A DNA stretch of 13,375 nucleotides, from the IMG/VR virus record IMGVR_UViG_2563366977_000006. The stretch is one strand, 5' to 3'. Made by a program: the position numbers and the translations under genes. This document shows, in pieces, positions 1-13,375 of the stretch. Within the stretch, counting starts at the first letter, position 1. Each line of letters begins with the position of its first letter. The notes under the pieces were generated by a model that was not told where the DNA came from, did not search any database, and saw only the letters and a list, made by a program, of their open reading frames with translations. The DNA is from a virus (taxonomy: Duplodnaviria > Heunggongvirae > Uroviricota > Caudoviricetes).

Positions 1-1215
1 GTGAAACTCAATGCCCGTCAAATAGACACTGCCAAGCCAAAAGAGAAGGCTTACAAGCTGGCTGATGGTGGTGGTCTGTATCTCTTGGTAAAACCTAGTG
101 GAGGAAAATATTGGCGCTTCAAGTATCGTGTAGCTGGTAAAGAGAAGCTGTTAGCACTAGGTGTGTATCCTGAAGTTACCTTGGCTGATGCTCGTGCAAA
201 ACGTGAAGAAGCTAAAAGGGGTATCGCTGGGGGTATCGATCCGATGGAAGCGAAACGAGAGGAAAAGATTGCCCGGGAAACGCAGTTAAACAACACCTTC
301 AAAGATATTGCCCTTGAGTGGCACTGCAGCAAATTAAAAAAATGGTCTGCTGGTTATGCTTCAGACATCCTCGAAGCCTTCAACAAAGATGTGTTCCCTT
401 ACATTGGCAAAAAACCAATCGCCGAAATCAAACCACTTGAACTGCTGAATGTGCTGCGGCGCATCGAGGGGCGCGGTGCTACCGAAAAAGCCAAAAAAGT
501 GAGGCAGCGATGCGGGGAAGTTTTCCGCTATGCAATTGTCACTGGACGTGCTGAGTATAACCCTGCACCGGATCTCACCAGCGCGATGCAAGGTCATGAA
601 TCTAATCATTATCCTTTCCTCACAGCCAAAGAATTACCTGATTTTTTCAAGGCATTGTCCAGTTACTCAGGAAGTGCATTGGTTGTAATGGCGGCTCGTC
701 TACTGATTATCACCGGTTTGCGGACTGGCGAACTGCGCGGTGCATTATGGGATGAAATCGATCTCAACAAGGCTATCTGGGAGATACCTGCTTCACGGAT
801 GAAAATGCGTCGCCCTCATGTGGTGCCTTTGTCTAAGCAGGCTCTTTCGCTTATTGGGCAGATTAAAGAATTAACTGGCAATTATCCGCTTATGTTTCCC
901 GGCCGTAATGATCCAAGGAAAACAATGAGCGAGGCTAGCATAAACCAAGTATTTAAACGCATCGGCTATAACGGAAAGGTTACTGGTCATGGATTCCGGC
1001 ACACCATGAGCACCATTTTGCATGAGCAGGGCTATAACACCGCGTGGATAGAGACACAGCTCGCACACGTCGATAAAAACTCAATTCGTGGCACATACAA
1101 CCATGCGCAATATCTGGATGGCAGACGCGAAATGCTCCAGTGGTATGCCGACTATATGGATTCGCTCGAGCATGGCGGAAATGTGGTGCATGGTGAGTTC
1201 GGAAAATGCGGGTGA
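1..1215 (+). CDS. int: P4-family tyrosine integrase (site-specific recombinase), 404 aa as drawn
   Basis: ORF 1..1215. N-terminus MKLNARQIDTAKPKEKAYKLADGGGLYLLVKPSGGKYWRFKY is the characteristic P4-type integrase N-terminal region. Catalytic signature present: TGLRTGELR, HGFRHT (H-x-x-R), RGTYNHAQY (Tyr). The ORF begins with GTG at base 1, so the true start may lie upstream of the window. Confidence 0.9.
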   Translation: MKLNARQIDTAKPKEKAYKLADGGGLYLLVKPSGGKYWRFKYRVAGKEKLLALGVYPEVTLADARAKREEAKRGIAGGIDPMEAKREEKIARETQLNNTFKDIALEWHCSKLKKWSAGYASDILEAFNKDVFPYIGKKPIAEIKPLELLNVLRRIEGRGATEKAKKVRQRCGEVFRYAIVTGRAEYNPAPDLTSAMQGHESNHYPFLTAKELPDFFKALSSYSGSALVVMAARLLIITGLRTGELRGALWDEIDLNKAIWEIPASRMKMRRPHVVPLSKQALSLIGQIKELTGNYPLMFPGRNDPRKTMSEASINQVFKRIGYNGKVTGHGFRHTMSTILHEQGYNTAWIETQLAHVDKNSIRGTYNHAQYLDGRREMLQWYADYMDSLEHGGNVVHGEFGKCG

Positions 1216-1343
1216 CTGGTTGAGTATACAGTAGTAGACTTTGAGCGATTAAGAAAAGGCTGTGTCTAGGGTCGCTCCTGAAAACTCGTACACCTCTGCG
1301 GGCTGGCACAGCCACTTTTACAGAGGGTGCGAGGTAGCACAGA

Positions 1344-2099
1344 GTGACTTACAATTCAAAAAGCTGTAGTTCTCTTGAAAAGGCATATTACACTCCAATT
1401 GAAGCGGCGCTACGTTGGTGTAATTTAATTGCTCATGAAGTTTTAATATTGGAGCGAGTGGGAGATGGAGTTTTACCTAGCGTTGGAATGTTCCCTCAAT
1501 GGCCTTGCTTGCGTGTTAATGCTGAGAAAATTTTAGATGCAATCCATAATTGTGAAATTCCTTATGGTCGTGATGGTAAAACTGTTCAACCTGGAGAACA
1601 GGTTGCTAAGCACCGTTTAACCGTCCGTCATTCCGATCTGAAATCATGGATGTCAAAAAACTATCCCAACCAAAAACCAGCTTTCCTTTTTGATGCTGTT
1701 GAGCAGCAGTTACATGCTGGAATTACAGTCGAGGCATATCAAACTCTTCAGGCTGAAAACAAACGTCTTAATATTCGCTTAGATAATGCTATGAAGACTT
1801 TCCAACAGCAGAAAAATGAAATTTCCGAATTACAAGGGGAACGTGATTCACTACGACGAATGGTTGATAACTCCGTGCAAAACATTGACCAACGTTCTGA
1901 AACAACATATTTAAACATTATTGGAGGGTTGCTTTTTCTAATGTTAGGGCGTTCACCTGCTGGTATTAAGCAATCTGTATTCGAAAATCAAAGCTCTATT
2001 ATTAGTAATTTATTGGGGCATTTTGAAGGTAAGCCGGGGATGAGTTCAAGAACGCTGGAAGCAAAGTTTGCTGAAGCTAATAAATCAATTAAATCGTAG
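1344..2099 (+). CDS. hypothetical protein (251 aa) with predicted coiled-coil segment; no family recognised
   Basis: Six-frame ORF with GTG start at 1344 and GAGGT 8 nt upstream; internal ATG alternatives exist. Visibly lower G+C than int. Heptad-like stretch EAYQTLQAENKRLNIRLDNAMKTFQQQKNEISELQGERDSLRRM. Sits between int and alpA on the same strand. Confidence 0.5.
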   Translation: MTYNSKSCSSLEKAYYTPIEAALRWCNLIAHEVLILERVGDGVLPSVGMFPQWPCLRVNAEKILDAIHNCEIPYGRDGKTVQPGEQVAKHRLTVRHSDLKSWMSKNYPNQKPAFLFDAVEQQLHAGITVEAYQTLQAENKRLNIRLDNAMKTFQQQKNEISELQGERDSLRRMVDNSVQNIDQRSETTYLNIIGGLLFLMLGRSPAGIKQSVFENQSSIISNLLGHFEGKPGMSSRTLEAKFAEANKSIKS

Positions 2100-2110
2100 T
2101 TGTATTCCTA

Positions 2111-2145
2111 TACCGCAATTGCGGTATCATTCTCCGCAATTGCGG
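2111..2145. promoter_or_regulatory. two copies of a palindrome (TACCGCAATTGCGGTA at 2111-2126; CCGCAATTGCGG at 2134-2145) upstream of alpA; candidate operator or attenuator
   Basis: Read directly from the sequence: perfect 16-bp and 12-bp palindromes sharing the core CCGCAATTGCGG, lying between the stop of the upstream ORF (2099) and the alpA start (2214). Confidence 0.35.
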
Positions 2146-2213
2146 TGATATCCAATGTCTTACCTGCTTCAATGTCTCCCGTAGGCATCAATAAACAACG
2201 GGAGACGATTATC

Positions 2214-2411
2214 ATGTCACAATCTTTAATTCGTATGCCAGAAACCATGCGCCGTACAGGGTATGGAAGGGCATGGATCTATAAACTAATTGCCCAAGGG
2301 CGTTTTCCTAAACCTGTAAAAATTGGCTCGCGAGCGATTGCTTTCGTTGAGAGTGAAATTGACGAGTGGATTAATCAGCGTATTGCGGAATCACGCGGAA
2401 CAGCTACCTGA
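2214..2411 (+). CDS. alpA: AlpA-family (prophage CP4-57 regulatory protein type) small HTH transcriptional regulator, 65 aa
   Basis: ATG at 2214 with GGAG 9 nt upstream. Protein MSQSLIRMPETMRRTGYGRAWIYKLIAQGRFPKPVKIGSRAIAFVESEIDEWINQR matches the AlpA pattern (LIRLPEV..TG.S...IY.LI..G.FPKP.K.G.RA..W.ESEI..WI). The ORF-track version (2100..2411) has an extended N-terminus I consider unlikely. Confidence 0.85.
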   Translation: MSQSLIRMPETMRRTGYGRAWIYKLIAQGRFPKPVKIGSRAIAFVESEIDEWINQRIAESRGTAT

Positions 2412-2423
2412 TTAAATGGCTAC

Positions 2424-2437
2424 GGGGCTATTGCCCC
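2424..2437 (+). other. GC-rich hairpin GGGGC-TATT-GCCCC just downstream of alpA stop; no U-tract
   Basis: Perfect 5-bp G/C stem with 4-nt loop, 13 nt after the alpA stop. It lacks a T-run, so it is a possible RNA structure or weak terminator rather than a canonical intrinsic terminator. Confidence 0.3.
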
Positions 2438-2488
2438 CAGCTATCCACCAGCAAATAAAAGTAACTTAATTCGATAGCAGGAGTTTTT

Positions 2489-3337
2489 ATGAAATTTCCA
2501 AAAACGCCCGTACAGGGGCAGGGCTTCGTTCGGCCTGAAAACCAGAATCTGCAAAATTTTGGCGAAATTATCCCGGTTATTTCCGGCGTTATTGGCGGGC
2601 GTGAAACCAATATTGTTAGCGCCAGAGCGTTGCATAAGGCGCTCGGGGTAGGCCGTGATTTCACTACCTGGATTAAAGGACGTATTGATGAGTACGGATT
2701 TAAAAATGGCGTGGATTTTGAAATTGTAGAAAATTTGTACTTTGATTCCCCGAAACGGGGGAACCAAAGTGTAAATATTGAACAGTTTGATTCTGATTGG
2801 ACAACAAAGCGCGGCGGTGATCGCCGCAGTGAAGACTATTTGATCTCCACGAACATGGCGAAAGAACTGGCGATGGTCGAACGCACCGAACAAGGCCGCG
2901 CCGTTCGCCAGTATTTCATCAAATGCGAGGAGGAGCTACACAAGGTGGCGCCAGTGCGTTCCGCAGCGTTACGCCGGGAACTGAAAGCCCGTATCACCGT
3001 TGCCAGCTACTTTAAGCCGATGTGCGCTGCGCTGGAGGCGTACCGGGCTGAACTGGGTAAAAACACGTTCCAGCACCACTACACCACGGAAGCCAATATG
3101 CTGGCGCGTATCGTGCTGGGTGGCATGACTGCAAAACAGTGGGCACTGGCGAACGGCATCACAGGCGAACCACGCGACCACATGAGCGTGTTGCAGCTTG
3201 AGCACCTTTCTTACCTTGAGCAGAGCAATATCACGCTGATTGAGTTAGGCCAGGACTACCACCAGCGAAAAGCTGAATTAATTCGTCTTTCGCAGCGTTG
3301 GTTAGCCCGTCGCATGGAGGAAAACAGCCATGTGTAA
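2489..3337 (+). CDS. phage antirepressor-like protein (AntA/AntB-type N-terminal domain), 282 aa
   Basis: ATG at 2489 with AGGAG 5 nt upstream. N-terminal motif SARALHKALGVGRDFTTWIKGRIDEYGF resembles the antirepressor-type pattern (..R.LH..L.V...F..W...RI..Y.F). C-terminal half is helical and of unknown family. Assignment is by memory of the motif, not a search. Confidence 0.6.
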   Translation: MKFPKTPVQGQGFVRPENQNLQNFGEIIPVISGVIGGRETNIVSARALHKALGVGRDFTTWIKGRIDEYGFKNGVDFEIVENLYFDSPKRGNQSVNIEQFDSDWTTKRGGDRRSEDYLISTNMAKELAMVERTEQGRAVRQYFIKCEEELHKVAPVRSAALRRELKARITVASYFKPMCAALEAYRAELGKNTFQHHYTTEANMLARIVLGGMTAKQWALANGITGEPRDHMSVLQLEHLSYLEQSNITLIELGQDYHQRKAELIRLSQRWLARRMEENSHV

Positions 3338-4009
3338 CGCTCTGACCGTTACAAAAAGAGAAAGCGCCCCGTTGCCGGAGCGCCTTTGTGAACGAATAGC
3401 CTACTGCGCCATATTGCTTACTGTCTACGAGGCAGATTATAGCGTTGTGGTTGCACAGAGTGAAGGCGTTGATCACCGTTACCACAGCACACCAGAAATG
3501 CAGAATATTTTGCTGCAAAATGTCGTTGGTCACGCTGTCCGGAAAGCAAAAAATTTTGCTGGTGGCGCGACTGATGCGATTTTGTCAGGTCGCCAGGTGC
3601 TGATCAATCTGATGTCTGATTTCGTTCTGGATAAAACAAAGGCGACCGCAGAGGGCCACCAGTGGGAAAGCTACACACTTGAACACATCGCCAACAATGC
3701 CAGATTTGCGGTTGGTGGGCAATGTGATCAGTGTGCTGGCTTGCTGGTGGGCTATTCCTGCTCTTTAACATTGCCATGCCGCGATGTTTTCCAGGTATGC
3801 GACCCCATTTTTGTGCGCCTGTACTCTTTAAGGAATTTCTCAAGGATAAACGCACAGGGCGCGAATCTGTCTGACCCATGCTCGTACGCTATCTTTCTGC
3901 GCTGTCTTTTCCGTGCCGGTGATGGTGTATTGGTTGATTCTTTGTTGGTCATGGCGCTGCCCTGTAAAACGATGCACCGTAGTTCCTTACACCACGGCGC
4001 TGGTGATGG
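3330..4009 (+). CDS. possible translationally coupled gene with unresolved 3' end (possible decayed gene); frame stays open to 4886
   Basis: ATG at 3330 overlaps the upstream stop (cATGTGTAA) and has GGAGG 9 nt upstream, which argues for a real start. The first ~130 codons look protein-like, but later the translation becomes Cys/Ser/Arg-rich and the frame has no stop until 4886, running antisense through the repressor gene and its operators. The end coordinate is arbitrary. Confidence 0.25.
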
Positions 4010-4312
4010 TTACTCCTGTTCTTTGGCCTTGCGGCGCTGGAGTTCTTCACGTGCGACGGTGACGAGCTGCCCGATCTCCTCGACAGCTTTGACTCCGATT
4101 TTTTCCACCTGCGCCAGTGCATTGAGCGAAGAAACCAGGGGATTTTCTCCGCTTCCTTCTGCCTGGCGGCGGGCGATCTCACCACGCATGGCGGTTACTA
4201 TGAATCCGGCGTTGCTTTCGCCGTCCAGTTTTACGGATTCCATACCCTCCATAACATCGTGGGGAACCCTGATCGTTGTCATTTGCGATTTTGCATTTTT
4301 GTATACAGACAT
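4010..4312 (-). CDS. ribbon-helix-helix (Arc/CopG-like) DNA-binding regulator, 100 aa; candidate immunity/maintenance repressor
   Basis: Minus-strand ORF; start ATG at 4312 with GGTGA about 6 nt upstream. N-terminus TTIRVPHDVMEGMESVKLDGESNAGFIVTAMRGEIARRQ fits a beta-strand plus two-helix RHH pattern, followed by a helical/coiled C-terminus. It is divergent from the rightward operon. Confidence 0.7.
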   Translation of the reverse strand: MSVYKNAKSQMTTIRVPHDVMEGMESVKLDGESNAGFIVTAMRGEIARRQAEGSGENPLVSSLNALAQVEKIGVKAVEEIGQLVTVAREELQRRKAKEQE

Positions 4313-4332
4313 AGTTAATCACCAATTAGTTA

Positions 4333-4433
4333 TGTGTATATCACTATACACAAAAGTGAGATATAAAAACACTTGCAATGTATATCACCACAATATAATG
4401 TATATCTCACATTGTGATGGCTATGTATCTCAC
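4333..4433. promoter_or_regulatory. operator-like repeats in the divergent control region (4 copies of ATGTAT(A)TC(T)CAC plus palindromes)
   Basis: Read directly: TGTGTATAtcacTATACACA palindrome 4333-4352; ATGTATATCAC 4378-4388; ATGTATATCTCAC 4398-4410; TCACAtTGTGA palindrome 4406-4416; ATGTATCTCAC 4423-4433. All lie between the RHH gene start (4312) and the first rightward gene (4521). Confidence 0.55.
4373..4399 (+). promoter_or_regulatory. candidate sigma70 promoter for the rightward operon (-35 TTGCAA 4373-4378, 15-nt spacer, -10 TATAAT 4394-4399)
   Basis: Hexamers read by eye. The operator-like repeats overlap the spacer and the -10 element, as expected for a repressible promoter. The spacer is on the short side and there is no experimental support. 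Confidence 0.4.
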
Positions 4434-4520
4434 AATGATCGATTCATAAAAACGACGAAACCCGGCAGTGCGCTAACACTAACCGGGCTTCTAACCAAAC
4501 CGTTAAATGAGGTAACGATT

Positions 4521-4886
4521 ATGGCTGGGGCACAGCATACCCAAACTCACCCTAAATTTATATACACCTTCCTGGCGGTGCACCGTAATTGCATAGCTGA
4601 CGGTAAAAACACTGTTCATGTAGCCGCCGATACGCTGGTTGATGCCTGCGAGATGCTCAATGACATGGGCTATATCTCGGCAACATGGAAAGGGCGCGAA
4701 GAAAACACGCTGTTTATTCAGAAATGCGAAAACAATTTTATCTGGCGTTTTATCGCCCTGAGCACAGCACAACCGCGTGTAATTCACATCGAGGCCACCA
4801 GCGAACAGGAAGCACGCCAGCAATCTCCTGATGGCTGCGTGATGGTATTCGCCGCCCGTATTCGCCAGGAGGTGGAACATGTGTAA
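4521..4886 (+). CDS. hypothetical protein, 121 aa (first gene of rightward operon)
   Basis: ATG at 4521 with TGAGGT ending 8 nt upstream; in-frame part of the long ORF-track ORF 3330..4886. Stop overlaps the next start (ATGTGTAA). Confidence 0.65.
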   Translation: MAGAQHTQTHPKFIYTFLAVHRNCIADGKNTVHVAADTLVDACEMLNDMGYISATWKGREENTLFIQKCENNFIWRFIALSTAQPRVIHIEATSEQEARQQSPDGCVMVFAARIRQEVEHV

Positions 4887-5103
4887 TGCAACATGGCCTG
4901 ATGCAGCGGTAGACGCTATCAAAACGCTGGTGGATTCACTTATTGAGATTTCTGCTATCTCTGGTGTGGCGCATAAACACGCAGCCAGAGAATCAGAATG
5001 CATCTTCCATTATTTAGCATTTGTGCAGCTAAAAGCCGATCAGGCACTGGATAAGGCCGGAAAAATTATCATGGCTGATGTGCAGGAGGTGCACCATGCA
5101 TAA
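4879..5103 (+). CDS. hypothetical small acidic protein, 74 aa
   Basis: ATG 4879 with AGGAGG 7 nt upstream; start overlaps the upstream stop. C-terminus ...DVQEVHHA and the junction CCATGCATAA to the next gene are repeated at 5675-5687. Confidence 0.6.
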   Translation: MCNATWPDAAVDAIKTLVDSLIEISAISGVAHKHAARESECIFHYLAFVQLKADQALDKAGKIIMADVQEVHHA

Positions 5104-5461
5104 CCTGTCAATTTCTGACCTTAACAGCATTCAGTTTGACGAGAAATTTACCGGGCAGCTACTGGTCAATGTGGAGAATGGACGCGTGGTAAGTAATTAT
5201 CACCTGCCGGATGGTGCAATTGCCGGAAGCGTTGAAGCATTGCTGGAGCTGGCAGAACGTGCGCGACTGATTAAGCCGTTAACGTGCCATCACGATGATA
5301 ATCTGCATTTTACCGGACGCATGGTGAGTCACTACGAAAACGGCGTTGAAGTATCCTGCGAACGTCTGCGTGATGATTGCTGTTTCGGCACATTGCCGGA
5401 ATTTATCGAATTGCTGACCAGTTGCGGTTATCAGGTCATTCAGGGGGGTAAACATGCGTGA
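5096..5461 (+). CDS. hypothetical protein, 121 aa, containing two tandem copies of an FTG-x-LV...G-x-V-S motif domain
   Basis: ATG 5096 (MHNLSIS) with AGGAGG 7 nt upstream; overlaps the upstream stop. Internal repeat: KFTGQLLVNVENGRVVSNY and HFTGRMVSHYENGVEVSCE ... PEFIELL. Confidence 0.65.
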   Translation: MHNLSISDLNSIQFDEKFTGQLLVNVENGRVVSNYHLPDGAIAGSVEALLELAERARLIKPLTCHHDDNLHFTGRMVSHYENGVEVSCERLRDDCCFGTLPEFIELLTSCGYQVIQGGKHA

Positions 5462-5687
5462 TGATCGTTTTAATTCCCTGAAACAGGAGTTTGATGGCGC
5501 ACCGGAAGATACATCGGGCGCATTGTTGAACGTTGCTGACATGATGAAAGCTGCATATTTTCTTATCAATACCAATGGCTACAAGTCAGAGGGTGAAATG
5601 ATTCTTAGTATTGCGTCGGACTATGCGGAATATGTGGCAGAGGTGCGTTACAGAAGAAAATTCACGGAGGATGTAAGCCATGCATAA
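5454..5687 (+). CDS. hypothetical small acidic protein, 77 aa
   Basis: ATG 5454 with GGGGGG 6 nt upstream; start overlaps the upstream stop (ATGCGTGA). Ends ...EDVSHA, paralleling the end of the 4879 gene. Confidence 0.6.
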   Translation: MRDDRFNSLKQEFDGAPEDTSGALLNVADMMKAAYFLINTNGYKSEGEMILSIASDYAEYVAEVRYRRKFTEDVSHA

Positions 5688-5880
5688 TCATGAAGCGCAT
5701 GTACCCGTAGTGCTTAATGTGCCAGATGATTTCACCGGACGCGTACTGGTTTACCTGGATAAAGGGAAAGTGAAATCACAACGCCGACTGAAAAGTAATG
5801 AAATTGTGGGTTCTCCTGAGTTTTTTTCTGAACTCTGTATTCGTGCAGAAATAAAACCGGAACTGCTGACAGGAAAATAA
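5680..5880 (+). CDS. hypothetical protein, 66 aa, single copy of the FTG-motif domain (paralog of 5096..5461)
   Basis: ATG 5680 (MHNHEAH) with GGAGG 9 nt upstream; 8-nt overlap ATGCATAA with the upstream gene. DFTGRVLVYLDKGKVKSQRRL ... GSPEFFSELCIRAEIKP aligns with both repeats of the 5096 protein. Confidence 0.6.
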   Translation: MHNHEAHVPVVLNVPDDFTGRVLVYLDKGKVKSQRRLKSNEIVGSPEFFSELCIRAEIKPELLTGK

Positions 5881-5884
5881 AACC

Positions 5885-6175
5885 ATGAAAAAGAAAAATT
5901 CTGGCTTTACTGCCAGCGGTCTCTCTCGGCCTGAAATCAGACACGGAGATATTTACCGCGACACCATACGTGGGGGACGAGCGGTTATTTGTCACGTTAC
6001 GCCAGGAAATATCACCTACCGCCGTGAGGCTTATGAATATGACTGCATAATGCCGCGCCGTCAGTTTGAGCGTGATTTTATTCTGGTGGAGAACAAACAA
6101 CAGGAAGCGACGAGACGTGCAGCCATGAATATTAAAAAAATCCGGGCAATGTTGGTTGCGGGAGGTAAGAAGTGA
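5885..6175 (+). CDS. hypothetical basic protein, 96 aa
   Basis: ATG 5885 with AGGA about 10 nt upstream. Its stop overlaps the GTG start of the primase gene (GTGA). Confidence 0.55.
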   Translation: MKKKNSGFTASGLSRPEIRHGDIYRDTIRGGRAVICHVTPGNITYRREAYEYDCIMPRRQFERDFILVENKQQEATRRAAMNIKKIRAMLVAGGKK

Positions 6176-7977
6176 AAAACGCACCGAGTCTAAAATATCA
6201 GCCGAAGGATAAATTCACTGAGGTAATCATTTTTGCCGGGACGGATGCTTACGCCCATGCTCAACACTGGATTGAAAGTGAAGGACGAAAACACGGCGAT
6301 AACGTGCCTCCTGTTTACCTGGGGCCAAAGCAACTGGCAGACCTGGCGAATATCCGCATTATTGATGAGAAACGCCGTTTTGCGCGTGTCTATATCGCGG
6401 GGGAGATAGAGCCAATCCAGATCAATACTATCGCTGAAAAGCTGGCGCTGGCTGGCGTACAGGAGGCGAAATTATACAAAGGTATCACCGACCAGGAACC
6501 GGAGAACTGGCGCGACTACCTGCAACGGATCCGCGAACAGGCTGAGCACGGGGAAGTTTCAGTGATGAAATTAGCTACAAAAAATAGTGGTCTACCCAAG
6601 CCTGCATTAAATCAGATGGGAGCCAGCCAGAGAGGAGAAGTGTTACTTGAACATTATGGAGGAGCACTGGCGATAAATGATGATTCTGATGTAGTTCACC
6701 ATTACAACGGAATTGTTTGGGAGCCTGTATCTGATAAGGAACTCCAGCGGTCTATGGCGAAGATTTTTATTGATGCCGAAATTAGTTATTCGCAAAACGC
6801 CATTAAATTTGCCGTAGAGACAATGAAATTGAGTCTACCTGTTATGGGGGGAGCGGACAGAAATCTTATTGGGTTCAGTAACGGTGTTTTTGATATCAGG
6901 ACAGGAAATTTTCGGGAACACAACAAAAATGACTGGTTGTTAAATGCCAGTGAATTACCGTTCAGCCCGCCAGAAGAGGGGGAAACGCTGGCAACACATG
7001 CGCCGAATTTCTGGAAGTGGTTGCGTCGTTCGGTGGCGGATAATGCTCGTAAAGCGGATCGCGTACTGGCGGCATTATTCATGGTACTGGCGAACCGGTA
7101 CGACTGGCAGTTATTCCTTGAGGTAACGGGGCCGGGCGGAAGCGGTAAAAGTGTGATGGCGGAGATTTGTACCATGCTGGCGGGTAAGGCCAATACAGTA
7201 TCGGCGAGCATGAAGGCGCTGGAAGACGCGAGGGAACGAGCGTTAGTGGTGGGATATTCTCTGATTATCATGCCTGACATGACCCGCTACGCAGGTGATG
7301 GTGCTGGGATTAAGGCCATTACAGGCGGTGACAAGGTGGCTATCGATCCGAAACACAAAGCGCCCTATTCCACGCGCGTTCCTGCGGTAGTGCTGGCAGT
7401 AAACAATAATGCCATGTCATTCAGCGACCGTAGTGGGGGGATCTCGCGTCGACGAGTGATATTTAATTTCTCTGAGGTTGTACCAGAGAACGAACGCGAT
7501 CCGATGCTGGCGAAAAAGATAGAAGGGGAACTGGCCGTAGTGATTCGCCATTTGCTTACACGATTTGCCGACCAGGACGAAGCGAAAAGACTACTTTATG
7601 AGCAGCAAAAATCAGAAGAAGCACTGTTAATAAAGCGTGAAGGTGATTCGCTGGTGGACTTCTGCGGTTATCTGATGTCGTTGGTTAAATGTGAGGGGAT
7701 GATAGTAGGTAATGCAGAAATAGTGCCATTTAGCCCGAGGCGATATCTGTATCATGCTTATTTGGCTTATATGTCTGCGCATGGTCTGGGAAAACCGGTA
7801 TCACTGACACGCTTTGGTACAGATATGCCAGGGGCAATGGCTGAGTACGGAAAGGAGTACAAGCGGGCTAAATGCACTAAAGGTCCAGATAAAGGGCGAA
7901 CGATCACAAATGTTCTGTTAGATAAAGATGCTGATGGATGGTTACCAGCAGCGGCAGGCATTAACGACAGAACATGA
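6172..7977 (+). CDS. P4 alpha-like / PICI pri-rep-like replication protein (primase C-terminal region plus SF3-type P-loop helicase), 601 aa
   Basis: GTG 6172 with GGAGG 6 nt upstream. Walker A motif VTGPGGSGKSV, followed by a hydrophobic-acidic stretch LVVGYSLIIMPDM (Walker B-like). Size and position immediately upstream of an iteron origin match satellite/phage-plasmid primase-helicases. Family call is by motif and context only. Confidence 0.8.
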   Translation: MKNAPSLKYQPKDKFTEVIIFAGTDAYAHAQHWIESEGRKHGDNVPPVYLGPKQLADLANIRIIDEKRRFARVYIAGEIEPIQINTIAEKLALAGVQEAKLYKGITDQEPENWRDYLQRIREQAEHGEVSVMKLATKNSGLPKPALNQMGASQRGEVLLEHYGGALAINDDSDVVHHYNGIVWEPVSDKELQRSMAKIFIDAEISYSQNAIKFAVETMKLSLPVMGGADRNLIGFSNGVFDIRTGNFREHNKNDWLLNASELPFSPPEEGETLATHAPNFWKWLRRSVADNARKADRVLAALFMVLANRYDWQLFLEVTGPGGSGKSVMAEICTMLAGKANTVSASMKALEDARERALVVGYSLIIMPDMTRYAGDGAGIKAITGGDKVAIDPKHKAPYSTRVPAVVLAVNNNAMSFSDRSGGISRRRVIFNFSEVVPENERDPMLAKKIEGELAVVIRHLLTRFADQDEAKRLLYEQQKSEEALLIKREGDSLVDFCGYLMSLVKCEGMIVGNAEIVPFSPRRYLYHAYLAYMSAHGLGKPVSLTRFGTDMPGAMAEYGKEYKRAKCTKGPDKGRTITNVLLDKDADGWLPAAAGINDRT

Positions 7978-8011
7978 TACGAAATTTATAAGTTGAAACT
8001 TAAAAGTAGAC

Positions 8012-8340
8012 GGTTGGTAGACAGATACACTTAACCCTCTACCAACCATCTACTAATTAATATTTTGAATTATATAGGTATTTTTAATGTGGTAGAGAGG
8101 TGGACATTTTATTTTATATTTCTAAACCACGGGGGTATCTAAAAATAGATAGTTATGGGTTCATTTTTAAAATTTTTCTTTTAACTATCTACACTGTCTA
8201 CCATTTAGTAAAAATCATTAATTATCAATGTATTAATACGGTAGAGAGTTGGTAGACAGTTTGCAGATTGTTTTTTGTTATGTGTGAACAACATTAAATA
8301 AATCAATCAATTATATCGATAGACAGTTGGTAGACAGTTG
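8012..8340. repeat. putative iteron-type origin of replication: about 7 copies of GGTAGA(C/G)AG in both orientations within an AT-rich region
   Basis: Read directly: GGTTGGTAGACAG 8012-8024; inverted CTCTACCAACC 8037-8047; GGTAGAGAGG 8091-8100; inverted CTGTCTACC 8194-8202; GGTAGAGAGTTGGTAGACAG 8240-8259; ATAGACAGTTGGTAGACAGTTG 8319-8340. Inverted repeat TAGATAGTT (8146-8154) / AACTATCTA (8182-8190) flanks a very AT-rich stretch that could act as an unwinding element. Confidence 0.6.
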
Positions 8341-8345
8341 TAACG

Positions 8346-8888
8346 ATGGGGCAAAGCATGACTAAGCTGACCATTAACAGAAAACCAAAAGGCATTTACG
8401 GCACGCCGCAGAAAACGACGCAGGCGGCGCAAGAGCAGGATAAAACCACATCGGCGCATAAAGTGATGCCCGGTAACCAGAAAGCGCAGCAGAAGCCCAT
8501 AGGGGCGACACCGTGGCGGCATATGACCAAGCGCCAGCGCAAAAACCTCAGGCGCATTAACCGCCTCACTGAGTTGTGGCCTGAATTATTCAGCCGGGAA
8601 GCACCGAAGCCGCTTAAGGTGGGGATATTCGACGACCTGATGCAGGATCTCGCCGTCAGGGGGCTGGCATTCGGGCCAGGGGCATTGCGTGCGACGCTGG
8701 CATCTTATGCGCAGTGTCCGCGCTATTACCGCGCCTTAATGGCTGGTGGGGTACGCTACGACCTGAAATGCCAGCCGTGCGGCGAGGTGACACCACAGGA
8801 ACAACAGGACGCAGAAACGCGGCTGGTTGCGCTGAATGAGAAACGCAAACGTCAGCGTCGGGCAGCAAAGGAGAAAACAGGCGCATGA
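8346..8888 (+). CDS. FinO/ProQ-domain RNA-binding protein with basic N-terminal extension, 180 aa
   Basis: The segment LTELWPELFSREAPKPLKVGIFDDLMQDLA...LRATLASYAQCPRYYRALMAGGVRYDLKCQPCGEVTPQEQQDAETRL parallels the ProQ N-terminal FinO domain (LAERFPHCF...RPLKIGIFQDL...LRSALRLYTSSWRYL...RVDLDGNPCGEL). A second in-frame ATG at 8358 is an alternative start. Confidence 0.75.
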   Translation: MGQSMTKLTINRKPKGIYGTPQKTTQAAQEQDKTTSAHKVMPGNQKAQQKPIGATPWRHMTKRQRKNLRRINRLTELWPELFSREAPKPLKVGIFDDLMQDLAVRGLAFGPGALRATLASYAQCPRYYRALMAGGVRYDLKCQPCGEVTPQEQQDAETRLVALNEKRKRQRRAAKEKTGA

Positions 8889-9172
8889 TTCACGACAGCA
8901 AAGCGGAAGCTCTGGAAGCGCGTGGTCTGTACCGGAGAGCGGCGGCGCGGTGGGCTGAGGTCATCATGCTGGCGAATGATGACAAGGCACGGGAACAGGC
9001 GGCAAAACGTCGCGCGGAATGTATCCACAAGGCAGCACGCCCACCAGCAAGGCAGGATAATTTCGGGGAGATGCGCAAAACCATCAGCCGGGCACATGCC
9101 GGGATGGGATTACATCAGCCCAATGGTGAGGCATTCAGGAAATACCAAAAAAAGAACAATTGTAGTCATTAA
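8885..9172 (+). CDS. PerC-like transcriptional regulator, 95 aa
   Basis: ATG 8885 overlaps the upstream stop (ATGA), with AAGGAG 11 nt upstream. N-terminus MIHDSKAEALEARGLYRRAAARWAEVIM resembles PerC-family proteins as I remember them; not verified by search. Confidence 0.55.
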   Translation: MIHDSKAEALEARGLYRRAAARWAEVIMLANDDKAREQAAKRRAECIHKAARPPARQDNFGEMRKTISRAHAGMGLHQPNGEAFRKYQKKNNCSH

Positions 9173-9306
9173 CAGAGGATGGGATTCTCTTGGTTTTTTG
9201 TTGATGCTTTCTGAGGAAATCTACTACGTTGCTGAGCAGATGAATATTCAATTGCATCTGGGTTCCTGATAAGATTAATCTGAATATTTTCATTTGGAAT
9301 AGGGAT

Positions 9307-10449
9307 ATGAATAAAACTTTAATTGCAACATTAGTCGGTATAGTAATGTTAACCGGATGTGGGCCAGAAGAGTTAACTCCAGAACAGAAACAGGAAGTAG
9401 CGGCTCTTAAAGCTGAACTGTCGCAAACGGAAGGTGAAATATCAGCAGCTAAGGAAGTTGACCAGCAGTTTTCTGGTGGGTTGATAAAAAATCTGACAAC
9501 AGCAAGACTGGAAATATTAGGAACTAATAAAGCGCTTTTGGAACAGCGTATTAATGCTATTGAATCAGGCGCCAAAATTGATGTTGTTGTATCTGGAGTA
9601 AAACCTGATCCTGAGCTTGCGGCTTCAATTAAAACTGAAATTGACAGCTTAGATGCAAAAATCAACGAAGCCAAAGCTGATGCTCGTCAGTATAGTGGTG
9701 GTCTGATAAAGGTACTAAAATTATCTACTGTTGCCACTGAAGAGCAGACCATGGCAATGTTGCAGCAAAAGTACCTCACAGCCAAGTATGGCCTCGCTGA
9801 AGTTAAGCTGGCATCAGTACAAGATAATGACGCAAAAAACAGTACTGAAACGGAAGTAACAGCCAAAAATTCCCAAGAGCAACTTCCTTTACTCCCGCCA
9901 GCGGATGGTCCGTTTGGCTTAGAAGCCGGTCTTACACAGAAAAACATCGAAGATATGATCGGTGCTAAGCTCAAGCCACTACCAGACAGTGTGAATCTGT
10001 ATACTTCTGATAAATTACCGAAGCAAAACGCAGATTTTGAAATGTATGGTTTGTTGATCTCCCCGAAAGCTGGTTTATGTCAAATACGGGCTTTAGGAAA
10101 AAATATTGATACTGATAGCTATGGATTGGCTCTTAAATCCAAGTTTGAAGAATTGAGTAATTCTTTAAGTTCTCTGTATGGAAAGGCTGATACTACAGAC
10201 TTTTTGCTGGCTGGTTCAATTTGGAAAGATCCTCAGGACTGGATGAGGGGGCTAAACAAAAAAGAACGCTTCTTATCTGCCACATGGAAGGGAACAAAAG
10301 AAATACCATTAAAAAACAATATTGATACTATCTCTATTGAGGCCAGAGCGAACAATTCCACTCAGGGATATGTCTATCTGCAGTACTCATTTACAAATGA
10401 CGAAATTTGTCAGGCAGAAATTGAAGGGGCGAAAAAAAGTTCCCTTTAA
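9307..10449 (+). CDS. lipoprotein (380 aa) with internal tandem repeat and C-terminal globular domain; function unknown
   Basis: Signal peptide with lipobox MNKTLIATLVGIVMLTGC (Cys18, Gly at +2). Two repeat units each carrying ...AK-x-D-x-Q-(F/Y)-SGGLIK-x-L... (SGGLIK at nt 9472-9489 and 9694-9711). AT-rich compared with the replication genes. Confidence 0.8.
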   Translation: MNKTLIATLVGIVMLTGCGPEELTPEQKQEVAALKAELSQTEGEISAAKEVDQQFSGGLIKNLTTARLEILGTNKALLEQRINAIESGAKIDVVVSGVKPDPELAASIKTEIDSLDAKINEAKADARQYSGGLIKVLKLSTVATEEQTMAMLQQKYLTAKYGLAEVKLASVQDNDAKNSTETEVTAKNSQEQLPLLPPADGPFGLEAGLTQKNIEDMIGAKLKPLPDSVNLYTSDKLPKQNADFEMYGLLISPKAGLCQIRALGKNIDTDSYGLALKSKFEELSNSLSSLYGKADTTDFLLAGSIWKDPQDWMRGLNKKERFLSATWKGTKEIPLKNNIDTISIEARANNSTQGYVYLQYSFTNDEICQAEIEGAKKSSL

Positions 10450-10461
10450 ACAATCCGTGCA

Positions 10462-10488
10462 AAGCCCCTTAGTAAGGGGCTTTTATAT
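10462..10488 (+). terminator. intrinsic terminator after the lipoprotein gene
   Basis: Perfect 9-bp stem AAGCCCCTT (10462-10470) / AAGGGGCTT (10474-10482) with 3-nt loop, followed by a T-run (TTTTAT), 13 nt after the stop codon. Confidence 0.7.
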
Positions 10489-10513
10489 ATTAATGTTCAA
10501 CGGGGGGGATTAG

Positions 10514-10837
10514 ATGAAAGATAATCTAGAAAAACTAATTGAAAATACTTTAAAAGATATTCTATTAGCTAATGCTGCTCTAACATTCATTTTTGCAATA
10601 CCAATGGCTATTATCAGTAGGCATGGGATGGGCATCACAATCTGGTTTATAACTGTGCTCATTGCACCTGCTCTGTGTGCAGTAGGTGCATGGCTTGTAT
10701 CTCGAACATTCGGCCATGCTGAGGAGTTCTTTCATCGTCGGTGGGCTAAGCGAATTTATGTTTTTTATACTCTTGCGGCTGCCGAGTTTTTGCTTGTGTA
10801 CTCAATCGCGCAAATAATGAAAAATCTGATGAAATAA
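10514..10837 (+). CDS. small integral membrane protein, 107 aa (2-3 predicted TM helices)
   Basis: ATG 10514 with G-rich SD upstream. Hydrophobic stretches AALTFIFAIPMAII, ITIWFITVLIAPALCAVGAWLV and YVFYTLAAAEFLLVYSIAQIM. AT-rich. Confidence 0.6.
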   Translation: MKDNLEKLIENTLKDILLANAALTFIFAIPMAIISRHGMGITIWFITVLIAPALCAVGAWLVSRTFGHAEEFFHRRWAKRIYVFYTLAAAEFLLVYSIAQIMKNLMK

Positions 10838-11026
10838 TTAACAAGTTATTATCATGGGGTTTGTGGCTGTTAACCTGCAGTGAGGCGACAATCGTGTATT
10901 TATAAAAACTTCCCCTTTTCACTCCCCGCTGTTTCTTCTGCTATTTCCTTTATGTTTGCATGCAGCAACATCTGCCATACCTTTGCAGAAAAATCAGAGC
11001 ATTTAGTGCCGAAGGTTGGTTTATTG

Positions 11027-11119
11027 ATGCTTTTTGTTTCATTTATTGCAATTATCGCTGGTATCATTTCAATTTGTGCAATAATTGCAATTATTGTCAT
11101 TCAGAAGGGATCATCATGA
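11027..11119 (+). CDS. possible 30-aa hydrophobic peptide MLFVSFIAIIAGIISICAIIAIIVIQKGSS (single TM)
   Basis: In-frame ATG inside ORF-track ORF 10880..11119, with AAGG about 11 nt upstream. Almost entirely hydrophobic with a polar C-terminus. Its stop overlaps the ATG of the next gene (ATGA). Could equally be non-coding. Confidence 0.3.
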   Translation: MLFVSFIAIIAGIISICAIIAIIVIQKGSS

Positions 11120-11283
11120 AAAATCACGGAGTAAAGCCAGTTTTACTTTCCCGGGGGCAAATCGAAGCCCTGCAACGTATCCAGGCCGAAAGGCGTCAGA
11201 AATCTGTGCTTGGTGTGGCACCGTCGATTCATGTTATTGCCCGGCAACTGATGGATAAGGCACTTAAAGAGGTGAGGCTGTGA
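11116..11283 (+). CDS. hypothetical small protein, 55 aa
   Basis: ATG 11116 with AGGGA 6 nt upstream; in-frame within ORF-track ORF 10960..11283, whose N-terminal part is Cys/Tyr/Asn-rich and implausible. Stop overlaps the GTG start of the next ORF. Confidence 0.5.
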   Translation: MKNHGVKPVLLSRGQIEALQRIQAERRQKSVLGVAPSIHVIARQLMDKALKEVRL

Positions 11284-11552
11284 AATTAAATATCAGAGTG
11301 GATAAACGCCAGCTATGGCAGAAAAAAGAGAACAGCGAGGCATTCAGGGCTTTGCTGGTGGAAAATCTTCGGCACCGGTTCAGTGGAGAGTTGCCTGATG
11401 CACTGGGGAAGAAACTGGAATCCCTGACGGTGGAAATTGGCGATTATGGCTTTGTTGATGTTGAAAGCACGACTGCCAACACAGAAATCGTAAAGCAGGT
11501 CGTCAATGATGTAATGAAAACCACGCTTAGCCAGCCATCCTGGCGCAACTGA
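11280..11552 (+). CDS. hypothetical protein, 90 aa
   Basis: GTG start overlapping the upstream stop (GTGA); followed by a hairpin terminator. Confidence 0.5.
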   Translation: MKLNIRVDKRQLWQKKENSEAFRALLVENLRHRFSGELPDALGKKLESLTVEIGDYGFVDVESTTANTEIVKQVVNDVMKTTLSQPSWRN

Positions 11553-11558
11553 ATCAGT

Positions 11559-11583
11559 AAGGGGCGGTTATTGCCCCTTTCCT
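11559..11583 (+). terminator. probable intrinsic terminator
   Basis: 7-bp stem AAGGGGC (11559-11565) / GCCCCTT (11573-11579) with 7-nt loop, followed by a short T/C-rich tract. The T-run is weak. Confidence 0.45.
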
Positions 11584-11651
11584 CCATACCCACAACGCAT
11601 TCCCTTTTCGCATGAAATTATTTTTTATCGTATATGCATGAGGTGAGCTAC

Positions 11652-12176
11652 ATGTTGATGAGTAAAGCCGAATACGCCAAATACAAAGGCGTAAGCCGCC
11701 AGACAGTTTACGACTGGATCGAGAAAGGCGAAGTGATCATGTCTGGCAAAAAAATTGATGTGGAGGCGACAGAGCAGCGGAACAGCCCACCGGCACAGGG
11801 GAAAGACACCGTTTCTGAAATGTGGCCAGAAAGAACGCTGGAAATGACGTGGGGCGAGTTCTGGAAAGCAGTTAAGGCCAGAGACGGTAAAATCCCTGCG
11901 CCAGTAACGGACGACGACATACAGCAACGTGTGCTGGATGCAGCCGGGGAATTCGGCTGGGAAGTGCAATTTCTTGATGATGGCGGGATTTGGATGGATG
12001 ACGGCGATGCTGAGTTTTATTTCGAGCAATATGATCTCAGGCAGAATGCCGAACTGGTGATTGGTACGCTGCGACGTGAGGTCTGTTATGTGGCTGATGC
12101 TTGTCCTGACGAGCTGGATAACTGGAGCGAAGCCGGACTAAACGCCCTGGCTGCATGGGAAAAAACAGGTCATTAA
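11652..12176 (+). CDS. HTH DNA-binding protein (Nu1/excisionase-like winged-helix N-terminus) with acidic C-terminal domain, about 175 aa
   Basis: ATG 11652 with GAGGTG 6 nt upstream; ORF-track start 11634 and ATG 11658 are alternatives. N-terminus MSKAEYAKYKGVSRQTVYDWIEKGEV has the pattern of small-terminase Nu1-type / excisionase-type HTH. The C-terminus is Asp/Glu-rich. Confidence 0.65.
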   Translation: MLMSKAEYAKYKGVSRQTVYDWIEKGEVIMSGKKIDVEATEQRNSPPAQGKDTVSEMWPERTLEMTWGEFWKAVKARDGKIPAPVTDDDIQQRVLDAAGEFGWEVQFLDDGGIWMDDGDAEFYFEQYDLRQNAELVIGTLRREVCYVADACPDELDNWSEAGLNALAAWEKTGH

Positions 12177-12183
12177 CGGCCGC

Positions 12184-12466
12184 AAAAAGTGTCAAGTTGA
12201 GCAGCTTGCCAGGTTGACACTTTACACTCTGAACACGAAAAAGTGTCAACCTCGCTGTAAGCCCCGCCGTTACTGGCTTTGCGCCATATTTACCACATCA
12301 AAAAGCAGAAAAAATCGCGAAAAGTGTCAAGTTGCCATGCTTAGAAATGCTAAGTTTTGTTAAGGTTTTTCGCGAAAAAGTGTCAAGTGTGTCAACCTGC
12401 GATATTAAGATTTATTAAGGTCTTAAGCCGGAAAGTGTCAACCAGCCCCTAAGATTTCCTAAGGTG
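12184..12466. repeat. interleaved iteron array: 6 direct and 1 inverted copies of AAAGTGTCAA plus 3 copies of TAAG-N-TTT-NN-TAAGGT
   Basis: Read directly. AAAGTGTCAA cores at 12186-12195, 12240-12249, 12321-12330, 12377-12386, 12432-12441; inverted copy at 12214-12223; partial GTGTCAAC at 12390-12397. Second family: TAAGTTTTGTTAAGGT 12351-12366, TAAGATTTATTAAGGT 12406-12421, TAAGATTTCCTAAGGT 12449-12464. Confidence 0.7.
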
Positions 12467-12489
12467 TGATTGAACGTGCTGTAACCTTC

Positions 12490-12518
12490 TTGTCGTAATG
12501 TGGATGAATGACTATAGT
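12490..12518 (+). promoter_or_regulatory. candidate sigma70 promoter for the AT-rich downstream gene (-35 TTGTCG, 17-nt spacer, -10 TATAGT)
   Basis: Hexamers read by eye at 12490-12495 and 12513-12518; about 47 nt upstream of the ATG at 12565. Confidence 0.35.
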
Positions 12519-12564
12519 GCTGGTAACTTTGACCGCAGAATCAGATTACTGAAGGAAGTGTGTG

Positions 12565-13146
12565 ATGAGTTTTTTTAGTCTTTATGGGAAAGAACTATTT
12601 TCTTTTTTTATAGCGATTTTAACATGGATACTGAATAACAGATTTAAAAGCAAGGCAAAGTTATCCTATGGTTATCAGCATGGATTTACTTTTCTTCTCA
12701 ATGAACCCTTACGGAATGCTAATGGTGAGGTAATATCTAATTCACAGTTGGTGTATACACGATCTATTATTCTTGTTAATGAAGGGCGAGAAAGTGCTAC
12801 TAATATATCATTGGTTTTTAACTATAAACCAATGCATATTAATTTTTGGCCTGTCCACCATTTTGAAGAAAATATTGAACAGGATGGTCGCTATATTATC
12901 AAGTTTGAAAACCTTGCACCTAGTGAGTCTATTCAATGTGAAATATTATCAATAAATAGAGAAGTTCCAAGTATTCTATCGATAAGATCTAAAGAGTGTG
13001 TGGCTGAGCCAGTGAATATCGTGATGCAAAAATCGATTAGTAATATTGCCCTACGTTGCTATCAATTATTAATACTTCTTGGAACTGGCACATTAACATA
13101 TTTAATTATCGTTATTCTGCAATGGTTAGTCACTAAAACGGGATAA
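12565..13146 (+). CDS. hypothetical protein, 193 aa, with N- and C-terminal transmembrane helices flanking a ~140-aa central domain; very AT-rich
   Basis: ATG 12565 with GAAGGAAG upstream; the ORF track starts one codon earlier at GTG 12562. N-terminal TM LFSFFIAILTWIL; C-terminal TM LLILLGTGTLTYLIIVILQWLV. Hand count of 12601-12660 gives about 28% G+C. Confidence 0.7.
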   Translation: MSFFSLYGKELFSFFIAILTWILNNRFKSKAKLSYGYQHGFTFLLNEPLRNANGEVISNSQLVYTRSIILVNEGRESATNISLVFNYKPMHINFWPVHHFEENIEQDGRYIIKFENLAPSESIQCEILSINREVPSILSIRSKECVAEPVNIVMQKSISNIALRCYQLLILLGTGTLTYLIIVILQWLVTKTG

Positions 13147-13195
13147 TCCATTGTGTTGAACTTATTAATTGGATATGAGTGCTGATAGGAAACCT

Positions 13196-13375
13196 ATGAC
13201 CATCACCGAAGCCGATATGCTGGAGATGATCCGCAGCATTGCCGGAATCAAACAACCAGCAAGCAAAATTAACAGGTGTTCAGCGCCTGTTTCCGTTGTG
13301 CTGCAACAGGAACGCCACCAGCAGGATGATGTAAGGCCGTATCAGTGGAAGAAACCGGACAGGCCGCGACGGTGA
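13196..13375 (+). CDS. possible small ORF (59 aa) at window edge, unknown function
   Basis: ATG 13196 with AGGA 7 nt upstream; ORF-track version starts at 13169. G+C returns to about 53% (hand count 13201-13260). No motif recognised; could be a chance ORF. Confidence 0.3.
   Translation: MTITEADMLEMIRSIAGIKQPASKINRCSAPVSVVLQQERHQQDDVRPYQWKKPDRPRR

Follow-up and report, generated by a model that had tools for sequence, protein, structure and literature searches.

The 13,375-nucleotide stretch of DNA analysed here, hereafter the window, is 100% identical to sequence of E. coli SCU-104, and its positions 1–8340 make up the leftmost 8.3 kb of an island of 16.07 kb inserted in the thrW gene of that strain. 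With a probability of roughly 85%, we read this island as a phage-inducible chromosomal island (PICI) of mosaic make-up, in which the integrase and att module of EcCIMP1, the E. coli MP1 PICI whose helper is Kapi1 (Pick et al. 2025, PMC11773190), is joined to a control region, replication operon, and origin of the type carried by EcCICFT073, the characterised PICI of E. coli CFT073 (Fillol-Salom et al. 2018, PMC6092414; 2019, PMC6739421). A preliminary description had placed the backbone of a P4-like or PICI-like satellite at positions 1–8340. The backbone is indeed there and is that of a PICI, with the EcCICFT073 layout reproduced gene for gene, but the element is larger than that description had it, with both ends outside the window, and P4 kinship accounts for only part of it. 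The island calls for no new biology: it adds another PICI to the family, assembled from modules known from two E. coli islands that have been characterised. The chief value of the analysis is annotation, the region being given in RefSeq gene by gene and largely as hypothetical proteins; beyond that, the island is of interest for a complete PICI backbone that lacks a recognisable hijack module, for a structured antisense RNA, and for the questionable primase label of its Rep family.

The tRNA-Thr gene thrW lies directly upstream of the window, and the attL repeat falls inside it, 173–182 bp before base 1, while attR is found at about window position 15,887–15,896, 2.5 kb beyond the window end. 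The att direct repeats and the upstream tRNA or tmRNA gene for which the preliminary description had recommended a search are thus both in place: TCCTATTATC direct repeats bound the island at a spacing of 16,069 bp, its right junction precedes yagP/paoD, and a vacant thrW site was seen in 386 E. coli genomes, the junctions being set by three-way alignment. The end repeats are imperfect (TCCTATTATC[GGCA]CCATT). Because attR has a 4-nt gap relative to the tRNA end, it is visible only by alignment to the empty site, and a search with the 25-nt tRNA 3′ end, allowing up to 3 mismatches, matched the tRNA itself and nothing else. Five of the six TGGGGGTA arm-type sites within 43 kb adjoin the two island ends, so placed that the P4-family integrase would hold the island between the imperfect repeats with putative arm-type sites on both sides. 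Most island transcription runs rightward (21 of 25 tabulated genes are on the plus strand), and the minus-strand exceptions include a small leftward pair that is likewise present in EcCICFT073. thrW is a heavily used insertion site, or hotspot.

Table 1. Features of the thrW island that fall within the window, with window coordinates.
Feature	Position	Strand	Evidence or remark
P4-family tyrosine integrase (Int), 404 aa	1..1215	+	Pfam Arm-DNA-bind_3, Phage_int_M, Phage_integrase
int-alpA RNA motif, Rfam RF02996, no assigned function	1259..1327	+	cmscan
251-aa ORF between int and alpA, accessory position	1344..2099	+	no family match
AlpA-family regulator, 65 aa	2214..2411	+	Phage_AlpA 3.4e-19
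AntA/AntB-type antirepressor-like protein, 282 aa	2489..3337	+	Pfam AntA 1.3e-23, PHROG anti-repressor families
66-aa conserved hypothetical protein, second gene of leftward unit	3752..3952	-	annotated CDS
YlcI/YnfO-family protein, 100 aa, with C-terminal coiled coil	4010..4312	-	
Five operator-like repeats TGTATATCWCA, TGTATATC(W)CA	4335..4434	.	divergent promoter region
Candidate cis-antisense small RNA, two hairpins, second a terminator	4440..4544	-	fold, covariation
Icd-like (cell-division inhibitor) domain protein, 121 aa, first operon gene	4521..4886	+	NCBIfam phage_ICD_like
Four small overlapping ORFs, 74/121/77/66 aa, no assigned function	4879..5880	+	phrog_5146, 340, 2512, 24341
DUF4222 protein, 96 aa, directly 5′ of rep	5885..6175	+	Pfam DUF4222 8.5e-18
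Replication initiator and helicase (Rep), 601 aa	6172..7977	+	D5_N + DUF5906 + Pox_D5
Origin, two GGTAGAC/GGTAGAG iteron sets around AT-rich core	8006..8337	.	directly after rep
ProQ/FinO-domain protein and PerC-family regulator, post-origin accessory genes	8358..9172	+	Pfam ProQ 1.3e-22, PerC 3.8e-32
174-aa protein, N-terminal HTH	11652..12176	+	PHROG terminase small subunit 4e-6

The order that the preliminary description had read from the sequence, namely int, alpA, an antirepressor-like gene, a divergent region, a replication protein, and an iteron origin, was recovered with every element near its expected place (Table 1). The step from int to alpA stands as described, but the 251-aa ORF and the int-alpA RNA between the two had been missed. 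Int is 96% identical to the EcCIMP1 integrase and only 25% identical to that of EcCICFT073. The RNA motif gave a full-length cmscan match of 44.7 bits (gathering score 35.8, E = 1.2e-6), and the 251-aa ORF, which matched nothing in Pfam, PHROG, NCBIfam, PADLOC, or PDB (phmmer against PDB sequences), was otherwise found only in L008, a near-identical copy of the island in E. ruysiae. AlpA is 76% identical to its EcCIMP1 counterpart and 34% identical to that of EcCICFT073, and AntA is 59% identical to the EcCIMP1 homologue, with a reading frame that is open despite an internal stop flagged by PGAP. We presume AlpA to be the master activator of the island. In EcCICFT073 AlpA is a helper-induced activator (PMC6092414), and in EcCIMP1 it is required for excision and transfer, circularisation being detected only with the helper Kapi1 and transduction depending on int and alpA (PMC11773190). 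By analogy with these two islands, a helper phage would switch on alpA, after which AlpA would turn on the lytic genes as well as its own promoter, and the island would excise.

The divergent control region (4313–4520) separates the leftward YlcI/YnfO gene from the rightward operon. Both leftward genes have EcCICFT073 counterparts, the 66-aa protein being 65% identical to the product of the gene in the same position and the YlcI/YnfO protein 58% identical to its equivalent. All five matches to the operator-like repeat lie within 100 bp, against 0.38 expected in the whole window, and five were reached in none of 200 shuffles. These repeats are probably bound by the YlcI/YnfO protein, a candidate ribbon-helix-helix DNA binder that found no match in a phmmer search of PDB sequences. 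A sigma-70 consensus scan returned 8 promoter-like sites against 14.5 in shuffles, none of them in the divergent region, and promoters can therefore not be placed. The divergent repressor/operator switch of the preliminary description is thus borne out as a divergent region with five operator-like repeats, but its ‘repressor’ is a YlcI/YnfO protein unproven in that role. To assign the switch to a protein repressor was imprecise, since the characterised relatives use AlpA as an activator and are not known to have a master repressor (PMC6092414).

A second candidate regulator overlaps the right edge of this region. The candidate antisense RNA overlaps both the Shine-Dalgarno sequence and the start codon (ATG at 4521) of the gene that opens the rightward operon, and the region folds with z = −3.7 on the minus strand versus −1.0 on the plus strand. 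The two-hairpin structure is shared, with covariation, by 32 related islands: across these distinct homologues, compensatory changes occur at 13 of the 23 base pairs, and the bases pair in 96.9% of cells. The alignment holds 108 G-U cells versus 2 A-C cells, which fixes the RNA strand. A covariance model scored 104 bits here and 93–100 bits at two loci outside the training set, as well as 69.7 bits in EcCICFT073 and 94 bits in vB_KppS-Ant (LR881103), a capsid-forming PICI (cf-PICI). Across Enterobacterales, PICIs of the EcCICFT073 type and cf-PICIs have this RNA at the head of their replication operon, and it falls within no Rfam family. The SymR model (RF01809) matched it over the full length (E = 9e-4), and the architecture is alike, SymR being a cis-antisense RNA of about 80 nt whose 5′ hairpin lies over the ribosome-binding site and start codon of its target and is followed by a terminator hairpin; membership is not established, as 35.9 bits is far under the gathering score of 61, and the targets differ, SymE for SymR and here the Icd-like protein that heads the replication operon. 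A −35 element for the antisense RNA was also considered and set aside, because the conserved upstream bases likewise encode a conserved peptide, HTQTHPKF, which leaves the element without an argument of its own.

By analogy with P1, P4, and EcCIMP1, a C4/isrK-type immunity RNA might have been expected, and cmscan found none in the window (no C4-family match at E ≤ 1). We propose that the interval 4313–4544 adds negative control through the operator-like repeats with the YlcI/YnfO protein probably bound to them, and that the antisense RNA would mask the start codon, together with the ribosome-binding site, of the gene that leads the icd-like-to-rep operon. Under this model the RNA would hold back both Rep and a toxic Icd-like protein until it is outrun by a burst of AlpA-driven transcription that the helper induces. 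It is possible, if on balance doubtful, that the 85–105-nt antisense RNA, together with the YlcI/YnfO protein and the five operators, is the negative regulator that has seemed to be missing in Gram-negative PICIs and cf-PICIs; the RNA offers a testable candidate for how Gram-negative PICIs are repressed.

The replication operon itself follows EcCICFT073 closely. The Icd-like protein (phage_ICD_like match of 8e-23 over residues 73–116 of 121) is 74% identical to its EcCICFT073 counterpart, and its full-length ORF is kept in L008, L038, and L027. Of the four small ORFs downstream, two are matched in EcCICFT073 (32% and 54% identical), and the DUF4222 protein is 48% identical to one in the equivalent position there. 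Rep comprises a degenerate Toprim-like N-domain (about residues 1–130), D5_N, an SF3 helicase, and a winged-helix origin-binding domain of the P4-alpha type, and it is 43% identical over its full length to the Pri-Rep of EcCICFT073, which has an equal, primase-less N-domain. As the preliminary description had anticipated, it groups with satellite proteins and not with conjugative-plasmid or chromosomal primases. The name primase-helicase that had been given to it survives in its second half only: a primase of the DnaG/P4-alpha type has a Zn ribbon and a Toprim domain with a catalytic Glu and DxD, and in Rep we found neither a Zn ribbon nor a recognisable primase catalytic domain. An hhalign comparison of the N-domain profile with the Toprim segment of P4 alpha gave a probability of 0.14, and hence no sequence-level support for that match. 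As far as the primase is concerned, the widely used label ‘DNA primase’ or ‘Pri-Rep’ thus appears, from alignment, to lack a foundation in this family, whose members would be primase-dead helicases that borrow the primase of the host or helper. As Rep has no Zn ribbon and, per the alignment, no intact Toprim active site, priming would be supplied by one of the two; if true, the island would need its helper or host at a further, new step.

Directly after rep lies the iteron origin that the preliminary description had located there. Its iterons occur in both orientations, often 11 bp apart, and flank a core of 20–27% G+C. GGTAGAS has 10 matches in the window, of which 7 fall in 8016–8335; 1.3 would be expected window-wide, and 10 were reached in 0 of 200 shuffles. 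EcCICFT073 has an equal iteron core (GGTAGAC/GGTAGAT) directly 3′ of its own rep gene, and its rep-ori segment supports plasmid replication (PMC6092414). Rep would bind the GGTAGAC iterons through its winged-helix domain, and its SF3 helicase would unwind the AT-rich core.

Past the origin the genes are accessory. PerC is 49–52% identical to the PerC proteins of EcCIMP1 (49%) and EcCICFT073. Throughout the island, no structural or lysis genes were found by Pfam, PHROG, or tblastn with the late genes of three relatives, and tblastn found no homologue of a capsid protein, decoration protein, RppA, TerS, TerL, portal, or EcCIMP1 ejection protein. Searches with cos query sequences gave no lambda cosN within the island (12 nt, up to 2 mismatches, the count being at chance level) and no P2/P4 cos (19-mer, up to 3 mismatches). 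The sole, and weak, candidate for a factor that gives packaging specificity in the manner of TerS or Rpp is the 174-aa HTH protein: its terminase small subunit match covers residues 1–42 only, matches to excisionase-like HTH proteins are nearly equal, and phmmer against PDB sequences returned nothing. PADLOC reported no defence system among nine island proteins, a DUF4747 pair included. As no packaging or hijack gene was recognised, it is by homology that we infer dependence on a helper phage, into whose particles the island would be expected to be packaged.

The two characterised islands each match a different part of the mosaic. EcCICFT073 shares with it the order int, alpA, leftward hypothetical and YlcI genes, Icd-like gene, small ORFs, DUF4222, rep, and PerC, with the origin right after rep and the antisense RNA common to both, but EcCICFT073 is inserted between roxA and phoQ, lacks antA and the 251-aa ORF, and carries capsid, decoration, and RppA genes and lambda-type cos sites that were not found in the SCU-104 island, where the origin is followed instead by ProQ/FinO, a lipoprotein, and genes without assigned function. 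EcCIMP1 occupies the same thrW site, between proA and yagU, with the same TCCTATTATC repeat, proposed there as the att core (PMC11773190), and it too has DUF4222 and Icd-like genes. In contrast, its replication protein is unrelated (TOPRIM + DUF927, 918 aa), isrK and C4 RNAs upstream of icd replace the antisense RNA, and its P22-like ejection-protein genes are missing from the SCU-104 island, which is the smaller of the two (16.07 kb versus 19.96 kb). vB_KppS-Ant shares the equal Rep N-domain (73% identity over 99% of Rep) and the antisense RNA but has genes of its own for terminase, capsid, portal, and connectors, and its iterons are TGTTCACC, as in P4 type-1.

Of the features by which Gram-negative PICIs were defined (Fillol-Salom et al. 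2018), the island has four: an integrase with a specific att site and direct repeats, alpA downstream of int with mainly rightward transcription, a Pri-Rep gene followed by an origin of two iteron sets around an AT-rich region, and no recognised structural or lysis genes in an element of about 15 kb, here 16.07 kb. A fifth feature, induction, replication, and high-frequency specific packaging that depend on a helper phage, is known from the relatives EcCICFT073 and EcCIMP1 and would be expected here. A sixth is an att site that prophages never occupy; for thrW, the analysis covered occupancy by this island and by EcCIMP1 and the empty state. SatelliteFinder models, set against these results, give 3 of 5 core components for a PICI (minimum 4), the module for capsid morphogenesis and small terminase (or Rpp/cos) hijacking being absent from our matches. 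Marker-based tools that need such a module would therefore probably miss the island, whose PICI backbone is complete.

Assignment to the PICI family rather than to P4 is supported by these comparisons, and the opposite view, that the island is a strict P4-like satellite dependent on P2 whose late genes were lost or replaced, is largely refuted and, to us, very improbable. The kinship on which it would build is real but partial: the island shares with P4 a P4-family integrase inserted in a tRNA gene (Int 43% identical), a Vis/AlpA homologue (41%), an origin of short iterons, and an alpha-type SF3 helicase with a winged-helix origin-binding domain. Rep residues 146–592 are 49% identical to alpha residues 327–769, yet this match takes in only the helicase and solved origin-binding two-thirds of alpha, whose Zn-ribbon and Toprim half is replaced here by the 130-aa degenerate domain, and the iterons are GGTAGAC rather than the TGTTCACC of P4 type-1. 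The P4 genes sid, delta, psu, epsilon, cII, gop, and beta had no tblastn match in L008, which stood in as a near-identical copy for SCU-104 in a database that left the latter out, and among the proteins of SCU-104 itself neither Pfam nor PHROG detected a sid, delta, psu, or epsilon family. A P2/P4 cos within 3 mismatches and a C4/CI-type RNA at E ≤ 1 were likewise not found, and the island has 3 of the 7 P4 core components of SatelliteFinder (int, alpA, epsilon, alpha, sid, delta, and psu), where at least 5 are needed. The earlier judgement that this was not P4 itself but a related lineage was right.

Several observations count against the PICI reading, namely the lack of any packaging or hijack component, the PICI core tally, the imperfect attR, and the PGAP calls of antA and the icd-like gene as pseudogenes in SCU-104. 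Apart from the tally, these would also suit a cryptic island decaying at the thrW hotspot, an immobile remnant that retains satellite-like genes but no longer excises, replicates, or is packaged, as would the heavy use of thrW and the pieces of window DNA common to 2246 of 5426 genomes. We nevertheless consider a remnant improbable. Every backbone ORF is open and of full length when set against functional relatives, the origin iterons are intact, arm-type sites stand at both ends, and the repeat is the proposed att core of a mobile island. The E. ruysiae copy also lies at thrW, with most proteins 91–100% identical, and a near-identical island at this site in another species argues for recent mobility of the PICI. 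The switch and replication module was found at a coverage of at least 80% in 92 genomes.

The window is 100% identical to positions 4,092,731-4,106,105, minus strand, of the Escherichia coli SCU-104 chromosome (NZ_CP053284.1); with 15-kb flanks it forms locus L001, in which a position minus 15,000 gives the window position. RefSeq orders this locus as proA, thrW, the window genes, a DUF4747 gene, a partner gene, a yagP-like LysR pseudogene and paoDCBA, and ARAGORN detected no tRNA in the window sequence. Searching with the two island flanks as query recovered the empty site, with proA-thrW directly adjoining the LysR pseudogene, in 386 E. coli genomes. Alignment of one empty site (L002) with the left and right junctions defined attB as ...TCCTATTATCGGCACCATT|AAAATC..., attL as ...TCCTATTATCGGCACCATT|CTAACG... 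and attR as ...GTTCCTATTATC----CCATT|AAAATC... (4-nt gap shown), so that both island ends carry the 3′ end of the tRNA as an imperfect direct repeat. The 10-nt repeat TCCTATTATC begins at L001 14,818 and 30,887, giving an element of 16.07 kb that extends from ~170 bp upstream of window base 1 to about window position 15,900. The preliminary description had proposed looking for a tRNA gene and flanking direct repeats, and the upstream thrW and the imperfect TCCTATTATC repeats at both ends provide them. Against an expectation of 0.75, the 43-kb locus has six copies of the motif TGGGGGTA. Five of these adjoin the island ends, three in the attL-int interval and two immediately inward of attR, a pattern that, from sequence, is that of predicted integrase arm-type sites.

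Each element that the preliminary description had listed for a P4-like or PICI-like (phage-inducible chromosomal island) satellite backbone at 1-8340 is present, but it had overlooked a 251-aa ORF and an int-alpA RNA motif. The motif follows the int stop codon directly and lies 5′ of that ORF, and none was found in the loci of the characterised PICIs EcCIMP1 or EcCICFT073 (E <= 1).

Coordinates of features of the island and of antisense RNA copies in related loci (window positions unless a locus is named)
Feature	Position	Strand	Details
thrW (tRNA-Thr)	L001 14,759-14,834		RefSeq annotation
Integrase (Int)	1-1215	+	Arm-DNA-bind_3, Phage_int_M, Phage_integrase domains
int-alpA RNA motif	1259-1327	+	Rfam RF02996; 44.7 bits vs gathering score 35.8
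251-aa ORF	1344-2099	+	Uncharacterised; between int and alpA
AlpA	2214-2411	+	Annotated gene; Phage_AlpA, E = 3e-19
AntA-type antirepressor	2489-3337	+
66-aa hypothetical	3752-3952	-	Leftward pair
YlcI/YnfO-family protein	4010-4312	-	Leftward pair
Antisense RNA	4440-4544	-
Antisense RNA, EcCICFT073	L005 8764-8870
Antisense RNA, vB_KppS-Ant	L006 9283-9387
Antisense RNA, related locus	L016 8197-8300
Antisense RNA, related locus	L029 8300-8403
Icd-like protein, 121 aa	4521-4886 (ATG 4521)	+	First gene of rightward operon
Four small ORFs, then DUF4222 protein	Between Icd-like gene and rep	+
Rep, 601 aa	6172-7977	+	D5_N, DUF5906 (SF3 helicase), Pox_D5
ProQ/FinO-domain RNA-chaperone-like protein	8358-8888		Directly 3′ of origin; overlaps perC start
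174-aa protein	11652-12176	+	Residues 1-42 match small-terminase PHROG, 4e-6
DUF4747 gene and 199-aa partner	L001 28708-30200 (window 13708-15200, past window end)		attR-proximal

P4 Int and Vis are 43% and 41% identical to the window Int and AlpA, P4 alpha residues 327-769 align with Rep residues 146-592 at 49% identity (E = 1e-154), and the alpha origin-binding domain of solved structure (PDB 1ka8) matches Rep residues 491-592 (E = 1e-18). P4 sid, delta, psu, epsilon, cII, gop, beta, orf106 and orf151 had no tblastn match in the near-identical Escherichia ruysiae copy, the database having included that copy and left out the SCU-104 locus, and Pfam and PHROG scans revealed no P4 late or regulatory families among the SCU-104 locus proteins. 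We found no P2/P4 cos, and an Rfam scan gave no C4/CI-type RNA in the window. The SatelliteFinder definition of P4-like satellites requires at least five of seven core components (PMC10085698); only three of the seven occur here, one of them partial. Thus, the tblastn search of the E. ruysiae copy and the SCU-104 scans bear out the failure of the preliminary description to recognise sid, delta and psu, and its view that the element belongs to a satellite lineage related to P4, rather than being P4, was correct, the lineage being PICI.

According to its published description (PMC11773190), EcCIMP1 of E. coli MP1 lies in tRNA-Thr between proA and yagU, flanked by the same TCCTATTATC repeats; its circular forms are detected only with the helper phage Kapi1 present, Kapi1 transduces it specifically, and int and alpA are needed for excision and transfer. 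EcCIMP1 is 96%, 76%, 59% and 49% identical to the window in Int, AlpA, AntA and PerC, whereas the replication proteins are unrelated. EcCICFT073 (PMC6092414), in contrast, shares the window's gene order, running from alpA through a leftward hypothetical and YlcI/YnfO, Icd-like, four small ORFs, DUF4222 and a 'DNA primase family protein' to PerC. Its Rep is 43% identical to the window Rep over the full length (E = 2e-174), and identities are 58% for YlcI, 74% for Icd-like and 48% for DUF4222, but its integrase is only 25% identical to the window Int and its insertion site differs. AlpA of EcCICFT073 is induced by the helper and activates itself; it works as an activator and not as a repressor (PMC6092414). 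This split of homology marks the window, judged by its sequence, as a mosaic of an EcCIMP1-type integration module and an EcCICFT073-type control and replication module, supporting assignment of the element as a new mosaic member of the known Gram-negative PICI family. The original observation is confirmed and its interpretation supported with refinements. As stated, the finding is of modest interest; experiments could be rewarding above all on the antisense RNA and on the primase-less Rep.

Every ORF of the backbone is open over its full length. PGAP flags two genes as pseudogenes, antA for an 'internal stop' and the icd-like gene as 'partial' (an N-terminally truncated fragment at 4731-4886), but both are uninterrupted ORFs, and the 121-aa Icd-like ORF, which by eye looks like a tandem duplication of an Icd-like unit, is kept in Raoultella (L038) and Edaphovirga (L027). 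The E. ruysiae copy also adjoins tRNA-Thr(CGT), with shared proteins mostly 91-100% identical, and ten E. coli genomes contain 80% or more of the window and 92 contain 80% or more of the module for switch and replication. The open ORFs, the E. ruysiae copy and the genome counts are signs of a live element.

The island yielded no lambda-type cosN and no homologues of three groups of proteins: capsid, decoration and RppA (c1503) from EcCICFT073, the ejection proteins from EcCIMP1, and the terminase, capsid and portal from capsid-forming PICIs. Rpp proteins reportedly carry a TerS-like DNA-binding domain (PMC6739421), which together with its small-terminase PHROG match makes the 174-aa protein a candidate, and the only lead, for packaging specificity; excisionase-type HTH models fit it nearly as well. 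As no packaging gene was recognised, we infer satellite behaviour from backbone homology, and only three of the five SatelliteFinder PICI core components are shown on these results.

Rep had been called a primase-helicase, and the SF3 helicase domain is indeed there, but the Toprim catalytic positions appear not to be kept. In a by-eye alignment, Rep has Ala22 (IIFAG) where the P4 EGYATA motif has its catalytic Glu, following strand 1, and at least 90% of the 22 homologues have Ala there; the DxD position of the P4 DRD motif falls on a residue varying E/D/N/S/V among homologues. Comparison of the Rep N-domain with the P4 Toprim segment by hhalign gave no significant match, so it is only fold and domain position that link the two. 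The domain is probably a degenerate, inactive Toprim remnant, and priming would come from the host or helper. Across enterobacterial proteins (P0004, P0007 and P0015 are those listed), the N-domain (residues 1-130; window 6172-6560) is joined to three ATPase module types, D5_N/SF3, DUF927-type and AAA_25, suggesting a swappable module.

The intergenic region 4313-4520 has five copies of TGTATATC(W)CA in a 100-bp stretch, against 0.38 expected in the whole window, a count reached in 0 of 200 shuffles. 3′ of the rep stop codon, GGTAGAC/GGTAGAG units in both orientations, often spaced by 11 bp, flank a core of 20-27% G+C, and seven of the ten window matches to GGTAGAS fall within 8016-8335 (1.3 expected window-wide). 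The EcCICFT073 iterons directly 3′ of rep (CTGTCTACC, GGTAGACAG and GGTAGATAG) share their core with the window, and a plasmid was replicated by the cloned rep-ori segment of EcCICFT073 (PMC6092414). In the cf-PICI vB_KppS-Ant, the iterons after rep (L006 11718-11951) are TGTTCACC, identical to P4 type-1 origin repeats. Its Rep is 73% identical to that of the window, yet the window and EcCICFT073 carry GGTAGAC, and iteron specificity has thus switched within one Rep family. The AT-rich origin core also holds a 15-nt string, GGGGGTATCTAAAAA (8131-8145), matching GGGGGTATCTATAAA in the attR-proximal arm-site region (L001 30818-30832); the match may be coincidental, or it may connect the origin with integrase binding.

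Over the start of the rightward operon, Rfam SymR matches the minus strand at 4454-4526 over its full length but below threshold (35.9 bits vs gathering 61, E = 9e-4). Against shuffles, the minus-strand fold has z = -3.7 here and -5.05 at the same EcCICFT073 position, compared with -1.0 and -2.4 for the plus strand. With Rep as query, 34 related loci were retrieved; in most of them a GGGCNTCTNACC box marks the corresponding spot 1-2 kb upstream of rep, and in two it lies 7 kb upstream. Alignment of 32 distinct sequences shows two hairpins, the second G+C-rich and followed by a T-rich tail. Compensatory changes occur in 13 of 23 pairs (4.7 in shuffles) and 96.9% of cells are paired (88.0% in shuffles), the observed values being reached by 0 of 500 shuffles on each of five measures; sliding the hairpin partners lowers pairing to 36-47%. 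The wobble bias (108 G-U vs 2 A-C cells; pairing 96.9% on the minus strand, 82.4% on the plus) identifies the minus strand as the RNA strand. A covariance model built from this alignment recognised two loci that were not part of its training set, with scores of 100 and 93 bits, its matches were all antisense to rep, and it found none in P4, EcCIMP1 or a P4-like Erwinia locus. In the window, the first hairpin overlaps ATG 4521 and its loop holds the complement of the GAGG Shine-Dalgarno. The box 5′ of this hairpin invariably fits TAnnnT; because the same bases encode a conserved peptide, it is a candidate promoter only, and unproven. We found no published description of this RNA.

Where the window has the antisense RNA, EcCIMP1 has isrK and C4 RNA genes (L003 24600-24827), both above the Rfam threshold and directly upstream of the Icd-like gene; this is a P1/P4-type RNA immunity arrangement, of which we noticed no mention in the sections consulted of the EcCIMP1 paper (PMC11773190). 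Two Pectobacterium loci, L018 (3792-3895, 8364-8468) and L026 (2932-3035, 7811-7915), each have two copies of the antisense RNA upstream of a single rep gene, separated by about 4.6-4.9 kb, which could be tandem or nested control modules. The ProQ/FinO-domain protein, with a homologue (48%) in only one other of the fetched loci (L021), could act on island RNAs.

The E. ruysiae copy, otherwise near-identical, lacks the DUF4747 gene and its partner, and their position has the look of a variable spot for cargo or defence genes; PADLOC matched no defence system in the island, this spot included. In strain K56-43-un, the annotation of a related island includes a GapS1 family gene. The ORF that closes the window (13196-13375, +) resembles the last EcCICFT073 gene, C_RS07030 (L005 16374-16655), at both termini: the two are 27% identical overall, have TEAxxLxxIRxxAGI and Y-WKKP-R-RR motifs in common and differ by a large internal deletion. 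This ORF may be a conserved attR-proximal gene.

Follow-up and report, generated by a model that had tools for sequence, protein, structure and literature searches.

Small repressors of the RHH type are exemplified by Mnt and Arc of the P22 immI region, the operators of which overlap the -35 and -10 elements in a divergent-promoter region, Mnt being composed of an RHH domain and a tetramer-forming C-terminal helix. Control at the level of RNA is exemplified by the c4 RNA of P1, which targets a translation start region (c4-icd-ant). RHH repressor/operator switches and cis-antisense control are both already well known in general.

Gram-negative phage-inducible chromosomal islands (PICIs) occur in large numbers and mobilise genes for virulence and defence; only an activator, AlpA, is known for them. 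AlpA is needed for expression of the PICI genes located downstream of alpA in EcCICFT073 (PMC6092414) and for mobilisation of EcCIMP1 (PMC11773190), two islands for which induction and packaging by helper phages have been demonstrated (PMC6092414, PMC11773190). An RHH gene or a SymR-like RNA is not described in the papers reporting these islands (PMC6092414, PMC11773190), and C4/isrK “immunity RNAs” are all that a survey of how PICI genomes are organised mentions for the zone considered here (PMC10111431).

In the current work, the window (the whole stretch of 13,375 nucleotides that was analysed) was found to be identical to a chromosomal island of Escherichia coli SCU-104 located at tRNA-Thr and adjoining proA. 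Its gene content and other landmarks are as follows:

1-1215: integrase gene
1344-2099: hypothetical gene
2214-2411: alpA
2489-3337: AntA-type “antirepressor” (AntA/Bro-type) gene
3752-3952: ORF downstream of the YlcI/YnfO-family gene, without family match and missing from related loci
3974-4000, minus: terminator-like hairpin with T-run just past the stop of the RHH gene, from a terminator scan
4010-4312, minus: YlcI/YnfO-family gene (the RHH gene), 100 aa
4521-4886, plus: Icd-like gene, 121 aa, heading the rightward operon (NCBIfam NF033153, 80.3 bits)
between 4886 and 5885: small ORFs
5885-6175: DUF4222 gene
6172-7977, plus: D5/P4-type primase-helicase gene (Pfam D5_N/DUF5906/Pox_D5)
8005-8340: GGTAGACAG iterons on both sides of an AT-rich core, immediately after the primase gene
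8346-8888: ProQ/FinO-family gene
8885-9172: PerC-family gene

The window contains int, alpA and a primase gene followed by an iteron origin, is integrated at a tRNA site and has no structural or lysis genes. Judged from this gene content, it has the anatomy of a Gram-negative PICI-type satellite, for which helper induction and packaging would apply by analogy with its relatives. EcCIMP1 shares with it the tRNA-Thr/proA attachment site, a near-identical integrase family and the order int-alpA-AntA...Icd-primase...PerC, and differs in carrying an “ash”/C4/isrK module where the window has the RHH gene, the candidate operators and a SymR-like RNA. The arrangement also resembles that of the Stl/Rpr repressors of Gram-positive PICIs (SaPIs), where repressor gene and excision/replication operon point away from each other and the former lies between the int and pri sides; the proposed role is likewise quiescence of the island until the helper acts (PMC6092414). 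The Stl proteins, however, are HTH repressors of larger size, which helper proteins relieve by binding to them directly, whereas the window encodes an RHH-type protein of 100 aa and its int gene has the same orientation as the replication operon.

The 100-aa leftward protein matches NCBIfam NF041551 (YlcI_YnfO_N) over residues 8-49 with 70.6 bits against a cut-off of 30, and the same YlcI/YnfO name is given by the PGAP annotation of SCU-104; the family namesakes ylcI and ynfO are located in lambdoid prophages. For this protein, no Pfam family was recovered at threshold and the PDB sequence search returned no match, the RHH-family searches (Pfam, PDB-sequence and hhalign) yielding weak or sub-threshold signals only, such as PF07704 (Rv0623-like), which matches in 19 of the 25 members with a best E of 0.00098 and below the 28.3-bit cut-off. 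Some homologues bear the UniRef name “Arc-like DNA binding domain”. The AlphaFold monomer model, which was built from a 25-sequence alignment (pLDDT 82), consists of an extended strand (~11-17), a helix (18-27), a G31-E32-S33 turn, a second helix (34-53) and a long C-terminal helix (58-99), and thereby presents the beta-strand/helix A/helix B topology of ~45 residues that defines the RHH fold. The 25 homologues all have E32, and for the most part also G and S, in the turn preceding helix B, which is a hallmark of RHH proteins. An RHH fold is therefore predicted by this model as probable, not certain. Among the structured segments of the aligned proteins, variability is highest in the strand (1.44 bits, R15 being invariant) and lowest in helix B (0.60 bits), which is the pattern that should be expected of an RHH specificity determinant. 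The terminator-like hairpin located right after the gene suggests that it is monocistronic.

The protein resembles Mnt and Arc in being a small (here predicted) RHH protein that faces a divergent promoter, and the C-terminal helix of Mnt resembles the predicted 58-99 helix. It differs in that significant sequence similarity to Mnt or Arc was not found in searches, in belonging to a satellite rather than a phage, and in the number of sites, since Mnt and Arc each use a single operator of 17-21 bp as opposed to the five spaced candidate sites of ~10-12 bp present in the window.

The sequence-only reading of this locus had proposed that a leftward RHH-type ORF faces the rightward operon across about 200 bp containing four motif copies and two palindromes that overlap a plausible -35/-10 pair. 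The ORF is indeed present at 4010-4312, with its NF041551 match and a fold predicted to be RHH-like, and is separated by 208 bp from the first rightward ATG (4521; SD sequence GAGG at 4509-4512). Both palindromes were recovered (4330-4355 and 4410-4417/4430-4437), as were four direct copies; a fifth, inverted copy lies at 4356-4367, so that the gap holds five copies of TGTAT(AT)C(TC)AC, with centre-to-centre distances of 21, 23, 20 and 25 bp. When at most one mismatch is allowed, TGTATATCAC occurs on the plus strand at 4335, 4379, 4399 and 4424 and only once more in the remainder of the 13.4-kb window; shuffled sequences contain a mean of 0.78 such matches per window and none of 200 shuffles reaches five. 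The lone extra copy, with one mismatch, lies at 2145-2154, ~60 bp upstream of alpA, and is within chance expectation. The elements of the gap are the following:

4335-4344, plus: repeat S1 (TGTATATCAC), within palindrome 4330-4355 and overlapping the leftward -10/+1
4343-4348, minus: candidate -10 of the RHH gene (TATAGT), putative and without a convincing -35
4356-4367, minus: repeat S2, the inverted copy (reverse complement TTTATATCTCAC), just upstream of the rightward -35
4373-4378 and 4396-4401, plus: sigma-70-like rightward promoter, -35 TTGCAA and -10 TAATGT with a 17-nt spacer, predicted +1 at ~4406-4409
4379-4388, plus: repeat S3 (TGTATATCAC), filling the promoter spacer right after the -35
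4399-4410, plus: repeat S4 (TGTATATCTCAC), overlapping the -10 and the predicted +1
4424-4433, plus: repeat S5 (TGTATCTCAC), in the leader at ~+16 to +25 and inside the inverted repeat 4410-4417/4430-4437

A perfect TATAAT at 4394-4399 offers an alternative -10 with a 15-nt spacer, and a possible 5’ leader hairpin formed by 4410-4437 is not significant in the window (z -0.97). A consensus promoter scan of 3900-4750 returned no sites, its silence on the rightward promoter being due to hexamers that match at only 7 of 12 positions. The promoter call consequently rests on the comparative alignment with relatives, in which TTGAC[AGC]-17-TAnnnT is found at the equivalent position, and it is by this positional conservation that the proposed -35/-10 pair is upheld. 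A TAnnnT box (TATAAT, TATATT, TATACT and others) is likewise present beside site 1, at the same position, in all repeat classes described below, and S1 may be regarded as a candidate autoregulatory operator.

Comparison was extended to 20 related loci, drawn from E. coli genomes, from a GTDB scan and from contigs on which selected homologues are encoded, and spanning at least ten genera (Escherichia, Enterobacter, Klebsiella, Edwardsiella, Cronobacter, Xenorhabdus, Photorhabdus, Serratia, Erwinia and Phytobacter). Their layout is colinear. Read from left to right, it opens with the leftward gene start, which is followed by a site on the leftward TAnnnT, by an A-tract and by a site in inverted orientation; next come TTGAC[AGC], a 17-nt spacer filled by a site, TAnnnT, and a site on the -10/+1. 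A fifth site is often added, this downstream site being present in several repeat classes. The sequence of the repeat varies between loci and sorts with residues 11-16 of the protein into six classes:

strand TT[IV]RV: repeat TGTRTWTCA
strand LTARI: repeat GTGTAAGAC, three genera
strand ISIRI: repeat GTGTGATTCA, two genera (Edwardsiella and Cronobacter)
strand KNxRx: repeat GGTGTGTA, three genera
strand xNARF: repeat GTGAATACC, two genera
strand VAARV: repeat GTGTTCAACAC

Two of these classes allowed a forward test of the association. The repeats of an LTARI locus (L007) had been seen first, and the Edwardsiella and Klebsiella loci encoding LTARI then gave the same GTGTAAGAC repeats; a new strand, ISIRI, came with a new repeat, GTGTGATTCA, in both Edwardsiella and Cronobacter. 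The outcome had in both cases been predicted before the loci concerned were fetched. Within a class the sites are invariant and the intervening bases, the -10 hexamer included, drift. Two Edwardsiella loci (L023 and L025) agree in AlpA (~96% identity), in the icd start and in the C-terminal half of the RHH protein and yet differ in strand and operator, and two further loci (L005 and L017) have an operator in common and unrelated AlpA proteins; it is therefore the RHH N-terminus, rather than AlpA or Icd, that the repeats follow. The strands of the window (TTIRV) and of Xenorhabdus (TTVRV) are nearly identical and their motifs differ at 3 of 10 positions, which indicates that the strand alone does not fix specificity. 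Moreover, codons 1-17 lie ~25-120 bp from the sites, so that the association between strand and repeat could come from linkage alone, and the co-variation could mean that the two are inherited together in a single recombination block, and not that one recognises the other. On balance, the comparative sequence data support a repressor-operator switch with exchangeable specificity, in which binding and repression would be properties of the YlcI/YnfO-family protein.

The part of the interval that is widely conserved by blastn is 4448-4560 and not the repeats. This region encodes, on the minus strand, a candidate antisense RNA with the following elements:

4445-4526, minus: two-hairpin cis-antisense RNA of ~80 nt, defined by an Rfam symR match, covariation and folding
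4534-4539, minus: candidate -10 (TATGCT) of the antisense RNA, putative, 7 nt before A 4526 and within the first icd-like codons
4526-4493, minus: 5’ hairpin with the anti-SD in loop or stem, complementary to the icd-like SD and ATG
4491-4457, minus: 3’ hairpin, a long, G·U-rich, terminator-like stem
4456-4445, minus: U-rich tail, the U-tract past the 3’ hairpin being interrupted

The TAnnCT of the candidate antisense promoter is conserved in relatives, and its -35 is not convincing. The single Rfam match in this region is SymR (RF01809), which was aligned on the minus strand at full length with 35.9 bits (E 1.5e-5) and below the gathering threshold of 61. The alignment to the model covers two hairpins and starts with AGCCAU, the complement of the AUGGCU at the icd-like start; the target is the Icd-like ORF (NF033153) and not symE. 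A covariance model built from PICI sequences only (R1) retrieves the RNA in loci left out of its building (40-76 bits), and also retrieves K-12 symR with 30.8 bits (E 9e-5) and a 5’ end equal to the annotated SymR 5’ end, so that detection is reciprocal. By these alignments the antisense RNA is a SymR homologue outside the curated Rfam family.

Folding of the window sequence gave -33.8 kcal/mol (z -6.1) for the minus strand and -19.3 kcal/mol (z -2.2) for the plus strand, and in all 16 loci tested the minus strand forms two hairpins of -27 to -39 kcal/mol, the plus strand ranging from -18 to -29 kcal/mol. An alignment of 15 sequences yielded a consensus of 18 pairs in which 99.3% of the structure cells are paired on the minus strand (268/270), nine pairs showing compensatory double changes; the observed values are reached by none of 500 shuffles, and slid controls give 34-48% pairing. 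The 32 G·U pairs all fall on the minus strand; read on the plus strand, they would turn into C·A mismatches, which identifies the minus strand as the functional one. With the anti-Shine-Dalgarno in its first hairpin, the RNA spans both the icd-like SD and the icd-like start codon. A plus-strand role for the 4457-4491 hairpin, as an attenuator or a processed sense RNA, was discarded on the basis of pairing (236 of 270 cells on the plus strand vs 268 on the minus strand), of MFE (-19 vs -34 kcal/mol) and of the lack of a U-tract 3’ on the plus strand.

As with SymR and symE, the RNA of the window is a two-hairpin cis-antisense RNA whose 5’ end lies a short way into the target ORF and which is the complement of the start codon and SD of that ORF, and a near-identical loop (GTGCGCYAACAC) and the linker CTAAYCA are common to the symE leader and the window. 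The geometry of the antisense promoter, a -10 followed by 7 nt and +1A, is also common to both, the hexamer being TAGAAT in K-12 and TATGCT in the window. The two loci differ in their target, which in the window is an Icd-like gene heading a replication operon, and in their upstream control, an RHH-type repeat array taking the place of the LexA box at symE. A further parallel is offered by FinP/FinO of F-like plasmids, where the leading gene of an operon has its RBS matched by a complementary two-hairpin antisense RNA of ~80 nt; the island of the window also encodes a ProQ/FinO-family protein (8346-8888), a resemblance that is pure analogy.

In position and logic the locus resembles that of P4, where a regulatory RNA likewise occupies the leader and is directly followed by an icd-like ORF, the first of an operon with primase at its end. 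The RNA of P4 and EcCIMP1 is a processed sense-strand C4-type (CI) RNA, accompanied by isrK, and both lack an RHH gene and a match to model R1, whereas the window has a minus-strand RNA and a candidate protein repressor and neither C4 nor isrK. The Rfam models C4, isrK and c4-a1b1 have no match in the window at E<=1, nor in 4380-4600 (221 nt) at E<=10, while C4 scored 74.9 bits in P4 and 81.1 bits in EcCIMP1 as positive controls; a P4-type CI/C4 or IsrK RNA in the leader was thus rejected. The C4/isrK of P4 and EcCIMP1 and the RHH gene plus SymR-like RNA of the window would therefore appear to be alternative immunity modules placed before a common icd-like/primase operon.

Taken together, we consider it reasonably probable that the interval is the regulatory hub of a PICI-type satellite, in which two layers of control keep the icd-like/replication operon silent. 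In the first layer, the 100-aa YlcI/YnfO-family protein would act as an RHH repressor, its dimers contacting five sites of ~10-12 bp, about two helical turns apart, by way of N-terminal beta-strands placed in the major groove; the long C-terminal helix may link dimers into higher oligomers, as in Mnt or TraM. S3 and S4 would cover the spacer and the -10/+1 of the rightward promoter, with S2 and S5 flanking them, and the proposed consequence of this placement is exclusion of RNA polymerase. Occupancy of S1, over the -10/+1 of the RHH gene’s own promoter, would result in autoregulation, and the N-terminal arm, strand and operators would together form an exchangeable specificity (“immunity”) cassette. 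In the second layer, a constitutive SymR-like antisense RNA of ~80 nt, transcribed from within the icd-like ORF, would pair with the SD and start codon of leaky sense transcripts and, by analogy with SymR/symE and P1 c4/icd-ant, block translation of a toxic Icd-like protein, an effect that is probably polar and lowers expression of the downstream replication genes. Comparative computation backs the structure, strand and conservation of this second layer, and its function is suggested by the analogy. Induction is more speculative: AlpA, triggered by the helper, may drive the adjacent AntA/Bro-type gene or another factor that relieves the RHH repressor. The two-layer explanation has against it, among other points, that published induction of Gram-negative PICIs is explained by AlpA without a repressor (PMC6092414, PMC11773190), and that the RHH gene is absent altogether from EcCIMP1.

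These results modify the broader claims of the sequence-only reading. Its right-hand third of the operator region (4445-4520) is instead the body of the minus-strand antisense RNA, the hairpin at 4457-4491 being a terminator-like stem. The idea of an immunity-type switch came through all the computational tests applied to it, gaining from the conserved layout and from repeats that change with the predicted DNA-reading strand, and was incomplete in that the second, RNA layer at 4445-4526 had been overlooked. It was correctly stated that the repressor of Gram-negative islands is poorly defined, the founding paper calling the global repressor unclear (PMC6092414). As for the RHH protein being a candidate master repressor, the computational evidence favours a repressor role; “master” is too strong given that AlpA is the demonstrated activator in related islands, and does not extend across islands, since some relatives at the same att site, EcCIMP1 among them, lack the RHH gene and have a P4-type C4/CI RNA.

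Several other explanations of the repeats were weighed. That they bind AlpA or another island factor, the RHH protein being unrelated to them, would accord with the known activator function of AlpA in EcCICFT073 and EcCIMP1 (PMC6092414, PMC11773190) and with the one-mismatch copy ~60 bp upstream of alpA (2145-2154). This single match is nonetheless within chance (mean 0.78 per window), sites in the spacer and over the -10/+1 are placed for repression rather than activation, and the repeat class does not track AlpA (L023/L025; L005/L017); AlpA was dismissed as the repeat binder owing to this lack of co-variation, and the explanation as a whole appears quite improbable. An unlikely, though more serious, explanation is that the RHH protein does bind the repeats and is a local autoregulator, a Cro-like modulator or antitoxin-like, quiescence then arising from the antisense RNA, H-NS or missing AlpA. 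Against it, four of the five sites are on the rightward promoter and leader and not on the RHH protein’s own promoter, and the rightward promoters of relatives are near-consensus (TTGACA-17-TAAAGT and similar), and hence should be strongly active unless repressed. A conserved toxin partner is also absent, the RHH gene has its own terminator, and the ORF at 3752-3952 has no family and is missing from related loci. A type II toxin-antitoxin pair was accordingly set aside, there being no co-transcribed adjacent toxin gene and a terminator right after the RHH gene.

The repeats might alternatively be bound by a helper-phage protein, or by one of the host (for example LexA, which has a box at symE), with different helpers accounting for their variety. 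PICIs are induced by specific helpers, ylcI and ynfO reside in lambdoid prophages, and in the symE leader, which is homologous, the corresponding place ahead of the SymR-like module is taken by a LexA box. The sites of the window, however, do not fit CTG-N10-CAG, a spacing mismatch by which the LexA-box reading was eliminated, and each of the six motif classes coincides, across genera, with the strand class of the adjacent protein; we regard such an origin as very improbable. Barely plausible is a function of the repeats as origin iterons, oriT or a partition site, with the RHH protein in an accessory role like that of TraM, TraY, ParG or omega, considering that the sites are registered on the -35/-10 hexamers in every relative and that the window has neither a relaxase nor a ParA/ParF partner. 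An iteron origin is moreover present at 8005-8340, directly after the primase gene and in the usual place for PICIs, for which reason a replication origin at the repeats was discounted.

A wider proposal may tentatively be advanced, in which we have somewhat less than even confidence: YlcI/YnfO-type RHH proteins may be the repressors of a large class of Gram-negative PICIs, acting through exchangeable “strand + operator” immunity cassettes with a SymR-type RNA as backup, and the chromosomal symE/symR locus of E. coli may be a domesticated copy of the antisense-controlled leader of a satellite. In the literature searched, there was no description of this protein as a PICI regulator, nor of a SymR-like RNA in satellites, and neither an RHH repressor/operator switch nor cis-antisense control was reported there for Gram-negative PICIs. 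The locus thus offers a concrete candidate repressor with mapped putative operators, and the six strand/operator classes constitute predictions for the outcome of swaps. Satellites would use at least two interchangeable “immunity” modules, either a P4-type CI RNA or an RHH protein with a SymR-like antisense RNA, and SymR, which has until now been regarded as a type I antitoxin of the chromosome, would join a much larger family of satellite-borne RNAs. A phage database search recovered short remnants only of the RNA region, in a few phages. Among 5,426 complete E. coli genomes, the RNA region is present in at least 1,138 (about a fifth), mostly in islands, and the whole module in 46.

The leader and antisense RNA arrangement of the icd-like gene has a counterpart in E. 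coli K-12, where the symE leader and SymR (1336-1480 of locus L019) are homologous to the icd-leader/antisense module of the PICIs. The similarity between symE and this module stops a few codons inside the ORF, and a LexA box is located at the position which is held in the PICIs by the RHH-type repeats. The comparison of these sequences suggests that symE/symR originated as a captured satellite regulatory cassette. Model R1, the covariance model of the SymR-like RNA built from PICI sequences only, recovered further copies with scores of 62-76 bits:

1461-1542 of L020, SymR-like RNA copy in phage mEp460
1465-1546 of L021, SymR-like RNA copy in Klebsiella phage P12620-1
2961-3042 of L003, SymR-like RNA copy in E. 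coli 042

These copies are without obvious RHH/icd/primase surroundings, and the cassette may survive there as a remnant or may be employed independently.

Another PICI, present in E. coli PKF11 (locus L004), encodes a positional counterpart of the RHH gene:

2744-2923 of L004, minus strand, gene for a 59-aa protein

The similarity of this protein to the YlcI/YnfO family is in register, though only faint (28% across 40 columns), and its gene is associated with repeats of its own, GTAATGTGT, and with a TTGACA -35 element within the first codons of the gene. Thus proteins beyond the YlcI/YnfO family share this design of the switch. The namesake of that family, ylcI (DUF3950), is found in the lambdoid prophage DLP12 of K-12 (L028, 4252-4834), where a gap of 388 bp separates it from the divergently transcribed nohD, the gene for the terminase small subunit. 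In EcCIMP1 and P4, the slot of the window's RHH gene, operators and SymR-like RNA is occupied by other elements; the att site and the integrase family are shared with the window, but the immunity module differs:

16600-16827 of L027 (EcCIMP1, E. coli MP1), C4 (CI) and isrK RNAs with an 'ash' pseudogene
1921-2193 of L022 (P4), C4 (CI) and isrK RNAs with an 'ash' pseudogene

Within the window, the following elements lie in or outside the switch:

1259-1327, plus strand, Rfam int-alpA RNA motif (RF02996), in the gap from the integrase stop codon to the next ORF
2489-3337, plus strand, AntA/AntB-type antirepressor-like gene, intact 282-aa ORF
4410-4437, short inverted repeat with arms CATTGTGA/TCACAATG, approximately 2 nt past the predicted rightward transcription start
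8005-8340, probable replication origin, with GGTAGACAG-type iterons in both orientations on either side of an AT-rich palindromic core
8346-8888, plus strand, ProQ/FinO-family RNA chaperone gene
8885-9172, plus strand, PerC-family gene, its start overlapping the end of the ProQ/FinO-family gene

The inverted repeat, which could form a stabilising hairpin at the 5' terminus of the leader, is present at the matching relative position in L008 and other loci, with CCTTGnnnnCAAGG in most relatives; its folding in the window was not significant (z -0.97). The iteron region, immediately 3' of the primase gene, is the probable replication origin. FinP consists of two hairpins and is antisense to an RBS, and because the SymR-like RNA of the window shares that shape, the island-encoded ProQ/FinO protein could, by analogy, act as its chaperone.

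In the identical genome, PGAP marks the AntA/AntB-type gene as a pseudogene that contains an internal stop, while it reads as intact in the window; the C-terminal part of the protein may be truncated, which would be relevant if the RHH protein has its anti-repressor in this protein. The int-alpA motif scored 44.7 bits (gathering score 35.8). Approximately 60 bp upstream of alpA, at 2145-2154 on the minus strand, lies the sole additional near-copy of the operator motif across the window (one mismatch), a number within chance expectation; its place ahead of alpA is suggestive.

Follow-up and report, generated by a model that had tools for sequence, protein, structure and literature searches.

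The window, by which we mean the whole 13,375-nucleotide stretch analysed here, is a phage satellite of E. coli that belongs to the phage-inducible chromosomal islands (PICIs) and is located at tRNA-Thr/proA. Four of its small genes (A1, B1, A2 and B2) are real and translationally coupled, and they constitute independently swappable cassettes, not a duplicated gene pair. Sequence and profile comparisons place the FTG domain of B1 and B2 in the FsoA/GfoA/Rem family of small prophage antirepressors, and B1 and B2, judged from these relatives and by analogy with satellite P4, would most likely serve to inactivate short CI-type repressors of resident prophages. The explanation as a whole, a variable cassette array in a PICI early operon whose B antirepressors would derepress or co-induce helper prophages, is in our assessment evenly poised between right and wrong.

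The island and its early operon

The island is about 16 kb long, lies at the tRNA-Thr next to proA and carries int, an AlpA-like HTH gene, a primase and PerC. It combines the features of Gram-negative PICIs, namely int, AlpA, a primase-rep module, unidirectional transcription, a size of about 12-20 kb, a tRNA or other unique att site and a lack of phage structural and lysis genes, and the PGAP annotation of the island contains no phage structural genes. Since sid, delta and psu are all absent, the island counts as a PICI and not as a P4-like satellite. Its backbone runs int, AlpA, AntA, YlcI(-), Icd-like, small genes, DUF4222, P4-type primase, ProQ and PerC, and int-alpA RNA was detected in the island. 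The operon from the Icd-like ORF to the primase comprises the following features.

4521..4886, + strand: Icd-like ORF, 121 aa in the calls of other pipelines and in public contigs; first gene of the operon
4868..4886, + strand: icd/A1 junction, GGAGG-N6-CATGTGTAA, 8-nt stop/start overlap
4879..5103, + strand: A1, 74 aa; phrog_5146; optional cassette
5085..5103, + strand: A1/B1 junction, GGAGG-N4-CCATGCATAA, 8-nt overlap
5096..5461, + strand: B1, 121 aa; two tandem FsoA/Rem-like domains at about 5129-5269 and 5309-5449
5443..5461, + strand: B1/A2 junction, a run of six G, N5 and ATGCGTGA, 8-nt overlap
5454..5687, + strand: A2, 77 aa; phrog_24341; acidic; optional cassette, conserved at the ends and variable in the middle
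5666..5687, + strand: A2/B2 junction, GGAGG-N7-CCATGCATAA, 8-nt overlap
5680..5880, + strand: B2, 66 aa; single-domain FsoA/Rem-like homolog; the most conserved cassette
5885..6175, + strand: 96-aa DUF4222 protein, which separates B2 from the primase; Pfam PF13973, E 8.5e-18
6172..7977, + strand: P4-family primase/helicase with D5_N, DUF5906 and Pox_D5; final gene of the operon

The Icd-like domain spans about 4731-4886 (NCBIfam NF033153, phage_ICD_like, E 7.9e-23). Its ORF is the C-terminal end of a far longer open frame (3330-4886), and PGAP annotates a partial Icd-like gene. At the other end of the array, the small genes had been predicted to lie directly upstream of the replication gene, but the DUF4222 gene (5885-6175) separates B2 from the primase, which starts in a 4-nt GTGA overlap with it. 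Neither a terminator-like site on the + strand nor a promoter was found within the small-gene array (4879-5880).

All four small genes are annotated as 'hypothetical protein' by PGAP in the identical locus of E. coli SCU-104. Among 23 distinct alleles there are no internal stops, and pN/pS is 0.35 for A1, 0.22 for B1, 0.79 for A2 and 0.10 for B2. The four products match nothing in Pfam (in a set without PF27490), NCBIfam or PADLOC, and their PHROGs matches are families of unknown function only. The cassettes are linked by stop/start overlaps and are therefore expected to be translated together with the replicase while the operon is active.

The original prediction that both A-to-B junctions are alike is correct in that they share an identical 10-mer, CCATGCATAA, which occurs only at 5094-5103 and 5678-5687 against an expected count of 0.07. 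The motif is not, however, specific to A-to-B junctions: GGAGG-N3-8-CATGNNTRA has four matches, against 0.03 expected, and these include the AntA-to-ORF3330 and icd-to-A1 junctions. Loss of one G from the six-G run at the B1/A2 junction fuses B1 to A2, which yields 196-aa proteins in other strains (P0004, P0006 and P0009).

Two other E. coli PICIs are instructive for comparison. EcCIMP1 occupies the same site, at the tRNA-Thr gene thrW next to proA, and has a closely similar integrase and homologs of AlpA, AntA and PerC, but, unlike in the window island, its primase is of the TOPRIM/DUF927 type and the A and B genes are all absent. EcCICFT073 has the same arrangement of int, AlpA, YlcI(-), icd, four small genes, DUF4222, primase and PerC, and shares an A1-like gene (73 aa) and an A2 gene with the window island; it differs in having two other small genes (76 and 77 aa) in place of B1 and B2, and no B gene. 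Helper-dependent induction, packaging and transfer of the two PICIs are reported in the available text of two studies (PMC6092414, PMC11773190), and the accessible parts of the literature searched on EcCICFT073/EcCIMP1-type PICIs yielded no studies on small genes of this kind.

Cassettes gained and lost singly

We gathered 80 related loci by similarity to B2; a scan of genome contigs gave three loci. Between icd and the DUF4222-primase genes, the 80 related loci hold the arrays B, A1-B, A2-B, A1-A2-B and B-B, together with BB-B, BB-A2-B, A1-BB-B and A1-BB-A2-B, and every combination of presence and absence of A1, B1 and A2 is represented. The losses are precise. A1 is absent as an exact 217/218-nt unit in two loci (L022 and L038) and A2 as an exact 226-nt unit in two (L037 and L038), in each case between flanks that are 91-97% identical. 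Hybrids of B genes that arose by unequal crossover also exist. Prevalence also varies from cassette to cassette: of 5426 complete E. coli genomes, 641 have DNA matching A1, 643 B1 (about 12% each), 763 A2 (14%) and 298 B2 (5%).

The occurrence of A1, B1 and A2 in all combinations, and the exact cassette-sized insertions or deletions, argue against a duplicated two-gene cassette. The tandem duplication that had been proposed therefore has to be abandoned: the B domains are homologous whereas A1 and A2 are not, and it is single genes, not pairs, that come and go.

The FTG domain and its antirepressor relatives

Pairwise alignments and the phrog_340 profile, which has two matches in B1 and one in B2, agree with the earlier observation that the FTG domain is present twice in B1 and once in B2. 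BLASTP aligns B1 with B2 in two segments (E 2e-8 and 7e-5), Smith-Waterman z values between FTG domains range from 6.8 to 13.5 with none of 1000 shuffles scoring equally well, and an HMM of the B family likewise matches twice in B1 and once in B2 (E 1.9e-26). An AF2 model of B2 (pLDDT 89.5) predicts a beta-hairpin plus helix; a PDB sequence search with the B profile returned nothing meaningful, and structure searches gave no informative match.

The prophage antirepressors FsoA of Fels-1, GfoA, GfhA and GftA of the Gifsy prophages and Rem of E. coli Qin are small proteins that act in trans (Lemire et al., 2011, PMC3121763; Ragunathan et al., 2023, PMC10448788). The fsoA gene was mapped to the STM0896-STM0897 interval by Lemire et al. 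(PMC3121763). In this interval of the Fels-1 left operon, the top GfoA-like ORF is the 78-aa STM0898.2n, which the mapped interval and the similarity to GfoA make an FsoA candidate. The B-family HMM matches this ORF with 93.2 bits (E 6e-29). B2 and both B1 domains are 33-43% identical to it, with BLASTP E values of 1e-9 for B2 (36% identity) and of 3e-7 and 2e-6 for the B1 domains. The B family also aligns with E. coli K-12 Rem (hhalign probability 94.8%, E 4.8e-8). The similarity to a characterised family member is thus significant for Rem and for FsoA, the latter as the candidate assigned by interval, while GfoA itself is matched weakly (hhalign E 1.4e-3, probability 14-17%). Precomputed matches to Pfam PF27490 'Rem' are recorded for two B1 homologs (P0022 and P0024) and, weakly, for a B-family protein (P0199), and none is recorded for the B1 and B2 of the window.

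FsoA, GfoA, Rem and the B domains share a core of about 50 residues that reads FTGR-hhh-x-h-ENG-x-h, followed by a hairpin and an amphipathic helix ending in AG(Y/W/F). The proteins are also similar in size (66-83 aa); B2 (66 aa) fits the small single-domain format of the family (about 65-85 aa), and B1 departs from it with two domains in 121 aa. The genes are alike in placement, since both fsoA and the B genes are found among the small genes of an early operon and outside the immunity region. Unlike the known members, the B genes are carried by a satellite (a PICI) and not by a prophage, and their domain occurs in three copies per operon, two of which are fused into one 121-aa chain.

The B homologs of temperate phages lie, as fsoA does, in early-left operons downstream of the repressor gene, and one distant homolog is located in a nin-type region. 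Against the INPHARED phages, tblastn with B1 gave no match at E<=0.01, and tblastn with B2 gave weak matches that the family HMM later confirmed as true members.

Proposed function and its alternatives

The left operon of P4 resembles that of the window in having an icd-like ORF, small genes with GGAGG-preceded 8-nt overlaps, a small DUF protein and a P4-type primase. Its order is cI-ORF (icd-like), epsilon, orf151, orf106 and alpha, and the first two junctions are the same 8-nt overlaps. The cassettes of the window likewise are the first small genes after the icd-like ORF, lie upstream of the primase and are joined by 8-nt overlaps. No similarity to the A1, A2 or B families was detected in P4 epsilon, orf151 or orf106 by hmmsearch or hhalign. 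Epsilon, named 'helper derepression protein' in the P4 record, binds the P2 C repressor. We know of no satellite helper-derepression function other than that of P4 epsilon. By analogy, epsilon and B may perform the same job, the binding and inactivation of a helper repressor by a satellite. Because the cassettes hold epsilon's slot, and given the homology to FsoA and Rem, B1 and B2 would most likely serve to inactivate repressors.

Under this proposal, the early operon of a Gram-negative PICI, which runs from icd to the primase, would have its variable middle in this region. Like FsoA and Rem, the B proteins would attach to CI-type repressors that are short and non-cleavable (the DicA/GfoR/GtgR class) and belong to resident lambdoid prophages, and would remove these repressors from their operators, so that potential helper prophages are derepressed or co-induced. 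Three divergent FTG copies may widen or tune the range of repressors targeted, and new arrays could result when the short conserved Shine-Dalgarno/overlap junctions recombine and when B domains undergo unequal crossover. The combinatorial presence and absence of cassettes and the B hybrids fit such repressor-specific targeting. Among the functions first suggested for the small genes, derepression gains credence, for B only, from the FsoA/Rem homology and the epsilon slot; for helper interference and anti-defence we found nothing in support, including no PADLOC match.

Some observations sit less easily with helper derepression. The operon of a Gram-negative PICI is thought to be on only after the helper has been induced, which would make such a function partly redundant. 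In the available text of Fillol-Salom et al. (PMC6092414), helper derepression is reported as not seen for Gram-negative PICIs and an incoming PICI gave no phage induction; the element concerned is EcCICFT073, which has no B gene. Antirepressor activity also leaves A1 and A2 unexplained.

A more far-reaching version, which we put forward only tentatively, is that the island may rouse several heteroimmune prophages resident in the cell and thereby recruit helpers with a shufflable set of antirepressors (three FsoA/Rem-type domains, one chain being double). A1 and A2 might then serve as specificity or control modules, and cassette exchange at the overlap junctions might track local prophage repressors.

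The B antirepressors could also be directed at non-helper targets, either repressors of cryptic prophages (DicA, RacR) or the island's own, which would release division inhibitors and exclusion functions (DicB/DicF, Icd), so that triggering of the operon would end in growth arrest or abortive infection. We regard this as unlikely. Rem, whose target is the only one known among E. coli members of the family, does act on DicA of the cryptic prophage Qin and causes filamentation, the DicA-controlled dicBp promoter being derepressed 165-fold (PMC10448788), and the first gene of the operon encodes an Icd-like division inhibitor. In ECOR61, moreover, expression of a phage accessory gene leads to growth arrest through an Icd-like gene and, downstream, two small overlapping genes; the linked genes there number six and include a primase (bioRxiv 10.1101/2023.04.06.535777). 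Any kinship of the B, A1 or A2 families with these two small genes, of 61 and 63 aa, is only putative, however. Also against this reading, the targets of FsoA and GfoA are functional prophages, and no repressor of the island itself is known.

It appears quite unlikely that the cassettes are generic fast-evolving accessory genes (anti-defence or host takeover) in which B resembles antirepressors only through a small protein-binding fold common to both, without a common function. Combinatorial presence and absence, the pN/pS and variable middle of A2, the database results for A1, A2 and the window's B proteins and the nin-type location of one distant B homolog would all be in keeping with such genes. 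The similarity of B to FsoA and Rem, however, is specific and spans the whole domain, and no known anti-defence family is matched.

We find it very unlikely that B, together with DUF4222, is an accessory factor of satellite replication such as a primase/helicase partner. B directly precedes DUF4222 and the primase in most loci, even those with a TOPRIM/DUF927 primase, but sampling accounts for part of this adjacency, as the loci were chosen by similarity to B2. In EcCICFT073 a homologous primase and DUF4222 are present without B, and the cloned rep-ori of this element reportedly maintains a temperature-sensitive plasmid at the restrictive temperature (available text of PMC6092414). B homologs are also found in phage left operons and nin regions that have no primase.

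Least credible of all is the originally predicted model of an ancestral A-B pair that was tandemly duplicated, each acidic A protein working with its own MHN partner: the alternating A-B-A-B order, the shared 10-mer and the natural fusions (which join B1 to A2, not A2 to B2) are in its favour, but neither sequences nor profiles show homology between A1 and A2, the junction motif is a general feature of the operon and recurs as the same 8-nt overlaps in P4, and each cassette also occurs without its supposed partner in the 80 related loci, EcCICFT073 and the 5426 complete genomes. An AF2 model of the natural B1-A2 fusion P0004, used as a stand-in for a co-fold, was too poor to define any interface (pLDDT 45.8, pTM 0.29).

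We return to the preferred reading, repressor inactivation by B. If the B proteins work like their relatives, E. coli PICIs of this type would bring their own helper-derepression function, and the view of helper range and prophage cross-talk in island-carrying strains would change. With the caveat that EcCICFT073 has an A1-like gene and A2 but no B, this would give a first functional handle on genes annotated merely as hypothetical.

As regards the A proteins, sequence and profile comparisons indicate that A1 and A2 are neither homologous nor paralogs. BLASTP finds no alignment between them at E<=100, the Smith-Waterman z is -0.8 with an aligned stretch of the last six residues only, and hhalign of the two families gives a probability of 0.2%. 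No homologs of either were found in the phage loci examined. The (V/S)HA ends of the A proteins and the MHN starts of the proteins that follow are present in both pairs, as had been noticed, yet they are no sign of kinship: ATG-CAT-AA(C/T) encodes M-H-N of the downstream gene while the upstream frame reads CAT-GCA-TAA, or H-A-stop, and the 8-nt stop/start overlap thus forces the common ...HA end of A1 and A2. Their supposed acidity is only mild, with a pI of 5.6 for A1 and 4.7 for A2. A1 and A2 appear to be unrelated small helical proteins of unknown role, and A2 is predicted to form three helices in a low-confidence model.

Setting and content of the four-gene array

Positions 4500-6200 of the window are 100% identical to E. 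coli SCU-104, in which an island of about 16 kb is inserted at tRNA-Thr beside proA. This island starts with int, a hypothetical gene, an AlpA-like HTH gene and antA, followed by two minus-strand genes (a hypothetical and YlcI/YnfO), then an Icd-like gene (icd), four hypothetical genes, DUF4222 and a P4-family primase/helicase, and ends with ProQ/FinO, PerC and cargo genes. EcCIMP1, an experimentally characterised PICI, occupies the same att site as the window island and has int, AlpA, AntA and PerC homologous to the window's genes, and the gene order of EcCICFT073, the prototype E. coli PICI, matches the middle of the island. The common att site and gene order indicate that the four-gene array lies in a phage satellite's early operon. 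An int-alpA RNA (Rfam RF02996) lies at 1259-1327 (+), between int and the next gene, and scores 44.7 bits, above the gathering score.

The antA/KilAC antirepressor-family gene at 2489-3337 (+) is intact in the window (282 aa), whereas the SCU-104 copy is annotated as a pseudogene with an internal stop; the window thus departs from SCU-104 outside 4500-6200. The cargo end (9307-13375) encodes a 380-aa putative lipoprotein, small membrane-like proteins, an HTH protein and a 194-aa protein, and PADLOC finds no defence match there except a weak mad1-like one at 11634-12176.

The four small genes between icd and DUF4222 are:
4879-5103, A1
5096-5461, B1, with two FTG (B) domains
5454-5687, A2
5680-5880, B2, with one FTG (B) domain

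All four are real genes: 23 distinct alleles of the A1-B1-A2-B2 architecture contain no internal stops, with pN/pS of 0.35 for A1, 0.22 for B1, 0.79 for A2 (the highest of the four) and 0.10 for B2. The predicted triplication of the FTG domain is real, as shown by two BLASTP segments between B1 and B2 (E 2e-8 and 7e-5), by shuffle z-scores of 6.8 to 13.5 for the three domain pairs, and by phrog_340, which matches twice in B1 and once in B2. A1 and A2, predicted to be paralogs as well, prove unrelated, with no BLASTP alignment, a z-score of -0.8 in which only the last six residues align, and an hhalign probability of 0.2% between the two families. Both end in (V/S)HA because of the 8-nt overlap, where the two frames read ATGCATAA as M-H-N and as H-A-stop. 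Within the sampled loci A1 and A2 are seen only in PICI-type loci, and they have no family, no structure match and no sign of pairing with B. A2 has conserved ends and a variable middle, and is predicted to be helical in a low-confidence model.

The FTG domain and small prophage antirepressors

Run against 1.84 billion representative proteins, the B profile found 83 matches, mostly single-domain proteins of 60-90 aa with a few two-domain ones, while profile searches of a local Pfam copy and the PDB gave none. AF2 predicts a confident small fold (beta-hairpin at residues 21-37, helix at 46-55), for which the PDB and BFVD contain no structural neighbour. Precomputed annotations place PF27490 on the B1 homologs P0022 and P0024 and name it 'Rem' on another B-family member, which led to a comparison with Rem. 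E. coli K-12 Rem (b1561, Qin prophage) matches the B-family profile with an hhalign probability of 94.8% (E 4.8e-8) and scores 27.6 bits with our own B HMM. Rem is an experimentally shown antirepressor, first recognised from its likeness to the Salmonella antirepressors GfoA and FsoA, and it relieves the repression of dicBp by DicA 165-fold (PMC10448788).

A scan of Fels-1 with the B HMM recovers a 78-aa ORF, STM0898.2n (93.2 bits, E 6e-29), which contains FTGRVVLYIENGRV and falls within the STM0896-STM0897 interval of the left operon. Since fsoA was mapped to this interval by Lemire et al. (PMC3121763) and STM0898.2n is the best GfoA-like ORF in the stretch, this ORF very probably encodes FsoA, the protein that inactivates the repressor of Gifsy-2. 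B2 shares 36% identity with STM0898.2n (E 1e-9), both B1 domains align with it (E 3e-7 and 2e-6), and GfoA shows weak similarity to B in the same register. These alignments place the repeated domain in a known antirepressor family. To our knowledge, that family has not been described before in a PICI early-operon setting.

Genomic context agrees with this assignment. Temperate-phage homologs of B (77-97 bits) lie downstream of the repressor gene, in the early-left operon, with other small genes around them; one distant homolog occupies the rem position of a lambdoid nin-type region; and in satellite-like loci the genes after B are DUF4222 and a primase, either D5_N or DUF927 in type. The P4 backbone matches in its icd-like cI-ORF, epsilon, orf151, orf106 and alpha. 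Epsilon, the helper-derepression protein, takes the first slot after the icd-like ORF and resembles none of A1, A2 and B in sequence. We further note that the ORF following the dinI homolog encodes an identical protein in the LT2-derived records of Gifsy-1 and Gifsy-2 (L098 36665-36886, L099 11464-11685), fitting the duplicate gftA of LT2 Gifsy-1 described by Lemire et al. (PMC3121763).

Independent cassettes and their junctions

Related loci (80 from IMG/VR and three from genomes) were gathered by B2 similarity and scanned with HMMs built from our own alignments.

Arrays between icd and DUF4222-primase; sampling is biased towards A1-BB-A2-B (BB, two-domain B1-type gene)
B: 6 loci
A1-B: 9 loci
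A2-B: 1 locus, plus 5 with another replicase
A1-A2-B: 7 loci
B-B: 5 loci
BB-B: 5 loci
BB-A2-B: 2 loci
A1-BB-B: 1 locus
A1-BB-A2-B: 37 loci (commonest)

Pairwise DNA alignments show exact loss of single units: 226 nt, spanning A2 start to B2 start, are gone from L037, the 218-nt A1 unit from L022, and both from L038, with flanks 91-97% identical. EcCICFT073 carries no B; two other small genes flank its A1-like gene and its A2 gene. Exact losses, varied arrays and the B-less EcCICFT073 show that the duplicated two-gene cassette of the original prediction is not real; instead, the PICI early operon contains an array whose cassettes are independent. Among 5426 complete E. coli genomes, DNA matches number 641 for A1, 643 for B1, 763 for A2 and 298 for B2, while the whole region is present in only 103. 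Many B1 homologs are hybrids, of domain 1 with domain 2 or of B1 with B2, with varied join points, a pattern that reads as the signature of unequal crossover between repeats. Additional unclassified cassettes are present in related loci, including further ones of 62-80 aa in L064-L084. Look-alikes of the two other EcCICFT073 families (about 75-78 aa; L087 10050-10280 and 10707-10940) fill array slots in Pectobacterium loci (L003 5573-5809, 6207-6434).

The window contains four copies of the motif GGAGG-N3-8-CATGNNTRA, where 0.03 would be expected:
AntA to ORF3330
icd to A1
A1 to B1
A2 to B2

The first two sites show that the junction is not special to A-to-B pairs. The B1-to-A2 junction instead combines a G6 run with ATGCGTGA. 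This homopolymer (5443-5448) lies just ahead of the A2 start, and with one G fewer (G5) B1 and A2 are fused into a 196-aa protein, common elsewhere among strains (P0004, P0006 and P0009, in clusters of 13, 46 and 156 member sequences). Among 102 distinct junctions from the 80 related loci, -8 overlaps are commonest (48), with 25 of -4 and 18 of -11, and because these prevail the small array proteins mostly start M-x-N or M-R-D. In P4, 8-nt overlaps likewise join the cI ORF, epsilon and orf151. ATGnnTRA 8-nt stop/start overlaps following GGAGG or a G-run dominate the arrays (window 4868-5687; L002-L084), and cassette gain and loss falls exactly at 8-nt overlap junctions. Such short conserved junctions may be recombination sites for cassette shuffling.

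Upstream, a 518-codon open frame (3330-4886, +) starts at the AntA stop through a GGAGG-N-CATGTGTAA junction, ends in the Icd-like domain, and runs antisense to the two minus-strand genes (3752-3952 and YlcI/YnfO at 4010-4312). More than 35 related loci likewise keep the frame unbroken from icd back to the AntA stop, despite lengths varying from 242 to 557 codons, which suggests selection for the open frame; L087, L093 and L094 have comparable long frames ending in icd. A SymR-like antisense RNA match at 4454-4526 (-), below threshold (35.9 bits against a gathering score of 61; E 2e-4), faces the start of the 121-aa icd ORF.

Possible action of the array

From homology and position, the following mechanism can be proposed. 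Once the icd-to-primase operon is transcribed, the overlap junctions would couple translation of all cassettes; no + strand terminator-like site is seen within the small-gene array. Short, dimeric CI-type repressors made by resident prophages would then be bound by B1 and B2 and lifted off the DNA. Such release has been shown for GfoA acting on GfoR, the repressor with which it forms an A2B2 complex, and the same is inferred for the Rem-DicA pair. B1 carries two divergent domains on a single chain and could work as a built-in dimer. The three divergent domains could give the array several specificities for repressors, consistent with the reported selectivity of GfoA, GfhA and FsoA for their targets. 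Timing poses a problem for this mechanism. Since the operon of Gram-negative PICIs is thought to be on only after the helper is already induced, B may serve to co-induce other prophages, to reinforce helper induction or to act on entering a new cell.

In a second reading, B acts on repressors of cryptic prophages, and the result is arrested cell division or exclusion. Such an outcome suits an operon whose first gene is Icd-like, and it also agrees with a preprint on ECOR61 (bioRxiv 10.1101/2023.04.06.535777). In that strain, growth arrest upon expression of a phage accessory gene is caused by members of a linked set of six genes, one of them a primase gene: an Icd-like gene and, downstream of it, two small genes that overlap.

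Follow-up and report, generated by a model that had tools for sequence, protein, structure and literature searches.

A FinO/ProQ-family protein gene that overlaps a PerC-family gene in a PICI-type phage satellite of Escherichia coli

The DNA analyzed here (the window, 13,375 nt in all) belongs to a phage satellite of the PICI type that sits at tRNA-Thr in E. coli SCU-104, and it carries an intact gene for a FinO/ProQ-family protein whose stop codon overlaps the start codon of a gene for a PerC-family small protein. The FinO-type protein belongs to a known family, of which it is an uncharacterised member, and the element too is of a known kind; the analysis brings confirmation with context and no new mechanism. 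Our preferred reading, which we hold with moderate confidence, is that this protein acts as an RNA chaperone of the satellite's induced operon, coupled to the PerC-family protein and binding terminator-type transcripts. The two genes and their translation signals are as follows.

8348 to 8351, plus strand: Shine-Dalgarno sequence GGGG of the FinO gene, 6-7 nt 5' of the start
8358 to 8888, plus strand: FinO/ProQ-family RNA-binding protein gene, 176 aa (PF04352; RefSeq WP_024214656.1)
8868 to 8873, plus strand: AAGGAG before the PerC start
8885 to 8888, plus strand: ATGA stop/start overlap of the FinO and PerC genes, 4 nt
8885 to 9172, plus strand: PerC-family small protein gene, 95 aa (PF06069)

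A start at 8346 had been assigned in the first-pass annotation, and this is replaced here by 8358. In an alignment of homologues, every N-terminus reads MT(K/T)LTINRKPKG, and the Shine-Dalgarno region aacgatggggcaaagcATG is kept behind unrelated upstream sequences; the in-frame ATG at 8346 falls within that region. Because the homologue N-termini, the conserved GGGG and the RefSeq annotation all agree, 8358 is almost certainly the true start. The decay of an antA pseudogene and an icd fragment nearby in the island might suggest that the FinO gene is likewise a non-functional remnant, or else a mis-annotation. We judge this to be extremely improbable, since the reading frame is intact over its full length, many relatives share 92-98% identity with it, none of the key residues varies and few amino-acid changes fall within the FinO domain. 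Judging from these sequences, the clade is under protein-level constraint.

The presence of a FinO/ProQ domain, first recognized from the letters alone, was confirmed by profile search and also by sequence comparison and fold. The Pfam family PF04352 (ProQ/FINO) matches with E=1.3e-22 and 80.3 bits, against a cut-off of 27, over residues 70-172 of the 180-aa reading from 8346 and profile positions 7-108 of 109. The nearest solved relatives by sequence are ProQ, FinO, NMB1681 and RocC. An AlphaFold (AF2) model built on 17 clade members is confident at residues 58-175, with pLDDT >90 for most of 60-170. A Foldseek search with this model gave 26 significant PDB matches (E <= 0.001), all of them FinO-domain structures at probability 1.00; they include the entries 3mw6, 1dvo and 7rgt/7rgu and the proteins NMB1681, FinO, RocC and Lpp1663. 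Superposition of the model on FinO gave an rmsd of 1.8 A over 98 columns. The protein can be divided into the following parts.

Residues 1 to 57: disordered basic N-terminus
Residues 58 to 70: basic helix KRQRKNLRRINRL
Residues ~58 to 175: FinO domain

Work on RocC showed that residues G52, R75, Y87 and R97, which correspond to G37, R58, Y70 and R80 of ProQ, form the pocket for the 3'-terminal nucleotide of a terminator, and that the R97M substitution lowers RNA binding more than 200-fold (PMC9674577). The satellite protein aligns G89, R111, Y123 and R133 with these same ProQ positions, and the four residues are invariant or at least 90% conserved among the 17 clade members. By this alignment, the residues of the 3'-end-binding pocket are kept in the satellite protein. 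It would be expected to bind terminator-type hairpins with 3'-OH U-tails, for which the domain has a documented specificity. The long basic N-terminal extension, which had been singled out as a distinctive feature, is indeed basic (17 K/R vs 2 D/E in residues 1-70, pI 11.9), and disorder is predicted for residues 1-49. It is not special, however: the motif LT[IL]xRKxxG at the N-terminus is common to the satellite protein and the FinO of plasmid pSLT, so that the basic N-terminus is an ancestral FinO-type feature and no novelty.

Comparison with the better-known FinO-domain proteins helps to place the satellite protein. Plasmid FinO of F-like plasmids (1dvo) is similar in size (187 aa, compared to 176 for the satellite protein) and has the same architecture, consisting of the LT[IL]xRKxxG motif, a basic linker and the FinO domain, without a C-terminal Tudor domain. 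As in the satellite, the finO gene of F lies distally in a long operon (tra) of a mobile element. Nevertheless, the two proteins are only 27% identical over the domain, and the satellite protein scores 59.4 bits with the NCBIfam FinO model NF010317, below the cut-off of 136. The genetic setting also differs: the satellite gene lies on a chromosomal phage satellite instead of a conjugative plasmid, without tra gene context, and is probably coupled to a PerC-type gene. No antisense pair of the FinP/traJ kind was found for it. Among solved structures, the best sequence match is to ProQ (5nb9, E=1.3e-10), whose residues R58, R69, Y70, R80 and D82 are conserved in the satellite protein. Unlike ProQ, the satellite protein lacks the linker and Tudor C-terminal domain, ending within ~30 residues of the FinO domain; it scores 53.4 bits with the ProQ equivalog NF003434 (cut-off 127), and its gene sits on a mobile element. 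Taken together, the sub-cut-off scores, the low identity to FinO and the missing Tudor domain rule out an orthologue of either plasmid FinO or ProQ.

Another FinO-domain protein from a mobile element is FopA (YafB) of pCol1B9 (IncI type), which is also described as having a basic N-terminal region and no ProQ C-terminus. FopA acts on a replication-control antisense RNA (PMC7491321), whereas the satellite has no Inc-like RNA. Plasmid homologues of the satellite protein are at most ~37% identical, except for two records at 60-80%, one of which is a fragmented 65% match in a 17.9-kb E. coli plasmid record. Phage records gave only seven distant matches among 50,697. This FinO clade belongs to satellites and related islands.

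The second gene of the pair had been described as encoding a PerC-like regulator, and this family assignment is borne out. Its product matches PF06069 with E=3.8e-32 and 110.8 bits (vs 22.6) over profile positions 1-89 of 90, and it contains the invariant PerC motif KAExLExxGLYRRAAxRW. It is thus a full-length member of the family that includes PerC, PchABC, PchE and EcCIMP1_025, being 64% identical to a protein named for the PchABC family, 89% identical to a truncated PchE and 49% identical to EcCIMP1_025. The pchABC-type homologues in O157 genomes differ in that they match without any FinO match beside them, and EcCIMP1_025 likewise has no FinO neighbour. PerC/Pch homologues activate the LEE (LEE1), while the EcCIMP1 homologue represses it (PMC11773190), and PerC alleles are carried by E. 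coli PICIs (PMC6092414). The AF2 model of the PerC protein is a helical hairpin in which a DNA-binding fold is not recognisable, and a fold search against the PDB gave no significant match; the predicted structure adds no mechanistic constraint. Close coupling of the two genes, another element of the first-pass annotation, is supported by the 4-nt ATGA overlap, an arrangement seen in 55 of 86 related loci, and translational coupling is probable on these sequence features. A 10-nt direct repeat and a 20-nt inverted repeat also join the 5' end of the FinO gene with the 3' end of the PerC gene, both of a size expected by chance.

The nature of the element is evident from its surroundings. The window sequence is identical to part of the SCU-104 chromosome, and the annotation of that chromosome reveals an island of ~16 kb at tRNA-Thr, between the proA and pao genes. 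The main features of the island, apart from the FinO and PerC genes, are as follows.

1 to 1215: tyrosine integrase gene
1259 to 1327: int-alpA RNA motif (Rfam, 44.7 bits vs a gathering score of 35.8)
2214 to 2411: alpA
In the island, with alpA and the primase-helicase gene: DUF4222 gene
6172 to 7977, plus strand: P4/D5-type primase-helicase (pri-rep) gene, 5' of the origin (Pfam D5_N, DUF5906, Pox_D5)
7978 to 8345, no strand: satellite replication origin, with iterons in both orientations and an AT-rich core

The primase-helicase also matches NCBIfam TIGR01613, below the cut-off for that model. The antA pseudogene and the icd-like (Icd) fragment are decayed genes of the island. Structural, lysis and psu-delta-sid genes were found neither in the RefSeq annotation of the island nor in Pfam and PHROG scans of selected ORFs. 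The genomic hallmarks of PICIs, and the layout of those from Gram-negative hosts, have been described (PMC6092414); the island has an int gene beside a tRNA att site, alpA, pri-rep, a size within 10-20 kb, no structural or lysis genes, and an origin in which two iteron sets flank an AT-rich core. A P4-like satellite is not supported, since neither that annotation nor those scans of selected ORFs show the psu-delta-sid genes, and the likeness to P4 is confined to the integrase, alpA and the alpha-like primase. The same attachment site is used by the experimentally validated satellite EcCIMP1 (PMC11773190). Indeed, the island shares int, alpA, pri-rep, tRNA integration, the arrangement of the origin, the size of ~16 kb and the lack of structural genes with the Gram-negative and capsid-forming PICIs EcCICFT073, EcCIEDL933/OI-51 and EcCIMP1. 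Helper-phage induction, replication and packaging have been demonstrated only for relatives such as EcCICFT073 and EcCIMP1, and would apply to the present element by analogy. Two of these relatives differ in the feature of interest: OI-51 is described with SSB and PchE and without FinO, and EcCIMP1 is also without FinO. EcCIMP1 is functional in this state, so a satellite can complete its basic cycle without a FinO gene. As to a role as a defence system, no PADLOC match was found.

The setting of the FinO gene was compared across 86 loci with a homologue, with reference proteins mapped onto all of them: 9 loci come from E. coli genomes, 2 from other species of Escherichia and 74 from usable IMG/VR contigs, and the window completes the set. 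A scan of genome contigs gave only 2 loci. Satellites account for 84 of the 86 loci, and their gene order is int, alpA, ..., icd, ..., DUF4222, primase, ori, (small ORF, SSB), FinO, small gene, terminator and cargo or packaging genes. The primase is of either the P4 type or the DUF927 type, and SSB with the small ORF is present in many of the satellites. In 77 of the 86 loci there is overlap between the FinO stop codon and the gene that follows; the identity of the following gene varies as listed here.

PerC, 4-nt overlap: 55 of 86 loci
PerC, 2-nt gap: 2 of 86 loci
82-aa protein (phrog_1957) unrelated to PerC, 10-nt overlap: 16 of 86 loci, in capsid-forming satellites
138-aa Ant-like protein followed by a PerC remnant, 20-nt overlap: 6 of 86 loci
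Nothing downstream, with PerC upstream of FinO (reversed order): 4 of 86 loci
None: 3 of 86 loci, namely two stand-alone genes in other island types and one IS-disrupted locus

The idea that the 82-aa protein (hyp82) is a divergent PerC was rejected, as it has no Pfam support. The FinO gene is thus the more constant partner; overlap with whatever gene comes next is the rule, and PerC is common and not obligatory. EcCIMP1 provides the reverse case of a PerC protein (49% identical to that of the window) in a satellite with no FinO gene.

Several of these observations could be taken to mean that the two genes form a host-directed accessory module, in which a FinO-like and a PerC-like cargo protein reprogramme host expression (virulence genes, H-NS-silenced islands) and the FinO-type protein serves as a ProQ-like general binder or competitor. 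The module stands at the border between core and cargo genes, and the regulatory effects of PerC/Pch homologues on the LEE, along with the resemblance to the PchABC-family-named protein, would fit such a role. Furthermore, homologous FinO genes stand alone in two non-satellite islands (L004 and L005), and 1849 of the 5426 complete E. coli genomes examined carry DNA with homology to the module. We nevertheless consider a host-directed module unlikely: the FinO gene has a fixed place in the core operon, also in capsid-forming satellites in which PerC is replaced, and this is better explained by a role in the satellite life cycle.

The left spacer, between the primase-helicase and FinO genes, is the replication origin. 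The window as a whole has ten matches to TTGGTAGACAG with up to 2 mismatches, where 2.6 would be expected, and seven of them, in both orientations, fall within 8014-8337.

8014-8024, 8035-8045, 8089-8099, 8194-8204, 8249-8259, 8316-8326 and 8327-8337: iterons of the TTGGTAGACAG type

These iterons flank DNA of 27-32% GC directly 3' of the P4/D5-type primase-helicase gene, a layout that is the same as in published PICI origins (PMC6092414). The first-pass annotation had given weight to the position of the FinO gene beside the origin. The two are indeed neighbours in this window, but the adjacency is incidental, because in many relatives SSB, with or without a small ORF, intervenes, and because the replicon type (P4-type or DUF927 primase) differs while FinO stays constant.

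The same region bears on a proposal with good precedent elsewhere, namely that the FinO-like protein controls copy number or replication by assisting an antisense or origin-derived RNA that acts on the primase gene or on origin priming. The precedents are FopA with Inc-repZ and FinO with RepX (PMC9977716, PMC7491321, PMC8136791), and the FinO gene always comes directly after the replication module (primase, ori, SSB). Within the origin, the 17-bp iteron palindrome at 8005-8054 would give a minus-strand hairpin followed by UUUU (z = -5.6), and there is a weak minus-strand promoter-like site at 8200-8172 together with a terminator-like site at 7950-7929. However, the FinO protein remains 73-98% identical among relatives that have exchanged their origins and primase types, no terminator-like element is common to the different origin types, promoter-like sites in the region are no more numerous than chance would give, and palindromic iterons are expected at any such origin. 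Replication control is thus, in our estimate, improbable. The suggestion that a partner RNA is encoded in 7978-8345 is set aside for similar reasons, in that this spacer is the origin and is exchanged independently of FinO among relatives.

The boundaries of the FinO-PerC module can be read from homology. Megablast matches to relatives with other replicons start at query positions 643-659, equivalent to window positions 8342-8358, and end at window position 9068, 9146 or 9201; upstream homology breaks within ~16 nt of the FinO start. The gene therefore has no private upstream or promoter region and must be transcribed from upstream. On the evidence of these boundaries, transcription must enter the FinO gene through the origin in this satellite and through SSB in others.

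On the downstream side, the relatives have a canonical intrinsic terminator 10-30 nt 3' of the PerC gene or the 82-aa gene, often with a second terminator next to it, and with dG values of -12 to -22 kcal/mol. The GC-rich stems differ by lineage (GGCCGGGA/TCCCGGCC, GGCCTGGA/TCCAGGTC and GCCGGA/TCCGGC), and those of different lineages align out of register. One form found among the relatives is GGCCGGGA-TTTT-TCCCGGCC followed by a T-run, and a canonical example reads GGCCGGGAUUUUUCCCGGCC plus a U-tail. The homologous sequence in the window, CAGAGGATGGGATTCTCTTGGTTTTTT, has decayed, and the features on this side of the module are as follows.

9174 to 9199, plus strand: decayed intrinsic terminator remnant; its hairpin at 9174-9190 is weak (dG -4.7 kcal/mol) and is followed by a T6 run at 9194-9199
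9307 to 10449, plus strand: lipoprotein-like cargo gene, 380 aa, no family match above cut-off
10461 to 10483, plus strand: first strong plus-strand intrinsic terminator 3' of the FinO-PerC module, 10-bp stem

Five distinct sequence variants downstream of the module carry the 380-aa cargo gene, and each of them has the weak hairpin. The terminators of the relatives suggest that the FinO-PerC module would normally close an alpA-dependent early/replication operon. Because the terminator has decayed in the present lineage, transcription probably reads through from FinO-PerC into the lipoprotein-like cargo gene.

The right spacer (9173-9306) had been proposed, along with the left one, as a place where a partner RNA might be encoded. 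A search for stem-loops with U-tails found one in this spacer, and it is the module's own sense-strand terminator, degenerate here; the proposal does not hold, as the spacer contains nothing else of this kind and folds no better than shuffled sequence beyond the decayed terminator (z = -0.75). An antisense RNA within the FinO gene was considered and rejected: on the minus strand the hairpins (8410-8391 and 8566-8550) are weak, antisense folds in the gene are no better than those of shuffles (z = +0.8), and synonymous diversity, taken over 56 distinct sequences, stays at 0.08-0.31 throughout and has no trough. Minus-strand terminator-like sites number 4 near the FinO gene, vs 1.7 +/- 1.5 by shuffle, and 21 in the whole window, vs 12.5 +/- 3.6, which is only a modest excess. 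A SymR-like match at 4454-4526 was also discarded as a candidate partner, being below threshold and missing from the intact relative L091.

Three Rfam families, int-alpA, C4 and isrK, were followed among these satellites, and none of them co-varies with the FinO gene. The int-alpA motif is present in the window and in loci L003, L006, L011 and L091; C4 and isrK are present in L002, L007, L008 and L012; and the reversed-order loci that were scanned (L086 and L089) have none of the three. The presence of C4 and isrK upstream of icd in four FinO-carrying loci, and the antA and icd-like remnants in the window, would be consistent with an immunity or antirepressor circuit in which the FinO-type protein assists a C4/IsrK-type antisense RNA, or another RNA, that controls icd/ant-like genes. 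Against this, searches as permissive as E<=5 detected neither C4 nor isrK in the window or in the intact relatives L006, L011 and L091, and both are present in the FinO-less EcCIMP1. In phage P1, moreover, C4-type RNAs are processed rather than terminated, and such RNAs are not the preferred ligand of a FinO-domain protein. We consider a circuit of this kind to be highly unlikely. In summary, no RNA ligand for the FinO-type protein was found in the flanking spacers, in the FinO gene itself or among the Rfam families, and the only conserved RNA structure that belongs to the module is the operon's own terminator, canonical in the relatives and decayed here. By homology with other members of the family, the RNA-based control layer envisaged in the first-pass annotation is plausible.

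The model that we offer for the preferred reading, an RNA chaperone of the induced operon, is the following. The FinO gene would be the penultimate cistron of a long rightward operon running from alpA through the replication genes, translationally coupled to the PerC-family regulator gene. Once a helper has induced a PICI, the operon is driven by AlpA (PMC6092414, PMC11773190). By analogy, a helper phage would induce the operon of the present satellite, and the FinO-type protein would be made only once alpA has been switched on. The conserved 3'-end pocket may then grip terminator-type hairpins at their base, along with the 3'-OH U-tails, in one or a few transcripts of the satellite, the helper or the host, and the disordered basic N-terminus might promote RNA-RNA pairing or shield the RNA against attack by 3' exonucleases. 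For its part, the coupled PerC-type protein would work at the level of transcription, and coupling would allow the two proteins to be produced in a fixed ratio. A bolder version of this model sees the protein as a near-core FinO-type RNA chaperone of PICIs and capsid-forming PICIs, made in fixed ratio with a small regulator and targeting helper or satellite transcripts. We put this forward only tentatively, as a rather doubtful extension; if true, it would amount to an RNA-level weapon or timer in the conflict between satellite and helper, so far undescribed for any satellite.

The genes themselves have been noticed before. Both are already named by PGAP, the FinO-PerC pair was listed in ROD34 of EAEC 042 in 2010 (PMC2808357), and a 2026 paper mentions ProQ-like and PerC genes from Enterobacter satellites (PMC13612085). 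A review of the FinO/ProQ family treats phage-encoded members only in general terms. The PICI papers examined discuss PerC alleles and mostly leave the FinO gene unmentioned, with no function for it found there; FinO is absent from both the capsid-forming-PICI preprint and the SatelliteFinder paper, and our literature search found no functional study of a satellite FinO gene.

FinO-domain proteins have been known from plasmids (FinO, FopA) and from chromosomes (ProQ, RocC), and the present clade comes from satellites and islands. About one in three complete E. coli genomes has DNA homologous to the FinO-PerC module. The FinO gene occupies a fixed place between the replication module and the packaging or cargo module of satellites, a kind of element that spreads virulence and defence genes. 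Its RNA ligand would tell whether satellites exert post-transcriptional control over themselves, their helper or their host, and might explain why virulence regulators of the PerC/Pch type travel with a FinO gene.

The gene that follows FinO differs among the relatives of this island. In the capsid-forming satellites (L009, 9543-9791, and the related loci L049-L061), FinO is followed not by PerC but by an 82-aa protein with a 10-nt overlap, which belongs to phrog_1957 and for which no Pfam match was found; this gene is succeeded by a terminator and then by the capsid gene. In loci of the L003 type, a frameshifted PerC is preceded by an inserted protein of 138 aa, part of which is Ant-like. The island of E. 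coli AHB12 (L091) is near-identical to that of the window, apart from an IS3-family element (9586-10799) that has taken the place of FinO-PerC together with the beginning of the lipoprotein gene; it is thus a deletion mutant made by nature.

The regulatory region of the island in the window (2489-4886) is degraded: in RefSeq, antA is labeled a pseudogene and only a fragment of the Icd-like gene is annotated. The intact relative L091 has an Icd-like gene of 121 aa. A 518-aa ORF at 3330-4886 is probably spurious, because it overlaps ylcI-type genes on the minus strand (3752-4312). A SymR-like match on the minus strand (4454-4526) scored 35.9 bits, under the gathering score of 61, and is probably due to chance, since it is missing from L091. 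Upstream of the Icd-like gene, Rfam detected genes for the antisense RNAs isrK and C4 in tandem (62-81 bits) in several satellites (L002, L007, L008, L012 and L093), among them the functional satellite EcCIMP1, which has PerC without FinO. The order of isrK/C4 and icd in these satellites resembles the c4-icd-ant arrangement of phage P1.

Two further elements of the window are these:

1259-1327, plus strand: int-alpA RNA motif (RF02996), 44.7 bits in Rfam against a gathering score of 35.8
8005-8054: 17-bp iteron palindrome, directly 3' of the primase stop codon

The int-alpA motif, which separates the integrase gene from the ORF after it, consists of a GC-rich outer stem, then a U-rich tail, then a Shine-Dalgarno-like AGGG. 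Rfam searches found it in the window, L003, L006, L011 and L091, and not in the remaining FinO-carrying lineages or in EcCIMP1. The palindrome at the origin lies in a region of strong folding (z = -5.6), and on the minus strand UUUU comes after it; it might serve both as a terminator of leftward transcription and as a Rep-binding site.

Toward the right side of the island lie the following:

10461-10483, plus strand: strong terminator, 3' of the cargo gene (9307-10449)
11634-12176, plus strand: helix-turn-helix protein of 180 aa, N-terminus matching phrog_57

The match of this N-terminus to phrog_57, a phage small-terminase family (E=1.8e-6), makes the protein a candidate for an Rpp-like or TerS-like product that would redirect helper packaging. 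In L001, beyond the limits of the window, the island has a direct repeat of 22 nt, TTGGGGGTACTTTTGGGGGTAT, on either side (4049-4070 and 19905-19926), which may have a connection with the attachment sites.

No family match was obtained for the cargo gene of the window, whose product is lipoprotein-like and 380 aa long. The terminator that in relatives closes the FinO-PerC module (9174-9199 in the window) is degraded in exactly those lineages that carry this gene downstream, and this coincidence suggests that loss of the terminator captured the cargo gene into the operon.

What the first reader, a model, noticed from the sequence alone, without database searches (positions are those of the whole stretch)
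9307..10837. AT-rich cargo: repeat-containing lipoprotein plus small membrane protein of unknown function
A 380-aa predicted lipoprotein carries two tandem ~70-aa repeats (SGGLIK motif) and a C-terminal globular domain. It is followed by a strong terminator and a small multi-pass membrane protein. Both genes are markedly more AT-rich than the backbone (hand count about 32% versus about 55% G+C), implying separate acquisition. Envelope-located cargo on a satellite is a plausible superinfection-exclusion or anti-phage module, and I recognise no known family.
Basis: partly seen in the sequence, partly recalled or inferred. Interest (0 to 1): 0.7.

Follow-up and report, generated by a model that had tools for sequence, protein, structure and literature searches.

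The report
Lipoprotein moron on a phage satellite
A self-contained 1.85-kb insert on an E. coli phage-satellite island encodes a lipid-anchored periplasmic protein from an uncharacterised family that temperate phages repeatedly carry beside their tape-measure gene, so it is a good but untested candidate for a new blocker of phage entry.

Summary
The sequence features are real. There is a 380-aa lipoprotein (lipobox LTGC, Cys18) with two about 74-aa helical-hairpin repeats (SGGLIK at residues 56 and 130), a disordered linker and a 180-aa globular domain. It is followed by a terminator hairpin and a 107-aa protein with three hydrophobic segments. The G+C figures are wrong: the region is 40.0% against 46.5% for the rest of the window, and only the two genes just upstream reach 55-58%.

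Cargo status is shown better by an indel. Window 9187-11031 is precisely absent from otherwise syntenic E. coli islands. The host element matches PICI criteria: its integrase is 96% identical to that of the mobilised satellite EcCIMP1, with the same att core. Neither domain matches Pfam, NCBIfam, PADLOC or a solved structure.

Homologues (47-89% identical) behave as insulated single-gene morons in P2-like prophages, PICI-type islands and siphovirus prophages. In the siphoviruses they repeatedly sit beside the tape-measure gene, the HK97 gp15 slot. The 107-aa gene accompanies only the closest clade.

The most likely function is superinfection exclusion at entry or injection (about 0.4, inferred, not tested). 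The rivals are toxin immunity and an envelope fitness factor.

The parts
9187..11031 (+). Insertion/deletion cassette (1,845 bp) that carries both genes. It is present in this island and absent from syntenic islands.
   Evidence: blastn of window 8300-11700 against E. coli DE17 (L130) aligns 8364-9186 and 11032-11700, with only about 13 bp between them in L130. WP2-W18-CRE-03 (L131) aligns 8342-9146 and 11066-11700 (annotations).
9261..9306 (+). Conserved leader that travels with the gene. It holds a candidate extended -10 (TG 9267-9268, TAAGAT 9270-9275) and a Shine-Dalgarno-like TAGGGA (9300-9305).
   Evidence: TGnTAGGAT...GGGATAGGGAT-ATG is conserved upstream of homologues in E. coli, Klebsiella, Pseudescherichia, Rahnella, Rouxiella and Enterobacter. 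One Klebsiella-type locus (L035) keeps only ...GATTAGGGAT, and L050 has TGGTTAGGAT and lacks the GGGAT block. Further-upstream flanks are unrelated. Promoter activity is inferred; the generic sigma-70 scan did not call it.
9307..10449 (+). Lipoprotein gene (380 aa; RefSeq WP_016262936, 'hypothetical protein').
   Evidence: ORF. 319 homologues found by the word-indexed search. 2,860 representatives at 50% clustering. dN/dS about 0.05.
9307..9360 (+). Signal peptide and lipobox (residues 1-18; L15-T16-G17-C18, followed by G19).
   Evidence: Read directly from the sequence. G17, C18, G19 and P20 are invariant in alignment A1. Gly rather than Asp follows the lipidated Cys, which by the E. coli Lol sorting rule (established knowledge) predicts outer-membrane anchoring.
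9379..9564 (+). Repeat 1: an antiparallel helical hairpin (residues 25-86) with FSGGLIK at the turn.
   Evidence: Internal alignment z = 7.6. AF2 helices 25-54 and 59-86. The only PDB sequence match is a designed antiparallel coiled coil, 9tls.
9610..9789 (+). Repeat 2: an antiparallel helical hairpin (residues 102-161) with YSGGLIK at the turn.
9796..9903 (+). Variable, acidic, disordered linker (residues about 164-199).
   Evidence: pLDDT below 50 for residues 164-208. It is the least conserved block of alignment A1.
9904..10446 (+). C-terminal globular domain (residues 200-380). It starts with GPFGL and has invariant Cys258 and Cys368.
10461..10483 (+). Intrinsic terminator hairpin followed by a T-tract.
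   Evidence: Equivalent hairpins follow the gene in the Klebsiella, Enterobacter and Pantoea loci, with a weaker one in the Rahnella locus.
10514..10837 (+). Gene for a 107-aa basic protein with three hydrophobic segments (WP_016262937). It is a clade-specific companion of the lipoprotein gene.
   Evidence: ORF. Hydropathy and dN/dS about 0.17. Only 17 homologue clusters, all at least 67% identical. It is present next to the lipoprotein in E. coli, Klebsiella (68% identity) and Yokenella (48%), and absent elsewhere.
10838..11031 (.). Right-hand end of the cassette. It overlaps small ORFs on both strands (RefSeq annotates a 66-aa ORF at 10900-11100 on the minus strand).
   Evidence: Not analysed further.

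Best explanation
Shown.
- Window 9187-11031 is a horizontally moving accessory cassette (a moron) inserted between perC and the downstream genes of a 16-kb PICI-type satellite island at tRNA-Thr.
- Its main gene encodes a Sec/signal-peptidase-II lipoprotein. The mature protein has a lipid anchor, two antiparallel helical hairpins, a roughly 35-40-residue flexible acidic linker, and a compact 180-aa alpha/beta domain with two invariant cysteines.
- The N-terminal module and the C-terminal domain are independent, uncharacterised periplasmic modules that are widespread in diderm bacteria.
- In Enterobacterales the fused form has been captured as an insulated single-gene unit by P2-like prophages, siphovirus prophages and PICI-type islands.

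Inferred.
- The protein is made in the lysogen or island carrier and is tethered to the inner leaflet of the outer membrane.
- Its globular domain, on a long leash, binds a conserved envelope component or the incoming tail-tip/tape-measure apparatus in the periplasm. This blocks entry or DNA injection by superinfecting phages, that is, superinfection exclusion.
- The 107-aa membrane protein is a lineage-specific add-on that may assist this or act independently. It is not required for the family's function.
For: - Cargo status: the cassette shows a presence/absence polymorphism in syntenic islands.
- Distribution in E. coli: it is present in 113 of 5,426 complete genomes at 99% identity or more, while 329 genomes carry related proQ/perC segments.
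- Insulation: a terminator follows the gene in every context examined, and a conserved TGnTAGGAT leader or an upstream terminator precedes it.
- Lipoprotein features are invariant across homologues.
- Carriage on at least four kinds of temperate element:
  - right after the integrase of a P2/186-like prophage in Rahnella;
  - after the primase of Enterobacter and Klebsiella islands;
  - in a decayed Klebsiella island at the same tRNA-Thr site;
  - in siphovirus prophages inside a moron cluster (Doc toxin, repressor, two Ant genes), 65 nt upstream of the tape-measure gene.
- Tape-measure adjacency: 29 of 123 loci have a tape-measure gene within 3.5 kb on the same strand, in several clades that are only 47-63% identical to one another. 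These include a C-domain-only gene in Acinetobacter. Further cases are L161 (major tail protein, a 239-aa ORF in the chaperone position, lipoprotein, tape measure), L164 and L170-171 (same strand), plus L176, where the tape-measure gene is adjacent on the opposite strand.
- Known precedent for the slot: HK97 gp15, a proven superinfection-exclusion moron, sits between the tail chaperone and the tape-measure gene, and its action depends on the incoming tail (PMC3594210).
- Known precedents for the mechanism: periplasm-facing outer-membrane lipoproteins (T5 Llp, Cor) and a lipid-anchor-spacer-repeat lipoprotein (Ltp, which targets the tape-measure protein).
- The best viral structural match is a phage lipoprotein.
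- A related PICI at the same att site confers superinfection immunity through an unidentified gene. That element lacks this gene.
Against: - There is no functional data of any kind.
- No PADLOC model matches.
- tblastn found no match in 50,697 GenBank phage genomes.
- The C-domain family is mostly found in ordinary chromosomal neighbourhoods outside Enterobacterales, next to EAL/HD-GYP, TRAP, MatE and epimerase genes. In Pantoea the full-length gene lies next to folD. The fold therefore has a non-phage ancestral role.
- The protein is very conserved (dN/dS about 0.05). That fits a conserved host target but not an arms race with phage proteins.
- Lipoprotein alleles that are 99% identical sit next to unrelated tape-measure proteins (23% identity over 252 aa). 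The adjacency may therefore reflect a permissive moron slot rather than a functional pairing.
- The window's own island has no tape-measure gene.
- Promoter activity and outer-membrane sorting are predictions.
Confidence: 0.4

Rival explanations
1. Envelope fitness or virulence factor (lysogenic conversion unrelated to phages). Like lambda Bor and Lom, the lipoprotein would alter envelope properties such as serum or antimicrobial-peptide resistance, adhesion or envelope homeostasis. It would be carried by temperate elements because it benefits the host.
For: - The architecture is that of a moron, and morons are known to encode such factors (PMC3594210).
- The gene lies next to perC-type virulence regulators in PICIs.
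- The C-domain has broad chromosomal distribution in ordinary neighbourhoods, and there is a chromosomal copy in Pantoea.
- Sequence conservation is strong.
Against: - There is no similarity to Bor, Lom, TraT or any Pfam family.
- Recurrent placement beside tape-measure genes across divergent lineages is not predicted by this reading. It is not excluded either, because lom also lies in a tail region (general knowledge).
Confidence: 0.22
2. Periplasmic immunity or inhibitor protein. The globular domain would neutralise an envelope-acting toxin or enzyme (a T6SS/Rhs/CDI effector, a colicin or a lysozyme). It would be carried as an orphan immunity gene that protects carriers in bacterial competition.
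For: - In other proteins the N-terminal module is fused to a T6SS-associated VasI domain.
- The protein is predicted to be periplasmic and has two invariant cysteines.
Against: - No toxin or effector gene is adjacent in any of about 120 loci, and no partner is conserved at all.
- The gene is flanked by terminators rather than being in an effector-immunity operon.
Confidence: 0.15
3. The protein serves the element's own life cycle, for example as a spanin-like or lysis accessory (with the three-segment 107-aa protein acting as a holin-like partner), or as a helper-exploitation factor linked to tape-measure or ejection proteins.
For: - An outer-membrane lipoprotein with coiled-coil segments, followed by a roughly 107-aa protein with three hydrophobic segments, superficially recalls spanin plus class I holin (resemblance from general knowledge).
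- In related PICIs the slot after the primase holds DNA-delivery proteins: a tape-measure protein and a tail-completion protein in Klebsiella-type islands, and P22-like ejection proteins in EcCIMP1.
Against: - No endolysin or lysis cassette is nearby, and the lipoprotein has no C-terminal transmembrane segment.
- Homologues occur next to integrases, in chromosomal sites and without the 107-aa gene.
- Islands that lack the cassette are otherwise intact.
- The small protein lacks the charged C-terminal tail typical of holins (read from the sequence).
Confidence: 0.08

Closest known systems
HK97 gp15 moron (superinfection-exclusion protein; YebO-derived)
   Same: - It is an independent transcription unit whose composition deviates from its neighbours and which has its own terminator.
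- It has bacterial homologues outside prophages.
- In siphovirus relatives (L053, L161) the lipoprotein occupies the same slot, between the tail-chaperone position and the tape-measure gene.
   Different: - gp15 is a small inner-membrane protein with no lipobox, and there is no sequence relationship.
- In this window the gene sits in a satellite island with no tape-measure gene.
- The function here is untested.
T5 Llp / Cor family of superinfection-exclusion lipoproteins
   Same: - They are phage-encoded, outer-membrane-anchored, periplasm-facing lipoproteins with an internal disulfide.
- Their genes sit beside tail or receptor-binding genes.
- They act on a conserved host target, which would fit the strong conservation seen here.
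   Different: - Llp and Cor are about 60-80 aa single small domains. This protein is 380 aa with hairpin repeats, a linker and a new 180-aa fold.
- No sequence or profile match was found.
- No link to FhuA or another TonB-dependent receptor is known.
Ltp of Streptococcus thermophilus phage TP-J34
   Same: The modular logic matches: a lipid anchor, a flexible spacer and tandem repeats. Ltp blocks DNA injection by binding the tape-measure protein. The mature protein here is acidic (pI 4.9); in Ltp, negatively charged residues are reported to matter for binding the tape-measure protein.
   Different: - Ltp is a 142-aa protein of a Gram-positive host whose repeats are the active domains.
- Here the repeats are helical hairpins next to the anchor, and the distal globular domain is the most conserved part.
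- There is no homology.
EcCIMP1 and other Gram-negative PICIs (the host element, not the gene)
   Same: The integrase is 96% identical. The tRNA-Thr (proA/yagU) site and the TCCTATTATC att core are the same. AlpA, AntA, Icd, DUF4222, a primase and PerC are all present (PMC11773190).
   Different: - The primase type differs (D5-like versus Toprim/DUF927).
- EcCIMP1 carries P22-like ejection-protein genes instead of this cassette.
- Mobilisation of the present island has not been shown.
DcrB / PsbP / Mog1-like and 'double-wing' periplasmic alpha+beta domains
   Same: The C-domain shares the general antiparallel-sheet-plus-helices topology. Several of these proteins are periplasmic lipoproteins or immunity proteins.

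Membership tests
Bacterial lipoprotein (Sec/SPII substrate) | N-terminal signal peptide with a positive n-region, a hydrophobic h-region and a lipobox [LVI][ASTVI][GAS]C | tested here: met
   MNK-TLIATLVGIVM-LTG-C18. G17 and C18 are invariant and L15 is at least 90% conserved in 23 homologues.
Bacterial lipoprotein (Sec/SPII substrate) | Actual lipidation and outer-membrane sorting (no Asp after the lipidated Cys) | not testable with these tools
   Residue 19 is an invariant Gly, which predicts outer-membrane sorting by the Lol rule. Fractionation and globomycin experiments are needed.
Moron (Hendrix/Juhala definition) | Present in some and absent from other, otherwise syntenic, elements | tested here: met
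   Window 9187-11031 is missing from the DE17 and WP2-W18-CRE-03 islands, whose flanks are 88-94% identical.
Moron (Hendrix/Juhala definition) | Own terminator | tested here: met
   Hairpin at 10461-10483, -14.5 kcal/mol, followed by a T-tract. Analogous hairpins occur in three other genera, with a weaker one in Rahnella.
Moron (Hendrix/Juhala definition) | Own promoter, expressed from the repressed element | tested here: inconclusive
   A conserved TGnTAGGAT lies about 35 nt upstream of the ATG in six of eight loci with unrelated flanks. The window itself has TAAGAT, and L050 has the TG displaced by one base. Other clades have upstream terminators. The generic promoter scan called no site, and no expression data are available.
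Moron (Hendrix/Juhala definition) | Base composition differs from the surrounding genes | tested here: met
40.0% against 55-58% for the adjacent proQ/perC and 46.5% for the rest of the window.
Llp/Cor superinfection-exclusion lipoproteins | Sequence or profile similarity; small (about 60-80 aa) mature protein | tested here: not met
   No Pfam, PHROG or NCBIfam hit. The mature protein is 362 aa.
Ltp-type superinfection-exclusion lipoproteins | Tandem helix-turn-helix-like repeat domains homologous to Ltp | tested here: not met
   No family or PDB sequence match. The repeats are long antiparallel helical hairpins.
Known anti-phage defence systems (PADLOC-DB v2) | Match to a defence-protein model | tested here: not met
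   No families at E up to 0.1 for either protein.
Spanin / holin lysis proteins | Location in a lysis cassette with an endolysin; C-terminal transmembrane segment (u-spanin) or Rz partner; holin with a charged C-terminal tail | tested here: not met
   No endolysin is annotated in the island. The lipoprotein has no C-terminal hydrophobic segment. The small protein ends in ...AQIMKNLMK. Homologues lie outside lysis modules.
PICI (host element) | Integrase, AlpA and primase/replication module in PICI order; size about 10-20 kb; no virion structural or lysis genes | tested here: met
   The integrase, an AlpA-like helix-turn-helix protein, AntA, Icd, DUF4222 and a D5-type primase are present. The element spans 16.1 kb between TCCTATTATC repeats. 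The int-alpA RNA (RF02996) is present.
PICI (host element) | Helper-phage-induced excision, replication and packaging | not testable with these tools
   The only evidence is homology to EcCIMP1 (integrase 96%, same att), which was mobilised experimentally.

The most novel reading that the evidence does not exclude
The lipoprotein founds a new class of periplasmic phage-entry blockers. A globular domain with a previously undescribed fold hangs from the outer membrane on a helical-hairpin stalk and a long flexible leash. It intercepts the tape-measure or ejection conduit, or jams its envelope receptor. Temperate siphoviruses, P2-like phages and PICI satellites exchange it as a single-gene moron, preferentially into the slot beside the tape-measure gene. 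The same domain in free-living diderm bacteria would then be a widespread, unrecognised envelope-guard module.
Probability: 0.25. Interest if true: 0.7.

Novelty: new variant of a known kind. Interest (0 to 1): 0.5.

Why it matters
Blocks to phage entry and injection are much less well catalogued than cytoplasmic defence systems. The few known examples (Llp/Cor, Ltp, gp15, SieA) are small, unrelated proteins.

This family is large: about 2,860 representatives at 50% identity. It has no annotation in any library searched. Its C-terminal domain can be modelled with confidence. In Enterobacterales, including Klebsiella, Enterobacter, Serratia and E. coli clinical lineages, it is carried by prophages and satellites.

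If it excludes phages, it would matter for three reasons:
- it would affect phage-therapy host-range prediction;
- it would give a handle on the poorly understood periplasmic step of siphovirus DNA delivery;
- it would define two new domain families.

If it does not, it is still a clean example of a moron shared between phages and their satellites.

Tried and rejected
- **Family libraries.** Pfam, PHROGs, NCBIfam and PADLOC gave no significant hit for either protein. The weak NCBIfam LpoB and SA0632 hits cover only the signal peptide. Pfam on distant standalone relatives also gave nothing for either domain. Only phrog_28385 (unknown function) matched, for 3 of 44 C-domain proteins.
- **PDB sequence searches.** Profiles A1 and A3 matched only designed coiled coils or noise.
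- **Foldseek against afdb50.** The library was unavailable.
- **Genome scan.** It was redone with 10 sequences.
- **GenBank phages.** tblastn found no match.
- **Literature.** Searches by accession and by topic found no description of the family.
- **Conserved functional partner.** Rejected. Clustering of neighbours in about 120 loci shows no gene that co-occurs across clades. The 107-aa gene is restricted to the closest clade.
- **Allele-specific co-evolution with the adjacent tape-measure protein.** Rejected. Lipoproteins that are 99% identical sit next to unrelated tape-measure proteins.
- **Spanin/holin reading.** Rejected on context and on the missing defining features.
- **G+C as proof of separate acquisition.** Rejected as stated, because other island genes are equally or more AT-rich.
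Full report
**1. What the window is**

The window is 100% identical to the chromosome of E. coli SCU-104. It covers most of an element integrated at tRNA-Thr between proA and the pao/yagU region. The gene order is:
- integrase;
- a 251-aa ORF;
- an AlpA-like helix-turn-helix protein;
- AntA;
- an Icd-like fragment;
- small ORFs;
- DUF4222;
- a D5-type primase;
- ProQ/FinO;
- PerC;
- the two genes of the finding;
- further small genes.

Rfam finds the int-alpA RNA at 1259-1327.

The integrase is 96% identical to that of EcCIMP1. EcCIMP1 is a PICI shown experimentally to be induced and mobilised by phage Kapi1, and it sits at the same tRNA-Thr site. Its reported att core, TCCTATTATC, occurs twice in the SCU-104 locus, 16.07 kb apart, bracketing the element. 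Calling the element a satellite is therefore reasonable by homology and gene content. Mobilisation of this particular island has not been shown.

**2. Checking the observation**

- The 380-aa ORF (9307-10449) and the 107-aa ORF (10514-10837) exist as described.
- The lipobox L-T-G-C18 is invariant in homologues down to 61% identity.
- SGGLIK occurs at residues 56 and 130. The two halves align with z = 7.6 against shuffles.
- AlphaFold models two helix-turn-helix hairpins, a disordered linker (164-208) and an alpha/beta domain.
- The C-domain was modelled alone with 43 diverse homologues. It reaches pLDDT 97 and pTM 0.90.
- The terminator at 10461-10483 is confirmed, at -14.5 kcal/mol.
- The small protein has three hydrophobic segments.
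- Both genes evolve under purifying selection, with dN/dS of about 0.05 and 0.17 between E. coli and Klebsiella. They are real genes. The long antisense ORFs (9135-9674 and 9687-9974) have no such support and are most likely spurious.

The composition claim is inaccurate. The region is 40.0% G+C against 46.5% for the rest of the window. The 32% figure corresponds to GC3, and the 55% figure to proQ/perC alone.

**3. Cargo status**

A megablast of 8346-11552 against 5,426 complete E. coli genomes finds related proQ/perC islands in 329 genomes. The cassette itself is present in 113 genomes.

In strains DE17 and WP2-W18-CRE-03 the flanks align at 88-94% identity. Window 9187-11031 is replaced by about 13 bp in DE17. 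In WP2-W18-CRE-03 window 9147-11065 is missing and is replaced by about 180 bp of unrelated sequence. This is direct evidence of a 1.85-kb accessory cassette, and it is stronger evidence than base composition.

**4. The lipoprotein gene is an insulated unit that moves on its own**

Homologues of 61-89% identity are found in Klebsiella, Enterobacter, Serratia, Rahnella, Yersinia, Pantoea and Xenorhabdus. Their contexts differ:
- A decayed island at the same tRNA-Thr site in K. pneumoniae carries the lipoprotein gene together with the 107-aa gene.
- In Rahnella the gene lies immediately after the integrase of a P2/186-like prophage and is followed by an unrelated 324-aa gene.
- In Enterobacter hormaechei it lies after the Toprim/DUF927 primase of PICI-type islands, without the 107-aa gene.
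- In Pantoea it lies in a chromosomal site next to folD and a DUF1198 gene.

In each case a terminator hairpin follows the gene. Upstream, a block containing TGnTAGGAT lies about 35 nt before the start codon. It is conserved in eight loci whose further flanks are unrelated. In other clades an upstream terminator precedes the gene. This fits the published definition of a moron (PMC3594210). Promoter activity is inferred.

**5. The 107-aa gene**

It has only 17 homologue clusters, all at least 67% identical and all from Enterobacteriaceae.
- It follows the lipoprotein gene in E. coli, in Klebsiella (68% identity) and in Yokenella (48% identity).
- It is absent in Pseudescherichia (lipoprotein 86% identical) and from all deeper clades.

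It is therefore a lineage-specific companion and not a defining partner. It lies downstream of the terminator. I could not determine how it is expressed.

**6. Two independent, uncharacterised modules**

An exhaustive profile search finds about 2,860 representatives. Among the top 150:
- 34 have both modules;
- 38 have the N-terminal hairpin module with other C-termini, one of them a T6SS-associated VasI domain;
- 78 have only the C-domain. These are typically about 200-aa proteins in which GPFGL directly follows a signal peptide.

Some versions are anchored by a transmembrane helix instead of a lipid. The periplasm, rather than a particular membrane, is therefore the common location.

The C-domain occurs in Gamma-, Beta-, Alpha- and Delta-proteobacteria, Acidobacteria, Spirochaetes, Bacteroidota and Campylobacterota. 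It has no conserved neighbour. Outside Enterobacterales its neighbourhoods are mostly ordinary chromosomal ones.

**7. Recurrent association with temperate phages and the tape-measure gene**

IMG/VR holds 51 loci with relatives. Clustering and PHROG annotation give the following picture.
- In the clade 47% identical to the window protein, the gene lies in a moron cluster (Doc-like toxin, repressor, two anti-repressors). The cluster is inserted after the major tail protein and a phrog_791 gene, and the lipoprotein gene ends 65 nt upstream of the tape-measure gene. gpM- and gpL-like genes follow.
- In Klebsiella-type islands (64% identity) the order is primase, SSB, then the lipoprotein gene, then a tape-measure gene and a tail-completion gene.

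Overall, 29 of 123 loci have a tape-measure gene within 3.5 kb, always on the same strand. They fall in several clades that are only 47-63% identical to one another and include a C-domain-only gene in Acinetobacter.

A second scan adds more cases:
- L161, with the order major tail protein, a 239-aa ORF in the chaperone position, lipoprotein, tape measure;
- L164, on the same strand;
- L170 and L171, on the same strand;
- L176, where the tape-measure gene is adjacent but on the opposite strand.

The slot between the tail chaperone and the tape-measure gene is where HK97 carries gp15. gp15 is a proven superinfection-exclusion moron whose action depends on the incoming phage's tail.

Lipoprotein alleles that are 99% identical lie next to unrelated tape-measure proteins. 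The association is therefore with the slot or the function, not with a particular tape-measure allele.

**8. Mechanism**

Shown:
- lipoprotein features;
- the modular architecture;
- cargo status;
- the insulated transcription unit;
- carriage by several kinds of temperate element.

Inferred:
- outer-membrane anchoring, because the residue after the lipidated Cys is Gly;
- expression in the carrier state;
- a function in blocking phage entry.

Two sub-mechanisms are compatible with known precedents. One is jamming of a conserved envelope receptor from the periplasmic side, as T5 Llp does to FhuA. This fits the very low dN/dS. The other is interference with the tape-measure or ejection conduit, as with Ltp and gp15. 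This fits the genomic position.

I put the superinfection-exclusion reading at about 0.4. The rivals are:
- an envelope fitness or virulence factor, about 0.22;
- a toxin-immunity or inhibitor protein, about 0.15;
- a role in the element's own cycle, about 0.08.

The remainder is left for something not considered.

**9. Verdict**

The 'two-gene module' part is weakened. The anti-phage role remains a well-motivated hypothesis.

The family is a new, confidently modellable domain pair deployed as a moron. I classify it as a new variant of a known kind (phage- or satellite-borne envelope lipoproteins), of moderate interest.

Noticed in passing
window 1259-1327 (+): Rfam int-alpA RNA (RF02996; 44.7 bits, E = 1.2e-6) lies between the integrase gene and the next ORF. 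This fits a PICI/P4-type regulatory region.
   Followed up: no
L035-L046, L049 (IMG/VR); for example L035 1954-4068, 8001-9140, 11161-13965, 14508-14879: Klebsiella-type islands of about 20-25 kb carry a primase and an SSB. They also carry a full-length tape-measure gene (about 900-1,020 aa) and a tail-completion (Neck1) gene, but no capsid genes in the stretch seen. These may be satellites that supply their own tail-length or DNA-delivery protein.
   Followed up: partly
L129 (E. coli MP1, EcCIMP1) 5981-11149: In the equivalent slot after the primase, the experimentally mobilised PICI EcCIMP1 carries P22-like ejection-protein genes (DUF2824, 'phage DNA ejection protein', a lytic transglycosylase). 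This matches its podovirus helper. Together with the tape-measure-bearing islands, it suggests that this PICI family carries DNA-delivery proteins matched to the helper type.
   Followed up: partly
L053 versus L064 (lipoprotein 7992-9134; tape measure 9199-12534 and 10140-13070): Lipoprotein alleles that are 99% identical sit upstream of tape-measure proteins sharing only 23% identity over 252 residues. The moron has been exchanged recently between different tail modules and has landed in the same position.
   Followed up: yes
window 12562-13146 (+): A 194-aa ORF with N- and C-terminal hydrophobic segments has the lowest G+C of any ORF measured in the window (32.3%; GC3 25%). It is present in some and absent from other E. 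coli island variants, and in Klebsiella it lies upstream of the lipoprotein gene on the opposite strand. It looks like a second cargo gene. It has no family hit.
   Followed up: partly
L001 18459-19951 (beyond the window's right end); L131 5633-7132: The variable right arm of these islands carries a DUF4747 gene plus a 199-aa gene in SCU-104 and DE17, and a SIR2-family gene in WP2-W18-CRE-03. These look like defence-hotspot cargo.
   Followed up: no
window 3330-4886 (+): A 518-aa open frame has only its last roughly 50 residues matching Icd-like cell-division inhibitors. RefSeq annotates just an Icd fragment plus two minus-strand genes (one of the YlcI/YnfO family) in this stretch. RefSeq also flags AntA (2489-3337) as a pseudogene with an internal stop, although the window shows an intact 282-aa ORF.
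   Followed up: no
window 7978-8345: The 368-bp intergenic region upstream of proQ is only 28.5% G+C, the most AT-rich stretch of the window.
   Followed up: no
L174 (IMG/VR) around 7001-7540: The C-domain (215 aa) and the N-terminal hairpin module (200 aa) are encoded as two adjacent separate genes, in the order C then N. This is independent evidence that the two modules work together without being fused.
   Followed up: no
window 10880-11119 (+) and 10900-11100 (-): Overlapping small ORFs with hydrophobic stretches lie at the right edge of the cassette. RefSeq annotates the minus-strand one (66 aa). It is unclear whether either is a real gene.
   Followed up: no

Follow-up and report, generated by a model that had tools for sequence, protein, structure and literature searches.

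The window analysed here, a stretch of 13,375 nucleotides of viral DNA, carries an array of short repeats (12186-12465) directly 3' of the gene for a helix-turn-helix (HTH) protein (11652..12176, + strand), and sequence comparison indicates that the adjacent, terminase-derived protein very likely uses this array as its binding platform. More tentatively, the array is read as an Rpp-like packaging-recognition site, which may mark the DNA of a satellite island for helper-phage capsids. On the same guarded terms, it may be comparable to the R elements of cosB or pac, and the protein may be Rpp-like and derived from a Nu1-type small terminase. The window is a PICI-type (Gram-negative) phage satellite at tRNA-Thr, and it is 100% identical to part of the chromosome of E. 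coli SCU-104. In that strain the island measures 16 kb and extends from tRNA-Thr to a thrW-like attR (locus L001, about 2236-18368), with genes for an integrase, an int-alpA RNA, an AlpA-type regulator, a D5_N/DUF5906 primase (pri, accompanied by an ori), ProQ/FinO and PerC.

An exact search of the 13.4-kb window recovered six copies of AAAGTGTCAA, here called A elements, five on the + strand and one on the - strand, all inside 256 bp; outside the array a single one-mismatch match was found at 2766, with 1.16 matches expected by chance. A1 (12186..12195, +) and the inverted A2 (12214..12223, -) form a convergent pair, and are followed on the + strand by A3 (12240..12249), A4 (12321..12330), A5 (12377..12386) and A6 (12432..12441). 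An inverted A copy was present in 15 of the 15 diverse arrays examined. The seven A-type elements counted in the earlier note thus resolve into these six exact copies and one element, A5' (12389..12395, +), that keeps the core GTGTCAA only and is not a full copy. Three B-type elements were identified, also on the + strand: B1 (TAAGTTTTGTTAAGGT, 12351..12366), B2 (TAAGATTTATTAAGGT, 12406..12421) and, as the last, B3 (TAAGATTTCCTAAGGT, 12450..12465). Their shared pattern TAAGNTTTNNTAAGGT, at 12351, 12406 and 12450, confirms the three TAAG-N-TTT-NN-TAAGGT elements reported before. With 0.03 occurrences expected, three copies reached in 0 of 200 shuffles, and every exact A copy confined to 256 bp, the judgement that the array is too regular for chance is also borne out.

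Two further elements complete the array. A palindrome, CTTAG-N5-CTAAG (12340..12354), overlaps the start of B1, and its (GA)TGCTTAGAAATGC(T/C)A motif was found again in the arrays of other genera. The C element, AAGCCCCGCCGTTACTGGCTTTG (12259..12281, +), occurs as a single copy in the gap of 81 bp that separates A3 from A4. The alternation of A and B elements that had been described holds for the 3' half of the array, which contains about 2.5 copies of a unit of about 55 bp made of one A and one B (a composite repeat of 36 nt, with 78% identity and a spacing of 55), but not for the 5' half, which reads A(+), A(-), A(+) and then the gap. No tandem array was called by TRF in the array region, and no RNA family was matched in the array by using Rfam. 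Since B-like elements (GATGCTAAG...TAAGG, TAGAAATGC) also occur in the arrays of Pantoea, Erwinia, Raoultella and Serratia, the B elements are judged to be functional. Arrays from outside E. coli carry a AAACGAAACCGA element between the convergent A pair.

The HTH gene encodes a protein of 174 aa, and its start (MLMSK...) agrees with RefSeq and with all homologues. In the AF2 model (pLDDT 89) the protein comprises a winged HTH (residues 1-44), a disordered linker (46-55) and an alpha/beta C-terminal domain (63-166) with an alpha-beta-beta-beta-alpha core. The best PHROG was 57 (terminase small subunit), with a match confined to residues 5-48, and the family profile aligned with the first 40 or so residues of the small terminase (TerS) of the Serratia cos phage BZS1 with an hhalign probability of 96.8%. 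As judged from these alignments, the N-terminus is a homologue of the domain with which Nu1-type small terminases bind DNA, and the remainder is an unrelated alpha/beta domain. Similarity to a Nu1-type TerS does not extend over the full length, the PHROG 57 match being partial and Pfam Phage_Nu1 giving no match; the TerS middle and C-terminal regions are absent, and the C-terminal domain is unlike both the oligomerisation and TerL-binding regions of TerS and the helical dimerisation domain of Rpp. Of the original label, a Nu1/excisionase-like HTH protein, the first half therefore stands for the N-domain and the second does not, as the scores fell below the excisionase family thresholds (HTH_17, 22.6 bits vs a cut-off of 27; TIGR01764, 22.3 vs 28.8). 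A role as excisionase or recombination directionality factor was rejected on these sub-threshold scores and on the position of the array, which does not lie inside attP next to the core and is at least 3.8 kb from attR (L001 14587-14866 vs about 18288-18368), with variable cargo between.

Wider searches placed the protein in a narrow family. Pfam, NCBIfam and PADLOC returned only sub-threshold HTH or excisionase matches for the protein; tblastn against 50,697 phage records and 72,556 plasmids found no homologue, and blastn of the array against phages found no match. Searches of PDB sequences, RppC included, with phmmer and the family profile gave chance HTH matches only, and Foldseek against viral predicted structures gave nothing at E<=0.001 and no full-length analogue. 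The homologues are restricted to Enterobacterales and all are annotated as hypothetical. Within the family, mean pairwise identity is 76% for the N-domain and 42% for the C-domain. One sequence (P0093), in which AntA appeared fused to the C-domain, was considered as a clue to domain shuffling and discarded as a deletion artefact.

The repeats travel with the protein. Protein similarity was the sole criterion for collecting 11 loci, which come from Escherichia, Pantoea, Rouxiella, Raoultella, Serratia, Buttiauxella and Erwinia; clusters of GTGT[CA]AA were found in every one of them, with 3-8 copies per 400 bp, and 10 of the 11 exceeded all 200 shuffles. The cluster begins within about 40 bp of the gene end in eight of the 11 loci. 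The A sites are invariant across 33 distinct E. coli-type arrays, among which homology ends at about 12470, and nucleotide identity within E. coli is higher for the array (mostly 90-99%) than for gene plus array (mostly 80-90%). A conserved array and N-domain together with a divergent C-domain would fit a constant DNA target and a changing protein partner. The proposal of a multi-site protein-binding platform is in this way strengthened, the array being conserved and linked to the HTH gene across genera.

The module has defined neighbours on both sides. Two conserved small ORFs of 55 and 90 aa (11116..11552, +) precede the HTH gene, in relatives too, and a search for a family match to them returned none. 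At the downstream edge of the module stands a conserved small ORF of 59 aa, assigned to PHROG 1561 (13196..13375, +). Between the last B element and this ORF, and outside the conserved module, sits a low-GC cargo insertion of about 700 bp (12470..13168, +; about 30-35% GC), with a promoter-like site (12490-12518) and a membrane ORF of 194 aa (12562-13146); this cassette is absent from most relatives. In strain 83972 the homologous small ORF begins 8 nt past the last TAAGGTG of the array, with no cargo between. Since the AT-rich gene at 12565 belongs to this inserted cargo, the idea that the array serves as its upstream activator is rejected.

An indication of what the repeats may do comes from a sister lineage of satellites found by a pattern scan of IMG/VR, with eight loci (L026, L068, L076, L080, L103, L109, L115 and L121). 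Three AT-rich phage loci with TTGACAC beside replication genes (L039, L041 and L119) were also caught by the search pattern and set aside as unrelated. The sister HTH proteins, of 186-209 aa, are about 30% identical to the window protein and have the same kind of recognition helix, and in this lineage the HTH gene comes directly after the GTGTCAA array. The protein of L076 is a full-length PHROG-57 TerS (E 2.7e-23), whose identity is 41% to the TerS of BZS1 and 39% to that of Citrobacter phage phiNP. In phages of the BZS1/phiNP type three GGTAACA copies are found within 30 bp, between cosN and terS; in the BZS1 record the left cohesive end is annotated as GCATTGCGCGCC and terS begins 75 nt in, with the three repeats between.

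All eight sister loci have the exact BZS1/phiNP cosN (CATTGCGCGCCG) upstream of the repeats, and all eight have a phage-like cosQ (ATGGGTCCTTCC) and spacer (CTAGCTAT...TTTTGAATTTG). Past the spacer, GTGTCAA/TTGACAC stands in the sister satellites where the phages have GGTAACA. The recognition helix changes along with the repeats, being SRQT(V/L/I)Y(D/T)W in the satellites vs SRKTVT(S/Q)W in the phages. The GTGTCAA repeats of the sister lineage are a satellite-specific cosB, and the layout points to BZS1/phiNP-like cos phages as the candidate helper group. Because the DNA-binding domain and the repeats of the window are both homologous to those of the sister lineage, the A sites are read as putative binding sites of the protein and, more tentatively, the module as packaging-related. 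Among the functions put forward in the earlier note, a packaging-recognition site is consequently the best supported candidate, the same repeats forming the cosB of the sister satellites beside a helper-type cosN.

A known precedent is offered by the Rpp proteins, with which satellites of E. coli turn the helper terminase to a cosB of their own (Fillol-Salom et al., 2019, PMC6739421). In the sections of that work drawn on here, the R elements of the PICI cosB are inferred with no repeat sequences given, and the helpers are of the lambda/phi80 type only (PMC6739421). The arrangement deduced for Rpp and the cosB of EcCICFT073 (PMC6739421) is the cosN/repeat layout of the sister lineage, which has explicit repeats and a different helper group. 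EcCICFT073 was located in CFT073 at L019 22930-33900, in the order cos1 (with a lambda-type cosN), rppA, inverted cos2 and a small PHROG-1561 ORF. The HTH gene and the array occupy the slot taken there by rppA and cos, and the homologous small ORF comes next in both islands. The island described in the EcCIMP1 paper is a different one.

The likeness to Rpp goes beyond this gene slot. Both are small PICI-encoded proteins with the PHROG-1561 ORF next to them; RppA also matches PHROG 57 at its N-terminus only, the N-domain being a mimic or homologue of the Nu1-type TerS DNA-binding domain; both are associated with a satellite-specific recognition sequence unlike the cosB of the helper; and in the sister satellites the helper cosN is retained while the R elements are exchanged. 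The differences are equally clear. BLASTP against RppA reached E 0.06 over 35 residues, with no detectable homology to RppA or RppC beyond the HTH; the C-domain of the window protein is alpha/beta, whereas that of Rpp is a helical homodimerisation domain; the source TerS lineage is BZS1/phiNP here and lambda/phi80 there; and the window array lies 3' of the gene with no adjoining cosN, its repeats being explicit. Of the features that define an Rpp, the window protein shows the PICI module location and the TerS-fold N-domain, and it does not show sequence homology, a helical C-domain or a cos made of the helper cosN and an own cosB, the last of which is found in the sister lineage. A literature search for newer Rpp-like families returned nothing relevant. 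The novelty is that the Rpp/cosB logic is kept while the protein family, the source terminase lineage, the C-domain and the arrangement differ, without an adjoining cosN.

Comparison with phage packaging sites leads to a similar balance. In the cosB of lambda, R3 is inverted with respect to R2 and R1, and the window array likewise has one repeat inverted relative to the rest. Features of a lambda-type cosB found in the window are the repeated elements, seven GTGTCAA copies that are presumed to be bound; adjacency to a cosN upstream of terS is not found. With the lambda-type cosB of BZS1/phiNP the array shares a homologous winged-HTH domain and short repeats as its presumed targets, but differs in having seven GTGTCAA copies over 256 bp, together with B and C elements, and no cosN. 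The pac sites of P1 and SPP1 are multi-repeat small-terminase sites, with short repeats on both sides of a central region. Several short repeats on both sides of a central region are also seen in the window array, although neither the array nor the protein has sequence or protein homology to those systems.

Where the DNA would be cut is a separate matter. The cosN of lambda, BZS1 and phiP27 were searched for in and around the window array and none was found; with no cosN of a helper beside it, the array cannot work in packaging simply as the lambda cos does. The only recognisable cos of the island is a phiP27/HK97-type segment near attR and outside the window (L001 17866-18045), homologous to the HNH 3' end, the cos and the pre-terS region of phiP27 (72% over 173 bp); a block of 35 nt that follows the annotated cos of 10 nt on its right is nearly identical. 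It lies about 3.5 kb downstream of the array, beyond the variable cargo, with no A sites nearby, and the TerS of phiP27 is unrelated to the HTH protein. The segment is present in some module islands (L002, L052, L082, L093, L105, L014/15) and absent from the island of 83972. Terminal repeats or fixed ends in IMG/VR contigs, taken as a proxy for packaging termini, were not found. Candidates for the cut site are this phiP27/HK97-type cos near attR or a headful cut in the vicinity of the array. Three possibilities follow: the array nucleates packaging with no fixed point of cutting, it works with a further helper, or its function has shifted.

The packaging reading can be spelled out as a mechanism, in which we infer binding of the protein to the repeats, contact of its C-domain with a helper protein and the packaging outcome. 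The N-terminal winged HTH, with the recognition helix SRQTVYDW, would bind the GTGTCAA repeats. A bent or wrapped nucleoprotein complex may then arise from the convergent A1/A2 pair together with the direct repeats phased at about 55 bp, each after an A-tract, and the B and C elements would probably recruit further host or island factors. The divergent alpha/beta C-terminal domain would engage packaging proteins of the helper phage, and the helper terminase would thus be directed to island DNA over phage DNA. If correct, the module would represent a second terminase-mimic protein family, unrelated in sequence to Rpp and equipped with an explicit, conserved recognition repeat. The sister lineage shows the exchange of cosB base by base, and the window variant would be a recognition array uncoupled from any cosN. 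Observations that weigh on the other side are the missing adjoining cosN, a distant cos without A sites, the unrelated TerS of phiP27, a C-domain unlike the domains of TerS and Rpp, and a C element that elsewhere marks iteron-type origins.

The last of these observations leads to an alternative that is possible though unlikely, namely that the array serves as a replication origin of the iteron type, or as a cis replication element comparable to the crr of P4. In such an unlikely case the HTH protein would bind the GTGTCAA repeats as iterons, the C element would be an origin component and the AT-rich B elements would be melting spacers. The C element is present in every array of the subfamily of the window. 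Its core, CGCC[G/A]TTACTGG.TT with AA[AG]CC upstream, also occurs between the GGTAGA iterons inside the ori of EcCICFT073, which has been validated by experiment (PMC6092414), and 45-65 bp past pri in islands with the other primase allele. In unrelated viral contigs the C element was found between element-specific iterons at replication genes. It lies within Phage_rep_O (replication protein O) genes and within an initiator gene that stands upstream of a DnaB-like helicase; other copies follow a VapE-type primase or adjoin primases of the DUF5906 and Prim-Pol kinds. The Phage_rep_O region with the C element also occurs in Stx2a phages. A single-copy core with repeats on both sides is in itself an origin-like layout, shared with PICI iteron origins, and the pri-linked origin of the window has no C element while the array always has one. 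The suggestion of a second replication site, made in the earlier note, has therefore gained some support from this origin-associated element, and stands as a minority prospect, although the foremost among the rivals of the packaging reading.

Several results run counter to an origin. The array is not the canonical origin of the island because that origin sits right after the primase gene, at 8005..8340, complete with GGTAGACAGTT-type iterons around a very AT-rich core and with a repeat motif unlike that of the array. This corresponds to the organisation of E. coli PICI origins, with iteron sets around an AT-rich region 3' of pri-rep (PMC6092414). The array instead lies 4.2 kb from pri, with a different motif, a terminase-derived neighbour and a GC content of 37-50% in 100-bp windows with no long AT-rich stretch, so that the position immediately 3' of pri-rep and the two iteron sets around an AT-rich region, typical of a PICI origin, are not found. 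The DNA-binding domain is of the terminase type and not of the O or Rep type; the HTH allele and the primase allele do not co-vary; none of the 72,556 plasmids has a homologue; and in the sister satellites the same repeats occupy the cosB position by cosN, in arrays that have no C element.

The weight of the C element itself depends on how its hits are counted. The scan pattern is short and about 220 chance matches are expected in IMG/VR, so that only hits with conserved flanks and iterons count. Two good-scoring C elements lie upstream of terS/terL (L148 and L212), which also speaks against a strict origin role. Because some copies precede terS/terL, the C element may be a general architectural site for both kinds of locus; it is either such a host-factor site of origins and packaging sites, like IHF sites, or the sign of a replication-linked array. 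A literature search for the sequence of the element returned no description of it. A hairpin in the element (AAGCC/GGCTT) was rejected for lack of consistent covariation by eye, and a degenerate BZS1 cosN within it was rejected because MAFFT does not align the two. A hybrid is rather unlikely, in which a terminase-derived domain would have come to act on an origin-type core, the protein being a satellite origin-binding factor or one that couples replication to packaging, and the C element (AA[AG]CC.CGCC[G/A]TTACTGG.TT) a widely shared component of iteron origins. Were this true, the element would serve unrelated initiators, from lambda O-type proteins to VapE, DUF5906 and Prim-Pol primases, and, if real, it would open a line of its own into the replication of phages and satellites.

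Improbable, by our estimate, is a transcriptional operator, with the HTH protein as a Cox- or BldC-like repressor or activator of the small ORF and accessory genes, or of its own operon. The fold class does include Cox and BldC, regulators that bind direct-repeat arrays, and in islands without the cargo the TAAGGTG of B3 doubles as the Shine-Dalgarno sequence of the small ORF, 8 nt before its ATG. The sister-lineage array lies directly upstream of the HTH gene, and a Pantoea homologue is labelled 'Repressor' in one source, by name only. Against these points, scans for promoters and terminators found none inside the array, and no sigma-70-like promoter there. The side of the gene on which the array lies flips between lineages while adjacency is kept, which does not suit a single regulatory logic, and in three genera 1.5-3.7 kb of cargo separates gene and array. 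Seven sites over 250 bp with two more conserved element types exceed a typical operator, and a cos site flanks the array of the sister lineage. A partition site, also raised earlier and here taken as centromere-like with the HTH protein bound to it, is very improbable because the island lacks genes for a partition ATPase or any other motor and the plasmids searched hold no homologue, the element being an integrated satellite.

Returning to the packaging-recognition array, its surroundings give the mechanism a wider bearing, on the spread of accessory genes, as the module adjoins a hotspot of variable genes. The variable cargo runs from the 3' edge of the array to the island end, and the same layout, with variable cargo downstream of satellite pac sites, has been reported (PMC12829572). 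The array was found in about 166 of 5,426 complete genomes, that is, in about 3% of complete E. coli genomes.

A segment resembling the cos region of phage phiP27 lies at 17866-18045 of the SCU-104 locus (L001), approximately 2.1-2.3 kb past the end of the window and about 250 bp before attR. This segment is homologous to the phiP27 HNH 3' end, the cos site and the pre-terS region, with 72% identity over 173 bp, and a near-identical 35-nt block adjoins cos in the two sequences. On the basis of this homology, an HK97/phiP27-like cos phage is suggested as the helper of the island. The segment is present only in some of the islands that carry the HTH-array module, in which a terminase-like HTH gene is followed by GTGTCAA repeats.

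The sister satellites, more distant relatives represented by the IMG/VR contigs L026, L068, L076, L080, L103, L109, L115 and L121, retain cosN, cosQ and the spacer exactly as they are in Serratia phage BZS1 and Citrobacter phage phiNP. Where these phages have three GGTAACA repeats, the satellites have GTGTCAA repeats, located ahead of their own terS-like gene. The retention of the cos sequences together with the replacement of the repeats points to BZS1/phiNP-type phages as a candidate helper group for the sister lineage. Beside cos and the array, L103 encodes a 600-aa protein (1491-3293, minus strand) that matches profiles of tape-measure and lytic tail proteins (PHROG 2276, E 1e-61), which is unusual as the cargo of a PICI-like element.

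In the window, the array is followed by a 700 bp cargo cassette (12470-13168) with 30-35% GC and its own promoter-like site, inserted exactly after the last B element and before the point where the conserved small PHROG-1561 ORF starts. The cassette includes a 194-aa membrane ORF without a family match, and it is an example of an accessory-gene hotspot 3' of the array. Beyond the small ORF, AACCCGTTGAT(A/T)TT repeats were observed in EcCICFT073 (three copies, L019 33660-33810) and in at least one window-type island (L078, about 1530, minus strand); these may be integrase arm-type sites or other protein-binding sites.

The C element, found at 12259-12281 within the array, is a conserved element of about 20 nt, AA[AG]CC.CGCC[G/A]TTACTGG.TT, that is found repeatedly in the replication origins of unrelated phages and satellites, where it sits between iterons specific to each of them. 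Instances were located at L019 29189-29206, L042 5857, L040 7225, L175 1886, L238 8648, L211 2955 and 3025, and L141 1220. These origins include some with O-type initiators, others with VapE, DUF5906 or Prim-Pol primases, and the validated ori of EcCICFT073. No earlier description of the element was found in a literature search.

The window also has a canonical PICI origin directly 3' of the primase gene (8005-8340), where about nine GGTAGACAGTT-type iterons, some in each orientation, flank a core of roughly 20% GC. Upstream, in the stretches 2489-3337 and about 3330-4900, the RefSeq annotation treats the AntA/AntB antirepressor homologue as a pseudogene interrupted by an internal stop, and the Icd-like gene as partial. 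The long plus-strand ORF at 3330-4886, which overlaps YlcI/YnfO-family genes of the minus strand, is probably not a real gene. An int-alpA RNA (Rfam RF02996) was identified at 1259-1327, in the interval separating the integrase from the next gene; it scores 44.7 bits, with the family's gathering score at 35.8.

Follow-up and report, generated by a model that had tools for sequence, protein, structure and literature searches.

The window analysed here, a stretch of 13,375 nucleotides with an average G+C content of 45.7%, carries a Gram-negative phage-inducible chromosomal island (PICI), as judged from its gene layout, which is not that of P4. An integrase, an AlpA-type regulator and a primase/replicase are encoded, and capsid and tail genes are absent, as in PICI-type satellites. 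The integrase gene (1-1215) is followed by an AlpA-type HTH gene, an antirepressor pseudogene, remnants of YlcI and Icd, a DUF4222 gene and the primase gene (6172-7977), whose product is named 'DNA primase family protein' in RefSeq; for the equivalent primase of a Citrobacter sister PICI, matches to D5_N/DUF5906/Pox_D5 are on record. Further along are genes for ProQ/FinO (8346-8888) and PerC (8885-9172), for a lipoprotein and a small membrane protein (9307-10837), two small ORFs, and a gene for an HTH protein (11634-12176), whose N-terminus resembles the DNA-binding domains of excisionases and small terminases (TerS-like). The latter was considered as a candidate Rpp, but this name was dropped, because the protein lacks sequence similarity to any PDB chain, RppC included. 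Positions 12200-13375, the only stretch that was searched in this manner, are 100% identical to an island of E. coli SCU-104, which sits between tRNA-Thr/proA and paoD.

The HTH gene is followed by a repeat array (12186-12441) comprising six exact AAAGTGTCAA iterons, five on the plus and one on the minus strand, as well as three TAAGnTTTnnTAAGGT repeats. Seven iteron matches are present in the window, compared to 1.16 expected, and six of these seven cluster in the array. The latter probably serves in packaging or regulation. The cosN site of phage lambda (GGGCGGCGACCT, up to 2 mismatches) is absent from the window, and an Rfam search of positions 11500-13375 returned no match at E ≤ 1.

The gene under study lies downstream of this array. 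Its ORF spans positions 12562-13146 on the plus strand, and the likely start is the ATG at 12565, which is also the choice of RefSeq. The resulting CDS (12565-13146) has 193 codons plus the stop codon (13144-13146) and is preceded by a Shine-Dalgarno sequence, AAGGA (12552-12556, plus strand), read from the sequence at a distance of 8 nt from the ATG. The product is 100% identical to the RefSeq hypothetical protein WP_016262940.1 of the SCU-104 PICI.

An original prediction made for this locus from the sequence alone had described the gene as the one with the lowest G+C content in the window, at about 28%. The ranking was correct, while the value was too low: G+C amounts to 32.3% for the ORF, to 33.2% for positions 12490-13146 and to 25% at third codon positions (GC3). 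When a 585-nt window was slid along the whole stretch, the minimum was reached at the window starting at 12591, and the gene is therefore the most AT-rich one. A shorter intergenic stretch (8000-8345) is even lower in G+C, at 28.9%.

The same prediction had assigned the gene a promoter of its own. A candidate sigma-70 promoter is indeed present on the plus strand at 12490-12518, comprising TTGTCG (12490-12495), a spacer of 17 nt and TATAGT (12513-12518). It matches the consensus at 9 of 12 positions, but the scan yielded 3 such sites as compared to 3.3 in shuffled sequences, so that the match by itself is no evidence. The candidate promoter is located inside the mobile cassette described below, the Citrobacter copy, which is 72% identical, has retained both hexamers, and a -10-like element is found at a similar distance from the ATG in most other contexts of the family, which is consistent with a function as promoter. 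A terminator scan detected none on either side of the gene, so that transcription may also extend into it from the upstream operon.

Protein family and predicted structure

No recognised family had been noticed for the encoded protein at the outset, and searches against Pfam, NCBIfam and PHROGs likewise gave no match. None of the 5,027 models of PADLOC-DB v2.0.0, which include TM effectors and candidate systems, matched at E ≤ 0.1. In a sequence-profile search of the PDB the best match was a chitinase sandwich with E = 2.2, a fold search of BFVD retrieved uncharacterised phage proteins only, and a search of papers for the accessions of five family members found no mention of them. A match to a known non-defence family, for which the remote homology searches could have provided evidence, was thus not obtained.

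A word-indexed search returned 13 close relatives only, from Escherichia, Citrobacter, Hafnia and Serratia, 11 of which are full-length (193-194 aa). When the alignment of the close relatives was used as query for an exhaustive HMMER search against representatives of clusters formed at 50% identity, 578 cluster representatives were obtained at E ≤ 1e-3, and 339 at E ≤ 1e-10. A second homologue search with a deeper profile added just three distant members. Nearly all members have a length of 185-205 aa (~190), align end to end and share one architecture; beyond Enterobacterales, they include proteins of Sphingomonas and Dyella. Pfam searches with 90 diverse members produced a single match, to CM2, which is attributable to chance. 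The family is thus widespread and unannotated, and its architecture with a sandwich placed between two TM helices matches no described system.

Structure prediction with AlphaFold2 from an alignment of 90 sequences yielded a very confident model (pLDDT 96.8, pTM 0.81), which consists of a helix (residues 2-26), a nine-stranded beta-sandwich (33-141), a short linker and a second helix (160-192). An earlier model based on 12 sequences was concordant (pLDDT 80). The first helix, TM1 (12568-12642, plus strand), starts with a conserved Y-x-K-E motif; it is only marginally hydrophobic but not amphipathic (Kyte-Doolittle 1.40, Eisenberg <H> 0.66, muH 0.30) and is followed by a stretch rich in K/R. 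The C-terminal helix (13042-13140, plus strand) is a strong TM candidate (Kyte-Doolittle 2.16, Eisenberg <H> 0.77-0.84). Accordingly, the initial assignment of one TM helix to each end of the protein agrees with the model, whereas the central domain was overestimated at ~140 aa and comprises ~130 aa. On average, family members possess 3.4 K/R residues after TM1 as compared to 0.87 in the N-terminal tail, and 2.2 before the second TM helix as compared to 0.44 in the C-terminal tail, and cysteines are not conserved across the family. Because of this distribution, read by the positive-inside rule, and the absence of conserved cysteines, the sandwich is predicted to face the cytoplasm and both termini to be outside.

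Within the family N72, P135 and G173 are invariant, the latter being located in the second TM helix. G74, N86, P89 and P96 are nearly invariant, and H39, R109, E121, R141 and Y179 are frequent. Conserved polar residues in or near the TM helices comprise Y7, K9, E10 and Y179, and G173 belongs to the same set of positions. Since invariance is confined to N, G and P residues in addition to the TM glycine, the pattern would fit the signature of a structural or binding and packing scaffold rather than that of an enzyme. The structural matches of the central domain (12661-12987, plus strand) are generic Ig/CBM-type sandwiches only. It shares its fold with CBM2, cohesin and CARDB domains, but sequence identity to these is 6-16% and Pfam does not assign it to any of them. 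Moreover, these are extracellular carbohydrate- or protein-binding domains, whereas the domain studied here is predicted to be cytoplasmic and is anchored by TM helices at both ends.

We also considered that the ORF arose by chance or is a decaying pseudogene in AT-rich spacer DNA. DNA of this composition gives rise to spurious ORFs and to promoter-like sites, in line with the outcome of the promoter scan. However, length (~190 aa) and architecture are conserved across the 578 cluster representatives, the dN/dS ratio among the enterobacterial copies is 0.07-0.21, with synonymous sites being saturated, the model is of high confidence and the Shine-Dalgarno sequence is good. Conservation of length and architecture together with the dN/dS values demonstrate a genuine gene that is subject to purifying selection, and an origin by chance is effectively refuted.

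A 728-bp cassette and its genomic settings

To delimit the unit carrying the gene we relied on BLAST comparison with the PICI of E. coli ECamp52, in which the site is empty. Homology stops at 12467 and restarts at 13196, which defines a cassette of 728 bp (12468-13195, plus strand) in which the CDS is preceded by a leader of 97 nt and followed by a trailer of 49 nt (13147-13195, plus strand). In sister PICIs with an empty site, just 5 bp (AAATC) are present instead. Homology restarts exactly at the ATG of an ORF of 59 aa (13196-13375, plus strand), which belongs to the right-flank backbone, is present with or without the cassette and is annotated in SCU-104, ECamp52 and E21845/O/A; this flank is 98.9% identical across the empty site. 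As seen from the junctions, the 59-aa ORF receives from the trailer a new Shine-Dalgarno sequence (AGGAAACCT-ATG) in place of its original ribosome-binding site.

Exactly 15 of 5,426 complete E. coli genomes carry the full 728 bp as a unit, with 93-100% identity. The flanking backbone, including the iteron array to the left, which is outside the cassette, is kept in 169 E. coli genomes, so that the cassette occupies the site in 15/169. In the remaining flank carriers the site is either empty, or homology breaks within or after the iteron array and other cargo follows. Content of the slot thus differs among otherwise collinear PICIs, and the gene is not part of the backbone, as the survey of occupancy made clear. 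This agrees with the original prediction, which had placed the gene at the variable end of a satellite; this end corresponds to the 3' accessory region of the PICI. The PICI of E21845/O/A, one of the 15 carriers, has the cassette in the same slot but differs in integrase, integration site (abgR-smrA) and primase type (DUF927); here, the cassette provides the sole 3' cargo gene. As the PICI backbones that carry it differ, the cassette may be exchanged through recombination within the conserved flanks. A homologue of the P2-like subclade (see below) is present in 9 further genomes of the 5,426, and when related loci were searched with the alignment of close relatives, one species-level genome only was retrieved, that of Escherichia ruysiae.

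What else occupies the slot? The 3' regions of E. coli 55989 and O104:H4 encode PARIS (AriA, E = 5e-43; AriB, E = 3.6e-22), that of ECamp52 encodes SieB, by annotation, and that of E. coli EC5 two hypothetical proteins. In Citrobacter freundii, an orthologue with 72% identity is directly followed by bSEFIR (E = 1.4e-113). In SCU-104, the gene is followed by genes for a DUF4747 protein and a hypothetical protein, both beyond the window. Recognised defence systems, i.e. PARIS, bSEFIR and SieB, are therefore among the other occupants. In PICIs, immune systems are encoded at the 5' end or the 3' end, and a third such region is located next to pri (He et al. 2024, PMC11364771); their accessory immune regions have been addressed by Fillol-Salom et al. 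2022, as cited in PMC11364771. The gene consequently resides in a recognised defence hotspot. Its location in the variable 3' region of an element with a core of int, AlpA-type regulator and primase resembles the accessory regions of Gram-negative PICIs, but the protein differs from the immune systems found there in that it lacks homology to any system that has been reported or is modelled in PADLOC. Hotspots also carry morons that are not involved in defence.

Two subclades were distinguished among the relatives, one termed 'satellite' (57-72% identical to the query) and the other 'P2-like' (40-48%). Besides the orthologue of the Citrobacter PICI, the satellite subclade comprises members in an unrelated Hafnia PICI, which encodes an AAA_25 helicase and a Terminase_2 small terminase and has the gene in last position ahead of fis, in another element located at this fis site, and in Serratia entomophila, where it is solitary between an HPP-family gene and UDG/rpoD. 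The P2-like subclade includes gp38 of Yersinia phage vB_YenM_324 (Peduoviridae), near the genome end after the tail genes, and members in a Pantoea plasmid-prophage between baseplate genes and int, in three IMG/VR prophages at the contig end after tail-fibre and baseplate genes, in a prophage of E. coli, flanked by attL (mntS side) and int, and in a P2-like remnant adjoining int and PDC-S21/DUF4917. More distant members, 30-43% identical to the query, are found in a satellite-like element encoding capsid and DnaB, next to an unannotated four-gene AAA operon, in an integrase-bearing island at a distance of ~3.4 kb from a type III-A retron and ~7 kb from PDC-S06, and in Sphingomonas, where the gene is solitary beside dapB.

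Across 18 loci no conserved partner gene was detected; neighbours are shared only where the backbones are shared. From the absence of a neighbour common to independent contexts, we infer that the gene works alone. In 18/18 loci its G+C content is below that of the surrounding DNA, by 5-24 points. Both observations bear out the earlier view of a solitary gene of foreign composition. Taken together, the data identify the gene as a mobile lone-gene accessory cassette under purifying selection, which is repeatedly found in the defence cargo slots of phages and satellites. This situation resembles the hotspots of P2 and P4 (Rousset et al. 2022, PMC9122126), i.e. fixed slots with rapidly exchanged cargo, much of it defensive, and relatives of the protein are indeed present in phages and prophages of the Peduoviridae. 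In P2-like phages they are located next to attP/int at the prophage end, a position that may differ from the two P2 hotspots of PMC9122126. For Vibrio K139-like phages only, that paper describes a hotspot beside the integrase, which lies between int and the cI repressor gene.

The gene immediately follows the HTH/TerS-like gene and the iteron array, with no terminator separating it from the upstream operon, and its product has two TM helices, a number also found in class II holins. These features would be in line with a role in the life cycle of the element, such as interference with the helper phage, timing of lysis or a packaging-related membrane function. However, most sister PICIs are devoid of the gene and hence do not need it, which renders such a role highly improbable. 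Furthermore, members of the family are present in unrelated PICIs, in P2-like phages outside of lysis cassettes and alone in chromosomes, and a protein of 193 aa with a folded cytoplasmic domain is unlike holins. In phage vB_YenM_324, the lysis cassette comprises gp22-25, while the homologue gp38 is located at the genome end. Comparison with holins and other lysis proteins in PHROGs and Pfam gave no match.

Candidate functions in defence, exclusion and host fitness

Among the functions that we weighed, the most likely one, though put forward tentatively, is that of an anti-phage protein that acts on its own and by abortive infection, in which the sandwich would serve as sensor and the TM hairpin as effector. 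According to this model, the 728-bp cassette would be a self-contained 'moron' that moves among phage satellites and temperate phages by recombination into variable cargo slots close to the attachment site. Its product would be an inner-membrane protein with a TM hairpin made up of the two terminal helices, both termini lying outside, and with the Ig/CBM2-like sandwich held by this hairpin on the cytoplasmic face. There, the sandwich could serve as a module sensing or binding a phage-made protein or a phage-induced state. The hairpin, carrying the invariant Gly173 and the conserved Tyr179, might represent the effector, which upon activation would self-associate and compromise the membrane or the proton-motive force, and the resulting membrane damage would stop an infecting phage other than the helper. 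Anti-phage activity, sensing and membrane action are steps that we infer only.

In known systems, TM proteins are assumed to act as suicide effectors (PMC9122126). With membrane effectors of abortive infection such as Cap15, the TM effectors of Pycsar and RexB, the protein shares small size and the combination of TM segments with an all-beta module of ~100-130 aa, and by analogy it may likewise disrupt the membrane after sensing a ligand. Cap15 of CBASS consists of two N-terminal TM helices and a nucleotide-binding beta-barrel and is encoded beside a CD-NTase. We rejected assignment as a Cap15-like effector: the TM helices of the protein are at opposite ends, its central domain matches Ig/CBM sandwiches, and PADLOC gave no match. 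A cyclase was not found next to family members in any of the contexts examined. Overall, the search yielded no homology or specific structural similarity to a known defence, abortive-infection or exclusion protein.

The role as defence or abortive-infection effector, which had been predicted initially, is thus backed by the hotspot location and the defence neighbours, but not by homology to a known defence protein. In view of the missing homology and of relatives that are solitary in the chromosome, it remains guilt by location. The absence of a PADLOC match, the generic fold matches, the solitary chromosomal members, the marginal TM1 and the promoter match at chance level all count against a function in abortive infection. 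Nevertheless, a cytoplasmic binding module mounted on a TM hairpin with an invariant glycine would best fit an abortive-infection protein that combines sensor and membrane effector, an assignment in which our confidence is low.

The same sequence features may fit a passive blocker as well as a killing effector. Rather than triggering cell death, the protein could reside in the inner membrane to block genome entry of incoming phages, e.g. by binding the cytoplasmic face of a DNA-translocation transporter or ejected phage proteins, with an effect resembling that of T4 Imm, P22 SieA or HK97 gp15. Such superinfection exclusion would draw on the same context of mobile elements and hotspots as abortive infection. 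The attachment-site-proximal moron slot of temperate phages, from which this small inner-membrane protein is expressed, is the classic location of exclusion genes, and in a sister PICI the slot next to it is taken by SieB. Polar residues Y7, K9 and E10 as well as G173 and Y179 would suit docking to another membrane protein. However, many exclusion proteins are exposed to the periplasm, while most of the present protein is predicted to lie in the cytoplasm, and a satellite that blocks DNA entry of lambdoid phages could hamper its own helpers. Like SieB (PF14163), SieA, Imm and gp15, the protein is a small inner-membrane protein of a temperate element, encoded by a moron with low G+C content and a putative promoter of its own; it differs from them in architecture, and Pfam and PHROGs indicate no sequence relationship. 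An exclusion family was not matched in PADLOC either. On balance, we regard exclusion as rather doubtful. Membership in the SieB family was rejected, as hhalign assigned a probability of 0.4% and PF14163 was detected neither in the query nor in the 90 members.

Next in likelihood to abortive infection, and possible at best, is a moron unrelated to defence, which upon lysogenic conversion would alter envelope physiology of the host, e.g. transport, stress tolerance or the interaction with a membrane complex, to the benefit of the latter. Some members stand alone in ordinary chromosomal surroundings with neither a mobile element nor a defence gene nearby, an Ig/CBM-like sandwich represents a binding module of a generic type, virulence and fitness genes are likewise carried in the cargo slots of phages and satellites, and no defence model matches. 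On the other hand, the gene is rare and patchy, with the cassette and the P2-like-subclade homologue confined to the 15 and 9 E. coli genomes mentioned above, it is consistently AT-rich relative to every host, and it repeatedly adjoins validated or candidate defence genes. Rarity, AT-richness and defence neighbours are hallmarks of defence cargo and not of a broadly useful physiological gene.

Returning to anti-phage function, the locus may exemplify a new and widespread family of single-protein immunity determinants comprising at least 578 clusters, in which an Ig-like cytoplasmic sensor is placed between two TM helices and which satellites and P2-like phages trade as a 0.7-kb plug-in, with abortive or excluding action at the level of the membrane; this proposal is likewise a guarded one. 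Cargo of satellite hotspots, possibly including membrane-acting defence, is a known kind of gene, and many hotspot orphans exist. The protein family and its TM/sandwich/TM architecture are unannotated, and they provide a good, well-defined, widespread and readily testable candidate for an anti-phage gene. As the structure is very confident and invariant or near-invariant residues are few (N72, G74, P135, G173), the hypothesis is directly accessible to mutagenesis. Should the protein not act against phages, it would caution that location in a hotspot alone over-predicts defence. If it does, a compact, partner-free immunity family of 193-aa proteins has been missed by current defence-finding tools, and the cassette would provide a clean example of satellites and temperate phages swapping defence genes in units of less than a kilobase at precise junctions; in the present case, the cassette even rebuilds the ribosome-binding site of the gene that follows.

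Cassette junction and the 3' defence region

The cassette, a 728-bp mobile unit carrying the gene for the 193-aa membrane protein, splits the translation start region of the 59-aa backbone ORF exactly between its Shine-Dalgarno sequence and its ATG (window 13147-13198). As the cassette trailer supplies a replacement Shine-Dalgarno sequence, AGGAAACCT, the downstream translation signals are kept. The same 3' region is occupied by defence genes in sister PICIs, namely PARIS (AriA/AriB) in E. coli 55989 (locus L033, 6596-8552) and a bSEFIR protein in Citrobacter freundii (locus L007, 11238-12674), which confirms the region as a hotspot for defence genes within this lineage of PICIs.

Just past the right end of the window, the final cargo before attR in the E. 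coli SCU-104 locus (L001, 17509-19001) encodes a DUF4747 protein and a 199-aa hypothetical protein; neither had a PADLOC match and they therefore represent a further candidate pair. At locus L010, a distant member of the cassette protein's family is adjoined by a four-gene operon (2798-8120) encoding proteins of 224, 683, 313 (weak AAA_22 match) and 552 aa, for which no Pfam or PADLOC assignment was obtained and which may constitute an undescribed system.

Repeat array left of the cassette

The stretch that separates the HTH/TerS-like gene from the cassette (window 12186-12441) contains AAAGTGTCAA as six exact repeats, of which five are on the plus strand and one is on the minus strand, along with three copies of TAAGnTTTnnTAAGGT. 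This array is kept in 169 E. coli genomes irrespective of cargo. It may serve in packaging (cosB/pac-like) or as a regulator-binding array. No lambda-type cosN was found within the window, and the HTH protein encoded beside the array showed no sequence similarity to RppC.

Mid-island cargo, putative origin and antirepressor region

A second variable cargo block (window 9307-10837) encodes a predicted lipoprotein of 380 aa and a 107-aa multi-TM protein, both lacking family and PADLOC matches. It is missing in the sister PICI ECamp52 and in the E21845/O/A PICI, which has a different integrase, and is found in 55989, EC5 and Citrobacter. The block falls in the mid-island accessory region next to pri described by He et al. 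2024 (PMC11364771).

Directly 3' of the primase gene, an AT-rich intergenic region (window 8005-8339; 29% GC) looks like the replication origin of the island: a GGTAGAC(A/G)GTT iteron recurs about eight times around an AT-rich core, with copies in both orientations. Further upstream, the AntA/AntB antirepressor gene (within window 2489-4886) is interrupted by an internal stop and carries a pseudogene annotation in RefSeq. A 518-aa ORF (3330-4886) is probably spurious, since two other features overlap it, the YlcI/YnfO gene on the minus strand (4010-4312) and a remnant of Icd.
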